A stretch of 63,379 bases of DNA, the filler included, from Craspedostauros australis (Eukaryota): NCBI GenBank assembly GCA_030167865.1. It is 8 parts of 8 records of this genome, joined end to end, with 100 filler letters (N's around TTAATTAATTAA, not from the genome) between each part and the next. Parts side by side here need not be neighbours in the genome. Positions count along the whole stretch, not along the records: positions 1 to 15,293 come from JALAGF010001338.1; 7 more parts are not named here. One strand, given 5' to 3'. The notes under the pieces are model-generated. The model ran no database searches and was not told the origin of the DNA. It saw only the letters and a list, made by a program, of their open reading frames with translations. Below are positions 1-63,379 of the stretch, piece after piece; within the stretch, counting starts at the first letter, position 1; the number at the start of each line of letters is the position of its first letter. The translations under genes were made by a program, and so were the position numbers.

Positions 1-1217
1 CTTCAGCAGCAGCCTCTCTGCCGAGTCCACCAGCACGGGCGGATTCGATCTCATCCTCGCCTCGTACACGGCATCGGAGATACCCCACGTCACGGCCAAT
101 TTGACCGCCGCCGCCATCCTGTTCCAGCGATGCAATCCAGGCGGCATCGTCGTCTTCATCGAACCTGGCACGCCGGATGGATTCAACACTCTGCGCGCCA
201 CTCGCAACATGATTCTGGATTGCTGCCCGCCGGAGGATCCGGATTTCGAATGGGAGGAACGTCATCGCGCCCTGCACGCACAATGGACAATGCCCCATGG
301 AACGTCACAAGAAGAATTCCTCGCGACCATCGTCCGTCCAGCTGGCGGGTGGCAAAGATATCGAGCAAGACTTTTTTGACGGTGACGATTTCGAAGAGAT
401 CGAAGATGACAACGACGTCGATGGTATGGATGGATTCGAAAGTGACGACAACGATTATGATGATGATGATGATGACGACGAGGATGATGATTTCTTCGAT
501 GGTACTGACGAGAGTGACGATGATGACAGGGAGCAAGGCTCAATCGAAGATGCCGACTACATTGACCTGATGGCCAATTCTGCTGGATTGATGTCGGAAA
601 CGGAATTGTACAATTCCTCATTTTGCAGCTTCGTGCAAACCATGCCTGGCAAGGGACACAAACGAAAAGACGAGAAGTTTTCCTATTTGGTGGTCCAAAA
701 GCGGCTGGCGAACAAGGGCGCGAAGACTGCAGCGAATGCGCACCATGACAATGGCGACGACGATGATACTGCCCAGAATCACGAAAGCAAGATGGAGAAT
801 GCCACAAAGATCCTTGCCAACTTGCACCGGGGCGCGAAAGATCAGCACATCCCGACGTTGGAGAAGTACTATCAGCAGGCGATCGATTTGGAAGAGGAAT
901 TTGTGGAGGTGGACGATGACGAGTTGGGATTGGAGCTGCTACACGGCGACGACAACCGCGGGGCTTTCGGCCGCATCGTCCATGCGCCATTGAAGAAGCG
1001 CGGCCATGTGTACATTGACTACTGCGCTGCTCCGGGACGCATCATCCGTGGTCGGGTCACGAAGAGCATGAACGACTACGCGCCAGGCATCTACGCGTCC
1101 GCGCGCAAGAGCAGGCGGGGTGGATACTGGCCAGACACCATGGAGAAGGTATTCTCCCAAGAACAGAAGCAGCAGCAAGATGAAGATGAACGGAGCACGA
1201 GCCGGTCGTGCAAGTGA
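1..1217 (+). CDS. RSM22: Rsm22/METTL17-like mitoribosome small-subunit assembly factor (methyltransferase fold); 5'-truncated, apparent frameshift at ~260
   Basis: FDLILASY..SEI and VFIEPGTPDGF in one frame; VIAPCTHNGQCP, FCSFVQ, EKFSYLV, GRIVHAPLKKRGHVYIDYC and YASARKSRRGGYWP in the frame starting at 261. These are Rsm22-family motifs. Confidence 0.85.
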
Positions 1218-1295
1218 GAAACGCTTGTACGAGCAAGAGTATTGGGAAAATATGGTAGTCTATCTGCACTTGGACGACTTAAGTTCAACATGGCA

Positions 1296-3518
1296 TCATG
1301 GCATGTGAAGCGCAGTGACCCCATCGTTGTTTTTGAGATCAATCTTTATGTCAGCTCCGTCCAGGTCTAACAAATATTCAGATATATTGGCGTTGCCCTT
1401 TGCGCAAGCAATGTGCAGCGGCGTGTTGCCGTCATTGTTTTGGACGTTGAAGTCCCAGTGATCTTGTTTGTGTTTCGATAGAGCCCTGACAATGCCAATG
1501 TCTCCACGCTCACAAGTAGCATGAAGGGCAGTGTCCCCGTTGGCGTTTTGAATGTCCACCCTGACAGTCCTTGGGAACAGTTTCATGACTTTGTCAACTT
1601 TTGTCTCGTAGCAAATGCGCAAGAGAACATGAAGCGCCGTGTCTCCCTTCTTGTTTTGCACGTTGAAGTTAATGCTTGCCCGATTCCGGTCTATCAGAAA
1701 TTCAATTCCTTCGTAATCGATCTTTTTCCAAAATGTCTCTGTGTGGAACGGCGCATCATCGTCGGTGAATGGTATGCTTGGGTCAATGTTCCCGCCACAG
1801 GACTCCTTCAGAAAGTCTCTGAAGTCTCTCCGCTTGAGTTTCTGTAAGGCAATATGAAACGGGGTCTCACCTTGGTGGTTCCGCAAGTTGAAGTCGAATC
1901 TGTCCCGACCTCTTGTGAGCACACACCAGATCCCGGTGCGAGATCCCCGAACCGCAATATGAAGCGGAGTGTCGCCATCGTTGTTTTGGATGTTCACGTC
2001 GACATGTGACTCCTTGAGAGAAACGATAGCGTAAGCAATATCTGCGTCATACCCCCAATGTTTGCAAGCAAGATGGAGCGGGGCGTTCCCTTCGTTGTTT
2101 CGGATGTTCCAGTCGATGTTGCCCTTGGACGCTTCCAGCAACTCACGGAAGGTATCTTCACACTCATGTCTGCATGCGACATGAACAGGAGTATCGCCCT
2201 TGTTGTTTTGGATGTTGAAGTCAATCGCATCTGCGTATGTAGACAGCAAGATATGGCCAGAGCTGCTTCTCTTAGTCTGAAAGGCAAGATGCAGGGGAGT
2301 GTCGCCGTCGTTGTTTCGCACATTGACATCCAGTAAGCCTTTGCTTGATGCAAGCAAAGCCTTCAGTTTTGGCGATCTATCCTTTCCACAGGCAAAGTGA
2401 AGGGCTGTATTTCCATCGTTGTCTTTGATGTTGACGTCAATCAAGTCGTTGCGACGTTCCAACAATGAAGACAGCACGGATCTGCTACCGTACGAACATG
2501 CTAGGTGGAGCGCTGTTCTACCTCCATTGTCTTTCAGGCTGACGCTATCGTTGAATTGGTCAAACTTCTGAAGGTGTTCCATCGCATCCAAAGAATCAGA
2601 GTTCGAGACTTGGTGAAGCGGAGTTTGTCCGTAATCGTTTTGGATCTTGATGCTGGAGTTCGCTGGATCCGACTCCACCATGCACTTCACCATGGTACTC
2701 ATCTTCTCGCGGCAGGCAACGTGCAACGCTGTCTCCCCATACTTATTCCTGGCGCTGAAATCGAGACTGACTCTCTCAGACTCGATCAGCCACTTGAAAA
2801 TATCCACACGGCCGCCCCGGCAAGCATGATGAAACGCTGTGTCGTTGTATCGCCCGCTTCTTCCATTCGCATCAATATCCAATTGCTCTGTTTCAATCAA
2901 ATATTTCACCAAATCCACATGGCCATGACTGCAAGCAGCATGGAAAGGGGACAACGCATCTTCGCCATGCAGGTTGACATCCACATTGAACACGCCCGAT
3001 TCAGTCAAGTACTCAACAATCTCTTGCCATCCAAGTGCGCAGGCATATCCGAATGGAGTCTCGCCAGCATTGTTCATCACGTTGATGTCAATGGTGTCAT
3101 TGTGTGACTCAACCAAGAATCTCACCATGGCCATGCTCCCGCGGCGACATGCAAGATGCAGAACTGTGTCACCATTCGCGCCTTGCGAGTTGATATCTAT
3201 ATTGAAGCGCGCTGATTTGGCCAGATACTGAGCCACACGAGTGTGCCTCATCGCACAAACGATTTGCCAGGGTGTTTGACCATTTGTATTCTTGATGGTG
3301 AAGTCGATGCTCTCTGGAATGGACTCAACCAAGTGCTCAACCACGCCCAAGTGCCCTTCCATGCAAGCGAGATGAAATGGCGTGTTGCCTTGTCCGTCTT
3401 TGGTGTTTATGTTGTCGTTGCGTTGGCCAGCCGGGACCAGGAGCCGAACTCTGTCCAGTTTGCCTGATCGACAAGCATTGTGAAGGACAGAAAAGGCACG
3501 AGCCAGTGGACGCGGCAT
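1296..3518 (-). CDS. Multi-ankyrin-repeat protein (740 aa)
   Basis: About 20 tandem GxTP/ALHxAC...DxNxxN repeats; ends part-way through a repeat (GVTALHMP*). Confidence 0.9.
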   Translation of the reverse strand: MPRPLARAFSVLHNACRSGKLDRVRLLVPAGQRNDNINTKDGQGNTPFHLACMEGHLGVVEHLVESIPESIDFTIKNTNGQTPWQIVCAMRHTRVAQYLAKSARFNIDINSQGANGDTVLHLACRRGSMAMVRFLVESHNDTIDINVMNNAGETPFGYACALGWQEIVEYLTESGVFNVDVNLHGEDALSPFHAACSHGHVDLVKYLIETEQLDIDANGRSGRYNDTAFHHACRGGRVDIFKWLIESERVSLDFSARNKYGETALHVACREKMSTMVKCMVESDPANSSIKIQNDYGQTPLHQVSNSDSLDAMEHLQKFDQFNDSVSLKDNGGRTALHLACSYGSRSVLSSLLERRNDLIDVNIKDNDGNTALHFACGKDRSPKLKALLASSKGLLDVNVRNNDGDTPLHLAFQTKRSSSGHILLSTYADAIDFNIQNNKGDTPVHVACRHECEDTFRELLEASKGNIDWNIRNNEGNAPLHLACKHWGYDADIAYAIVSLKESHVDVNIQNNDGDTPLHIAVRGSRTGIWCVLTRGRDRFDFNLRNHQGETPFHIALQKLKRRDFRDFLKESCGGNIDPSIPFTDDDAPFHTETFWKKIDYEGIEFLIDRNRASINFNVQNKKGDTALHVLLRICYETKVDKVMKLFPRTVRVDIQNANGDTALHATCERGDIGIVRALSKHKQDHWDFNVQNNDGNTPLHIACAKGNANISEYLLDLDGADIKIDLKNNDGVTALHMP

Positions 3519-4865
3519 GATGATGGGGGAAACAGTCGTACAAAACGGGTGGACTCGACGTGCGTGCTGTGGTGGAAGGTTCGATTGTGTTTGGTGGTGT
3601 TATCAGTGCGTGCATAGTAATATGAGGTATCAAGGGGAACAAAGGTGGAGGATCAAGGTGTAAAGTGAGGAATCGTGTGCAATCAGCAGCGCATGTGAAT
3701 GATTCTTAAGCATGGTGCTTGGGCAGACTACCTGTGACATGATTGAACTCACTGGTTTGGTGGAGAGTTGGTGGAGTGTGGTTGGTTCTAGCGATGAGCT
3801 GACACCTACTTCTGCTGCTTCTGCTCTCGAGTTCCTTGAGTCCTCAAGCTCGATGACTACTTGGCTCAATTGATGAGATTGATTTGTGAGCTTGTCAATC
3901 GCAACACCCAAATCGATGTTGCACGCCTTGATAACGTTTTGTGTGCTCGTTGATTCCAAACATCGTGGTCTCCACGATGTTCACAAGACATGACAAACGT
4001 GACGGTGACACGATGTTGTGTTTCTGTGATGTGCGCACATCTCAGGTTTTGATTGGAACCACATCGTGGAAGAATCTGTGCAAGAATCAACGACTGAAAC
4101 AACATGATCCGTATCAACCGTTGGACGAATGGCTGCGACTCAAATTTTGGAGAATGAAAGTTCGAGAGACTGATTGCAGTCACCTTCGTAGGTACGAGTA
4201 TGTGCAAGTCGGCCAAAGCACGTTGGACCACCATTCTTTCAGAACCAAACGTTGGTCTATTTGTTGATCTCTGTTGGGACGCTGGGCGCTGCCTGGTTGT
4301 CTGGAAGAGCGACGCCATCGTCGCGATCGACTCGATGCCTCGATTCAACTCAGTCTCTCTCTGTCTTTCTGAAGGATGCAATTTCTATTCTCAAGGGAGC
4401 GAGATCGTGTGTACACTTCGATGTATTGTACCTACATGGAGATGCGAAAGCAACGATGGTCTCTGTTGACTTGTGTCCTGTTGTTGACGGAGATGGCGCC
4501 AACACGATCCACCACCAACCAAATGTGAATCCCGCCACGAACAACCAAAGAAGGCAACCTCCGAAGCAAAAGATATCCTGATGCCAACGAGAGGACGCAT
4601 CAAGAACAAAGGATAGCTCGTACCAGCAATTGCAGGCAGCACAGTTGTAGGAGATCAGAGCGCCAATGAAATCATCCATCAACACATATCACCCAATGGA
4701 CTCCTCTTGGGATCGTATGAGCTGGTTGACGCCACAAGTTGAACTTCACTCCATTTGTTTCTCTGCGACTACTGTTGTAATTATAACGATGTGATGAGTA
4801 CCTACCATGCTTACTCGTATGCAATCCACAGCACGTCATTTGCCTCTGTCCACAGAGTGTACTCT

Positions 4866-7849
4866 TTAGCCCTTCTTGTCGAACAGGTGACGCTTGGCCG
4901 GTGGGACGACGCTGGTCGGAAGTTCGGATGGGATTGGGCGTCCCTTCTGGACGACGGCATCGCAAAGGAACATGGCCACGACGTACTCGTGGAAATCGAA
5001 GTATCCGTCTCGGTCCATGTCGGACAGGTTCCAGATCTGTCGCAGCTCGTCTCTGCCCAGCCCGGTCTTCACCAGCACATCTCGTGCCTTCTGCGTCGAC
5101 AGGAATCCTCCCTCTGGTCCCAACGACTCGAAACTTCCCACCAACCGATCGGCGGAGTCCTGCAACGCCCAGTAGTGATCGGTGTCTTCCTGGGAATAGC
5201 CGAATGGATTGCTCTCGTGTGCTTCGGGCTTCTTTCCGAACTTGGCCGCTGACTTGGGCAGTGGGACGCTGGCCGATCCGGCGGATGCTGTTCCCATCTT
5301 GGCACGCAGGGTCTCAGGAGAATCTCTCTCGCTTGGGAGTTCCTCCATGAGGGATGGGATGTCCTTGTTCAGCACCTCATCGAGCTGTGCCATCTGCTTT
5401 TCGCTCAGGCTGTGCAGCTCGGCGAACTTGACTTCCCGAAGCTTGGCAGAGAAGCCCGTGATATCCTGCATCAATTTGAGTGATATGTCAATGCATGAGA
5501 TGGGAGTGCATGGTGAAGATGTAGCATGGAAAGTGAATCGGCATGATAAATGAGGAAGCAAGCGATAGTGACAGTGTGAGGGAACGGCGATCGCGGACAT
5601 GACGTTGCACAAATGAGAGGACTGCCTGGTCAGGTTACATGCAGATGTGCGTACGCAAGTGCAAGAGGCGACCTTGTGAACTTACGGGGAAGTCGCCTGG
5701 TGCAAGGTTGTACTTCTTCATGACCGAGCGGAAGACATTTGGGAGGTCATTGATGAGCTTTTGCTGCTTCTTTTCCTTGCCCATCAAGGATGGCATCTGG
5801 CTCTTCAAGTATCCCAAGATGTGGGCCTGAAATGGGTCAAGTGAGGAGGAAAAGAGTGGCAATAATGAAGTTGATTCATCGCGGATGATGTGTGCGGGTA
5901 TTCGTGTCGAAGCGAGTATTGTTGAGTAGACAACAGCACAGGAAGAGGTAGGATGACGTCAATGTGTGAGATGACTGTGTGCATTCAATTCAATTCAATT
6001 CAATACTTTGATCAAGAACATACAAATCAGAGCACATCAGAGACAGGTCGATACATACCAGAGTCTTGACCTTGCGGATGCGCTTGACAAGCTCGTTGAT
6101 CTTTCGCACCGCCGATTGACGTGGGAGGACGGCAAGATCCTTCATGAGATCCTTCTCCTCCGCCTCGAACAGTTCTGAATTCTCGAGGGTGTTGAGCGGT
6201 TCCTGCCAGAACGATCCGACGTAGACGCGCACGACTTCCGGCGACGACATGGTCTTTCCGAGGGACCAAAGGAGGGCACCGTAGACGCGCATGAGCTGCT
6301 GGCGGTTGATCTGATCTGCCTTGTTGAGGATGCAACGGATCTTGTCCTCATGTCCCTTGAGCACGTCGATAGCACCCTTCAGTTCGTCGGAGATGTCGAG
6401 CTTGTGGGCATCGAAGAGAAGGATGATGAGGTCCGCGCGTTCGGCGAACCAGGACACGACCTTGGTGAAGTCGTAGCCACGGTTCGTCCTTTGCTTTTCG
6501 CCGGACAAGACACCGGGTGTGTCAACAAGAGTGACGCTGCGAAGGACGCTGCTGGGCATCTGGCTACCTTCGAATCGGCTGAGGAACGACACACCGAAAC
6601 GTTCCAGTCCACGGAATGGCATATCCGGATGCACCGACAACGCATTTCCAGGGATGGTACGTTCCTCGGGACCGTTGATCAAGACTGCGTGCCAGCAGAG
6701 GTGGGGGTATCGTATCGCATCATATCGTGTGCGGTTGTTCATTCATTCGGTCATTCATTCGTTTGCAAGTCCGCGCATGCGTGGTCAATTGAGAATGTGT
6801 GAGTTGGCATCAAATTGCAGGATGCGGATGATTGGCCACATGTGTTCCTGGATGCGTGTGCATCAATCAATCAGCAGTGGCACCAAATTGACAGGATGGA
6901 GTGCGGTAGTTCGACTGAAAACCTTGTCCCAACATCAGTGACACGACAATCCCCCCTCCTGACGGTGTGTCTTCAGTCGTCCGTCCTCAAAGTTGCCAAG
7001 CAGCAACATTTTGCAATTGTTGGAAAGCAGACAAGATGCACATACCGGTGAATCGGTCTGTGGTTGGTTCTGGTCCAATACGTTGTCCGGGGAAGTCACG
7101 TCCCAAGAGGTATCGGATGAAGGATGTCTTTCCGACACTGTACTGTCCCACCAGCAAAACTTGTGGCTTGGCTGCGCGGTGTGTTATTCGTTCATCGGTT
7201 GGCGGTGCCACGATGGTAATTGATTTGATGAGTCGTCACATGCGCATACCAATGCAAGTGAGAATATCGCATTGGCAATCGTCATTGTTTGTGTTGTCGT
7301 CGTCGTCATTGTTTTCAAGATCCAGAGGAGAGCAAGAGGAAAGGATGGCGAGTTGGTTAGGATGGCACAGAGCATGAGAGACCGAGTGTGAGGCCTGACA
7401 AACAGATGAACGACTAATGTGGCGTGCAAGACAATCGCACGAAACAAGCCGGCCATGGTGGACGACTTCGAACATCATGACTCATTCCATCAGAGGTCGA
7501 AAACACGATTGCCAGCACATCTCTTTTTCCAAATTCCTCGCTGTTGCGGGAACGGATGGAAGTATCCAAGGCACTGGACTCCATGATGATGATCTCTCTC
7601 TTGTCTGCGCAACCACGCACCATCGAACTCCACGTCGGTCAGGAGGGGACTTTCGTAGAAGTAATCGTATCGGTATCGCTTCTCGACGGGGAGGACGACC
7701 TTGCGGTAGATGGTCTTGAGACGTCCCGTGATGACGGAAGTGCGATCCGCGATCTCATCGCCGCTGCCTCCGCTCTTGTTGGGAGCCGCGAAGCTGGCGG
7801 AGGATACATTGGAGTCTGATGCTGCCCAGCCGGGTGCTGAGTCGGGCAT
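4866..7849 (-). CDS. EHD: EH-domain-containing dynamin-like ATPase (EHD/RME-1 family); exons 7849-7621, 7171-7046, 6684-6059, 5826-5686, 5465-4866
   Basis: KPQVLLVGQYSVGKTSFI, IGPEPTTDRF, DTPGVLSGEKQ, LFDAHKLDISDE, NKAD and a C-terminal EH domain (IWNLSDMDRDG). All four introns are GT-AG and phase-compatible. Confidence 0.95.
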
Positions 7850-8734
7850 TTTGTTTGTTGTCGTTGGCTTCTTGTTGTTGGCTTGTTGCCTGTGTTGGTA
7901 CTATTCAGCCAGGTGGGTGCAATGCGGTGAGATTGTGATTGTGATGATAGCAGTTGGTGTTGCGAATCGGAACAAGAATCTGTGTGCGCAAGACGGGAAG
8001 AATGGTGGATGCAATCTTTTGCCGACCGTGTTGTTGCTGATCGTGGACGTGTCAACGAATGATGCATCTTCGCGATCTGGGAAACAGAAAACGCGCAGAC
8101 GGAGAGACTCGCGTCTGCTTCCGTTGAGCGCTACGCTGGCATCGCAAGCTACCGATTGCGCACCCAATAACCGTAGCCGTTACGGGCCGAGATCGTAGAC
8201 GTCTTGCCGCCAGATCTCAATCTACAACAACAAAACAAGCACAACCCAATCTCCAAGCAATACTGCTCACACTCTACTCATTCTCAACTTGTATTACTTC
8301 ATGTAGTATTCTATTCCACATAAGTTTCTAAGCCACGTTTCACTACAAGATAGAGAAGACACAACAACCACACCTACAATAGGCTTGGTCTACCTGTCAT
8401 GAAAAGCATAGTGTACTATTATTAGAATAGAAACTCATTTGAGGCCAATGAAGGGATTCTATCGTTCTCTGTGGAGATGTTATTAAAGATGCCGAACTAC
8501 AGGCAGAGTAGTCGCACGTAGACCAGATTGCTCATTGATGGAGCTGTGGGCTCTGTTTCGTGGCACCCATCCAGACCATGCCGAGTGATGGTCTTGCGTG
8601 TCGGCAGGAAGACAAAAGGCGTCGAATGTACGACTGCAACACGTGTACCTACGTGCGAGTGGATTGGCAGGCACGACCACGAACGAATGTCGCAATGCTC
8701 TTGTACTTCTCAGCTACGAGTATAACCCAAGTCT

Positions 8735-9916
8735 CTAAGCCTCGGCGTCGTTATCTGTGTTGTTGCTGCTGTCGCTGTTTGCGTTGGCGGAACTATCGGC
8801 GTGATGCGTCACGGCCGCCAGATCAAAGTTGCAAAGCGGACAGCGCGTGTGATTGTCGGTCCATGACGTGATGCAGTCGGCGTGGTACACGTGCTTGCAT
8901 GGTAACGAGACCAGGTTCTCCCCGTCCTCGTACTCGCCCAGGCAGATGGAGCAGTGCGGCTCCTCCTCGGTGTCGTCCTTCGAGAACTGTCGGCCGTCGT
9001 TGTCGTTCTGCGCCACGCTGCCGTACTCACCCTTCTTCTTGGTCTCGTCGATGCCCGATGCCTTCGCATGCGTGGCCGACTCGTACTCGAATCGATCCCA
9101 CTCCTCCTTGGCTTCGTCGCTGACTCCGGAGGCACCGGCGTGACCGTCGGGGTGACCGAAGCCGCCCTCCATCATCTGCCTCTGCGACTCCATGATGGCC
9201 AGAGCCAGCTGGGCCTGGAAGGACATCATGCGCAGGCTGTTGCGGTCGATCTCGCCGTTCTCTGCATTCTCGGTGACCTCGCGCATCATGCGCTCCAGCT
9301 CCTCCTCGCGGTCTCTGGTGGCGCGGATGAAGCGCGCGGTGAAGTGGGTGCCGAACATGCAGAGCATCATGAGGCCGAAGTCGCCGGAGCTCAGCGCTTG
9401 CACCCACAGCCGGAACAGGATGAAGACCGCCAGCAGCACGCAGGCGCTCGTGCGTCTGCGGATGTGCTCACGCTCCTCCTGCAGATCGGCGACGGTGATC
9501 GTGCGACGCGAGGTGGAGGCGGCTGCGCGCGTTCTGCCGTCTGCGTCTTCCGCGCCTGCACCGGCCTCCGCGTCGTTGACCGCAGCGGACGATGAGCCCC
9601 TCCCAGCGTCGCCGGCCTGGTTCTCAATGTCGACCTCCACCATTGACGAGTTCGCGCCTGTTGTCAGTTCTCCGTCCACATCCTCATCATCGGGAACTGT
9701 TTCCGCGATGACATCACCATCGCTGTGGTCGTCGTTGGTCGCGGGAATGGGTCCTCCGCTGGGCACCCCGAAGCTGTCGTCGGCGGCGGAGGAGGACTGG
9801 GCACGCGGGGATCCACCGTCACTGGTGGGCAGCAGCTGATGCTGGTGCTGCCGCTGCGTGGGACGGCCGCGTCTGTCATCTCCACCCAACGAGAGGAATT
9901 GGGGGAGGTTGGTCAT
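8735..9916 (-). CDS. Membrane-anchored RING-H2 E3 ubiquitin ligase
   Basis: CSICLGEY...LPCKHVYHADCITSW...CPLC RING-H2 motif, with two hydrophobic segments upstream. ATG at 9916. Confidence 0.9.
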   Translation of the reverse strand: MTNLPQFLSLGGDDRRGRPTQRQHQHQLLPTSDGGSPRAQSSSAADDSFGVPSGGPIPATNDDHSDGDVIAETVPDDEDVDGELTTGANSSMVEVDIENQAGDAGRGSSSAAVNDAEAGAGAEDADGRTRAAASTSRRTITVADLQEEREHIRRRTSACVLLAVFILFRLWVQALSSGDFGLMMLCMFGTHFTARFIRATRDREEELERMMREVTENAENGEIDRNSLRMMSFQAQLALAIMESQRQMMEGGFGHPDGHAGASGVSDEAKEEWDRFEYESATHAKASGIDETKKKGEYGSVAQNDNDGRQFSKDDTEEEPHCSICLGEYEDGENLVSLPCKHVYHADCITSWTDNHTRCPLCNFDLAAVTHHADSSANANSDSSNNTDNDAEA

Positions 9917-11355
9917 TGCGGATGTCAGTGCCATTCTTGCTTCTTCTGCTTCTTTTTGTCTTATCAATTGTGTATGGTATAGTGTGGTACTCTGTTGCTG
10001 CTAATGCTACTACTGCTACTACTGCTGCTACTAAAGTCGTTAGAAAGAGAGGTCTTGTGTGTGCGTGTTGGTCTCTTCCTTGTTGCTGTTCAGATCAGTC
10101 GATGCTTCCTTGCCTTGTATTGGTGGCTGGTGGTTGATTCGGATGTCTCTTCTGCTTGTTCCTGAGTTTATCGTTGAATTTATGCGTGTCGGTACATGAA
10201 GATGCGCTGCGGAGGAGGGAACTCCTTCGTTTGGTCTTGCGAAGTTGTTCGTGTTGGTGTCGCTGTCCTCGCTGCGCTCCTGATTCGTTTTTGTTCTTGC
10301 CCACAGCGCAGGCATCATTGACACGTCGAAGAATTCTCTCGTAGCCGCCCGTACTCAACCTACCTGCGACTCAGTGTCACCATCTTTCTCTTCACTTCGA
10401 AACCTGCGAACGAATTCTCGTTGACGCAGTGCATGTCTTCTGCGACGTCTGATACGACATGAAAGAGCCTTCTTTGTGGATGCATCTATCTAGCTTCGTC
10501 CATTTAGTATGGATTGAATTTCAGTGGAAGTTGATGTGGTGCGCTGAATGCAGTGCAAGTGTGGGCACAACTGTGGCGAGAGCATCACGCAATTCAAGTG
10601 GGAGCTCTCTGGAGATGAAGAGTCAGTGCCGGCTATTGTTTCTCCAGTGTTACAGTGGCAATGCTATGGTTATTGTTATTGCTATGACTCTATGCCAATG
10701 GTGTGTTGATGGTGGAGATGTGACAGCATGCGATGCGATGGAGCACGGCGCGTTCTTCAACCACGAATCAGTCAATGCGATCGTCCCTCCTTCGGCAGCA
10801 CTTTCCACATTCCAAGTGAAAGTGCATGGGAAGGAGGGATCTGTTCAGAACATCCAGCGTCATCGATCGTCCCAGGCATCGTACTTTCAATGTAGATTAT
10901 GGGTCGACCGTCGACTTCTGGTTGAAACATGTTCGTCATTCCGCATCATCATCTTCGTATGTGTGATTTCGATGCCATGCCATACCGTGGCATGCTATGC
11001 TATGCAGTATTTTCGGCTCCACCATCACGCCCATCGTAGCAAGCCGCACTGCCGTCCTGAATCATCCATGCTCATCAGCTATTACATTTGCCCTCTTCGC
11101 GAGCATGGAGATCCGTCCGTGTTGTGACTGCATCCGGGCATGTTCCCAGCATGGATGCAGTCGATTCGTTCATGTGTACGTCTCTGCGTTTCGTTTTGGT
11201 GTGGTGCAGGCGCCTTGCCTTTGTGCGCGCTGCAGTTTCGTGCAGGACGGAAACGGGGATCCTGTGCATTCCGACGGATACGTTCACGCACTCCATGTGG
11301 ACGCCACAGTCCAATCTGAGATGGCAAACACAACACCGGAGAGTTGCGTTTTGAA

Positions 11356-11417
11356 TTGATGAAAGTATGTCAAGTGCACCGCAATATGCGCGCATGCACC
11401 GTCATTCACTTTCTCAA
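11356..11417 (-). promoter_or_regulatory. Candidate SECIS element B (canonical AUGA/UGA core, atypical apical loop)
   Basis: Minus strand reads GAAAGUG-A-AUGAC-GGUGCAU(G)CGCG-CAUAU-UGCGGUGCACU-UGAC-A-UACUUUC: helix I, GA/GA kink-turn core and an ~11-bp helix II, downstream of a Sec gene. Confidence 0.65.
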
Positions 11418-11603
11418 AGACCATCGTGCTCAGATCTTGCTGTTGCGTCCTCTCATGGAGTTGAATTTTGTTGTTTTCTGTGAAGCGTAATCGTTTCGGA
11501 GGTGCACATCGTGGACTCGGGAGGAATGAAAGCCACTATCGGCCTAATCGTCGTCAGAACGAGATTCGCTTCGCCGAATCCACTGTGGATCAATCCGCTT
11601 CCT

Positions 11604-11675
11604 ACTTGCATCACCCACCCGTGTCGCTCGTTGCGATCTTCTGATCGAGTTTGGCAACGAGGCGTCGCGGCAAGT
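11604..11675 (-). promoter_or_regulatory. Candidate type-II SECIS-like hairpin A (GCGA core, AAA bulge)
   Basis: ACUUGC-CG-CGAC-GCCUCGUUGCC-AAA-CUC-GAUC(AGAA)GAUC-GCAACGAG-CGAC...GCAAGU. Core-to-AAA spacing is 11 nt as in canonical SECIS, but C replaces U in the core. Confidence 0.45.
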
Positions 11676-11704
11676 TCGCCATGTGGACATGAGCTTCCGT
11701 GGAT

Positions 11705-11753
11705 GCCCTTCCAAGGGGCACATCCTTCTTCGAGGATGCGCTGGAGGAAGGGC
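11705..11753 (-). promoter_or_regulatory. Stem-loop starting at +8 after UGA 11761-11763 (candidate readthrough/Sec-redefinition element)
   Basis: GCCCUUCC/GGAAGGGC (8 bp), an internal loop, then GCGCAUCCU/AGGAUGUGC (9 bp) closed by a CGAAGA loop. Confidence 0.45.
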
Positions 11754-11760
11754 GCGGATG

Positions 11761-12589
11761 TCACCCACCGCCGCCACCGAAGCGCATTTTGCGCCGGCCA
11801 GAGAATGGTACGCAGCAAATGAAGAGCGCGATGGCAGAGAAGACAACACCGACGTACATCTTCAGGATGAATTGGGCGTAGGACCCATTCGTGGTGGTCT
11901 TCAACATCTTCTTTTGTGCCAGCAGCTGCTTCTGTTCGGAAATCTGCGTCGCTGGTTTCTTCTTGAGCCCCTTGGTATCGAAGAGGCCGTGCAAGTCGTC
12001 GCGTCGGACGTACGAGCCGAGATCGACCTCCTCGTGTTTGTTACCATCATGAGAGATGGTCATGATGGCCCTGCGACCTGCAAAGCCCCGCGAAACAACA
12101 ATATATTTCACCAACATGGACAAGCACAACGTGAGAACGCCAACGAAAGCAATGTGGCGAGATGAATGGAAAGAGCCTAATCATCGTTTGTGTGTATGCG
12201 ATCACAGGGAACCAGAGGCAGGCAAGAAGGCGATGGTGGTAGAACCAATGGATCAACGGATTAATCAATCAATAAATCAATCAGACCAAATCTCAGGCCT
12301 GAACCAACGCACCTGGAATGTATTGCACCGTCACCCCCTCATATTCTTCGGCCTCTCCGCCTTTCAAGAATTGCTTGAGCTCAGGGTTTTTGTTCAGGGT
12401 TCACCCACCGCAGCTGACGATGTGGGCGGTCACCTGGGGAGATTCGTTCGCCGCAACGGCGATTGAAGGGAACCCTGAGTTCCATGACGCCGTGTTCACG
12501 CTGAGCATTGCGAGGATCGCAAGCACCGTCCGGAGACGAACCATCAAGCCGACGATACCTCCTCCGCGAGGCGTCGTTCCTTTCATCAT
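11761..12589 (-). CDS. SELENOM: SelM/SelF(Sep15)-like selenoprotein with signal peptide and C-terminal TM helix; exons 12589-12313 and 12077-11761; Sec at TGA 12401-12403; may extend through further UGAs to TAG 11602-11604
   Basis: Hydrophobic leader, then AHIVSCGG(TGA)TLNKNPELKQFL...VQYIP|GRRAIMTI...EEVDL...LHGLFDTKGLKKK. SelM/Sep15 similarity continues in frame past the TGA, giving the CxxU motif. GT-AG intron at 12312-12078. Confidence 0.88.
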
Positions 12590-13337
12590 CGTTCCTGACT
12601 TGTTTCGCTCACTCTCTCGTTTTGTGCGTTTTTTCGTTTTTGTGTGCGAATGGCTTCCGTTTTTTGGGTTCCCAAGTTTTGCGTTCGCCAACCGTTTTGT
12701 GCATTGTTCGTTCCTTGTTTCTCGATTTGTTCGTGTTTCTTTGTTCCTTCTTGGCCGATCGTACTAGTCGACTGGTATCATTTACTGATATATATATTAT
12801 TACCGCATACCACCGGGTGTCGCAGAATCAGCGTTGGGTGTGTCTTTGGGATTCTGCGTTGATGGAAACAGATGTGCACTTGGCAGCGCTCTCCGTCTCC
12901 CTCCCCTCCTCTTCATCTCCGTCATGGTGGGTGGCTGCACCAAAACATCGCCTCCATTGGTCATAGAATAATACTTGCGAGCTGTGGTGATAGTTGTGTG
13001 GCACGAGTGGATTACCTGTTCATCATCTCTGAAAGCGGTCACTTCCAACGGACCATTCACGTCGTTGTCAATTTCATCCACAAGCAACATCCTCGTCTGG
13101 TGTTGGCGCAACATCAAAAAGTGAGTCTTGACCTCCTCCCGAGGCGGGATGTTCAACCAGTACGACTGCGACTATGAGACAAATCCAAACAGAGAGAATT
13201 CTATTATCTTTCAGCCACCTCTGTCAGGGATCACACATGAAAAGCGAAGCACGTGTACTCGTGGTTTGCTCCTCAGTGACAAGATTGCACCACCATTCTG
13301 GAGGAGGATGCCGTCGCCGCTCTGCACTCGACAGCAT

Positions 13338-15293
13338 TCAACATGCGTCCGCCCCATAGACAACTTCCTTCCCGGCCGTGCCTCCGAATCGATTGTACCG
13401 AATGCTGTTCTCCCGCTGAATGGCCAGTACTACGAGGAACATGGATGCTGAGATCATTGCGGCGATAGCGTAGATGGTGTTGACCATGGAATCATGGATT
13501 GTATACGATGGATCGGAGCTGTCGATGGCACTCCAAAACTCGTTGGAGTACTTGATGGGCATCATCATCTTTGTCAGAACGATGCAAGCCAAACAGTAGC
13601 AGATGAGCAGCGCGGATATCACGTTGGTTGGGATGTTGCTGGCTGTATGGTCGTCAGTGCTGCCACTGCCACTGCCACCGTTGTTCGTTGATAATGATGG
13701 CGCGGAGGTTGGCGTGACGTCTGCTGATGGCATGCAATGACATCGTCCGTAGAACTTGCTGAATCTGCGATTGATGACCACGACGGTGCGCAGGAAGGTC
13801 CGCAGCTGGGTGACACCCAGCACTATTGTGAGGCCGAGCGACAAGCTCTGACTCAAGGTGCTGAAGTCCTTGATGGAGACCAAGTGATGCCCTGTGAACC
13901 ACAGAAGGACCTTCGTGACGATGTCATCGCTGTGCTCCCTCCATTCCTTTGGATTTGCAGTGTGCTGATACCACATGCTCACACCGGCAGAATACAACCG
14001 GAACAGCAGGATGATGGAGAAGGCGATGCCAATCCAGGACTTGACTCTCCCCGTTGACGTCCGGGCGGCGCTGGCCGATCGGTACACCTCCTTCATCTCC
14101 TCGATATCTTCTGCCATCTCGCCGCACAGCGTTTCCAAGAAATCGATCTCTTTCCGTTTGGCGTGCTTGTGCTGATAGATGTCATCTCCCATGTCCGCAA
14201 AGCCGCGGAGACTTGGGGACTTGGAGAACGACGCTGCGAAACCGTTCTTCATGTTCAAGAGCGATTTCTGTCGCATCATGGACGGCTCGTTGAGCTCGTG
14301 ACGTTTGGACTGCAGCACCATGCGGATGCTTTGCAATTCTGACTCTGCTCGGTTGATCATTTCCAATCGAACCGGCCTGAGGAACAGTCCCGTCAGGCAT
14401 GTGAACGGCATCGAGACGCTGCCGAATCCATTGAGGACGGCCGAAATGCAGATGCCGATGGTTGCCATCCATGAGACGATGCTTGCAAGGGTTACGTCTG
14501 CGTACGAGAAGATAATCAAATGATCGGATCCACCATGGTGATCCTTGGTCCCGATCTGGATGAACATGGGAGAGACTGTCTTCATGGCAACGATGCAAAG
14601 GCCCGATGCCAGCATCCCCGGCACCAAGGCGATGACTCGATTGGCACAGCGCGTCAACTGACGTGAGATGCTGTGGCGATTTATCCTCGGCACACAACGC
14701 TGGAACAAAAGGCGGAGGCGTGATGCACGACCTGCTCCCCTCTGTGTGGACAACGGTCCCACTGTCGACGTCGGTGTCGATTTTGATGCGGACGATGACG
14801 GCAGGTCACTCCGTGTCATGACGAGGACTGGTTCTGACGGGCTCTTGCGATTCCGACAGAAGCACAGGAGACGCGATATCATTTGATAGCATCTGGAAAG
14901 GATGAGGTAGACGATCCTGTAGACCGTGAAGCATCGCAGCGGCATGAGCTTGATGATGACGCTGGCCAGTTGGTTGGATCTGGATATGATCCATCTCACT
15001 GCCTGATATCCCGTGAATCCCGGAACAAGAATGAAGACGAAGAGGCCGCAACTCCAGAGCAGGATCCAGTATGCGCCTGCGACCGACAGCGTGGTTGGGA
15101 ATATCGTCCACCCCATCCATGCCATGTTCCATATTCGTATCGATAGCGGCGTTGCCAGTGTTGTTGTTGCTGTTGTCGATGATGATGATGATGATGATGG
15201 CACTGGAATTGTCTTGGTGAGGAGCATGAGCCATGTTGATGGAACTGCGTCAAGGATGCTGAGACTGAGCAATCCCAATGAAAGAGCGAAGGC
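13338..15293 (-). CDS. GPR89: Golgi pH regulator / GPR89 / GTG (ABA-GPCR) family membrane protein, 5'-truncated at contig end
   Basis: Multiple TM segments; IGICISAVLNGFGSVSMPF matches the GPHR motif; coiled region KRKEIDFLETL; C-terminal TM bundle. Confidence 0.8.
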   Translation of the reverse strand, partial: AFALSLGLLSLSILDAVPSTWLMLLTKTIPVPSSSSSSSTTATTTLATPLSIRIWNMAWMGWTIFPTTLSVAGAYWILLWSCGLFVFILVPGFTGYQAVRWIISRSNQLASVIIKLMPLRCFTVYRIVYLILSRCYQMISRLLCFCRNRKSPSEPVLVMTRSDLPSSSASKSTPTSTVGPLSTQRGAGRASRLRLLFQRCVPRINRHSISRQLTRCANRVIALVPGMLASGLCIVAMKTVSPMFIQIGTKDHHGGSDHLIIFSYADVTLASIVSWMATIGICISAVLNGFGSVSMPFTCLTGLFLRPVRLEMINRAESELQSIRMVLQSKRHELNEPSMMRQKSLLNMKNGFAASFSKSPSLRGFADMGDDIYQHKHAKRKEIDFLETLCGEMAEDIEEMKEVYRSASAARTSTGRVKSWIGIAFSIILLFRLYSAGVSMWYQHTANPKEWREHSDDIVTKVLLWFTGHHLVSIKDFSTLSQSLSLGLTIVLGVTQLRTFLRTVVVINRRFSKFYGRCHCMPSADVTPTSAPSLSTNNGGSGSGSTDDHTASNIPTNVISALLICYCLACIVLTKMMMPIKYSNEFWSAIDSSDPSYTIHDSMVNTIYAIAAMISASMFLVVLAIQRENSIRYNRFGGTAGKEVVYGADAC

Positions 15294-15393
15294 NNNNNNN
15301 NNNNNNNNNNNNNNNNNNNNNNNNNNNNNNNNNNNNNTTAATTAATTAANNNNNNNNNNNNNNNNNNNNNNNNNNNNNNNNNNNNNNNNNNNN
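15294..15393. other. Artificial contig linker (N run + TTAATTAATTAA + N run); also at 25065-25164, 27799-27898, 29783-29882, 31420-31519, 47773-47872 and 62179-62278
   Basis: Identical 100-bp spacers containing stop codons in all six frames. Confidence 0.97.
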
Positions 15394-15838
15394 CGACAAC
15401 GGCGAGTACGTGGACGTCGAAACCGAGGAAGAAATGGATTTCCTGCTCGACGAGGGATTCGGTGGAGTCATCATCGAAGGCATCAACCTGATGGAGCGCG
15501 AAAGCTCATCCCCCAAGCGAAAGAAAGCGAGGCTGGAAGACGAAAGTTTCAAAACATTCGGAATTGAGTACGGCAAGTCAGCGGCGTCATCACGATACAC
15601 CATCCCGGAATCAGAAACAGAAGCGGAAGAAAAGGACGACATTGAGACGGAACTGGAAGAAGCAATGAGGATGGCACAAGAAGTTCAGGAGCTGGAAGCA
15701 CATCGAGTGAGAGTGAGAGAACAATCCAACCAAATCACAAGTCAAGAAGCAATCATAGCGGCACTACGCGCAAGGCTAGAAGCGTCTGGGGCCGAGCCAC
15801 CCACCTCAAGCAAGGGTGGGGGCGAGGACCAAGAATAA
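15394..15838 (+). CDS. C-terminal part of retrotransposon ORF1 (acidic, coiled-coil)
   Basis: Open from the contig start and stops just before the APE-containing ORF2. Confidence 0.55.
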
Positions 15839-15863
15839 CGGAAGGCTGGGGGCAGGCGAAGCA

Positions 15864-17138
15864 ATGACGACCACCCCCGCAAGCCCAACAGATGCAACTC
15901 AGGAGGAAGCGCGCCAGGAAGGGCAGGACCTCCACGACCGACACTGGGGAGATTCCACGAGCAACAAAAGCAGCACCTTATTACGCATAGCGGCTTTGAA
16001 CGTGGGATGCCTACAGGTTGAGTCCAAACACTGGAAGAACGATGACCTCTGGCAATGGCTAAAACAACTGCAAATCGACGTTGCTCTACTATCAGAGATA
16101 GGGATCAACTGGTCAAAGCTGGGCAAGATCAATTCATGGAAGGCGAGGTCAAGGAAGCATGTGAAAGCCGAAAGGCACTCTCTGGCGTACAACGAAAGAG
16201 AACGCATGGGTAGCCCGAAACAATGGGGCGGCACAGCATGCACAATGACAGGAAACATCACGGGGAGGTACAAGAGCACGAGCAACGACCCAAAAAGACT
16301 GGGCAGGTGGACAAGCATGGCAATTCGAGGCCGACAAGACACTACCATTCGATTCGTGAGCGTGTACGTCCCAAGCAAAGGGGGCAAAGCTCTGGTACAG
16401 TGTATCACCAACAAGCATCCTGGCTTGAGTCTCAGGGCATTAATACACCGCCCATAGAGCAGCTGATCCGGGATCTGGAAGCGGCGATACAGGAGTGGAA
16501 AGCTGCAGGCGAAACCGTCATCGTCGGGAGGGGGGGGGGACATCAACATGCCAGTGGCAAGATCGCAAATGGCGACCATGATGGCCAGGCAAGGCATGAA
16601 GGAGTCAACAACCAGCCGGCACCAAGCAGCGCCGACAATCTCCACGAACGTACGTGCAGCCTCCAACCGAATCATCGACGGCATCTGGACGCCGGCGTCC
16701 TTGCAAGTTGTCAGATCCGGATACAGCAGCTTCGGGCAATGGGACCACCGGACGGCATGGATAGAAGTGTCGCAGGCGTCAGTCTTTGGCGAGGCAAGCA
16801 CTCCAACCCGAAAATTCGACGGTCGCAGAGTCCAACTCAACAAGCCAAACACAGTGCGAAAGTATCAACAGGAAGTAATGAAGCAATACAGCAGGTACCG
16901 ACTGAAGGAAAGAGTGGAGGAGCTACAAGGGGAAATCCGCAGCGAGGTGCAGCTCCGAGACGACCAAAAAATCAAGAATAGAGGCCATCGACCAAGACAG
17001 AACGAGAGCAATGCTATCCGCAGAGAAGGGAGCACGAACGATATACACCGGGAAAGTACCATACTCGCCAGAAATCAAAAAGAGAGCGCTCGAAAAGCAG
17101 TTCTGGAACCTGGCATGGAAACGCCGCAACGGGAAGAA
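15864..17138 (+). pseudogene. Frameshifted AP-endonuclease region of ORF2
   Basis: APE motifs are spread over several frames, with shifts near G-runs at ~16380 and ~16530 and another near 16980. Confidence 0.75.
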
Positions 17139-17848
17139 TGATAATCAGCAATTCAATACAAGTCAAGGGCACCAAACACTGCACTTACTACGCCGCCTGG
17201 GTGATCAATCCGATAGGTGAAGTTGGAGATGTTTGGTGTTTGTTGTNNNNNNNNNNNNNNNNNNNNNNNNNNNNNNNNNNNNNNNNNNNNNNNNNNNNNN
17301 NNNNNNNNNNNNNNNNNNNNNNNNNNNNNNNNNNNNNNNNNNNNNNNNNNNNNNNNNNNNNNNNNNNNNNNNNNNNNNNNNNNNCTAAAACATTGCCCAA
17401 GATGGCATGTTGATTTACACGATATCCCGTGTTATTCTCGCCCTTGGGTCTTTCTTCATCTCTCCTGGTCTTGCCTAATCTTGATCTCTGTTTGATCATA
17501 TATGGATTGATCCATCTACGTTGACGAGGTGCATGCATCACCTCTGACGATGTTGTTCTGGATCCTAAATGTTGTTGCCACGTGCCCAATGATGCACTCG
17601 GCTTTGCTAGACAAGTCAGCATACCATGACTAAAATATAATCTCGATTCCGAGGATCACAATGACCGATCCTCTGACGTCATACGATGATGTCAGTGCCT
17701 ACGTCAGGTTCGATGACTGTAGTGACTGAATCTCAATCGTGTATCAAGACTCACTCGACTATACTTCTCAAATCGAGTCGAATCAAAAATAGTGAATCAC
17801 GTTTCAGTCATGGGAGATGGGTACCTAATTTCGATCTAGATGTTGATA
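17139..17848. mobile_element. LTR-like insertion (solo LTR or collapsed LTR element) nested in ORF2, with 5-bp TSD AAGAA
   Basis: AAGAA at 17134-17138 and 17849-17853. Removing the insert and one TSD copy restores WKRRNGKKVSSRWYERAKKQA in frame. Internal N gap at 17247-17384. Confidence 0.8.
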
Positions 17849-18030
17849 AAGAAAGTGAGTTCGAGGTGGTACGAAAGAGCCAAGAAACAAGCGAACATCA
17901 CAGTCCGAACAGCCACCCTGAATGGAGACGAACTGGAGGACCGACGGAAACGAGCGCACGCAAGATGGAAGCAGGCTAAAAGAACGCGTGGTCACATCGA
18001 AGCACCTTCCTACAAGCCAGAGCCGACGAA

Positions 18031-21000
18031 GTGGCAAAGGTAGGGAACACCACAGCGGAAGCGGCCCTGCGATCCATCCAAAAACGAGAGGAAGTCATGG
18101 AAACATACAAGGCCATCCGAAGCGTGCCGGGAGACCACGACACCAACAGCAAAGTCACAATGGTCATAGCACGAAATCCAAGCGGCGAAGAGGAAGTCTA
18201 CGACAAGGAACAAACGGTAATATCGCAGTGCATGCGGGCGAACGAGTCCAAATATCGACAGGCGTACATCACCCCGCTCCAAGGACAGTCCTTCATCAGA
18301 GACATCCGGCGACACGGTATCCACTCCACCCGGCAAAGACAGCTCCATAAGCTCGACCAGCACACCAACAGATTCCTCGCGGAGCTATGCAAACAAGGCA
18401 CGGTTCCATGGACAGCCCAAGATCTAAAGATCACGACCATCAGCCATCAGCAACTGTGGTCCAAGGCGCGGGAGAAGACCACATCGGGGCCGTCAGGTCT
18501 CCACTTTGGGCTGTGGAAAGCCAACGCGCAGAGCGACGCGGTAGCGGATGTCGATGCAGCCATGCGGGAGATATCACTACGCACAGGGTACAATCTGAGG
18601 AGGTGGCTGACATGCACCGACGTAACGCTACTCAAAGAGCCGGGCAACTTCCGAGTGTCACGCTTTCGGACCATCAGCCTGGTCGAAGGTGACTTCAACG
18701 CGAACCTCAAATGGATAGGAAAAATCATGATGAAACACGCCGAGGCACACAACATGCTGCCTGAGGAGCAATACGGCAGTCGCAAGCATCGAAGCGCGGC
18801 GGAGGTCAGCCTGAACAACCGACTGACGGACGATATCATTCGAGCAACGGCTGCTACTAGCTGCATATGCTCCAACGACGCCAAGAGCTGTTATGACAGA
18901 ATGGCCCACGTTCCTCTCGAGCTCAGCATGGAGCACATTGGAGTGCCAACGGTGGTCAGTCGCAGTGTGACGGAAGCAGTTCAATCAATGAAACATCACG
19001 TGCTCACAGGCTTTGGCAAGTCGGTGCGCACGTACCCGCACAGAGGGTCCAAACTGCAAGGACTACTACAAGGTCTGGGTATCTCGCCAGCGGGATGGGT
19101 TGCAATGAGCTCGCCGATCATGAAATCCATGTCTTCGCAAGGGTTTGGATTCCACTCGGTGAGTCCCACAGCGGAAGTATCAGCGAAGCTGGTGTGCTTT
19201 TCGTTCGTGGATGATACGGACCTGATTCATTCCGTCAGAGCGGATGTCAGCGACCCAGAGGCATGCATTGAAGAGATTCAACGAGTTGTGGATTCATGGG
19301 AAGGAATGCTACGAGCTACTGGAGGTGCCCTCGAGCCACGCAAAAGCTACTGGTATCTCATGTCTTTTCGATGGGATGGAACCAAGTGGCAGTACAAGAC
19401 CATTGAAGAGCAGCCAGGAAGCATCAGCATCCGAAAACCAGACGAGCAAGACAAAGAAACGCTGCTGCGGCTACACGTGGACCAAGCAAGGAAGGCACTG
19501 GGTGTGATGGTGAGGCATGACGGAGTACAAGATGATAACGAGGCATACTACACCAAGAAAGCAGAGATCTGGGCAGATAAGATGCGGCGAGGACGCCTGC
19601 TACGAACTCACGCATGGATCGCAATGAAGTCCACCATCTGGAAAGCGTTGGAGCATCCGCTCACGAGCTCTACCTTCACAAAGGAGGCCACCGAACGCAT
19701 CATGCGGCCCGTACTACAAACGGCACTACCGGCGGCTGGGGTGCAGCGCAACATATCACGGCAACTGGTCTTCGGTCCAAGTGCGCGCCTGGGCTTCGAG
19801 GTCCACCATCTGTTCTACACCCAGATCGCAAAGCATCTCGAGGTGCTGGCGAAGCACTGGCAGAGAGACACGCTGATGGGCAAGTTGCTGCAGACATCAG
19901 TGGAGCTGCTGACACTGCAGGTTGGTGTTCCAGACGTTTTCCAACGGGACCCCGGCCAATGGGGTCACCTGGCGGACATCTCGTGGATCAAGACATTGTG
20001 GCAAGAGACCAGCGAGGTGGGTATCACAGTGCAGTGGGAGACCGGGATACTGCACGCCCCTCGACAACAGGATGCGCCAATCATGGAGCGCGTCCGAGCC
20101 CTCGGCCTCGGCCAGTCACAAGAGAAAGTCATCAACACATGCCGAATTGCAAAACAGGTATTCTGGCTCTCGGACATTGTATCTGCCGACGGCACCAAGC
20201 TTCTGAACACAGCGGACAAACAAGGCAAAGATCCACTGAGATCGTCTTGCCTCCGATGGCCACCAGTGGGAGAGATAGGACCGGCAGGATGGAGACAATG
20301 GAGCCTGGCCATCCGGCAGGTAGGCCAAGTCTCGCGGTCGACAACAGTACGACTCGAACGACCACTCGGGCAATGGCATAGATTCAGCTCCCAGCAGCCC
20401 CAAGTGTTCTGGGACCCGGACAGCGATCGCATTCAAGACTTGACGCACGCAGAAAAGCATTACAAAAGAATCCCGCGCAGACGGCGAGGACGAGCACACG
20501 AGCCTGCCGACGGCGCCATACCGCGGCCAAGGCACATCGTCGATGGATATCGGGAGGGCACGCGCATACATATCGAAAGCACCAACGAAGGGCAACCAGA
20601 ACCAGTATGGAACACGGCCACAGTGGAACAGGCGTTGAGAGCTATGGCTCCGGAGATGGCGTGGGCAGTGAGAGAGCACACACTGGAAGGCCAATGGGCG
20701 ACGATAGCTCAGGCTGTGCGACACGGACGGGCGAAGGCGTGCAGCGATGGTTCGGTAGCCCATGGTAAAGGAGCGTCTGGTGCAATGATTCTGGCCTCGC
20801 ACGGAGACGCCTCGGCTCGGCTGCTGATTGCCAACCTTGCTCCAGCTACAGATGGAGTCATGCAGTCTCATCAAGCGGAACTTGCCGGCATCTACGGAGT
20901 CTTGGCGGTGCTGACAGCAGTCTGCAACGTCCACTCAGTCCAGCAAGGATGCATGGAGATAGGATGCGACAACACGGGAGCTCTCAAGGCGCTCGATCTG

Positions 21001-22335
21001 GAATGGCATCTCTCCCCAACCTCTACCGACGCCGACCTACAAAGAGCAGTTCGAAACCTTAGCAGAGATCTCCCCATCGAAGTCCGCGGGAAACACGTCA
21101 AGGGACATCAAGACGATGGTACGGTGTGGGTGGACTTAAGCGAGTGGGCGCGCATGAATGTCGTCGCCGATAAGCTCGCCGGAGCAGCCAGAGTCTCCAT
21201 CCCAGATGGCGAAATACACGAAGGGCACATCGCAGGCGAGAGGGTGCCATTCGTCACGGATCGAAAGATAACACGTATCGGATACTCTGCAGTCGCCCAG
21301 GGCCAAACTCTCCAAGGCGCTGCTGCAGTGCTGAAGTCCAGGAAAGTGATTGCACAAGAGCAGCCAGCGGCATGGCAAGAAATTGGTGACGCGCTGACAG
21401 AGCTCGACCATAACCGGCACCTGTTAACCATCAAGCTTCTGACCGGGGAGGCTCCAGTTGGCAAACGCATGAAACAGTGGGGACTGCGCGACTCAGATCA
21501 GTGCCCCAGCTGTGGGCAAAGGGAGGACGCGGAACACTTCTGGATGTGCACAGGAGCCGACAGGACGGCAGTGGCACAGCGACAACTGATCGACATACGA
21601 CGGTGGATGAAGTCGTACCCGACGAAACCCGACATAGCAACAGGGGTAACCTCCATTTTGCGTAGCCAGTTGGAAGGCACTGTGCATCTACATTCGACCA
21701 GCCCGGGAAGCCAGATGCGAGAGGCGGCAAGTCAGCAGGCCGCAATTGGCACCAACGCTCTTCGCAAAGGCCTCCTCGCAAAGCACTGGCAACCCATGCA
21801 AGGTGAGTATCTTCAACAGCGGAAATCGAGAAAGTCAGCCGCAAAGTGGTCCAAGCAGCTAATCCGGAGAATATGGAAAATCGCCTGGGAACAGTGGGCG
21901 GCGCGAAATACGGCCATGTTTGAAGGTCAGGACTCGGCCGAAGCTGAAATGGTTCAAGCCCTCCGAAACAGGGCGAACGCACTTCATCTTCGCCTCGAGC
22001 AAGACAGTACCGACCACCACCGCATCACCCAAACGAAGCCCGCCGACGACGCCGCTGTAGGACAGGTCGCGGTATGGGTCGAGCAAGCAGCACGCATACT
22101 ACATGAGCCGGCCGCCTCCGGCGCCCTGCTCAACTGGCTAATGTGTAGACGGCAAGCTCACCCAGCCCCGACTGAGTCCGCGATGCACGCGTTTCGGGAC
22201 AACGGGCCACCATTACATGAGACACATACATATACAAAACGCAGATTCCGTGCTCCCTTCGTGCCGCGCACGAAGTTGAAAGAAGGCGGAGAAAAGCGCC
22301 ACCGGCGCAGCCTCATAAGAGGGTCTAATCTCTGA
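18031..22335 (+). CDS. Uninterrupted RT + RNase H + zinc-knuckle part of ORF2 (1434 aa)
   Basis: RT and RNase H catalytic motifs are intact as listed for the element. Confidence 0.92.
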   Translation: MAKVGNTTAEAALRSIQKREEVMETYKAIRSVPGDHDTNSKVTMVIARNPSGEEEVYDKEQTVISQCMRANESKYRQAYITPLQGQSFIRDIRRHGIHSTRQRQLHKLDQHTNRFLAELCKQGTVPWTAQDLKITTISHQQLWSKAREKTTSGPSGLHFGLWKANAQSDAVADVDAAMREISLRTGYNLRRWLTCTDVTLLKEPGNFRVSRFRTISLVEGDFNANLKWIGKIMMKHAEAHNMLPEEQYGSRKHRSAAEVSLNNRLTDDIIRATAATSCICSNDAKSCYDRMAHVPLELSMEHIGVPTVVSRSVTEAVQSMKHHVLTGFGKSVRTYPHRGSKLQGLLQGLGISPAGWVAMSSPIMKSMSSQGFGFHSVSPTAEVSAKLVCFSFVDDTDLIHSVRADVSDPEACIEEIQRVVDSWEGMLRATGGALEPRKSYWYLMSFRWDGTKWQYKTIEEQPGSISIRKPDEQDKETLLRLHVDQARKALGVMVRHDGVQDDNEAYYTKKAEIWADKMRRGRLLRTHAWIAMKSTIWKALEHPLTSSTFTKEATERIMRPVLQTALPAAGVQRNISRQLVFGPSARLGFEVHHLFYTQIAKHLEVLAKHWQRDTLMGKLLQTSVELLTLQVGVPDVFQRDPGQWGHLADISWIKTLWQETSEVGITVQWETGILHAPRQQDAPIMERVRALGLGQSQEKVINTCRIAKQVFWLSDIVSADGTKLLNTADKQGKDPLRSSCLRWPPVGEIGPAGWRQWSLAIRQVGQVSRSTTVRLERPLGQWHRFSSQQPQVFWDPDSDRIQDLTHAEKHYKRIPRRRRGRAHEPADGAIPRPRHIVDGYREGTRIHIESTNEGQPEPVWNTATVEQALRAMAPEMAWAVREHTLEGQWATIAQAVRHGRAKACSDGSVAHGKGASGAMILASHGDASARLLIANLAPATDGVMQSHQAELAGIYGVLAVLTAVCNVHSVQQGCMEIGCDNTGALKALDLEWHLSPTSTDADLQRAVRNLSRDLPIEVRGKHVKGHQDDGTVWVDLSEWARMNVVADKLAGAARVSIPDGEIHEGHIAGERVPFVTDRKITRIGYSAVAQGQTLQGAAAVLKSRKVIAQEQPAAWQEIGDALTELDHNRHLLTIKLLTGEAPVGKRMKQWGLRDSDQCPSCGQREDAEHFWMCTGADRTAVAQRQLIDIRRWMKSYPTKPDIATGVTSILRSQLEGTVHLHSTSPGSQMREAASQQAAIGTNALRKGLLAKHWQPMQGEYLQQRKSRKSAAKWSKQLIRRIWKIAWEQWAARNTAMFEGQDSAEAEMVQALRNRANALHLRLEQDSTDHHRITQTKPADDAAVGQVAVWVEQAARILHEPAASGALLNWLMCRRQAHPAPTESAMHAFRDNGPPLHETHTYTKRRFRAPFVPRTKLKEGGEKRHRRSLIRGSNL

Positions 22336-23239
22336 GTTTTTATTTTTATTTATGTACAAGTCCTGATATGTCGAGTTATTTTTAGGTTGTGGAGAAGACT
22401 GTGATGATTCACAACACCTTTGCCCAAGCGATGCAGCTATCGGGGAGATATTGCAGGTAATTTGATGAGTGCCAGGGTAAAAAAACTGATAAACACATTA
22501 CTTTGGAAGGGGGATGAGAACTTCACTTCTTCAAATACGAACTCTACACGTAAAATATGGACGTTGACTTTGTCTCTTCCAATCATATCGTCTGGCGTGG
22601 CCGTGGTTCGCATCTTCGTTGTTCTTGGATTGGTCTGGCCTCCTTTGCAGTCTACGCCTTGTGCGAACGCTTATGTTGGCACACTGCGACAACAACAAAA
22701 AACGAGGACAAAGACGCCCACGCTCCATCTGGGCAAGGTCTCATCATATCACGTCACATCGGACTTTAGTTGCATCTGATTTGGATCCCAAAAAGGCATA
22801 GCATCCAGCCTGCCTCACATCCATCTCTCATCTTACTACACCCAGCTGTTTCACCTTCTGACTTTCACACAATACCCCATGCTGTCGGACCACCATGACA
22901 CCCCCTCCCAGCCCGGCCTCCTTGACATTCCCCCTCTGATGGCAGCGACGAAGTTGTCATCGTCATGCTGACAGACACTTTTGGCTGCCATCTCGACAGT
23001 CGCTGGTCCTGTTCCTCCCTTCCGCTCCAACACAGGAATCCCTGGCGACTTCTCCTGGGGCAAGAAAACAGTGGTCCCAGTCGTCTTGCCCTTCGGACTA
23101 CTGGACAAAGGAGGAGACACTGGGATGTGCAATTCTATATCATCGGTTGGGGGATCTGTCTCAGACCCTCCCTCGGATACTCGATGTCACATTCCCAGAA
23201 GCGCTGCAAGAGCCTTGCTGTTGGTACAGGAGCCCGGCG

Positions 23240-24290
23240 TTGGTTCCCTACCCAGCTATGAGCTGAAGGGTGGAACTAGATCTCGTGCTGTGTGATGTCA
23301 GTGTTGTTGATCCGATCAGATCTTGTTTGTTTGATTTTATGAGTCTGTCTTGTTGCTTTGTGCTGGTGCCTTGCAACCGTGTTGTTTGTGTGTATGTGGC
23401 TGTTTTTCGTGTCCGTTGGGTTCTTCGCCCTGGTCCGGTCATTTTGGCCATTGTGGGCATGCTGTGTTGCATGCACCTGGCGGGGTATTGTTGAGAGAAC
23501 AGCCTCACGTCAGGTCCTTACCCAGCTTTGAGCTGAAGAGTGGATCCAGAGCGAGTGCTGTGTGATGCTACTGGGGTTGTGTTTGATCAGATACTGTTTG
23601 TTTGATTTTATGGTTCTGTTTTGTTGTTTGCTGCTGTTTGGTTTTACCGTGCTTGTGCCTGGTTTGTTCTCCCTTCTTGTTTCTCTGCACCAGCCCGGTC
23701 ATTTCGGTCATTGCATTGCCGTTGAACAGCATCCTGCCGGCCACGAGCGCCAGCTGTACCAATAGGTATCACCGCCTGCATCAACACTTGCGGGATGTTG
23801 CTGCTTCCATAGGCTCAGCCACAGAGAATTACATTGGCTCCAAGCACCTCCATGCCGACCTCAACGATAGCCCCAACCCCCAAATCTCCCTCCAGCACCA
23901 AGAAAAATGCAAAAGGGAAACCACATGTGTATCTCTGCCTGGAGTACTGTGTGGATGATCCTCCCTTCTACCCTTGGTTGGAGACAACCAGGCCCATCGA
24001 TTCAACCATGATGGCCTACATCTGGGCAACGGACACCAAGCCGTGGTTGTTGGTGCATCAGCTCAAATTGTGAGAGCAGATCAGGCGAAACCGCAAAAGA
24101 CCCATGACGTCACCAAAAGGTGCGGTTCAACAGCAGGCAGCCACCACCAGCACCAGTACCATGCAAGCAAACCAACGGAGAACAGCAGCGAAGCCAAAAC
24201 CAACAACAACACAGCCATAAAACCAATTCAAAGTATCTGATTACACACACCCAAACCAATCTCACTGTACTGCATCTGGATTGACCTTTG
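23240..24290. repeat. Diverged ~260-270-bp repeat: two direct copies (~23240-23455, ~23510-23715) and a partial inverted copy (~24190-24290)
   Basis: TACCCAGCT.TGAGCTGAAG.GTGGA...GTGCTGTGTGATG...GATCAGAT..TGTTTGTTTGATTTTATG...CCGGTCATTT.GG.CATTG occurs twice. CCATAAAACCAATTCAAAGTATCTGATTACACAC approximates its reverse complement. Confidence 0.7.
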
Positions 24291-24980
24291 GTTGAACACC
24301 GGGTAGCATCCGGTGCTGCGCAGTTGCTCCAACAGTGGTTGGTTCCATCCGGTCAATACTGGAAGGCGGTGAGCAATCATCTTTTTTCAAAGTCAGTGTT
24401 GCGATTGACGAAGCCTCCTCGGTCAAGAGGCTTGCTTGAGCACTTCGAATACCTTATGGTATTTGTTCGCAGGTGCATCAAGGTGCATGGACACTGCACA
24501 GGTGGCAATGAGCCATACAGCGACTACCTCAAGAAGTTGACCAAATTGGATGAACCCCTCTGTTCCTTCAACACCCACAAACACAAACAACAGGCGCAAG
24601 CTGACGAAGAGAAGCTGGTGACAGCAGACATGTTGGAGAGAATGTTGGAGAAGTGAGGACTAATACTTGTGGCTTGCAACTCAAAGTCCAACAACATCAA
24701 GGTTGAGAAGACAGAGAAAGCCAAGAACCCACTCCCTTGTTGCAAGAAGAAGAGAAAACCAAGAGTCACCTTGAAGAACGCAATGAAAAGTCACTGAAGT
24801 ACACTCCTCCTTGCAGATGCGAGTCAGAAGTCTCATGTATCTTTGGCGAAGAGACTCACTGCCAGAAAGTCCACTGGCTCCAACACAGCGCCAGTGGATC
24901 TTGGTCAAGTGTGCCAGGAACAGAGCAAGGCCACCCCCTCAAGCATCATGGAAAGGGGAGTTCCAGAAACCTCCTTGGGC

Positions 24981-25064
24981 TGTCGAGATGTACATGTGAG
25001 TATACGTCGAGATGTACGTGTATATGTGCATCGTTCACCCGTTATTCTCTCATACGCACTTGGA
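24981..25064 (+). mobile_element. Terminus of a probable LTR (TG start), cut by contig end
   Basis: TGTCGAGATGTACATGTGAGTATA...CATACGCACTTGGA, nearly identical to the reverse complement of 28090-28173 but with different flanks. Confidence 0.7.
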
Positions 25065-25164
25065 NNNNNNNNNNNNNNNNNNNNNNNNNNNNNNNNNNNN
25101 NNNNNNNNTTAATTAATTAANNNNNNNNNNNNNNNNNNNNNNNNNNNNNNNNNNNNNNNNNNNN

Positions 25165-25435
25165 GATCTCCAAGCACATCGAGATCACATCGAAGTACAC
25201 CCACGCCCACGGAGGTCCTGTGTGCGTTGGCAGCGCGGAGGCCATCGGTGTGAAGGACATTGCGAAGCCGGAATGGGGAGATGCGGTCGAAATCCGTGCG
25301 GATGAAGTGCCTGTGTTCCACGCATGCGGTGTGACGCCACAGAGCATCCTCATGCAGTCGAAGGTCCCATTCGCCATCACGCACAGCGCCGGCCACATGT
25401 TCGTCACGGATTTGCCGTCGGACATGGGATTGTAG
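25165..25435 (+). CDS. C-terminus of D-glutamate cyclase / DUF1445 (UPF0317) putative hydro-lyase, 5'-truncated
   Basis: HAHGGPVCVG...IGVKDIAKPEWGD...VPVFHACGVTPQ...PFAITHSAGHMFVTD are DUF1445 motifs. Confidence 0.85.
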
Positions 25436-25732
25436 GATGGATGGAATGCCGTCAGCATGGACGCTGCTCTGATGCAAAGATTAATAGAAACTGGAACGTA
25501 GACCATCCACCCACATACGAGTACAAGCGCGCATTTGCAGGCATGGAGAGTGTTTTGTGCTTTGTGTGGACTGAAACCACTGATGTTTCGTTCTTTCGTG
25601 AACTACTCACGCGATTTGGTAGACAGATGTTCGACATAGCCACTACGGGCATGTGACGCTGAATCAATTGTACATACTATACCACTCGTAGTACTACTAG
25701 CGGTGCTTCAGTATTACTCCTGCCATCTCTCT

Positions 25733-27735
25733 CTAGCTTTGCTGCAGTCGTTCGATCAACTCGGCCTTCTTCCCCGACACCTTCATGCCGCGCTCACGCA
25801 GCAGATCCTTCAGGGCTGGCACGGTCAACGACGAGTACGAGCTGCCCGTGCTGGGGGCAGACTTCTCGCTGCTGCCAGTCGCACTGGTTACAGTGCTCGA
25901 TGCCCCCGCTACTTCCGCTCCCGTTTCTGCTTCCATGTTCATGGCCATATCCATGTCCATGTCCATTGCTGTTGGTAGTCCTGTGGATACTTCCGGCTTC
26001 GCTTGCGCACCAACCTGCGCTTCCACTTCTGCCAGAGTCTGGCTGATTCGGGATGCTGCTTCCTCCATGCCCAACGCGGTTGTAGGTTCCGACTCAAAGT
26101 CGAAGTCGTCTCCGAGCTGATCGAAGAATTCGTCAATGTCGCCTGTAATACCATCGTTGCCATTGGAGCCTGTGAATGGGTCAGAACTGCCCGCCAGGAA
26201 GTCCTCCACATCATGCTCAAGTTCCAAGGAGAATGCAGCTTCATCGTACACACCTGCGCCTTCTCCATCGCCAACACCGCCATTCGCACCACTGCCAGCA
26301 CCATCGTTCAGACTTTCACTGACGGTACTGGACAGGGATGCGAAGAAATCGTCATCGGAGTCGCTGTTGCTGTCGCGTGAGTCGCCAATATCGCTGTTGG
26401 CAGCACCACCGATGTTGGTGTTGGCGTTACTACTGCTGTCAGTTTGTGTGGATTCAGTATCGGATATCTCCGATGCCAACGATGCGAAGAAGTCCGAGTC
26501 ATCGAAGAGATCATCCTGATTGTTTCCATCATCGAATCGTCGGTTGTTGAAGTTGGTATTCATTCCACCACCAGCACTGTCACCGCCACCATCACGACCA
26601 TGAGGGCCACCGCGATTGTCTCTCCCCCTGCCATCCCCGTCAAGATCGTTCGATAGATCACTCATGAGTGATTCGAAGAAATCAGACGAGTCATTGGAGC
26701 TTGCATCGCCACCAGATGAAGGCCGAGACCTCGATGATGGCTTCGCAGACGCCGGTGACTGTGCTGGCGAGACGAACGAGCTCCAATCATCTGCCCCATC
26801 CAAGGCCCGTTCCACGTTCCTGTTGTCTGCTCGGTTCTTCTGTCGATCGTTGCGTCGCTCCTGCCGTCGAGAGCTCAAGCCTCGTACCTGACCATCTCGC
26901 ACGCCACTCTGCCATCCATCACCGTTGTTTCTATTGCTGTTTCTGCCGTTGTTATTGCGTCTGTCCATATCATCTCGCGAATTTCCGCCACGGAAGGTCC
27001 ATTCACCATCGGAGTACCCAGAGTCATTATCACTCCGTTTCTGGTCCTTGTACCAATCCCAATTGTCGGCGTTCTTCTTCGCTTCCCTCGCATCCATGTC
27101 GCTGCCGAACTTGCGGACCGTGTTGTCCTGTCGTCTCTGACGCATGAAGCGGCTGGAACCGCGCGTGCTGCGGTCCACTGTGTTCCGCATGTCCGATCCG
27201 GAGTTCCTATTAGGCTGCTGCGCCTTGTCAAGGTCGTACTGCGTGATGGGTTGCACGGGTCCTCCAAGACCGTCCAAGGCCTCCATGTCGCTCATCTTGC
27301 GCACGTCGCCAGGATTGAGCCAGTGATCGTAGACGGTACCGTAGGTGTAGAACCGAACCAGGATCTTCCCTTCCTTCAGACGTTTGACGATACCATCCTC
27401 ACCAAGGAACTTGCCTTGGGCCGTCACTTTGATCATGTCATCCACACGGAGCTCGCCGTACGTGCGAGTGACCTCCTCTTGCAAAGCCCTATCCTCGGCG
27501 GCCTGTTTCGCATCTGCCTCTTGCGTGTCCATGATGATCTCTTCTCCATCTTCCGTCAGCATTGGGATTGGCATTCCGCTATCCCCTGCACCACTATCCT
27601 CGCCGTCCTCCTCTTCTTCCTTCTCCAATCCGAACTTTTCGATTTCATCCTCGTTCAGAATGACGGGAGCGGGAGGGAGCTTCTTGTATCCCTTCTGGTT
27701 AACGGTTCCCATCCAGGATCGGCACAGATCGAGTC
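25733..27735 (-). CDS. NusG-like/KOW protein with long acidic region and C-terminal SAP domain (last exon; 5' part missing)
   Basis: P..LNEDEIEKF (resembles the end of an NGN domain); LRVDDMIKVTAQGKFLGEDGIVKRLKEGKILVRFYTYG (KOW); YSSLTVPALKDLLRERGMKVSGKKAELIERL (SAP). Probable AG acceptor just upstream of 27735. Confidence 0.7.
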
Positions 27736-27898
27736 CTGTCCGAGCGTGAAAGGATGATGCAGCATAACAGCAACAGCACAAACGTGTGTAAAGGAGAGNN
27801 NNNNNNNNNNNNNNNNNNNNNNNNNNNNNNNNNNNNNNNNNNTTAATTAATTAANNNNNNNNNNNNNNNNNNNNNNNNNNNNNNNNNNNNNNNNNNNN

Positions 27899-28173
27899 CT
27901 GAGGTTTAGTTGGGAAGTACCTCGAGATTCTCTTGGTACCATTGATGCATGGACGGACGATCTTCTGATTCTCCCAGAAATCATTATTTGCAAATTTCCT
28001 CCAGAAATCTTGCCCCTTTTCGTGTGTTCCATTTCCCCTGTAATTCTGACGAATCACAGNNNNNNNNNNNNNNNNNNNNNNNNNTACCGTCCAAGTGCGT
28101 ATGAGAGAATAACGGGTGAACGATGCACATATACACGTACATCTTGACATATACTCACATGTACATCTCGACA
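27899..28173 (-). mobile_element. Second copy of the same LTR terminus (28085-28173 matches; the rest is probably element sequence), interrupting the adjacent ORF
   Basis: Starts with TGTCGAGATG on the minus strand at 28173 and differs from 24981-25064 by only about 2 substitutions. Confidence 0.65.
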
Positions 28174-29349
28174 TGGACGGGAGTGAGGAGCTGGTTGGCC
28201 ATGAGCGAGTGTCGGTGGTGCCGATGCGCGTAGGTAAGCATCGGCCTCGGCGTAAGAGGCACAGCGAAGGACTCGGGCGGTACTTCCAGTGCCTGCTTGA
28301 GCGATAGCCTCGGCCGCAGAGGTGTACACCCCTGGGCGTTGGCCGTCGATCGCCACATACCATTCAGTTCCCGCGGTTGGAGCGGGTGCTGGAGCGGTGT
28401 CCGTGGAGGGGAGACCGTGTTGGAGCAGCTGCGTGATCTGTGCCTGCTGCGTCGCAAGCGCACGTAGCATCGCGTGGGTGGTCTCCTCTGATTTGCGCTG
28501 ATGGAGTTCCATCGTCTCGCGGTTGAGAGATGCCTGGTGGCGTACCACGTGCATGAGTTCGTCGGCTGCGGTAGTGGCCAGAGCAGGGGGAGAATGGTGT
28601 GCTCCTTGCGGGAACGAGAGGACCGGGTGTGGGATCATCGGTTCGGGGCGCACCACTGGGGCGGAAGGTGTGCGGGCGGATGGAACCTGATGAGTGATCG
28701 GGTGCAAGATAGCTGGGTTGGTCTTGACGCGAATGGGTGGTGTTGGCTGCGCGTCGGTGCTGGGTCGTCCTGCGGGTTTGGTCTCGAGATCGAACCCGAC
28801 CACTCCCGCGATTTTGGAGTCGCTGTCGTTGCGAGCTGCGGCGCTGGTGGCACCCATCTTGCCGACGGCTTCGAGGTCGCGAAGTGCTGCGGCACGAGTA
28901 GAATCGTACGTGGAGCGGCTCTGGTGACTACCCTCAATGAGATCGCGTCGGGGAGCGCCGCCGAGTGTGGTGGTATCGAGGCACTGATACACACCAACAA
29001 GGCCGCGGCGGGTGGGATCGCGGCGTAGGGCATGATGGTTGCTGCGGCGACACTCGCCGGCCACGTTGGCGCAGAGAAGAGTGTGGCCGTCCTCCGACTT
29101 GGTGGAGAGGCGGACCAGGCAGGTGTGGTCGTCGGCGACGAAGTGCCCGATAGCCATTCCGATCCCGACTTGGTTGAGAAGGGTGTCGCTACCCATGTCA
29201 CCGGAGCGGGCAGATCCGCTTGCCACCGAGGACACAGTCTCGACTGTGATCCCGGGCTCGGGTTCGGTCGGAGGCACGCTGGCGAAAGCGGAGGCCTCGG
29301 AGGCAAGGAGCAAGGAGAGGTTGGGATGGTTACTCATGGCGATGATCAA
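28174..29349 (-). CDS. Probable retroelement ORF1/gag-like protein with a Cys/His cluster and an RNase H1 N-terminal hybrid-binding (Cauli_VI-like) domain, truncated by LTR insertion
   Basis: WYVAIDGQRPGVYTSAAEAIAQAGTGSTARVLRCASYAEADAYL fits the HBD consensus (FYAV..GR.PGIY..W.E....V.G...A....F....EA..Y). C-x15-C-x6-C-x4-HH upstream. Confidence 0.55.
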
Positions 29350-29882
29350 GTAGAAGACGGAAGGCGTGAAGTAGTGTTGAAGGCGTTGTTTGTTGCTAGG
29401 TTACCCCTGAGCAAGCGTTGCAGGAAGCGTTAGTCGAAGCGGGGAGTTGACAATTCTGTTGTCTTTTCCAAATTGTGGGTGCTTCGATTGCTGCTGGTCC
29501 ATCGCTTCTCTGCTTGTTGTTTTCTATTCTCTCCTTTCTTTCTTTCTNNNNNNNNNNNNNNNNNNNNNNATCTCATGTTTGGCTCCTTCTCTGTTTCTCT
29601 ATTGATTTGAATCGGGTCTTGGTCGGGCTTGGCCCCTCAGATCGTGTCTCTTTCTTGAGGGGTGTGTGTCGCGACCCAAGATGGTGCGTTTTGCGTTCCC
29701 GATTTTTGTTGTTCGACTTTTGTTGTCGCAGTTGCTCATTTTGTGAGCTCCGCGTTGCCATCAATTGGCCGTTGTCGCACCTNNNNNNNNNNNNNNNNNN
29801 NNNNNNNNNNNNNNNNNNNNNNNNNNTTAATTAATTAANNNNNNNNNNNNNNNNNNNNNNNNNNNNNNNNNNNNNNNNNNNN

Positions 29883-31162
29883 ACACCCACAGATCCCTGA
29901 TATTCTGTCGACATATCAACAATCGGAGGATCAGGGCGATGAGCCGTGCTGGATTCAAAGGCAGCTGAATTGCCTTGTGCTTTAACTGCGGAGTGCTGTG
30001 CTCCCATCTTGACAGCTTGTGGATACGCCTGCTCCTGGGAAGAAGCTTGTTTGTAGGGCTGATTGTGATGCATTCCTTGCGACTGATTCAGTGATGACGC
30101 TCCCGCAACGTTGGAGATGGCATTCGTTCTATCCGACAACGCTGATCTCGACGGTGATTGATGGAGCTCACGCGGAAACTTAACAGACGTCATGGGAGGC
30201 ACGCGGATCTTCGAGTTGGTGTGACGACGGCCCCTGGAAGGCGTCATGAGTGCGTTTCGGTTGGACAATTGCGATGCATCCACAGTCATAGATCCAGCGC
30301 CAACGCCATTTGTAACCTCGTCGTCTTCGTTCGCATCGGTTGATGCAAGCCGGCGAAGCTCCTGATGCAATCGTGGTGATGTGAAACCAAGGCCATCTAT
30401 GTAGGATAGCAATTCGTGAACGTCCTGTGACTCCAGAACTGGCTTGTTTTGTTGCAATGCCGTGCCTGCCGTGCGTTGTGTGGCTGTCGAAGTTCGCCGT
30501 GCTGATACAGATGCAGATGCAGCTGCTTTCTTTTCCGCAGCTTGTGGCGTCTTGAGAGCCAGCTTGCCATCTGGGGAGAGCATGATCAATCGCTTCCAAT
30601 CCGTCGACCAGGCAGATCCCCGTGATTTGGCATCTGCTGGTGTGGGAGCATCATGGGCTTGCGATTGTGGTTGCTTGGTCTTGCGATGAGTGACTGGCTG
30701 CGTATGTGGTTGCGGATGATGATGGTAATCGAACACGGGAGATAGATTTTCTGCCATGCTTTTGCTAGTACTCGTATGTGGTGCTGTGTGATGGTTCAGA
30801 AGTTGCTGCACGTTTGGTTCCTCATGAAGTTGCTGGGTCGGAGGTGGTGGCCTTGGCACGCTCGGAGGCTCGATGAAATGCTTCGATGAATCGACAGAGA
30901 GGGAGTAACTGAGCGGCGAGAAGAACTCGTTGGGGATGACGTTGGTTGCCGTCGCCGGCGGCGTTCTCCTCGATGCGGGTGCGTATCGGTCATCATCTCT
31001 GCGACGAACTTCATTCATCATCATTTGCGTGCCTACATCTGCACCTGCGCTCGCATTCGCATTCATGCTCGTGTTCATGTTCATGGTTGGAGTCATGGCC
31101 TGATGTCCCGAAACAGCAGCTTGATACTGCACCTGCTGCGGAGGTCCTCTGCTGAGAATCAT
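29883..31162 (-). CDS. Low-complexity S/P/Q/A-rich hypothetical protein, 3'-truncated
   Basis: Over 420 open codons running to the contig end; no domain recognised. Confidence 0.55.
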
Positions 31163-31519
31163 GGTCACTTTGATGCTCAGTTCAAATCTGTGAGCCTTGT
31201 GTGGGATAAAGATGATGAAGGTGAATGGCAGAGGTGCAGCAGGCACCAAAGACGAACGATCCCTCCTCAATGTGTTGCGATCTCGCCAACGCGATGCAAC
31301 CACGAACAGAGAGATGTGAAAGCGCCAGAGAGAGAGGAATCAAACCAAACCTGAGTGAGAACAGATTTGACACGTCGCGCCTGCCACGCCATTGGCATCA
31401 TCTTGATTGTTTTAGTATGNNNNNNNNNNNNNNNNNNNNNNNNNNNNNNNNNNNNNNNNNNNNTTAATTAATTAANNNNNNNNNNNNNNNNNNNNNNNNN
31501 NNNNNNNNNNNNNNNNNNN

Positions 31520-31921
31520 ATCTGTGACTGTCCCCCATGCATCTCTATCGCTCGCGCGCTCGATTGTGCGAATGTTCGTCGTGCCTCCACGGCCATCCGC
31601 GTTATCCCGGTTTATCTGTGGTGTGAACAACATCCGGTTCGCCTGTGGCGTGGACAGCATCCAGCTCGCCTGCGGCGTGAACATCATGCTGTTCACTGCC
31701 AACATAACGAAAAGGAGCGCTGTAGACAACCATAGAATGCGTCCTCGTCGCTTTCCATGGGTGCGGCCATTGAAGGATGCAACGAGCGCTGCGGATTGTG
31801 GATTTGATGCTACGTCGCCCAGCGCAGTGCTGGATTTGCTGTTCTGCTGCTTTCTGCACATCTTCCTGGTCGTATCGCTGCGACAGGGTGTGGGCTTGTC
31901 GTCATCTGCAAAGTCCGTCAT
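31520..31921 (-). CDS. N-terminus of a type-II membrane protein, truncated
   Basis: Basic stretch, then TM helix ILWLSTALLFVMLAV and three M.[FS]TPQ repeats. Confidence 0.45.
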
Positions 31922-33471
31922 GTCTGACAGAAGTGGCTGCTATTATGGTTGCTGATGATGATCCATCGTGTTGGTGGTGTTGGTCCTCCCTTCTTCTTGC
32001 ACAAACGATGGCACAGTTTAGCAAGTATCTCGACAGACAGGCGGGGCAAAGTGGTGTTGATGACAGCAGAGGAGTAGACACGGAGCTGCCTGTTGGTGCC
32101 GACTGCCACAGGAACGAAACGCTTCCGTTGCGTTTGGATGATTTGAAAATAGATGTGCGCGATGGTCGAGACGTGCCTGGTCGGCGGAGATGACGCAACA
32201 GAGCAAAAAGTGATTAGACACAGAGCCAATTCGCCGAAAACAGTGACGTTTCACCCAATCGGCATTTCCAGTTTCCACCGCAGTCTGCGATACAAGAATA
32301 GAGTTCCCGATTTCCACAACCTGCCTCAATTGGCGCGCGTTGATTCAACGTCCTGGTCACAGGATCCGAAGTAACCGATAACAACGAAGTCGAATGCAAG
32401 AAGTCTGCCGTAAAGTAGAGCCCTTGGTACATATAATACTCTGGTTGCAATATATAATACAACACTCTCATCTGCGCCACTCTATCAACGATATGCAGAG
32501 GTTGCCTATTACGCTGTCAGGCTTGTTGGTGGACCGTCCGTATTCGCTGCACACGCTTGCTTGCATAAGCGGGCGTGTCCGCTTGTCATCGTTGTTTACG
32601 CGCCGATGTTTGCGATTGGCGGCAGAGGAGGGAAGCGCCGTTCTCAGCCCACGGCATCCGGTCATGAAATGCACGCCATCCGACGGTTGGGCGTTCTTGA
32701 TGGTGTTCATCACATTCGCAAAGGCAACATTGCTCGGGATACTGACTTACGTGGTTATATTAGACTGCAGATTCGATTCGATTCTGTTCTGTTGTTGAAT
32801 CGCACCTTGTTCGTGTAGTTTGGGGTACTTCCGAACAAGATCGAACATCTTCGTCGCTTCGTTGGGCTTTACCTTCGTGTGCATTCGGCCCTGGACCATC
32901 ACAAGTATCGGGCATTTGTCTTGCTGTTGCCCCTCATCAATATTATCATCACAATGGATCGACCGTCAAACCAACCTGCTGCAGGTAAGTTCGCGTATCT
33001 GCAACCGTACCCACCGAGTGTACGTGAAAGGGGTCGTCAAACATTCGTTGCGGTGGTCGATTCCGGTGGCCCTGAAGTATTAGAGGTGCATCCCTTGTTG
33101 TGTTGCAGGCATGCACGGTTCTAGCTGAAGATGCCATCACAGCTGCAGATAGTTGCATGGCGAGAAAGCGGGTCTCTGGCGGACGACACACCCGAGAATT
33201 GGTCCACCATCTCCATAGCCTCTGCGCGAACTCGATGTACTCTGCGACACTCTCTAACTCGAAAGTCTCCCGCCACAGCAGATGAACTCCAATCTGAAGT
33301 GCTTATTGTTATTGACTTATACAATATGAGTAGAGTACGCATGGTAGAGTATGCCCGTAGTGTATGATTTGATGATAGCAGTTGTAACCCAACAGCAACT
33401 GCCATTAACCCGCCTGTTTGTGCTTTCGTTCGTTTTTGCGCTGGTGTGCTTTTGTTTTTGTTTGTGTTGAC

Positions 33472-35811
33472 TTACTTGTCCTTTCCGAACTTGGCGTAAC
33501 AGTTCTCCCTCAACCGCTGGCGGACTTTCTTGACGGCAGCGTCCATCGTGATCTCGAAGTTGCACTTTTCTTCCTTGTCGTAGAAGACGAAGCGCCCTCC
33601 GTAGGACTGGATGAAATTGACGATGCTCACGGCGACATTCGTCTTCTCGTGGTTGGTACCGCTGTTGTGATACGCGTCCGTGTACTGCGACACGACCTGC
33701 TGGTACCTCTTGTTGCCGTTCTGGTTGTTGGAGCCGCCACCGCGTCCCAGGAAGACGTCGATGTCTTCGTTAACGCTCTTGATGGCGCGCAGGGCCTTGT
33801 CCTTGTGGTTTTGGCGTCTGGATGTGCCGCCCGTGCTGGAACGTCGGCGTTGCTGCGGCGGAGGTCTTGGCTGCTGCTGTGCCAGAGACTGATCTTGTCG
33901 CATGTTCGCTGCGCCCATTTGCATGCCCGTCACCAAGGGTGCTGTCAGTTGTGACGTCATCATCCCGTTCATTGGGGAGTACTGCTGCTGCTGATGTTGC
34001 AAGAACGCACTCTGCTGCTGCTGCTGCTGCTGCGTCGGTGACAGCGCCGAGAAGGCGAGCATTGGTGCCGTGGGGAGGGTGGGGTGCAAGGGAGAGGCTC
34101 CCAGGTGCTGCCGCTGCTGTTGCGCTTGGTTTGGCGTGTTGAGCAAGGTCGGTTGCCGCGCAGAGCCCATGCCGGCGGCGTCGTCCACGAGCAACGCACC
34201 GCTGCCTCCATTGCCGGTGTTGCTGCTGCTGTTTGTCATCAGCAGGTATTCCAACGCAGAGGCGGAATCCATCTTGTTCTGGGAGGCATTGCCATTCGTT
34301 CCCAGCGGAACGGGGCTGAGCGTGAGCGACATGTTGTGCGCAGCCAGGGCGAGGTCCACCTTGGGGCCGCCGACGGCAGCGCTGTTGGTGGTGGCCTGCT
34401 TGGGGCTCAAGGTGAGAGACGCCAGGGAGTTGGTGAACATGGAGGATGCCACCGTGCAGACATCGTCGTCGAAGAACTTGAACTCCTCCGAGTTCTGGAA
34501 GACTGAGATGCTGTCGTTGCTGCTGTTGGTGTTGTCGACGTCAGCAGAAGCCGCGGCTGCCCCTGGCGAAGTCACGGCAGCGATGGCCTCGTTGAGCATC
34601 ATCTCTGTCTCCTCATCGTCGCGACCGCCCAGGGACACCGGAGTGGCCGTGCTGTGGCCACTGATGTTCATGGGGTCGTTGCGGTGCTTGGAGGGCTTTT
34701 TGGATCTGTCGGTGATGGATGGCGTGGACGATGGTGCCGAAGATGGGATTGCGGTTGGCGTTGGTGCTGCAGACGCGGCTGGCGCCGAAGTCGACGAGGA
34801 GAACTGCTCATCCTTCTTCTCCGCAACGGGCTGGCCGTTCGTTGCTTGCTGCTGCTCCACGGGGATGCGCTTGCGCTTGCTTGGGCCAGCCCCGTCGTCG
34901 TTCATGGCGTTGGGAGAGCTGGGGGCCGAGGACGAAGCCGTGGAGGACGTTGCCCCCGACGCTGTCGATGCGTTCCCGGAAACCATGGAGAATGGCTTGG
35001 AGGCGACGATCGCGGGCGTTGCATGGTGGTGCTGGTGGGATTGGAAGGCGTGCGTTTCACCGTTGCTGCGCATGTTGTTGAGGTAATCCTGCGACTGCTG
35101 CGTCCATTGCTGCATGCGTCGGTGCTCGTTGCTGGACATGGACATGGAGGGGTTGGCACCGAGCAGCGAGCCACGGCGCATGATGGCGTGACGGGCAGGC
35201 ATGAGGTTCGGCGCTGCCATGGCCGTGTTGTTGTGGGAGTGGTGGTCGTTGCCGCCATTGGCGTTGTTTGCGTTCGTGCTTGCGTTTGCACCGGTGCCTG
35301 CGCTGGTGCTGAAGCCGTTGCTCCCATTGTTGTGGCTGATGCCATCACCGAACGATGTGAATTGCTGCTTCTGCTGCTGTTGCTGTTGATGATGGTGTTG
35401 CTGCTGCTGCTGCTGAAGGCAGTGCGACTGCATCTGCTGCTGACGGTACTGCTGCTGGTGCATGGTCATGAGGTTGTCATTGACCAGCGACCCACGACGC
35501 ATGGCAGGAGCTCTGCCCGAACCGGCCACACCTCCCATCCCCAGGGACATGTTGTTGCTCAGGTTGTGGGCGAAGCCGTTGGCTTGAGGCGTGGTCGACG
35601 AGCCGTACTGGTACATGCCGCGGCTGTCAGCAGCATGCGAGTGATGGGAGAAGCCGTTCTGTTGTTGGTGGGAGTTGGAGGTGTCCATCACCATGCCTGG
35701 TTCCAAGACGCCGGCCACCGAGTGACCCATGGTCTGCATAGTCTGCATGGACTGCATGGTGGTCGTGGGATTGCTGCCGACGGTGCTTGAGAAGTACGGT
35801 TGGAACTCCAT
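33472..35811 (-). CDS. Q/S-rich DUF6824-domain protein (putative diatom transcription regulator)
   Basis: C-terminal DVFLGRGGGSNNQNGNKRYQQVV...KTNVAVSIVNFIQSYGGRFV...AVKKVRQRLRE; polyQ tracts; two RRGSL PKA-type motifs. Confidence 0.85.
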   Translation of the reverse strand: MEFQPYFSSTVGSNPTTTMQSMQTMQTMGHSVAGVLEPGMVMDTSNSHQQQNGFSHHSHAADSRGMYQYGSSTTPQANGFAHNLSNNMSLGMGGVAGSGRAPAMRRGSLVNDNLMTMHQQQYRQQQMQSHCLQQQQQQHHHQQQQQQKQQFTSFGDGISHNNGSNGFSTSAGTGANASTNANNANGGNDHHSHNNTAMAAPNLMPARHAIMRRGSLLGANPSMSMSSNEHRRMQQWTQQSQDYLNNMRSNGETHAFQSHQHHHATPAIVASKPFSMVSGNASTASGATSSTASSSAPSSPNAMNDDGAGPSKRKRIPVEQQQATNGQPVAEKKDEQFSSSTSAPAASAAPTPTAIPSSAPSSTPSITDRSKKPSKHRNDPMNISGHSTATPVSLGGRDDEETEMMLNEAIAAVTSPGAAAASADVDNTNSSNDSISVFQNSEEFKFFDDDVCTVASSMFTNSLASLTLSPKQATTNSAAVGGPKVDLALAAHNMSLTLSPVPLGTNGNASQNKMDSASALEYLLMTNSSSNTGNGGSGALLVDDAAGMGSARQPTLLNTPNQAQQQRQHLGASPLHPTLPTAPMLAFSALSPTQQQQQQQSAFLQHQQQQYSPMNGMMTSQLTAPLVTGMQMGAANMRQDQSLAQQQPRPPPQQRRRSSTGGTSRRQNHKDKALRAIKSVNEDIDVFLGRGGGSNNQNGNKRYQQVVSQYTDAYHNSGTNHEKTNVAVSIVNFIQSYGGRFVFYDKEEKCNFEITMDAAVKKVRQRLRENCYAKFGKDK

Positions 35812-35829
35812 TGTGTCAAGGGGTCTTGC

Positions 35830-37060
35830 AATGTCTGCTTGTGTCTGTTTGTGTCTGCTTGTGTCTGCTTGTGTGCCTCTATGCTCTTGCTCGTGCCTCT
35901 GCCTATGCCTTGTGATTTGTGCTTGTTCTCGTGTATCTGTGCCTGTGCCAATGGTCACAAGAGACCGGTGAATGGCTGGGAGTGTTTGAGAAAAGGCCCG
36001 AAAGCTGCGATTGATGGCGGTCGTGGTACGGATGCCAAAGGAGGAGCTGACGATGGTGCTGCTGTTGCTACTGCTGCTGTTGCTACTGCTGCCGTTGCTA
36101 CTGCTGCTGTTGCTACTGCTGCTACTGCTGATGATGATTGTTGCGGCAACGACGATGATTGTGACGACGATGATTGTGACGATGATGATGCTGATTGTGA
36201 TAATGACCAGAGTGTGGGTGGCAACAAAGCTGGGTGTCGACGCGTTGCGGTACTGCCCTGTGCAAGCGATTACTTGTGGCTTGTTGGTCGGGGCCTGTGT
36301 ATTTGTATTTGTGTTATTTGTATTGTGTTCCTTCCTTGTGCGCTCAGGTGGTTTGTGTTGTGGATGAAGATGTGCGTAACGTGATGTGGTGTGATGTGGC
36401 GGGATGTGTTATTTTGCCGATGTTGTGTTTTGCCGACGTCCTGTTGTGTCGCGTTGCGTTACTTTGCGTCGTACTGTGTTGCACCTTCTCCTCCTTGTTG
36501 TTTCGCCAGAAAGGACAAACTACGATTAGGTAAGACACAGTCAGCGTCTATCGCGTTGGTGACGAAAGCGCGGTGGGAGGGCGAACGAAGACGGCGAGGT
36601 TGTCAAAAGCCGAAGACGGGATGATGTTGTGGCACCAAGGGGACGAAATGATTGGTTTGGCAACCGCGCGATTTGCGCAGGTAGGATTGTGCGCGCGGTT
36701 TGGTAGTCGGGGTGGCGCGACCTTTCTCTCCTCAGAACCAACAATCCAGTGCCGTGTTTTGCGCCGCCTCTTCGGTTCTGCTCTGTGCTTTTTGGGTGGC
36801 GAGTCGATGAGTGTGTTGGCTCTCTTGTTCTCCTCGTTTGTCACCTCCTCTTCGATTTTATCTCTCTCGCTCTCGCTCTCGCTCTTGCTCTCGCTCAGTT
36901 ACTCACTTGCTCTGCTTGTGCTTTCCTGCTTGGCTCCTCTCCGTCTCTCTCTCTCTCTCTCTCTGGCTGCGCTCTTTGTCTCCTGTGGGCTTTTTTGGCT
37001 GGTGCTGATTTCCGAAGACCTTGTCAACTGCCCTTCTCTCTCTCTCTCTCTCGCTCTCGC
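35830..37060. repeat. Cluster of simple repeats upstream of the DUF6824 gene: (TGTGTCTGCT)n, (GCTACTGCTGCTGTT)n, (GAT/GAC)n, (CT)n
   Basis: Visible at ~35835-35875, 36058-36128, 36130-36200 and 36860-37055. Confidence 0.85.
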
Positions 37061-40000
37061 CGGCTTGCGGTGTGTCGGGTTGGTTGCCTTGCGGTTTTGT
37101 TCTTGTCGCGTGTGTGGATCCTGTGACCCCTCTTCTCACGGTGGAGATTATGTGTGTCGCTTCTGTGATGCGTCTCTGGGTATAGCGTGTGAGTGTGAGT
37201 GCGGGTATCGCTGCGTCTCACAGAGGTAGTTTGTGCCAACTTTCTTGGCGAGTTTCTTGGCTTCGATGCTGCCTGCTCCTATTTTGGCATGTGGCGCGCA
37301 GCGTGCACAACCACAAACAATGGCGTGCAGTCAGTGGTGTCGCCATCTTTCCTCGCTCGCGATTTGCGGCCACAGCGGCTGCACTCTCGGATGCCTTGCC
37401 TCCCTTGTGGTTTCCGGGAAGAACTGTGAATCTTGCTTCGTGTAATTTCGCCTCTTGTTGTCATTCCTCGCCAGATGCTGTCTTGTAACGCAGCGGCCTC
37501 TTTTGGTGTTCCAGATCGAGCAGAAAAGACACTCTGCTCCACCCGAGACGGGCCCAACAGTTCTCGCGTCCATCCTGTGAAGGCATTGATACACTTCTTT
37601 CCAGCAGCTTTTTCCAACCAAGAACAACGAGAATGACCCCTGCTTTCTCTTTTCAATAAATAAGCTCTCTTTGGTAATGACTTCCCATTCAACAAATCCA
37701 TTGTTAAGGCCGCGTGACGCGGCAAAGTTCACCATCGAAGTTGAGACGCGGAGTTCTGACGTTCCGACTTGACGATATGGCCCCTCCCACAGTTATTAAA
37801 CGAGATTGATACCGACACGACATGCGCTGTCATTGTCGTCTCATGCACCAAGCTCGTTGGACATTTACAGCGATAAAATACAACCAACATTGTTACTCCC
37901 CACAACAGAATCGACGATAAAATCGAAGACGCTCCGAAGTTCGGCGTACAACTCCTTCGTGACACGTTTAACCGAGTTCGCGAGTTCGCTAGTCGACCCG
38001 AACAACCAACGATTTGTCCTTCACTCGCTGTTTCGTGGTTGTGATGTTCCGTGGAGTATCACCGGAAAACCTCTCTTGGAAGGTTGTTGCCACCTCGTTT
38101 CTGTTCCTCTGTCGCCGTATCACCACCGACAACAACGGCCACAAAATTTAGGCGCACCAATTCAGATCCGTGCAGGTACCACATTCTGAGTACGGGTACG
38201 ATCCATGCTATGCAGTTCGCACAGTTACACCAACTCTCTGGGTCGTATGAAGCCATCTCTTCCCTGCAACGGATGCGTAGCCAACTGCTACAATACGAAC
38301 TATTATATGATTCCGACCTTCCTTCCTCCATTGCTTCACTGCTTTCTATTCTATTATACCAAACCATACCACAAACCATTTTACTTGATGCGGTGTCGCG
38401 CAACAAAAGTCCGATTGCGTTCGCCTGATCACGGATTCTCGCATCGCGCATCTGAAGTCCATGGCGGGAGGAATTCATGAGATCTCTTTTCCAGCCTCCT
38501 TCGTCTCATCTTTCTCTTCCCTTTTCCTGTTCCTCTCTCTCTCTCTCTCTCTCTTGGCGACAACCATTGAATACCATGCTCCACGACAATACGGTTGATA
38601 GCTCGTGCAATAGCCAACATATCCGTAGTGAGGTTCCCCAGATACATGTTCAACTACGTGTTCATGGTTCATGAGCCGAACCTCGATACCGTGCCCGTCG
38701 ATCAAGTGCAACTTGATGCTGACACGAAGCATCGTTGAGAATGTTCGTAGCGCGGTGCTTCAAGTATCATTGGTACCCGCTGTGTATCTGCAGAATCAGA
38801 AATCTCCAAGTCCAGCACCTGCTCCAAGGAAGGTCTGTCCCTGCATGTTCTGAGCGCGGCAGGTGTCCTCAAGTCTCATTGGTATCACAACACGAGCAGA
38901 ATGACTACGTTCCGCAGTGTAGGTGCTCGCGAGCGCATACGTAAGCACGTCCGTCACTATCCACGGACCTATCTGCGAGTACAACTATGACGTATGGACA
39001 TGACAGGTTGGCAAGTACTCTCCAGAGCATGTTGCTATAGAGGTACTCGTACTCGACTCTGTGTAAGTAACCTGAATCGAAAGGCGAAGTGAAAGCAGAA
39101 GCCGGTGCGAGTGCCATGCTTTCCGGCTCGACCATCCCACTGCATCCTTCCGCCAGATGAGGCGATTTCCTCCACAAAACGCAGACTTCGACATCATAGA
39201 GCACATCACAGGCTCCAATTTGTTGTCGCTCAGACCCTTGGCCTGAGGTTCCTCTCTCGAGAGACAACACTTGGAAGCTGTGCTTGCGATGTAAGTTAAC
39301 TTTGCTACGATTACTACTTTAGTCCGCGTGAATAGAGGATATGATAGAGGCAGGGCATGGTGCATTCGACTGCAGCGTAATCGTGCACAGAATCTGCCAC
39401 CAAAGGTCGACCTGCACCCGAGAGAGAGTGCAGAGTATGGAGCTAAAGCGAGAGCACTGCCAGCGTCCACAACAGGTGGACGTGCATGACGATACATGAT
39501 AGTGCCCCATGGCACAGAGAACTCTGCACGATCCTTCATCCACAATCGACCGGGTCTTCCAAATACATAGAGCATTACTTTGAGGAGTTCCGCGACAGAG
39601 CAGCGGCACGAAAAACCCTCCACGACAAACGAGCATTCATGTAAGTACCAGCACCAAACAAAACCCATCTAACAAACGACCTTCGACACCCTCTGAGTTG
39701 GACGGAATATTCGTAGATGCAGCGAAGTTCGATGCCAGACAATGCGATGTAATTGTGTCGTCTCGTTTTGGACGGGGCCGCATGTCAGCACCGAGCACCG
39801 GAATCTAACCCTCCTCGTACAAATTGGATACAGCGAGACAAACCCCGTTGTCCATTGTTCGACAATCCAGTCCATTGCCGGTATCAAAGTCAAGCAACAT
39901 AGCAAGGTCCAATCAAGCACTCGAGCAAGTGGCGAGGCCTTCCATGTGTGGTGCCTGGTTTCGCGCGTGCATCCATGCAGGCATACATTCATGAATGCAA

Positions 40001-41234
40001 GACCTGCTCACAAGCACGAGTGGGCACGACAACTTGTGCAAGGGACATGATCATCATGTAGCATCTCGCACAATGGGACATAATAGTCGTGTTCGTACAA
40101 TACCATGGCGGGAAGGAGGCCAATGCTTGCACCTGTACCATAGGAGCTACATGCTCCGGTAACACACCCTTTCAGTCAGACACATATCGTCACATAGACA
40201 TACTGGGTGCCATGCAACATGCAACATGCAACATACACGTACGAATCCTACTCCTTCTTTGATTGTTCTACCGAGACTTGAACCACCGTTTCGAATTCCT
40301 CTCGTTCTGTCAATTGTCGAACATCCTTCAAATCAGAGCTCTTCCTCCGCCGTGTCTTGGTTCCCTCTGTTCCTCTCTCTCTCTCTTTGTGTGTTCCTCT
40401 GTGCCGATCTCCAATAAATCTGCAACCGTCTCCGTCTCCAATTGCGGCCTCCCATAGGATTCCAACTCTGTGCCCCTTCCCGAGGATCTCTCTGTCTGGG
40501 AGCCAACATGTCCCAAAGGGTGGCGCCATCTCCGCTCTCGGCGCTCCGTGGAATCTGCACCTTGTCCGTGTTTCGCACACAGGATTCAGGGCATCCTTGT
40601 TGGAGTGTCGACTCGTTGGATTTGTCCCTTGGGTGGACAGATGAGTCATTCACGATTCACAACCCGCCATGGCAGAACATTCGTGACGCATCAACTTCGC
40701 GATGATGCCCATCACAACAAAACACACCCATCACCACTGTTCTTCCGTGTGTGGGCGAGCCGACATTGGTAGCGATCTCTCTTGAATGAGGCGCTGCCGC
40801 AGAGCACGTACATCGTGTCTTCCGCAAGGAGAGGCCAACCAGGAACATCCAAGGCGTTCACGTTCCACGCCCCCTTGCGAAGATTCCATCACCAGTGTAT
40901 TGGTATTGTGCAGAGTACGAGCTACTCCATACTCCATCCATAATCTCACAACATTGCGATCAAGCTGTCTCCAACAAAGCCAGGGCTGGAACACATCGGA
41001 CCAACGTGCCAATCGAGAGATCGAAGATCTTTGCTCACAAGCACCAAACAGTGTTGTCACAAATCGAACAGCGATCAAATCCATCGGCAGATCCATTGGC
41101 ACACCAACCTACTCGCACATGTAATACGATCTTCAACATTGTACAAACCACATCCGTGCTTTGAGTCTTCCACTCTGCTCTTCACGCGATCCGCTCAACA
41201 AAGCACACGCGTATACGAGTGCACAAATCAGACC

Positions 41235-42251
41235 ATGTCCGCCAAAACACCACCGCACCAAGCGGTGACAGCTGCCTTGTCTTTCATCAAGGGCGCAGCC
41301 CTACAACCGGCCTCCAAGCCAGGCTTCGCGCATGCTCTGCGGCTTTCGTACAACACCATCAATGCGGATAGATTGGGGTGGGATGCGAAACGCAAGGCGC
41401 TGACATACCGATACGCCTTTGAAGATGTCGTCACGGCATCCCCCACGTTGGGAACCATGACCGCGATCATGGATGAGCTCACCACCAACGCTTGCTTTGC
41501 CGTCGGACAGCCATCCGCGCCAGGCCTGTCCTTGCACATGGACATGGAATGGTTGATCGATGACCCGACCACATTGTTTGGCACCGACCGCAAGGAGCTC
41601 GATGTGGTGAATATCGTGACCAAATTGGGACGCACCATCTCCTTCACCCGGGCCGAGTACGTCCATCCCGTCACGCAACAGATCGTCGCCTACGGCACGC
41701 ACGTCAAGTACATGCCGACTGGCAGCTTCTTCCTCGATATCATTTTCAACAAGTCGTGGGCGTACGCATTGTACAAGGCAGTGTATCGCGTGAACACTGC
41801 CGACGTCCCCAACACGTATCCTCTCCAGGATGTGATTGCAACACACATGCAACACACCGGGCTGGGACATGCGACGTTCCACATCACGAGGGAGCATACC
41901 AATCCATTCGGCGGTCTGCATGGTGGTTGCCACGCGGTTCTGATGGAAGCGGTGGCCATGCCGTTGGCGAAATCCGTGCTATCGAAACGAATGAAGATTT
42001 CGACAAATGGAGATGATGACAATGTCCGTGCATTTGTCAAGAGCATCAAGATCGACTACCTGTCGGCCGGGAAGGTGGGGCAGGACATACGGATCACTGC
42101 CGAGACGATCGAGGAAGAGGTGCATGGCACGAAGGTATCACTTCGGGTCAAGCTCTCTCGGTCAGATGGGCGTGTGCTTTCGGATGCCACGATGCTCGTC
42201 GCTGCTGGTGCATCAGCCTCCTCGCCGCCGCCTGTGACATCCAGGATGTAG
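41235..42251 (+). CDS. Double-hotdog (PaaI-like) thioesterase
   Basis: Two hotdog units: TLGTMTAIMDELT...KLGRTISF and NPFGGLHGGCHAVLME...IKIDYLSAG. Confidence 0.8.
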   Translation: MSAKTPPHQAVTAALSFIKGAALQPASKPGFAHALRLSYNTINADRLGWDAKRKALTYRYAFEDVVTASPTLGTMTAIMDELTTNACFAVGQPSAPGLSLHMDMEWLIDDPTTLFGTDRKELDVVNIVTKLGRTISFTRAEYVHPVTQQIVAYGTHVKYMPTGSFFLDIIFNKSWAYALYKAVYRVNTADVPNTYPLQDVIATHMQHTGLGHATFHITREHTNPFGGLHGGCHAVLMEAVAMPLAKSVLSKRMKISTNGDDDNVRAFVKSIKIDYLSAGKVGQDIRITAETIEEEVHGTKVSLRVKLSRSDGRVLSDATMLVAAGASASSPPPVTSRM

Positions 42252-42483
42252 AGTAAGCAATAGTCGTACAAGTTACCACCACCATTAGCTCGTAGTCGTT
42301 CCATTGGCATTGCAAGTGGGTGGTACTCGCAGTAGAGCATCGTACTCAATGTATATACGAGAATGTACAGATGTGCATATTCATAGAAGTGATCCTCGAT
42401 GTATACATTACGTAATAGGAATAACACGGTCCCAACAAACTCCTCTCACATCTGCCGCAGCACACATGCTAATAATTCCCACG

Positions 42484-45396
42484 TCACTCGAACAGAATGC
42501 TGCCATCCACAGCGTAGACCGTATGTTCATCCGGAACGCCCAAATACTCGCGCGATGGACACAGGATATCCTTGGCATGAAAGCGGCACAGGACGGAAGA
42601 TCCGGGACTATGCAACGTGACCGTGGGATAGAGCTCGTCGTCGGCCGGCACGAGCAGCGGTAACGTGAATGCCGGCGGGTGCATGTCGACGCCGATGGGA
42701 GGATTGACGACGACGCCGTTGACCCAGAATGTGACGGCCGCCGTGACCATGGTGCCTTCCCACGTATCGATGGCGGAGGAATCGTCCAAGCAGACGAGGC
42801 AGCCGACGGTGGATTGGTCGCCGTAGACATTCTGCGAGGGATCCGCAGGAGAGCACCACTGGCCGGCCGTCAGGATTTGGCCGTTGGTGCAAAGTCCGAC
42901 GCTGCCTTTCCACGCGCCGACCAAGGTGGTGGGCGGCATCTCTCTTGTCGAGAGGCCGATGCACAACGTGGACATGGTGGGAATGAGCACGCCGTTGTTG
43001 CTGCTGCGCGGCAGGACGGTCATTTCGAAGTAGACGAAGCAGTTGCGCAAGATGGGCACCATGCTGCGCGTGGAGCAGTAGAGGAGGTTTCCCACCTTGG
43101 TGGCAACGTGCTGGCCGCACGTCCATTCGATGCCGAGGGCGGTGCCGTCGTCGGCATCAAAGACCGCGAGGCACTTGCCATCCGACAGGGCCTCCGCCAT
43201 GCCGCGCGTTCGATCGTCTTCCGATCCCAGGCCATCCAGGACGCGCAGCTGATCGCGTGCCAAGAAGAGAACGTCATCGGCGAACCGCGTGCCACGCGCC
43301 AAGACGATGCGGCGCGATTTGGGTGTGGGCGGGAATGACTTGGGCGTGCACATGAAGGGCGATGAGGGCGTCACCACACCAGACAGCGGCGTGACGAGAA
43401 CGTCGTCGTCGTCATGATGAGCGTTGTCGTCGTCATCGTTGCTGGGCGGTTTGACGGTGGCAAGAAAGGGGCGCAAAGATATTTCGTAATGCATCATTTT
43501 CTTGACACGCGATCGTGCGCGGTTGGAGAGGCCGCCGCTGTCGTCCTGCATTTCGCGATAGGCCACAACGGAGGCGGCCGCGTTGAGATTGGATAACTTG
43601 GACAGCAGACGCTGTTGCTTCTGGCGCTGCTGTTCCAGCAATCGCTGCTGTTCCAACTCATGCCAGCGCTGTTGCGTTTGGAGGTCGTTGGATCGCGACA
43701 ACTCGCCGACGTTGGCATTGAGGACGCAGGACCTTCCGGCTGCCAAGGAGGAGGCGTCGTTCATGGAGACGGCGTTGCGTTGCAAACCGATGGGCACCTG
43801 CGGGAGTGTTGATGTGGTGGGCACGACAGACGCCCGCGGGACCGCGTCGGTCGCAAGATGCGTGTTGACGAATCGGACCGTCGATGCCGCGACGCTGCTG
43901 AGGGCCGATTGCACCGTCTTTACGACGAGCTCCGCCGTGCGTTGGAAGGGTTCCGAGATGACCGCGACAGGGCGTATCTGGAGTATCTGATCGCGGGTGC
44001 CGTCCCATGCCGTGGCTGTGGAATCCAGAACGGTGTCGACGACGTTCTGGACCGTCCTGGTGGAGAGCATCCATCCCGCGAAGGTGCTGTCCAAAAGCAG
44101 CTCTCCGGATCCTTCGACGATCGTGACCGTGACCGAGATGGTGATGGTGAGATGGCGCGTCGTCGGTTCTATGTAGAGGATGTATGGAATGCGGGCCAAG
44201 TGCTCTATGTTGGTGACGACGTGATGGCCGATCTGTTCCGCGAGGTTGGCCTGCTTGGAGGTAGCATGGCCGCGCCGCTTGTGGTCGCTCGTCGGATACG
44301 AGGGCAGCTCGGACGCACGCTGCTGGCGCTGCCTGCGCTCACGCTGCTGGCGGCGCTGGATGGCGAGCGCGGCTTCAAAGGCGTCCAGCGCGTAGTCTCT
44401 GAGCGGTTGCGGCCTCGCAAAGACCGCCTTGGCGAGCTGCTCCTGCACGTAGGATTGGTGTGTCGTGGATTTGCGATGTCGGTTGGTCTGTCGCGTGCGC
44501 GTTTTGGATCTGCGACGCGCGTTCGAGGTGATGTTCGAGGTGGTCTGCGTGGATGCGGAGAACGAGGGCAGCGATGATGTTGCAGGCAGCGATGATGTTG
44601 CAGGCAGCGATGATGCAGATGCAATGGGAGTTGCAGATGCAGTTGGAACTGCGGCCATGGACTGCGAACTGTGATGATGGTGCGATTGCGACTGCCTGGA
44701 CAAGCTCCTGCCCTCGCTCTCCGATGATGATGGCTCTCCAGACGACTGACCTCCGCACTGCTGTTGCGACGGTGCTTCCTGTCTGCCTTGCCGTCTGTCG
44801 CTGTTGCCAACGTCGGTACCATCATCATTGTCATCATCATTATCGTCATCATTATCATCGTCATTGTCGTCATCAGACACAGCACCATCCAGTTCCTGAG
44901 TCAAGGCAAGAAGATCGGGCGGCGCTGGCTGCTGCTGGTTGTTGTCGTTGCTGTAGCTGCCGCCGTTGGAGCCACCATTGTCACTGCTCGTGTTGCTGCT
45001 CCTGCTGGTGCGCGTCGTCATGCTGGCATCCTGCATCAGCTGCGCTCCTTCTTCGCTGAATCCCAGGTAGTTCGCGAGGTTCTGGACCACTCCATGTTGC
45101 TGTTGTTGCTGTTGCTGTTGCTGCTGATGCTGCTGCGATGATGGATCCAAAGAACAGTGCTTCTGCGCTTCATCGTGGCTGTCTTCAATGCTGTATCCAA
45201 TGCTGTCATCGTTGTTGTTCTTGCTGTTGCTGTTGCTGTCAATAGTTGTGCCATCCATGAGGATCGCTTTGGTCGATGAGGTTGCTTTATGGTCATCTTG
45301 ATCCGCAGATGATTGCGCGCATACTAGTGCTGATGCCCCATCTTCTCTATTGCCGCCCCCACTGCCACTGCCACCGCCACTGCCATGGAGACTCAT
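42484..45396 (-). CDS. Large low-complexity protein with C-terminal SPRY/B30.2-like domain
   Basis: VYFEMTV...LCIGLST...LVGAWKGSVGLCTNG...YGDQSTVGCLV...FWVNG...LYPTVTL. Confidence 0.75.
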   Translation of the reverse strand: MSLHGSGGGSGSGGGNREDGASALVCAQSSADQDDHKATSSTKAILMDGTTIDSNSNSKNNNDDSIGYSIEDSHDEAQKHCSLDPSSQQHQQQQQQQQQQHGVVQNLANYLGFSEEGAQLMQDASMTTRTSRSSNTSSDNGGSNGGSYSNDNNQQQPAPPDLLALTQELDGAVSDDDNDDDNDDDNDDDNDDGTDVGNSDRRQGRQEAPSQQQCGGQSSGEPSSSESEGRSLSRQSQSHHHHSSQSMAAVPTASATPIASASSLPATSSLPATSSLPSFSASTQTTSNITSNARRRSKTRTRQTNRHRKSTTHQSYVQEQLAKAVFARPQPLRDYALDAFEAALAIQRRQQRERRQRQQRASELPSYPTSDHKRRGHATSKQANLAEQIGHHVVTNIEHLARIPYILYIEPTTRHLTITISVTVTIVEGSGELLLDSTFAGWMLSTRTVQNVVDTVLDSTATAWDGTRDQILQIRPVAVISEPFQRTAELVVKTVQSALSSVAASTVRFVNTHLATDAVPRASVVPTTSTLPQVPIGLQRNAVSMNDASSLAAGRSCVLNANVGELSRSNDLQTQQRWHELEQQRLLEQQRQKQQRLLSKLSNLNAAASVVAYREMQDDSGGLSNRARSRVKKMMHYEISLRPFLATVKPPSNDDDDNAHHDDDDVLVTPLSGVVTPSSPFMCTPKSFPPTPKSRRIVLARGTRFADDVLFLARDQLRVLDGLGSEDDRTRGMAEALSDGKCLAVFDADDGTALGIEWTCGQHVATKVGNLLYCSTRSMVPILRNCFVYFEMTVLPRSSNNGVLIPTMSTLCIGLSTREMPPTTLVGAWKGSVGLCTNGQILTAGQWCSPADPSQNVYGDQSTVGCLVCLDDSSAIDTWEGTMVTAAVTFWVNGVVVNPPIGVDMHPPAFTLPLLVPADDELYPTVTLHSPGSSVLCRFHAKDILCPSREYLGVPDEHTVYAVDGSILFE

Positions 45397-46115
45397 GACC
45401 GTACAGGATGTGTCGGAGTGCTGCTCGCTTGGATTGTCCCTTGTGCTGATGCTGATGATGCTGATGCTGTCTCTCTCCTCTCGATTGTGGGAGTACTACT
45501 AACGGTCTAGTAATATAGAATAGTATTCTATACTACTCATACAATAGCACGTAGAATAGTATCCAGTATTCCAGACAGTGATCCTCAACAGCATGCGTCG
45601 TTCCGAATGATCAATGACGAGATGGGGAAGACGCTTCTTTGTCTCCGCTCCTGCGATGAGTTCGAGGACGGTCTATTGTCCTATGAGTCGTATGTGTGTT
45701 GCTTGTAGTAGTATGGGATGCAAGTTCACGATTGCTCTCCCTCTTTTGAGTGCACTGCATACAACTCCTGTTGACTGTTTGGTGCTGCTGCTTTCTTGGT
45801 CTCTTGCTTGGTCTGCGTTCTTGTTCTTTGACCTCCTTTCTTGCTCTCTCCGTTTCTCCCGAGCCTCTGTTTCTGTGCGTCTCTTGCGCATCTTCTGTTG
45901 CGCGTCAACCTCCCCCCAAAATCAGAACACCCAGCGTTCTTGTTGTGCTGACATCGTCATCCACAGCAACTCCCACGGTTCATTCGTTCTTGGTGAGGTT
46001 GGAATTGGTTGCGTTGAAATTACGTTATTTGTGGTTACAAAACCGTTATTTTTCTGTCAAATTGAAATACCCTTCACAACCAACTCGACTCAACTCAGCT
46101 CTCCACTCCTCCACT

Positions 46116-47213
46116 CTATTCCGCATCGTACTGCTTCATGAACCCCACCATGGCCGCACCGTACGCATGCTCGTCTTCCAACATCCCGTAATGGGAACAA
46201 TCACTCAACACGTGAATCCGCTTCACGCTCAGCAGCTTCGGCCACGCATCCATGCAGATTTGCGTGCACAGATCGTGCTGCCCGCGCATCAACATGCACG
46301 GTGGCAACGTCGCGGCACTGCGTTGGGCGACGTAGGGTCCCAGCGCGTTCATGCCGCGCCACGAGATGGGTCCGGCCTGGGCGTGCGCGTCGATCAGCGC
46401 CAGCGGCCATTGATCGAGGCGACATTCGTGCCGTTGGGCGAAGGCCTGCGCGAGCGTGAGTCGGGCGTCGGTTTGTGATGCGGTGGCGGCGGGATCGATG
46501 CTCAGAGACGAGAGGCTGGCGTTGGGGTAGGATGCGGCGCGGGCATTCGCGGTGTCGTCGGTCTGCTCATCATTGTCGTCGTCGTCGTTCTCCAGGTACA
46601 CGCCCGGATTGTTCGTCCGCAGTTCCTGCAGGAGGCGCTGCGATTCCTTCTCGATGAGTTCTGTGGACGTCGGTGAGCTGGCCAGCACCAGCGAGAGGCA
46701 GCGTGGCATCGCCGTTGCATCTTCCTCTCGACCCGCCTGCCACCGCAGATACTCGTACGCCAAAATCCCGCCGAACGAATGCCCGTACAGATGATACGAC
46801 TGCATCGACAGGTTCGATTGCAAGGTCTTCAGCAGCACGTGCAGATCCTGCACGGCATCATCCAACGAGAACCGACTCCCGGCAGCGGGCCGCGGCGATC
46901 GGCCACATCCGAATTGATCGTACAGCACGATGGCGCGGTCCGTCACGCCGTTCACCAGCGGCAGCAGGTAGTTGCTGGGAATGGACGGACCGCCGTGCAG
47001 GGCGATCAGCGGCGCCGCGAACCCGGGCATGTGGATTGGGTACTTGATCGGCTTCATCTGCCGCGGGCGGAAGATCTTGTAGGCAACGCGTCCGGCGCGG
47101 CCCATTTGGCACAGCGCGCCCGTGACGCACAGCGACGGCGGCGGCCGAGGCTGCGACAAGCGGTTCTCGTGCGGTCGCTTCGTTTGTCGTGGATCCAAGT
47201 GGCCCGGGAGCAT
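46116..47213 (-). CDS. Proline iminopeptidase-like alpha/beta hydrolase (S33)
   Basis: LHGGP, YDQFGCGRS, GHSFGG nucleophile, GQHD and CSHYGMLE (catalytic Asp/His). Confidence 0.85.
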   Translation of the reverse strand: MLPGHLDPRQTKRPHENRLSQPRPPPSLCVTGALCQMGRAGRVAYKIFRPRQMKPIKYPIHMPGFAAPLIALHGGPSIPSNYLLPLVNGVTDRAIVLYDQFGCGRSPRPAAGSRFSLDDAVQDLHVLLKTLQSNLSMQSYHLYGHSFGGILAYEYLRWQAGREEDATAMPRCLSLVLASSPTSTELIEKESQRLLQELRTNNPGVYLENDDDDNDEQTDDTANARAASYPNASLSSLSIDPAATASQTDARLTLAQAFAQRHECRLDQWPLALIDAHAQAGPISWRGMNALGPYVAQRSAATLPPCMLMRGQHDLCTQICMDAWPKLLSVKRIHVLSDCSHYGMLEDEHAYGAAMVGFMKQYDAE

Positions 47214-47872
47214 GGTTGTGACGCACTTCCCTCAGGGTGTGTTATGGTGGTAGCTGCAGTAGGTATGATGGCCTGGATGGCTTGTTGGGAATCCGAGAGA
47301 CTGGGCGAAGCGCGCAATCGTTGGATTGTGAGGAGTGTTGGTGTTCGCTCGTGCCTCAAAGAGCCGGCTGTAGCCAAACAAATTGGCGATGTTTGGCGAT
47401 GTTTGGATCACAGAAACTGCTCTGTAGAATGTAGTACATTTTCTACTTAAGTCCCGAACAAAAAAAGGCCAACAACAGCATCAACCAAAGTTAAACTCTC
47501 CGGACTTAGCTCGTATGGGCCATCCTGTACTCGTATTTATATTGTAGCATAGTATATAGTTTATATATACAATCCTAAAGTTTGGTGGCCGTTTCTCTCT
47601 TGCTCGGTGAGCACTGATGTGATCTGTCAAGCACCTCCATCATTCACGAATGCGTTCAGGCATTCGAGACGTGTTTGGGCACCACAGGCACGTTTGGACT
47701 CGTCACACACATCATCTTCGCTTCCCCTCCTCACAATTTCGTTCACGAAGAATCGCCAACACCCTTGGCGAGNNNNNNNNNNNNNNNNNNNNNNNNNNNN
47801 NNNNNNNNNNNNNNNNTTAATTAATTAANNNNNNNNNNNNNNNNNNNNNNNNNNNNNNNNNNNNNNNNNNNN

Positions 47873-48406
47873 AGCCAGAACCATGGCAGCGCACAACAAG
47901 AACAGCGCTTCGGTGCCTCCAACACACAGAAGTGGATGGGCAAGTACAAGGAGCTCCTCCACTTCGTGCAGCAGCACGGACACAGCCTCGTCCCGCTCGA
48001 TTACAAGGCCAACCCATCCCTCGCCCACTGGGTGAAACGCCAACGGTGCCAGTACAAGGCCAAGGTGGCGGGCACCCATTCCACCCTCACTGCGGAACGC
48101 CAGCAGATGTTGGAGGATCTCACCTTCTGCTGGGACTCCCACCGCGCCGCATGGGAGGAGAGGTTCCGACAGCTGAACGGCTTCAAGTGCCAGTACGGCC
48201 ACTGCAACGTCCCATCGAAGTACGGTGAGAATCAGTCGCTGGCGATCTGGGTGAAGTGCCAGCGCCGTCAGTACAAGCTGCATCGCGCCGGCAAGAAGTC
48301 GAACCTGAACGATGAGCGCATCTCGAAGCTGTCGCAGATGGGTTTCGTGTGGACGCCTCGGGAGGTGAGATCGTCGCACAGCCCGGCGGCTCCGTCTGTC
48401 GTTTAA
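47873..48406 (+). CDS. Helicase-associated (HA) domain protein, 5'-truncated
   Basis: Two repeats of W...Y/F..L..F....GH..VP..Y..N.SLA.WVK.QR.QY...ER...L..L/M.F.W. Confidence 0.9.
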   Translation, partial: SQNHGSAQQEQRFGASNTQKWMGKYKELLHFVQQHGHSLVPLDYKANPSLAHWVKRQRCQYKAKVAGTHSTLTAERQQMLEDLTFCWDSHRAAWEERFRQLNGFKCQYGHCNVPSKYGENQSLAIWVKCQRRQYKLHRAGKKSNLNDERISKLSQMGFVWTPREVRSSHSPAAPSVV

Positions 48407-49054
48407 CTTTTTCTTTCTATAATATATACGTACAGTAGAGGATAAACACCGATTCTAGAGAGGGAGACCGTAACGTTGATTTTGGAACAACAATTGCAGA
48501 GAAGTTGTGATTGGCCTCTCTTTTGGTGGAGGGAGGCGTGCTGCGTCGGTGACGATGAGCCGAGTGCAGCATTTCTACTCTAGAGCGAAGTCTATGTGAA
48601 TGCGGAACAGTCTACGATGTGACTCATTGGAATGTATGCGTATATGACCACTTGGACCGATGTGAGAAAGGACACAATGACCGACGATGGGTGCAATGAC
48701 TTGCGCCAAAACGCGGGCTTCGCACCCACGTCGGAGGGTGGATCTGGAGAGGTGCGAAGAAGACGATGGTGGCGGTGGTGGTGATGATGGTGACGACAAG
48801 ACCAACAAAAGCCGACCGAAGCGAGGACACCAACAAGAGCTCCAGCAAGACGACTCGCGACAGTATCGCAAGCGTTGGCACTACACGCACTCCGCACTGA
48901 ACCAAAGCAAAGCAAAGCAAAGCAAATTGAGAGCAGACCAAAGTCAAGACGACAGAGACGAAGGAGAAGGATCTGGAGCAGGGCATCGTACTCTACTCCA
49001 ATATAAGATCCAGCAAGAAAGATAGGAACCCAGGAGACATCCTGCGATAGCTGA

Positions 49055-50680
49055 ATGAGCTCGAATCCTTACGAATACTCCATCGACGGTTGGGACGCAT
49101 CAGACGAATCAGACGCACCAAGTCCGCCAGACGCCAACAACGAAGAACGGTCATCCAAGGTTGCTTCTACACTTGCACCAGCATCTTCATCTTCAGTTGC
49201 TGCAGCATCCACCGCTCCGGCCAAAACACCAATCTTGGCAGGCACCAAAACAGCTGAAGAAGCTTCGCCTGTGACTCCTTCCTTCTCGTACTTGCCTCCA
49301 ACACCGACAAACACGACAACAGCAAACATGGAAGAAACTGCGCGCCAACACTACATCATCGGAGACAACCTCCGCCACAAGGGATTCTACGACGACTCCA
49401 TCGTGGAGTTCCAAAAGTCGCTGGACATCCGCTCACGGCTGCTGGGAGAATGGCACCTGGAGACCGGCAAGACGTACTACGCCTTGGGGCTGTCCCAGCG
49501 AGCCCTGAAGGACTACCCGGCCGCTCTGCTGCACCTCACCAAGGCCGCGCAGACCCTGGAGCACGACGACAACATCGCCAGCGACGCCAAGGTCGATGAG
49601 AACCGCAAGGCCATGCTCGTGCAGGTGCAGTGCAACATCGCCCGCACGCACCACACCCAGGCGGTGGACCTGCAGCGCGTCGGTCGCTACGACGCCTCCA
49701 TCCAGGAGCACCGCAAGGCCCTCAGGATACGGGAGATCCACCTGGGCGAGGACCACCTGGAGTCGGCGCGCACCTACTACTGCATGGGCTGCGCCCTCTC
49801 GGACCGCGGCGACTTCGAGGAGGCCATCGCCGAGCTCAGGCGCGCGCTGCGCGTCAGGTATCAGGTCTTCGGCCCCGACCATCTAGACACCGTCGAGGTC
49901 GTCGACAACATCGGCATCGTCCTCACGGCCAAGGGCATGGACCTGCAGGACATCGAGGAGTACAAGCAGCTCCTGCCCACCATATTACAGACGGAGATGG
50001 AGGGCGACGAGTTCCAGACCAAGGCCCAGCACGAGAAGGACGACAAGCTCAGGGTCGAGCACTTCGAGGTCGCCATGACCAACTACAAGTCCGCCCTCAA
50101 CCTGGAGCAGCAGCTGCTCGGCGATCTGCACCCGGCCGTCTGCAACCTGCACCTCAAGATCGCCGACTGCCTCGGCAACATCAACCGGGTCGAGCAGTCC
50201 CTCGACGAGTACCGGTCCGTCATTGCCATCTACGAGGAGCTCCTCGGCAAGTTCCACGTCAAGGTCGCCGTCATCTACGGCAAGCTAGGCACCCTCCTCC
50301 TCACCAAGGGCGAGTACGAGACCGCCCTCTCCTTCTTCGCCAAGTCATACGGCATCTACGACTCCACCCTCGGCAACCACCCCGACACCATCCAGGCCCT
50401 CATGAACGTGCGCGAAGCCGCCGAGAAGGAGCGCGGCGCCATGAACAGCATGGACATCCTCAAGCGCGCCGAGCGCCAGAAGAAGGAGGCCGTCAAGATC
50501 GGCGTTCTTCGCACGCAGGTCCCCACCCCGCCCACGTCGCCCACCAAGAGACGAAACCGCCGTCGCAACCGCAAGAGCAAGGGCAAGAATGGCGGTGCCG
50601 ATGATTCCGCGGACAATGACAAGAAGTCCGGCATCGGCAGCGCCGAAATCACGCCGGTGGAAGTAGAGGATATTATCTAA
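49055..50680 (+). CDS. Kinesin-light-chain-like TPR protein
   Basis: Several ~42-aa repeats such as ALRIREIHLGEDHLESARTYYCMG. Confidence 0.9.
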   Translation: MSSNPYEYSIDGWDASDESDAPSPPDANNEERSSKVASTLAPASSSSVAAASTAPAKTPILAGTKTAEEASPVTPSFSYLPPTPTNTTTANMEETARQHYIIGDNLRHKGFYDDSIVEFQKSLDIRSRLLGEWHLETGKTYYALGLSQRALKDYPAALLHLTKAAQTLEHDDNIASDAKVDENRKAMLVQVQCNIARTHHTQAVDLQRVGRYDASIQEHRKALRIREIHLGEDHLESARTYYCMGCALSDRGDFEEAIAELRRALRVRYQVFGPDHLDTVEVVDNIGIVLTAKGMDLQDIEEYKQLLPTILQTEMEGDEFQTKAQHEKDDKLRVEHFEVAMTNYKSALNLEQQLLGDLHPAVCNLHLKIADCLGNINRVEQSLDEYRSVIAIYEELLGKFHVKVAVIYGKLGTLLLTKGEYETALSFFAKSYGIYDSTLGNHPDTIQALMNVREAAEKERGAMNSMDILKRAERQKKEAVKIGVLRTQVPTPPTSPTKRRNRRRNRKSKGKNGGADDSADNDKKSGIGSAEITPVEVEDII

Positions 50681-51121
50681 ATCAAGGCAAGACAACGCAA
50701 TGTAACGAAATTCAATGCATGGGGAGGGAAGCGCCAGCGAACCATCTTCGTGTCGCAGCACGCACACACATACATGCACACACAAGCATTGATGCATGGA
50801 CGCACAGATCAGCACATAGTACAAGCATAACGTGGCTTGTTCGCATAACGTGGCTTGTTCGCACAACGAGTAGTATCAACGTCAGATGTTATCACCGTCC
50901 TCGTATCAAATTGCGGTCCTCCACTCTATTATATTAGCGCACTGCAATCGACAGAACAAAGGTTTCGACTACAGTGTGATTACGGTGTTGTGGCAGGAGC
51001 GCACAATGGCAGTGCAGTATGTCGCGCACATGTCAAATGCCACAGAGACCTGTTCCCGACCTGCGCCATTACGTGCGAGCTAGTCCGCGCATGGCAGAGT
51101 CACGACACACCCTGCGCAGAG

Positions 51122-53092
51122 CTACAAGTCGTCCTCGTCATCATCGTCCGCACCAACGAGAAGGACTTGACGCCGTCCTGCACGCGTCACAAACCACAGT
51201 CCGCTGTTGGGCTGCACCGCGCATTCCAGAACCACCTCACGCACCGTCATGCGGGGATCGTCACAGGATATTCCAACCACTGACCACTGCGTTGTCGTGT
51301 TGCAACAATCATCCACCATGCTGCGCGTGGGACATTGCATGGCCCACAGATGATTGTCGCAGTAGGCAATGTCCACGATGGAGCTACGTGGCGTTGGAGA
51401 TTGCCAATACGCCTGCGCTGCCGTTTCGAAATCCCAATCAAACTTTCCATTGCGATCGCGCGCCACTTTGCGAGGAATGAGCCGCAGGGAGAGTACGCCG
51501 CGTGGTCCCGCCGCCATCCATAGGTTCGTCTGTTGGCACGCATACGCAACTGGAGCATCCTCGAAGGTGCAGCTGCTGGTCGGATCACAAGCCCAAGCAT
51601 GCCATTGACTGCAACTATCATTGCGCGCGCTCGTACTAGTAGTGTACGTGCACGGATAGGCATTCACGAATTCACACCAGAGATGTCCCGGGAAATGCAG
51701 TGGAGTGGAACATTCCCGATTCGCGGCTACGGCGTATGGAATCCCAACTCCAGTGTCGTCGTCCAATGGGATGTAGTGGACTTGTTGTCCCGATCCAGAT
51801 GATGTGCTGAAGGTGCTCACCAGGATCAGGGCTGTCGTCGTCTCGGATTCCGTGGTGGCACGAGAACGGGGCGGCTGCATCGTCCCTTGTTGTTGTGGTG
51901 AGATGGACGATTCTTGCATGACAGTCTTGGTGGTCTGCAAGATCTTGGCATCGATGTACCGTCCGTTGATCAAACCAGGCAGTTCCCATTGTTGTATATG
52001 CTGCACAACCACAGCATCGTCGCGGGAGTTGGGCAGGATGAGTCGGAACGTATCTGCGTAAAATGGACACATGCAGTCATCGATGGCGATGCAGTTGAGC
52101 TCCTTGGGCTTTTCCGTGCCCTTCTCATGATGCGCCATGGCAGAAGCCGCGTCGACTTCATAAAACACGAACATGTCGTAGTTGGGCGTCTTGTTCCTGC
52201 CATCTTGTGGCGACTGAAAGACGTGCCATGTCCCGTTGATCTCCATCAGGATGGATGAGAAGTAATCCAGCGATGGGAGTGTCGGGGATGGCGTTGATAG
52301 CATCGATGGCGCAATTGGCGGCGGCAACCACAACAAGGCAAGACAGGTCACGCCCTGGAATGTTGAAAAGGCAGTGACTTGGCATGTGTGCTGCGACAGA
52401 TGAGTTGGATCGACGGTGGAAGGCACCGTGGCCCAGAGTGGGATGGTTGACTCCGTCGCAGTCCAGCCTTGTACCGCTTCGTTGCCATTCGTGTTGGGAT
52501 GGAGCAAGTATTTGTTCAGTGCAGAACGGAATCGTGTGGAACCGTCGTCCGTCATGGCTTGGATTGGCACCGTGCTTTGATTGGCACTTGCGGTGCTGGC
52601 GCGGAATGAGTTTGGAGAGATCATGGACACAGACTGGGTCGTTGTGCTCGAAGACGCTGATGTCTTAGGTCGGAGACTTTGAAGCACTCTGCTCGAATCA
52701 TCGTAGGTCGCAAACATGGATGTATACGGCTGCGCCGCTTGCTGTTGCTGCGGCGTTGCATCGGATTGGCTTCCGCTGCCATCGTCCATCATCATCATGC
52801 TGCTTGCGTCGACTTTCAGCGGAACGGAGGGAATCTGAAATGCGAGATCCCCGCGAACGCGAACCTGGCTGTGACCCACGCCAGTGGCAGGAACAGCGTG
52901 ATTCGCAGCGAGCGGACAGAACTGCTGGCAGAAGCTCTGGCCCTGTGATGTGTCGCCATCTGTGTTCGGCATCGGACAGCAACATCCAACGATGACGTGA
53001 CTCTGCGCAGCAGGCCTCATCGTGAGTGGAGCTTCGCCGCGTCCCACCTGCGCAAGATCGATCTGCTGACTGCTCATCCTTGCTGCCTCCAA
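51122..53092 (-). CDS. Hypothetical protein (656 aa)
   Basis: Long ATG-initiated ORF; no domain recognised. Confidence 0.55.
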   Translation of the reverse strand: MEAARMSSQQIDLAQVGRGEAPLTMRPAAQSHVIVGCCCPMPNTDGDTSQGQSFCQQFCPLAANHAVPATGVGHSQVRVRGDLAFQIPSVPLKVDASSMMMMDDGSGSQSDATPQQQQAAQPYTSMFATYDDSSRVLQSLRPKTSASSSTTTQSVSMISPNSFRASTASANQSTVPIQAMTDDGSTRFRSALNKYLLHPNTNGNEAVQGWTATESTIPLWATVPSTVDPTHLSQHTCQVTAFSTFQGVTCLALLWLPPPIAPSMLSTPSPTLPSLDYFSSILMEINGTWHVFQSPQDGRNKTPNYDMFVFYEVDAASAMAHHEKGTEKPKELNCIAIDDCMCPFYADTFRLILPNSRDDAVVVQHIQQWELPGLINGRYIDAKILQTTKTVMQESSISPQQQGTMQPPRSRATTESETTTALILVSTFSTSSGSGQQVHYIPLDDDTGVGIPYAVAANRECSTPLHFPGHLWCEFVNAYPCTYTTSTSARNDSCSQWHAWACDPTSSCTFEDAPVAYACQQTNLWMAAGPRGVLSLRLIPRKVARDRNGKFDWDFETAAQAYWQSPTPRSSIVDIAYCDNHLWAMQCPTRSMVDDCCNTTTQWSVVGISCDDPRMTVREVVLECAVQPNSGLWFVTRAGRRQVLLVGADDDDEDDL

Positions 53093-53778
53093 TGATAGTG
53101 GCCAGCCTCTCGCTTTTACGTCGCATTGAATTGCACTACATTACATTGCTTCACTATGTGTCGCCTATGAGCTGTTATATTATATGTGCTGTCCGTCGCT
53201 TGCCTGGATTCTGTGGAGGGTCGCGTCGATGTGTCCTTGTTTCCACAGAAGCTCCTCTGCCTTGCTTTCCCAGCGTTGATGCGTTCTTGATGGAAGCCGA
53301 AACGTGGATACGCTGAACCGTGAAGTTGTCAAATCGTGTTTGCGAGTTGCACGATTGAATCATGTGTTAGTCCTTCCAAAGAGTTGCGGATAATTCAAAT
53401 TATGCATATTAAATGGTTCGGATTCGTTCTCTTCGGCAAGAAGAGCATCTGTGCACAGATCTGTCAGACAAGATGAGAAAGCTTTTCAGATAAATAGTGG
53501 AAGCCAAAAAACGGACCTCATTTGTGGTGTATTTCTGCGTACGTGTGTGTAGCATAGGTACCGCAAGAGGAAACGCTGGATTTGGACACCCGCCACTTTG
53601 TTTGGCGCTTCGATTGACTCTGGGAACGTCGGCATGGTGAGTAAAACTTACAGGCGTTTCATCGCGTTGCTCTGGCGCGCAGCGTACGCAATTGCGCACA
53701 AGTCAGCCAAGAAAGAAGACACAAAGGACGAGCAGAGGCGATCGCCAAGGAGAATGGAAGAGAGACAACCAAGTCATC

Positions 53779-56700
53779 ATGGACGGCCCAAGTAACGACA
53801 ACGGAAATAGCAGAAACAACGGCATGGATTGGGATGCCGCACAAAATGCTGCCGCTGGCAACATGCTCCGACGACGTAGATCTTCGTTGACTGCGCAGCA
53901 GATCCTGATGCTGGTGGGAGACGCATCGATGGACGACACCAACACGAGTACCGCCGGCGATGCCGATGCCAGTGTTGGACGCGCGGAAGAAAGTGCCGAG
54001 CTGGCTGTGGAAGATCCTGTGAGGGATCCTGCCGAAGGCCATGTCGGAGACACCACTGACGGGATGGGCCAGGAGGCACTTGTGGAGAATGGCGAAGCAT
54101 CCAACAAACAGCAGCAAGAACAGCAGCAAGAGCAACAGCTAGCTGAAGAAGACGCATCACCCACAACGCCAGCCATCGCGCAACCTTCATGGTCGGTTCC
54201 CACGCCTGGAACTGTCCGCATCGCCTCCACAGCCAACGGAACGATCATTTCTGAAGCGCAGGTGAATTCACCAACCGACAACCCCACATCAATGTCTGCG
54301 CCTGGCATGTCTTCCTCCTCGATTCCTCTGCAGACAAAGGTGAGCATCTCAGACTTCGACTTTACATTGAGCTTGATCTTGATCTCGACCTTCATCATTC
54401 CAGTGTCGTGCTCCCTTCACGCAGCTTGTTCTTGCGCTCACAACTCAACCAAATGCAATACCATGCAGTGCTATGTTTTGCTCACAATTGTCCACCCAAC
54501 GAATACGTACTTGTGGGTCGATGCTCTAATGATACAAAAATTAAATTGTACTACATTACATTATATTATGCCATTATACTGCGCAACACCTCCCCTTGTG
54601 TACATGAGCAGGGGTCAAAGGATGATGCGGAAGCCGCAAGCGCGAACGCGACCGAGACTCACGATGGAAATGACAAGTTGGCCAAGGAAGGCTATGCGCC
54701 TGCTTCTCTCAAATCCAAGAATGGGGACAAGGAAGACGACAAGTTCGCGACCGCTGGCGTCCAAGGGATCGGCGCAGCTAACGCCGGAAGCAGCTATGTG
54801 CGGATTCACCGCACAAGCGATATTGAGAATCAGCCTGGTGGCATGGCTCCCAACCCCAATCTCCGAGCCTCCTCCGCTGCAATTTCCGCAGCCGACACAT
54901 CGTTTCTTATGGGCCTAATCACGACGACGTCGGATGAGAATGACGCTGATGAAAGCAGCATCGCCACCGGCAGCCAACCTGTGGACGATGCTTCTAGCAC
55001 GGTCGTTGGGGCCGTCCGCATGCCCGGCAGCAACAACAATGACAACACAGTGGCGACCGTCCAGGGCCATGTCGTTGCTGAGCCTGTCGAGTCGGAACAA
55101 GAAATCCGCGATGCCGTGCGACAGGAGATGATGCAAGAGTACCAGCAGCGATTGGATGCGGAGCTGCGGCAACGGACGCAACCCTCGTCGCAATCACCCG
55201 GAGACGGCATCGCGGTCGCGGAGGAAATGGAGGGCCTGCGTCACAACCACAACATCAGCGCAGGGGGCACTAACAGCAATCGTAACAGTATCGACCGTAA
55301 TGGTGACATTGAAAACAACAACAACAACCACAACAACAACGGCGGCGGCGGCAGCGATCAGGAGCTTGGTCGAGTTCCGCCAGAAGATATTCCCCTCCAC
55401 GTAGATGGCGGCGGTGACGGCAAGCCCAATCCAGGTCCAGCCACGAATCCCAGACGCACGTGGAAGATTGCCGCAGCTGTACTCGCGCTAATCCTTGTGG
55501 GCCTCTGCATCGTTGTCGTGTTTGTTCTACGATCGAACGGAGATGATGACTCGGGCAACAGCCAGGACGCACTTGGGGAAAACGATTCTACGTCAATGCC
55601 AACCGCATCGCCGAGCACGGGGGAGGACAGGACGGGACAGCCGACTGCTCAGCCAACCGCACAACCAACCGCAGTCCCCACGACGTTCGACCAGACCCCA
55701 AACTTCTTTGCTCTGTTAGATATACTGGGACCGAAGCTGCAAGGCACTCCCACCTTCACCGACGCGGTAACGTTCCGAGACCGTGACAGCGTGCAATACA
55801 AAGCCTTGGATTGGATGGCGAATGACGATCTGTGGACACAGAATGCGCTCGAGAACCCAACGGATCCTCTCATACCACGGCAGCTGCTCGAACGGTACAG
55901 TTTGACAATCGTGTACGATACCATGGGCGGCATCAACTGGGGGCTTCAAATGGCCTTCAAAACACAGGTTGGCGTTTGCGGGTGGGTTGACCTCGTTTAC
56001 GACGTGGGGGCGTACTGCGGCGCAACCGACGTAGTCACGCGCCTTGCACTGTACAACCTCAACATGCAAGGTTCCATACCTCCAGAGCTGTTCCATTTGG
56101 ATTTGGCAGTGCTGGACTTGGGAAAGAACCCGCTCCTCACTGGGCAACTGCCAAGCGAGATTTACAGCATGTCAAGACTCAACGCGCTGTTCATTCTGGA
56201 CACTGCGCTGAGCGGTACGATTCCGACCGAGATTGGCGATTTGCGCAACCTCAGGATCTTGTCGGTGCGGAACTCCAAGTTAAGGGGTGAGTTGCCCTCC
56301 GAAATCGGCAGGCTGGCGCAGCTCACTACGCTCGAGATCCAGCAGAATCGGCTGGCGGGGTCGCTGCCGACTGAGCTGGGCAATCTCTCGAAGCTCCGCT
56401 TGTTTTCCTTGTTCAAGAATCGATTTGTGGGACAAGTGCCAACCGGGTTAGCCAACTTGAAGGCACTGGAAGTGCTTGAATTTCCATTCAACTTCTTAAC
56501 GGGCGATGTGGACCCACTCTTCTGCGCAAACGCACCCACCTTCCCCAATCGAGCGGCATTGTGGAGCGATTGTCGCTGGCCGGAAAGTGGGATGCTGCCA
56601 CGCACGGTTTGCTCCTGCTGCACTGGATGCTGCGACGGGATCGCTTGCACAGAGCCGGCGCCGCAGCCGCCGGAATGTCAGGGCAACTGCGTGGCTTGTG

Positions 56701-56897
56701 CTCTTGGTGTGTACGCGCCGAGCTGTGAGCAGTGCCCGTACGTCGAGAGAGCGAATTTGAGTGAGGTGATCCCTTGGGCGCCTGACCTTAGCATCACGGA
56801 TTCTATGTTTCAAATCTGCGAGCTCACGTGCCTCGTAAATGCGACAACCAACATGTGCGAAAGGAGGACGCGGTTTGGGTTGGACATCTTTCCATGA
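53779..56897 (+). CDS. Type-II single-pass LRR receptor-like protein; exons 53779-54339 and 54612-56897
   Basis: Phase-0 GT-AG intron; TM IAAAVLALILVGLCIVVVFVL; PTAQP stalk; QYKALDWM...ERYSL cap; plant-type LxGxIPxEIGxL LRRs; Cys-rich C-terminus (CSCCTGCC). Confidence 0.88.
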
Positions 56898-57214
56898 ACT
56901 CTGGCTCGTGGAGTCACGAGGAAATGCAATGCATAGTGGTATGGTACGTTGGCGACGATTGCAGGTGGGTGGACGTTCTGTAACATGATGCGCACTCCCA
57001 ATCTTCTGGAATTCGACCGACCAAACACGGTCTTTTGTTCCTTCATCGGAATTGCAGCGGGGTGATCTGATGCCTTCATGAGGTCGAAGAGAAAAGACAG
57101 CACGATCATATCACTTAGAGAACCGCCAACGCCAATCACATCACAGCGAACGCAAGGACGCCTCGACCATTACGAATGCGAACCATTCAGCGCACTTGTT
57201 CCTGTTGCGCTGAA

Positions 57215-57272
57215 CCTGAGCTGGATTCCATGAGTCTCTCTCCGGAGAGAGACTCATGGAATCCAGCTCAGG
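57215..57272. repeat. Perfect 58-bp spacerless palindrome
   Basis: CCTGAGCTGGATTCCATGAGTCTCTCTCC|GGAGAGAGACTCATGGAATCCAGCTCAGG. Confidence 0.95.
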
Positions 57273-57815
57273 CGGTGTGTCCCAATAGCTCGTGCTCGGA
57301 CAAAATGAAGGGTGGCACAGCAGTGAAGGAATCGCGGGCTTCAAAGATTCGTCAGGGGAAGTCGCGAACAAACAACGCTGCTCCGCCAAAGCATGCAGGC
57401 ACAAATTTGGCACGATTGGTGCTGGGAGGCGCGGTAATCCATTTGAGTGGGGCATTACAAAGGACCTTTTTCGTCACAAAACGGTGTTCTTCACCTTTTT
57501 TCTAAAAATTTTAAATCGCAATTCCGCATGCTTTCGGACGCGCCAAGTTTTGCGATGCGATCGTCGCTGATGTGCCGACGCTTCGGTGATTGTCTCGCTC
57601 ACAATTTTTTGTGTTTTGCCCACGACATCACGGGGTGCGCTTCTTCCTGCGTCGTTCCTTGTCTCTCCGCCATTGACGTTGGAATGGTCGTCTGCGGCAT
57701 CTGCTGCCTTCGGCCTCTCCGGTCTGTACTAACACTGACACATCACCATTGTTGCTTGGTGCTAAAACAACACACCACCACTCCTCCACAGTACAGTTGT
57801 TGTCGCTGTTGGACT

Positions 57816-57853
57816 TCGCCTCGTTGTCGCCTCGTTGTCGCCTCGTTGTCGCC
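57816..57853. repeat. 11-bp tandem repeat (TCGCCTCGTTG) x3
   Basis: Directly visible. Confidence 0.8.
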
Positions 57854-58456
57854 TGCACGTAGGCACAAGACGTGCGCTGGTGTGCTGGACTGCGCGGAAG
57901 CACAAGACGGGGGCTGGTGTGCCGTGGTTTTTCGTCGTGATTCCTGCAGCTGTTTCGTCTGTTCTCCCGTTCATCGACCTTGGCCTTTTCACTCTGCGCG
58001 ATCGCACAGCGATTCGTCCGTGTTTCTGTTGTTGCCGTCCTCCCATTGACGGCCGATCTTCCTTCGCGCTCCATCGCTTCCATTACACGAAAGCACAACA
58101 GAGACACAGCCAACGCAACAGTCCAACAATGTTCGTGCCTTCTCGGCACCTGCTGTTTCCTCCGTTGATCGCGCCTCCCGGAAATTGTTGTTACGCCCCA
58201 AATTTGATGCCAACACGCGCAAATAACCCACTTACGTGCACTGGTTGTGTGTTCCATGAAGTTTTGCCTGTTACCATCACACAACACTGGTGGTCGAGAT
58301 ACAACTTCATCGATCAGGCTAATAGTAGTACACTCCTCGGCCACATTCGTTTGGCCCTGCGGCGTATCAATCGCGGACACGGTGGCAGAGACGTTTAATT
58401 GTTAGAGCAACGTCTTCAATACGAAACGTGTGTTTACTTTAAATGAAATATGCAGT

Positions 58457-59466
58457 CTAGTCGTGACCCATTCGCTGTCGGGCTGTGGCCAGCGCCTTGT
58501 CGGCGTCGAACGCTGGATAGCCATTACCGAGTTCGATCTGGGTGATGACCACCACTGCATGGAACACTGTGTGATGCTTGTCCACATGGTGACGCCACTT
58601 TTGTCCCAGACAGCCCCATTGCTTCAATCTGCCGTTAATCGTTTCGTGGCGAGCACGAAGAATGCCATCCGCTTTGTACGTGGGAGGAAACACTTTGTCA
58701 TCTCCTCTGTAGCCGTTGTCAGCAATCACAACCTCGTCTGCCCGTATTGCTTGTTTAAGCTCAGAGCGGAAGATGGCCAGGTCGTTCATGTATCCACACG
58801 GAAAGGGGCCGTTCACCCAAACAATGTCTCCTCTACTGATGGAAACAGCAACTTCATACCTCACACCAGCAGCTTTGAACTTGTGCGAGTACCACACTCT
58901 GTTGAATGGTTTTGGGTCGTTAGTGCGAAAGTCCGTGCCATCTACAGTTAAGAAAGCACTTCCATCTCTGTCTGCATCAATGAAGCGATTGTCTAGGTCG
59001 ATCTGTAGGCAAGCAAGATGGATACGAGCAGTCACGAATGGAAATTGTGAGTGAGTCGTGGTAGGCGAAAAAAAGAGAGCTCGCATTTTTTGGGGTTCTC
59101 ATGTGCTGTACTTACAATGTCGTGGCGCAACTCTGCCACAGCTCGGGCCATGGCCCACGCCCACTTGCGGAAAGTTTTCGCGTCGGTGTCCATCATCCGC
59201 GCCACCACTGTCTCCGCCAAATACATTCGGAGGAACGCGCACATCCAAAGGAGGTGCTTCGGCTTCGCATCGAAAGGGAGAAGACCTGTGCCAATCAGGT
59301 CTTCCCAGAGGAGGTGAGTGATGTATGGGTCAGTGCCAAACATCCCGCGAAACTCTCGCAACTGTGTATCGTTGAGCACGTTGGCATCATGACAATCCAG
59401 TTCGCGTCGCATGAGCGCAAAGCCTTCCACGGCGAATTCACCTGCGTGCCTGTCCTCCAGTTCCAT
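58457..59466 (-). mobile_element. PIF/Harbinger-ISL2EU-like DDE transposase; exons 59466-59116 and 59002-58457
   Basis: FRGMFG...KHLLWMCAFLRMY...KTFRKW (HTH); TVDGTDF, WYSHKF, IVWVNGPFPCG..ND, IADNGYRG, RARHETINGRLK (DDE). Phase-0 GT-AG intron. Confidence 0.85.
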
Positions 59467-60259
59467 GCTTGTGGGTTTGTGCGAGCGCTGATTCGACTAC
59501 GTGGAGTCAAAGTTCGTGCGGATTTCCACGAAGACAACATTTTGTGAAGTGACAGCAACATTGGCAAGTTGAGTGGTCAAGGAGGAAGTGGCTGCTTGTA
59601 TCGTAGGCTGCCGATGCCCATGTAGTCTACAAATTAGCTCCTCCAGTTGCCAACTCCAAGCCTGTATGGCATGCGATGTATAGCCATGCTCGACCCTCCC
59701 ATGACTTCGTTTGCCACCGATGATGTTGGATGTCCCACTTGATGTTATCCGTCTCTTGCTGTGTGGCTTACAAGAAGGAGAGATGCTGGCAGTAGAAAAG
59801 CAGGACATCTAGGCATTCACGATCATCGGGGGCATTGGACTGTTTGACCCTCCATGACTACAGCAATGAGCGCCTAGACAAGCGTGCTTATATAGTTGAC
59901 CGGAATGCAATGTTGATGACCCACGTGCTCATACGCAATGAAAGACTTCTAGTATGGGAAATGGTGGACTCCTCAACCAAAGTCCGCTGTCGGCTTGCTC
60001 GTCTTGTTCCATCGACACATGGCGAACAAGCACCGTCAGTCCTTGGGACTCTTGCAGCTTGGCGCGCCACCTACAAACGACACAACACGAACAGAGACGG
60101 TGGCAACGAATCTGTACGGCGGCACATTGGCGCCACTCAATGCCAGCACATCGGCGCCTCTCCCCCGATACGCAACGCAATTCGCGGCCTTCGCCAACTT
60201 GGAAAGTTCCATGTGGGATGTGGAAATCTGCCCCGTGAGTTCCAAATAATTGTGGGCCC

Positions 60260-60660
60260 CTCGGTATTGCCAATTTAATTTAAATTATAATTCCGGCCCT
60301 TGCTCCCTAGCATTCCGGCCCAAAAAGCGAAATATCTCACACTTCCGTCGTCTTGAGATGAAGAATACGCTGAGAATTCAAAATTAATTTAAATTATAAT
60401 TCCACCCGGAATTGTAATGAGAATTGTTTGTTTTGGGTCGAAAAATTTCATCGTCATGTTCACCACGAGAATGCACGGAGAATACGCTGAGAGTTAAAAA
60501 ATTATGGAAAGTACACTTGTAATATTTTGGAATGGACGAAACATTTCATCCGTCGTGTTCATATGAATCATACGTTAACAGTTAAAAATGTATGAATAGT
60601 ACAATTTCACCCGGTATTGCAATTGTAATAATTCGGGATGGACGAAACATTTCGGGAACA
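60260..60660. repeat. AT-rich interval with paired short repeats between the divergent transposon genes
   Basis: TTAATTTAAATTATAATTCC x2 (60275, 60384), GAATACGCTGAGA x2, ATGGACGAAACATTTC x2, CACCCGG.ATTG x2. Confidence 0.7.
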
Positions 60661-60951
60661 ATACAGCGTGATTTGCTGTGACTTTCGGAGGCGCTCTCGT
60701 AGAGACGCGCCTAAATGCTGTCGTGTAACGCGCTATCATGTATGCGGGACAGCGCCGAAACAGGAAGTTCCCGCCACGAAGTCTGTTACATAGAGGCAGG
60801 ACTTTAATAGCTCTGCTGTTCGTATGGACTACTACTACTACAAGGCTGGCCGTTTCAATGGTTTGCAACAAGACATCAGGATGCACTGCAAGAGTGTGGT
60901 TGGGAGGATGTTACCACCTGTCGTTTCACAGACCAACACACAAAAAGCAAC

Positions 60952-62178
60952 ATGGCCAAACCCAAACGTTGGGTGTATAGCAGCGCCCAAGTGCAAGAGC
61001 TCAAAAACCAAATCCGGAGTGAAACCATCAAACCCGAGTGGAGTGCAAAAGAGGTGTGGGAGAGGTCCGAAACAGCACGGCTGTTCATCTGGAGCGAATT
61101 CCCTCGGAATCTGTCGAATCTTCGTGCCAAGGTCCGCCAGGAACAGAGTAAGTACCTTGAATCGATGCAGACAAACATGACTTGCTTGACTACTGTATGC
61201 GTGACTCATAATTTGTGACTCATAATTTGTGACTCGTGATTGGATTGTTTCAGTCAGGAAAGATCCCAACGAATCTCCGACCGTTTCTGAGCTTGCTGCG
61301 AACGCAAAAACGATTCGAGAAGCTTCTCGAATGATCCGAACTGACATCGACCTAACCGAGGTAGACAACAACAACGCAACAAAGCCATCACCACCACCGC
61401 CAAAACAAACAACCACCACCATCACCCTTCCACACCACCCACCACCAGCCACGACCAAGATGACTCCTTCACCACCAGTCGCCACAACTGACGCCGATGT
61501 CATGAATTGGCTCGACGCCAACAACAAACACGAACTTCCAGTCACTCGCACTTTCTACCGCAACAACAATGGTGAACGCGTCATTGATCTTGCGTTTGAA
61601 CTCACCGGTGGCACTTGCCACAAAGACCTTCGTGTTCATGTCGCGCCTGGCGGCATGTCTGTTGTGCTTGAAGTGACCCAAAACGCTGCTCTTGCGAACA
61701 TGGAACTTCTGCATGACCATTTGCGCGATGACTTCACACTTGCCAACGGACAGTGGGTGTCGCCTTTCATCGACGAGAAGGCACGTGCGGATGCTACCAT
61801 GAAGTCATTGTCTCGCATGAAACAGCGCGACGGAGCACCGGTGCGAACTCAGGTCGTTAATTTGCCGTTTGCTGTGACAAATCGATGGGAACGCGCGACA
61901 GATGGTGTTCTCAACGGCATCAACTACTTGGAACTTGAGGTTCAGACAAACGACAAACAAGGGGTGGTAAGGGCGCCTGTTCTAATCGTGCGCGTTGTGG
62001 AACAGAACAGTTCTCATCCCATCGTTTCTTTTGTTCCACAAGCTCGTTCTACACATAAGCGCACTGTCATCGCTGGCTTGTCGCTGGTTGGGGCGACTAC
62101 GCCCCAATCCCGGCTTGACCTCAACACGCGCAAAACATGTGTGCCCTCCCGTTGCGATGACTCCAGCATTGGAACCGC
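60952..62178 (+). CDS. Probable transposon accessory protein (helical Myb/HTH-like N-terminus, P/T linker, beta-rich domain); exons 60952-61147 and 61254 to contig end
   Basis: WVYSSAQVQELKNQIRSETIKPEWSAKEVW...FPRNLSNLR; GTAAGT...CAG phase-1 intron joins in frame; divergent from the transposase. Confidence 0.55.
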
Positions 62179-62278
62179 NNNNNNNNNNNNNNNNNNNNNN
62201 NNNNNNNNNNNNNNNNNNNNNNTTAATTAATTAANNNNNNNNNNNNNNNNNNNNNNNNNNNNNNNNNNNNNNNNNNNN

Positions 62279-63379
62279 GCCAATCTGGAGGGTACACACA
62301 TGCGAGCTGGATACCTACCATTCACCTTCGGCCCATCCATTGGCAAGGGTGCACTCCAGATGGATATTGGGAGGAAGGGGCCAAGGATGGTGCATAGCAC
62401 TGTCACCAACAGCATTGGCAAACAACAATTGACATGCTATGGATACCGACTCAACGAACAAACTGTACTTGCACTCTCCACAAGATCAAGTGGCTTCGAG
62501 TGGGACCTCACCCTCACCAACGCCAGTGACCAACAAAAGTACCAAGACATGGTGGAGGACAAGTATGGGAGCAATCCAAGATCCCCACACTACCCACACT
62601 TCTTCCAAACATGCACTGTCAATCCAACACGCTCGTCGGCAGTCAGAGCTGCCATATCCCAAGCTCCCCTTGGCACAACCGGTGTTGTGGCTGCCGCATC
62701 CAAGAATGTGAAACAGCGTTGGGCAGATATGGTGTGGGATCTGCCTGTGGATGGACTCACCTGTGGCCAGGGTGACCATCTGTAGTTCGTCCACCGCCGC
62801 TTCACGTTCATGAGCACCTCCACCCACAGCATGATACAGAAGGTGCTTGAAAGTGGAGAGTGGTGCAACACCGACAACGCCACCATATTCAATCAAACTG
62901 CATGGGAGTGCATTGGCTGCTACTTGGGATATGACGTGCTTGGTCGGAAGGCGAAGTACCACCATGCGTTGCAAGCAGAAAAAGCGAGATTGTGCGCACT
63001 TGATTTATACTCCAAACTCACATCTCCCACCTTCGATTCCCGTCATGTTGAAATTGCACTTCTCTCCTCTCTCCGCGACAATGCCCCTGAAGAGGATGCC
63101 TTCCCTGACAAAGAGTTCATCAAACTCATGGTTATGTTTTACTGCAGCAAGCCCCAGCGAACCAGAGCCACACAATGCAAAATGCTCCGCACCATCCTCG
63201 CTGATGACAACAAGGTTTGACGGCGATTCGTGGCTGTCAGCGACGCCTCCCTCAAGAAAGACCTCAAAGCTCGTCTCCCCAACACCAACACAACAAAAAT
63301 GCCACGAGAGAAGGTTGTGGAGAGATTGGTTGCCCTGGCGATGAAGGAGATCGAGCAGGAGCCCGACCATCCATTCAGT
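62279..63379 (+). pseudogene. Degenerate long ORF of unknown, possibly TE, origin
   Basis: Same-frame ORFs (62300-62785, 62810-63220) separated by single in-frame stops. Confidence 0.35.

Follow-up and report, generated by a model that had tools for sequence, protein, structure and literature searches.

The Craspedostauros australis DNA analysed here (63,379 nucleotides of assembly GCA_030167865.1, filler included; hereafter the window) carries on its minus strand a genuine gene, interrupted by an intron, that encodes a relative of selenoprotein M (SelM) anchored in the membrane and with one well-supported selenocysteine (Sec); a strong RNA hairpin shortly after the second in-frame UGA of this gene suggests that ribosomes can continue into a tail with one or two further Sec residues. 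As the original prediction had noted, the spliced minus-strand frame contains three TGA codons (UGA1, UGA2 and UGA3) before the first stop of another kind, a TAG at 11604-11602. UGA1 is almost certainly a Sec codon. The recoding of UGA2 appears slightly favoured, and the decoding of all three UGAs as Sec is possible but rather doubtful.

The reading frame starts with an ATG at 12589-12587. Exon 1 (12313-12589), delineated by its translation, by a Pfam match and by a contig over 12311-12450, encodes a hydrophobic N-terminus that reads as signal-peptide-like (about 12589-12485) and then the first half of a Sep15/SelM domain, in which UGA1 (12401-12403) occupies the Sec position of the CxxU motif, SCGG-U. 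The contigs come from a single sequencing run, X1, whose RNA nature is a guess. One of them, of 165 nt (record 2; join 12075/12311, cut +2), skips exactly the 235-nt intron (12078-12312), the skipped segment having CT..AC ends on the plus strand, i.e., GT..AG on the minus strand; this junction supports the proposed splicing. Exon 2 up to UGA2 (11764-12077), supported by translation and by five database matches of the same layout, completes the SelM domain with its second half and then encodes a charged linker, a transmembrane helix (AQFILKMYVGVVFSAIALFICCVPF; about 11877-11803) and, after the helix, the basic patch RRKMR followed by GGGGG. UGA2 (11761-11763; RFGGGGG-U in the spliced frame) is followed by a C and is either the stop codon of a short form or a recoded (Sec) codon. 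Downstream, positions 11614-11760 form a possible 49-codon extension (HPRPSSS...ATSDTGG), which is coding only if UGA2 is recoded, and the frame closes at 11602-11613 with UGA3 (TGA at 11613-11611, after SDTGG), TGC, AAG and the TAG, to give ...GG-U-C-K-stop. A second X1 contig (record 1) spans 10828-11659, UGA3 and TAG included, with 0 differences from the genome, and the 3' UTR can be followed on it from 11601 to 10828, as far as the contig extends. UGA1 is likewise unaltered in the contig covering 12311-12450, which shows no break. The X1 contigs leave 11660-12050, including UGA2, uncovered, a gap that says nothing either way. The mean word depths of the two contigs were 85.4 and 3.3; depth cannot rank the parts of the gene.

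Exon 1 alone matched the Pfam family PF08806 (Sep15_SelM) with 30.3 bits, over a cut-off of 26 (E 4.3e-7), its residues 55-93 aligning with positions 1-38 of the 75 of the profile. Among the relatives found in databases, P0008 is identical to the window over 29 exon 1 residues and matches PF08806 positions 11-75 across the exon junction, at 23.7 bits and thus under the cut-off, and P0009 and P0010 match positions 2-75 with 37.4 and 46.6 bits, respectively. The CxxU motif typical of the Sep15/SelM family is present as SCGG-TGA, the TGA lying at 12403-12401, and UGA1 is aligned with SCPG-W in P0009 and SCSG-W in P0010; the simplest explanation of the W at the U position of these two proteins is that the gene caller translated a TGA as Trp. 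Eight database relatives have the second half of the SelM domain, the linker, the transmembrane helix and the basic patch, and a ninth is without the transmembrane helix. The structural model of P0009 (mean pLDDT 67, domain blocks 72-88) has a thioredoxin-like alpha/beta fold: its best PDB match was mouse SelM (2a2p; E 1e-4, rmsd 2.1 over 82 columns), and Sep15 (2a4h) was found at rank 10. The Pfam match, the layout common to the eight relatives and the SelM-like model of a relative therefore support both the reading of UGA1 as Sec and the identification of the product as a membrane-spanning SelM-like CGGU selenoprotein, as had been claimed from the sequence. Other searches returned little: the word-index protein search with exon 2 found no match, as compared with four proteins with alignment A1 and two with P0008; the PDB sequence search with exon 2 gave a best E of 0.2; the ESM Atlas held no usable match for the protein part up to UGA2; and metagenome scans with P0002 and P0008 yielded no confirmed locus.

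SelM and Sep15 (SELENOM and SELENOF; PF08806) share with this gene a thioredoxin-like CxxU domain, here CGGU, behind a hydrophobic N-terminus. The described SelM is soluble and bears a C-terminal ER-retention signal (as outlined in PMC10650576), and the soluble relatives P0012 (...AEEL) and P0010 (...AMEL) resemble it; in contrast, the present protein ends in a linker, a transmembrane helix and a basic patch and has no retention tetrapeptide, which makes it a Sep15/SelM family variant with a membrane anchor rather than a soluble ER-luminal SelM. The two further in-frame UGAs set it apart from SelM and from the eight transmembrane relatives alike. The diatom Thalassiosira pseudonana is listed with two SelM genes (PMC2375036). 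Neither a membrane-anchored SelM subfamily nor a multi-Sec SelM is described in the literature passages searched, those of PMC7539508 among them, which is no proof of absence.

We then considered the sequences around the three UGA codons. The original prediction had pointed to an identical GGT GGG before each of them, and this is borne out: the 9-mer GGTGGGTGA occurs three times in the 63-kb window (both strands), all three copies lying within this gene and in its spliced frame, and UGA3 is preceded by GGU GGG as UGA1 and UGA2 are. Shuffled sequences gave an expectation of 0.70 copies per whole window and contained at least three anywhere in 5 of 100 cases; from the shuffle rate, we calculate, by our own arithmetic, a probability of about 1e-5 to 1e-6 that two more copies would fall within about 1 kb and share both strand and frame. 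UGA1 and UGA2 have 11 bases in common, GCGGTGGGTGA. Glycine codons in seven genes of the window number 45 GGA, 139 GGC, 50 GGG and 44 GGT, so that GGT-GGG is expected in only about 3% of Gly-Gly pairs, and the common codon choice thus points to a reason at the nucleotide level.

The copies at UGA2 and UGA3 are two 9-bp direct repeats exactly 150 nt apart. Tandem duplication was rejected as their origin: the 150 nt ending at UGA2 and the 150 nt ending at UGA3 match only in the 9-mer (p 0.14 with the 9-mer and 0.19 without it), and the encoded proteins are unrelated (p 0.63). The 141-nt segment between the repeats lacks terminal inverted repeats, is single-copy within the window and does not resemble the previous 150 nt; a foldback transposon is ruled out because the segment ends are not inverted repeats.

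A two-part hairpin, recognised by its fold energy, starts 7 nt after UGA2 (11705-11753). Its outer part is an 8-bp stem (GCCCUUCC/GGAAGGGC) followed by internal loops, and its inner part a 9-bp stem (GCGCAUCCU/AGGAUGUGC) closed by the loop CGAAGA. The 60 nt after UGA2 fold at -30.9 kcal/mol (z -5.2), and a confirming fold gave z -3.3 with 43% of the ensemble; among the 24,739 stretches of 60 nt in the window, only 30 equal or exceed this stability (top 0.12%), and the hairpin is retained in the centroid of a 186-nt fold. No comparable structure follows UGA1, UGA3 or the UAG (z +0.5 to +1.0), and a second hairpin before UGA3 (about 11672-11617) was not significant (z -1.5). UGA2 thus has a stable stem-loop within about 10 nt on its 3' side, as do the Sec redefinition elements of SELENON and SELENOT and the readthrough signals made of UGA-C and a 3' stem-loop; the spacer of the SELENON element is 6 nt. 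The known redefinition elements follow the main Sec codon, whereas the hairpin of this gene follows the second UGA and not UGA1. Stem-loops after UGA-Sec codons stimulate Sec insertion, and elements of this kind inhibit termination (PMC8704476); 3' stem-loops and a 3' C raise UGA readthrough, stem-loops by up to 10-fold (PMC3159437). The strength of the hairpin, which the original prediction did not mention, and its position 7 nt after UGA2-C make isoforms produced by regulated recoding more credible than a constitutive three-Sec protein.

Whether the tail itself is coding was approached through its composition and its relatives. Its codon score was best in frame, at +0.05, the two other frames giving -0.26 and -0.14; the in-frame value stands at the 22nd percentile of coding stretches, it is matched by 6% of off-frame stretches, and some UTR stretches score as high (0.04 to 0.13). 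Codon use is equivocal. GC content by codon position is 0.61/0.55/0.67, the third-position value being closer to coding sequence (0.70) than to UTR (0.52), and the GC profile has no sharp step at 11760 or 11602. Neither of the other two minus-strand frames has a stop of any kind across 11760-11602, so that the openness of the frame carries little weight. None of the five matches found among 1.84 billion representatives aligns past query residue 108, a lack of tail homologues that is weaker than it appears because most gene callers stop at TGA. Pfam searches found no family in the 49-residue tail (E up to 1) or in exon 2 (E up to 10). The called frame of the nearest relative ends in ...SG, aligned at the UGA2 position within one residue, and a TGA at that place would look exactly like this; P0009 has an unrelated 35-residue tail without a further W, although its caller apparently read TGA as W, and P0011, P0008, P0006 and P0005 end 6-25 residues past the transmembrane helix. 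In the tail of the present gene, the ending U-C-K-stop would place a Cys beside the Sec. The original suggestion of three Sec residues holds well for UGA1, whereas its extension to UGA2 and UGA3 finds no aligned tail relative and no family match.

A separate gene at 10828-11659 was considered and rejected, as the scored ORFs of both strands gave -0.54 to 0.00 and were not coding-like; this region is not repeated within the window.

Decoding of UGA1 calls for a SECIS element, for which the best candidate, from folding and shuffles, is a K-turn hairpin at 11357-11417. It has a helix I of 10-11 bp, an AAUGAC/UUGAC K-turn core that includes the AUGA/GA non-Watson-Crick pairs of eukaryotic SECIS elements, a helix II of 7+4 bp with one bulge and the loop CAUAU, and it is only marginally above chance, 48 of 1000 shuffles being as good. 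The pattern of SECISearch includes an unpaired AA (or CC) 10-13 nt after the core (as given in PMC2375036); the candidate has GCGC at that distance and fails the primary pattern. Scanning 11780-10600 revealed no canonical SECIS (NUGA..AA/CC..GA with sound helices): the full pattern had two matches, whose folds were poor, Y-shaped or weak. A looser scan gave a score that was equalled by 13% of shuffles, and Rfam returned no SECIS match; for the candidate itself it gave just a C/D-box-like match of low score (19.2 bits, E 1.7). Some SECIS elements permit Sec at any upstream UGA (PMC3737529).

The account that we favour, with a confidence not quite reaching an even chance, joins Sec at UGA1 to a dual role of UGA2 as stop and Sec codon, and hence a long form with the tail. 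The product would be a Sep15/SelM family protein anchored in the membrane in type I orientation, with its signal-peptide-like N-terminus leading the thioredoxin-like SCGG-U domain into the lumen of the ER (or of an ER-derived compartment) and, after the linker and the transmembrane helix, the basic patch RRKMR on the cytosolic side. UGA1 would be read as Sec by means of a 3'-UTR element, for which the putative SECIS at 11417-11357 is the candidate. At UGA2, termination would yield a short form like the relatives, and some ribosomes may insert Sec, helped by the UGA1-like context GCGGUGGGUGA, by the weak UGA-C stop context and by the very stable hairpin 7 nt downstream. Ribosomes that pass UGA2 would go on for 49 codons to UGA3 (GGU GGG UGA). 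Termination there would leave a long form ending in ...SDTGG, and decoding of UGA3 one ending in ...GG-U-C-K; the flexible tail would thus hold one cytosolic Sec residue or two, at the position that Sec has in SelK and SelS.

The simplest alternative is a protein with a single Sec that ends in ...RRKMRFGGGGG, UGA2 being an ordinary stop and the rest 3' UTR; we give it a substantial but minority chance. Such a short form fits the family, whose members end soon after the basic patch, the nearest of them at the place aligned with UGA2, and TGA is a normal stop in this window, where it closes four of the ten long ORFs examined. The tail without homologue or family match and the equivocal codon use, with all three frames open, also agree with it. 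The second and third copies of the 9-mer would then have arisen by chance or through a 141-nt insertion with a 9-bp target-site duplication, of which direct repeats of this length exactly 150 nt apart are the expected trace. However, chance poorly explains why a 9-mer with an expectation of 0.7 copies per window is present three times in frame, insertion does not explain the 11-nt match between UGA1 and UGA2, and the segment has neither the terminal inverted repeats nor another copy in the window, nor any likeness to the 150 nt that precede it. The hairpin would be a UTR element or part of the insertion without a role in decoding, but its presence 7 nt past the stop, in the top 0.12%, would be a further coincidence; moreover, a functional SECIS makes a UGA stop that precedes it prone to decoding (PMC3737529).

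Two further explanations were weighed. Readthrough of UGA2 by a near-cognate tRNA (Trp, Arg or Cys), of the alphavirus type, would make an extended isoform without extra selenium, and the combination of UGA-C with a strong nearby stem-loop, a structure that can raise UGA readthrough up to 10-fold (PMC3159437), is what it would use. We consider it improbable: Sec insertion at UGA1 already requires this mRNA to engage the Sec machinery, UGA2 sits in the same 11-nt context as UGA1, and UGA3 has the 9-mer without the hairpin, which fits a common Sec context better than a structure-driven leak. Still less probable, to the point of being very unlikely, is a bypass of UGA2, by a splice donor G|GUGACA or by a +1 slip on GGG-UGA, that would place the true C-terminus in another frame. 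GGUGG|GUGA does resemble a donor, the confirmed donor of this gene being G|GUGCGU, and no stop interrupts the +1 frame for 72 codons past UGA2. Yet the identical sequences at UGA1 and UGA3 are unspliced in the X1 contigs, which run through them unbroken, so that the use of GG|GTGA as a splice donor, raised with the original prediction as an objection, was not seen at these two sites; the only plausible acceptor (cag, 11643-11641) lies downstream of 11659, where one contig begins, and this contig follows the genome; and the codon score of the +1 frame, -0.26, is off-frame-like.

If UGA2 is read as Sec, as in the favoured account, the protein would resemble SelK and SelS in that a flexible cytosolic tail, following a transmembrane helix, would carry Sec preceded by Gly-Gly. 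SelK and SelS are membrane proteins whose Sec lies towards the end of a disordered cytosolic tail; they end in GG-U and, to our knowledge, have no luminal redox domain. No SelK or SelS profile matched exon 2 (Pfam, E up to 10) or the tail (E up to 1), and the likeness is one of layout and not of membership. Neither SelK nor SelS is found in T. pseudonana in Table 2 of PMC2375036. The predicted last Sec would be the third residue from the C-terminus, with a Cys beside it, and may be compared with the Cys174-Sec188 selenylsulfide described for SELENOS (PMC10650576). Decoding of more than one UGA per mRNA has parallels in unicellular eukaryotes, including PDI_e with GUGUU, a UxxU SELENOW with two Sec and a two-Sec SELENOJ among the algal selenoproteins covered by PMC7539508, and MSP, which carries two Sec (PMC2375036); in the PDI_e and SELENOW motifs the Sec residues are close together, whereas here they would lie on opposite sides of the membrane.

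On the fullest form of the favoured account, which we hold only tentatively, a luminal CGGU and two cytosolic Sec sites (the juxtamembrane GGGGG-U and the C-terminal GG-U-C-K) would be united in one polypeptide made only when selenium and the hairpin allow, and the cell would alternate between a SelM with nothing beyond its membrane anchor and one extended by a SelK/SelS-like tail. The tail may then have a redox role; a trans-membrane redox relay is speculation. Were the long form made, it would be the first SelM-family protein with Sec on both membrane sides, its mRNA would combine a constitutive Sec codon with a structure-assisted, probably selenium-dependent Sec-or-stop codon, and GCGGUGGGUGA with the hairpin would provide a defined cis element for the little-studied Sec machinery of marine algae. 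The conservative reading is also of practical value: as had been anticipated of standard gene callers, the callers cut this gene at UGA1, and the relatives are truncated or have a W at that position.

On the minus strand, the frame from the ATG at 12589 translates as MMKGTTPRGGGIVGLMVRLRTVLAILAMLSVNTASW...HIVSCGG-U-TLNKNPELKQFLKGGEAEEYEGVTVQYIPG in exon 1 and, after an intron with donor G/GTGCGT at 12313/12312 and acceptor ...TTGCAG/ at 12078/12077, as RRAIMTISHDG...FICCVPFSGRRKMRFGGGGG-U-HPRPSSS...ATSDTGG-U-CK-stop in exon 2. Translation of the spliced frame places the three in-frame TGAs (UGA1, 12403-12401; UGA2, 11763-11761; UGA3, 11613-11611) and the TAG (11604-11602) exactly as in the original prediction. 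A public sequencing run, X1, guessed to be RNA and containing 44% of sampled words, mapped on the window as two contigs of 165 and 832 nt. The former joins 12450-12311 to 12075-12051, matching the modelled splice: the 235 nt skipped, bounded by GT and AG when read on the minus strand, are exactly the predicted intron, and the gene is therefore spliced as modelled. The latter spans 11659-10828 with 0 differences to the window; the reach of the two contigs excludes 12050-11660, the stretch containing UGA2. UGA1, UGA3 and the UAG are unspliced and unedited in these contigs. The possibility that the GG/GTGA sites serve as splice donors is thus not supported at UGA1 and UGA3, UGA2 lying beyond the contigs. 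If X1 is RNA, as guessed, the transcript extends at least 774 nt past the UAG. As 10828-11659 contains no coding-like ORF among those scored on either strand and is not repeated elsewhere within the window, we take it as the 3' UTR of this gene. A strong two-part hairpin is present on both strands at 10784-10839, the exact end of the 832-nt contig (10828), with 60-nt stretches reaching -31.1 kcal/mol on the minus strand (start 10839) and -32.7 kcal/mol on the plus strand (start 10781); it may mark the transcript 3' end or have caused the assembly to end there.

Exon 1 alone matches the Pfam Sep15_SelM profile (30.3 bits, cut-off 26, profile positions 1-38). Searched exhaustively with HMMER against 1.84 billion representatives, exon 2 retrieved five proteins, the best being P0003 from a marine-eukaryote transcriptome set (E 1.9e-12, 41% identity); P0010, P0011 and P0012 were added by word-index searches, P0008 and P0009 by cluster look-up. 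The alignment splits these relatives into a group with a membrane-anchored layout (P0003/P0008, P0004, P0005, P0006, P0007/P0009 and P0011), all of which have the second half of the SelM domain together with a charged KK..QI.EQRR linker, a hydrophobic helix and a basic patch, and a group resembling the usual soluble form, P0012 (...AEEL) and P0010 (...AMEL). Full-length P0009 and P0010 match the Sep15_SelM profile end to end (37.4 and 46.6 bits) and carry W at the UGA1 position (SCPG-W and SCSG-W), which we interpret as a TGA presumably called as Trp by the gene caller. The AlphaFold model of P0009 (7-row alignment; mean pLDDT 67, domain blocks 72-88, long helix at residues 106-155) has mouse SelM (2a2p) as its best PDB match (E 1e-4, rmsd 2.1 Å over 82 columns), with Sep15 (2a4h) at rank 10. 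The Pfam match, the aligned relatives with helix and basic patch and the P0009 fold bear out the membrane-spanning SelM-like protein first proposed from the sequence: the gene product is a membrane-anchored SelM-like selenoprotein, and profile, motif and fold place it in the Sep15/SelM family, the fold having been tested on P0009. UGA1 is almost certainly Sec. TGA is the stop codon of 4 of 10 long ORFs in the window; the code of the organism is therefore the standard one.

Signal-peptide cleavage and a lumen/membrane/cytosol topology are predicted from the hydrophobicity of the N-terminus and from the positively charged patch behind the helix. The predicted signal peptide (12589-12485, minus) ends ...SVNTA-SW, with an aromatic residue directly after the likely cleavage site. 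Such a residue is reminiscent of the diatom plastid-import motif, which could place the protein in the chloroplast ER and not in the general ER. P0008, the nearest relative, is 100% identical to the window over the 29 residues after Sec in exon 1 (12397-12311), but identity falls to 42% across 100 residues of exon 2 (12078-11779). A paralogue that has undergone gene conversion could explain this mosaic, as could very uneven constraint; exon 2 occurs only once in the window.

The GGT GGG TGA context claimed for all three in-frame UGAs holds: GGTGGGTGA has three matches in all when both strands of the 63,379-base window are counted, and these are the UGA1, UGA2 and UGA3 sites. Shuffles give an expectation of 0.70 matches per window, and three or more anywhere in 5 of 100; by our own arithmetic, the probability that two further copies would fall within ~1 kb and share both strand and frame is roughly 1e-5 to 1e-6. 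The UGA1 and UGA2 contexts are identical over 11 bases. Codon use in seven window genes (Gly: GGA 45, GGC 139, GGG 50, GGT 44) makes GGT-GGG a ~3% choice for Gly-Gly, yet it is picked three times; these data point to nucleotide-level constraint under either reading, recoding or termination.

UGA2 is followed by C, and a two-part hairpin (11753-11705, minus) begins 7 nt downstream. The 60-nt fold has an energy of -30.9 kcal/mol (z -5.2 relative to 200 shuffles), and the same test after UGA1, UGA3 and the UAG gave z +0.5 to +1.0. A second computation gave z -3.3 with 43% of the ensemble, and only 30 of 24,739 60-nt stretches in the window fold as well; correction for the four sites tested at two lengths leaves a chance of about 0.01. 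Stem-loops just 3' of UGA (Sec redefinition elements, SREs) are described as stimulating Sec insertion (PMC8704476), and 3' stem-loops together with a 3' C as raising readthrough (PMC3159437). The 49-codon tail between UGA2 and UGA3 (11760-11614) scores best in frame (+0.05, versus -0.26 and -0.14), its GC3 of 0.67 is nearer that of coding sequence (0.70) than of UTR (0.52), and its end, GG-U-C-K-stop, would set a Cys beside the last Sec. The nearest relative's called frame stops at ...RRRKRGFMMSG, in alignment with ...RRKMRFGGGGG-UGA2, and fits a conserved TGA and a conserved ordinary stop equally. We consider passage of UGA2 at a meaningful rate slightly favoured, its decoding as Sec just short of evenly balanced, and Sec at all three UGAs less likely than not. 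The likeliest outcome would be two products, a short form resembling the relatives and a long form when Sec-tRNA wins at UGA2, the latter ending at UGA3, or in GG-U-C-K if UGA3 is also read.

An appreciable minority of the probability goes to UGA2 as a plain stop. None of the five HMMER matches aligns past query residue 108, and the tail matches no Pfam family, SelK and SelS included. In P0009, whose TGA the caller apparently read through, the tail is unrelated and lacks another W, which counts against recoding. The tail codon score ranks no higher than the 22nd percentile among coding stretches and is equalled by 6% of off-frame and some UTR stretches; the open frame is not remarkable, because the other two minus-strand frames are also stop-free across 11760-11602. 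The GC profile declines gradually, with no step at either candidate stop. Passage by a near-cognate tRNA appears improbable, and avoidance of UGA2 by splicing or frameshifting even more so. An insertion of 141 nt that duplicated a 9-bp target would likewise create the UGA2/UGA3 repeat and bring its own hairpin; inverted ends, a second copy in the window and similarity to the preceding 150 nt were all not found, so that this scenario, though conceivable, is without positive support.

Rfam SECIS models gave no match around the gene at E up to 10, nor window-wide at gathering score. The SECISearch primary pattern (NUGA, 10-13 nt, AA or CC, 15-39 nt, GA; as given in PMC2375036) has only two matches in 11780-10600, both poorly folded. 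The only compact K-turn hairpin there (11417-11357, minus) consists of a helix I of 10-11 bp, an AAUGAC/UUGAC core, a helix II of 7+4 bp and a CAUAU loop; it contains no AA or CC motif and so is not a canonical SECIS. It is equalled by 48 of 1000 shuffles, and the score from a looser SECIS scan was reached by 13% of shuffles. As UGA1 needs a SECIS, we regard this noncanonical hairpin as the best candidate, perhaps with better than even likelihood. Alternatively it is a small K-turn RNA: the only Rfam match near the gene, a weak C/D-box snoRNA-like one (11367-11409, minus, 19.2 bits, E 1.7), coincides with it. Decoding of extra UGAs is reported to depend on the SECIS, some of which permit it anywhere (PMC3737529).

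The membrane anchor distinguishes this product from SelM as described, with a C-terminal ER-retention signal (PMC10650576). The tail would resemble those of SelK and SelS in layout but is not a member of either family; Table 2 of PMC2375036 lists two SelM genes and no SelK or SelS for T. pseudonana. PMC7539508 describes SELENOM fused to pVHL and to ShKT domains, as well as multi-Sec proteins, among them PDI_e; our literature search on the subject found no membrane-anchored or multi-Sec SelM in the material it covered.

Elsewhere in the window, a 1451-codon open frame (17980-22332, plus) carries a reverse-transcriptase domain (RVT_1, E 5.5e-9) and is therefore probably a retroelement. A gene neighbouring the SelM-like gene carries DUF6824, a diatom-associated domain. 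The window holds 801 N in 17 runs (15294-62278), masked or gap-filled and mostly paired as 44 N with 12 bases between, one such pair lying inside the upstream neighbour gene. Its most stable 60-nt fold is a near-perfect palindrome at 57216-57274, with ~26-27 bp per arm and -51 to -53 kcal/mol.
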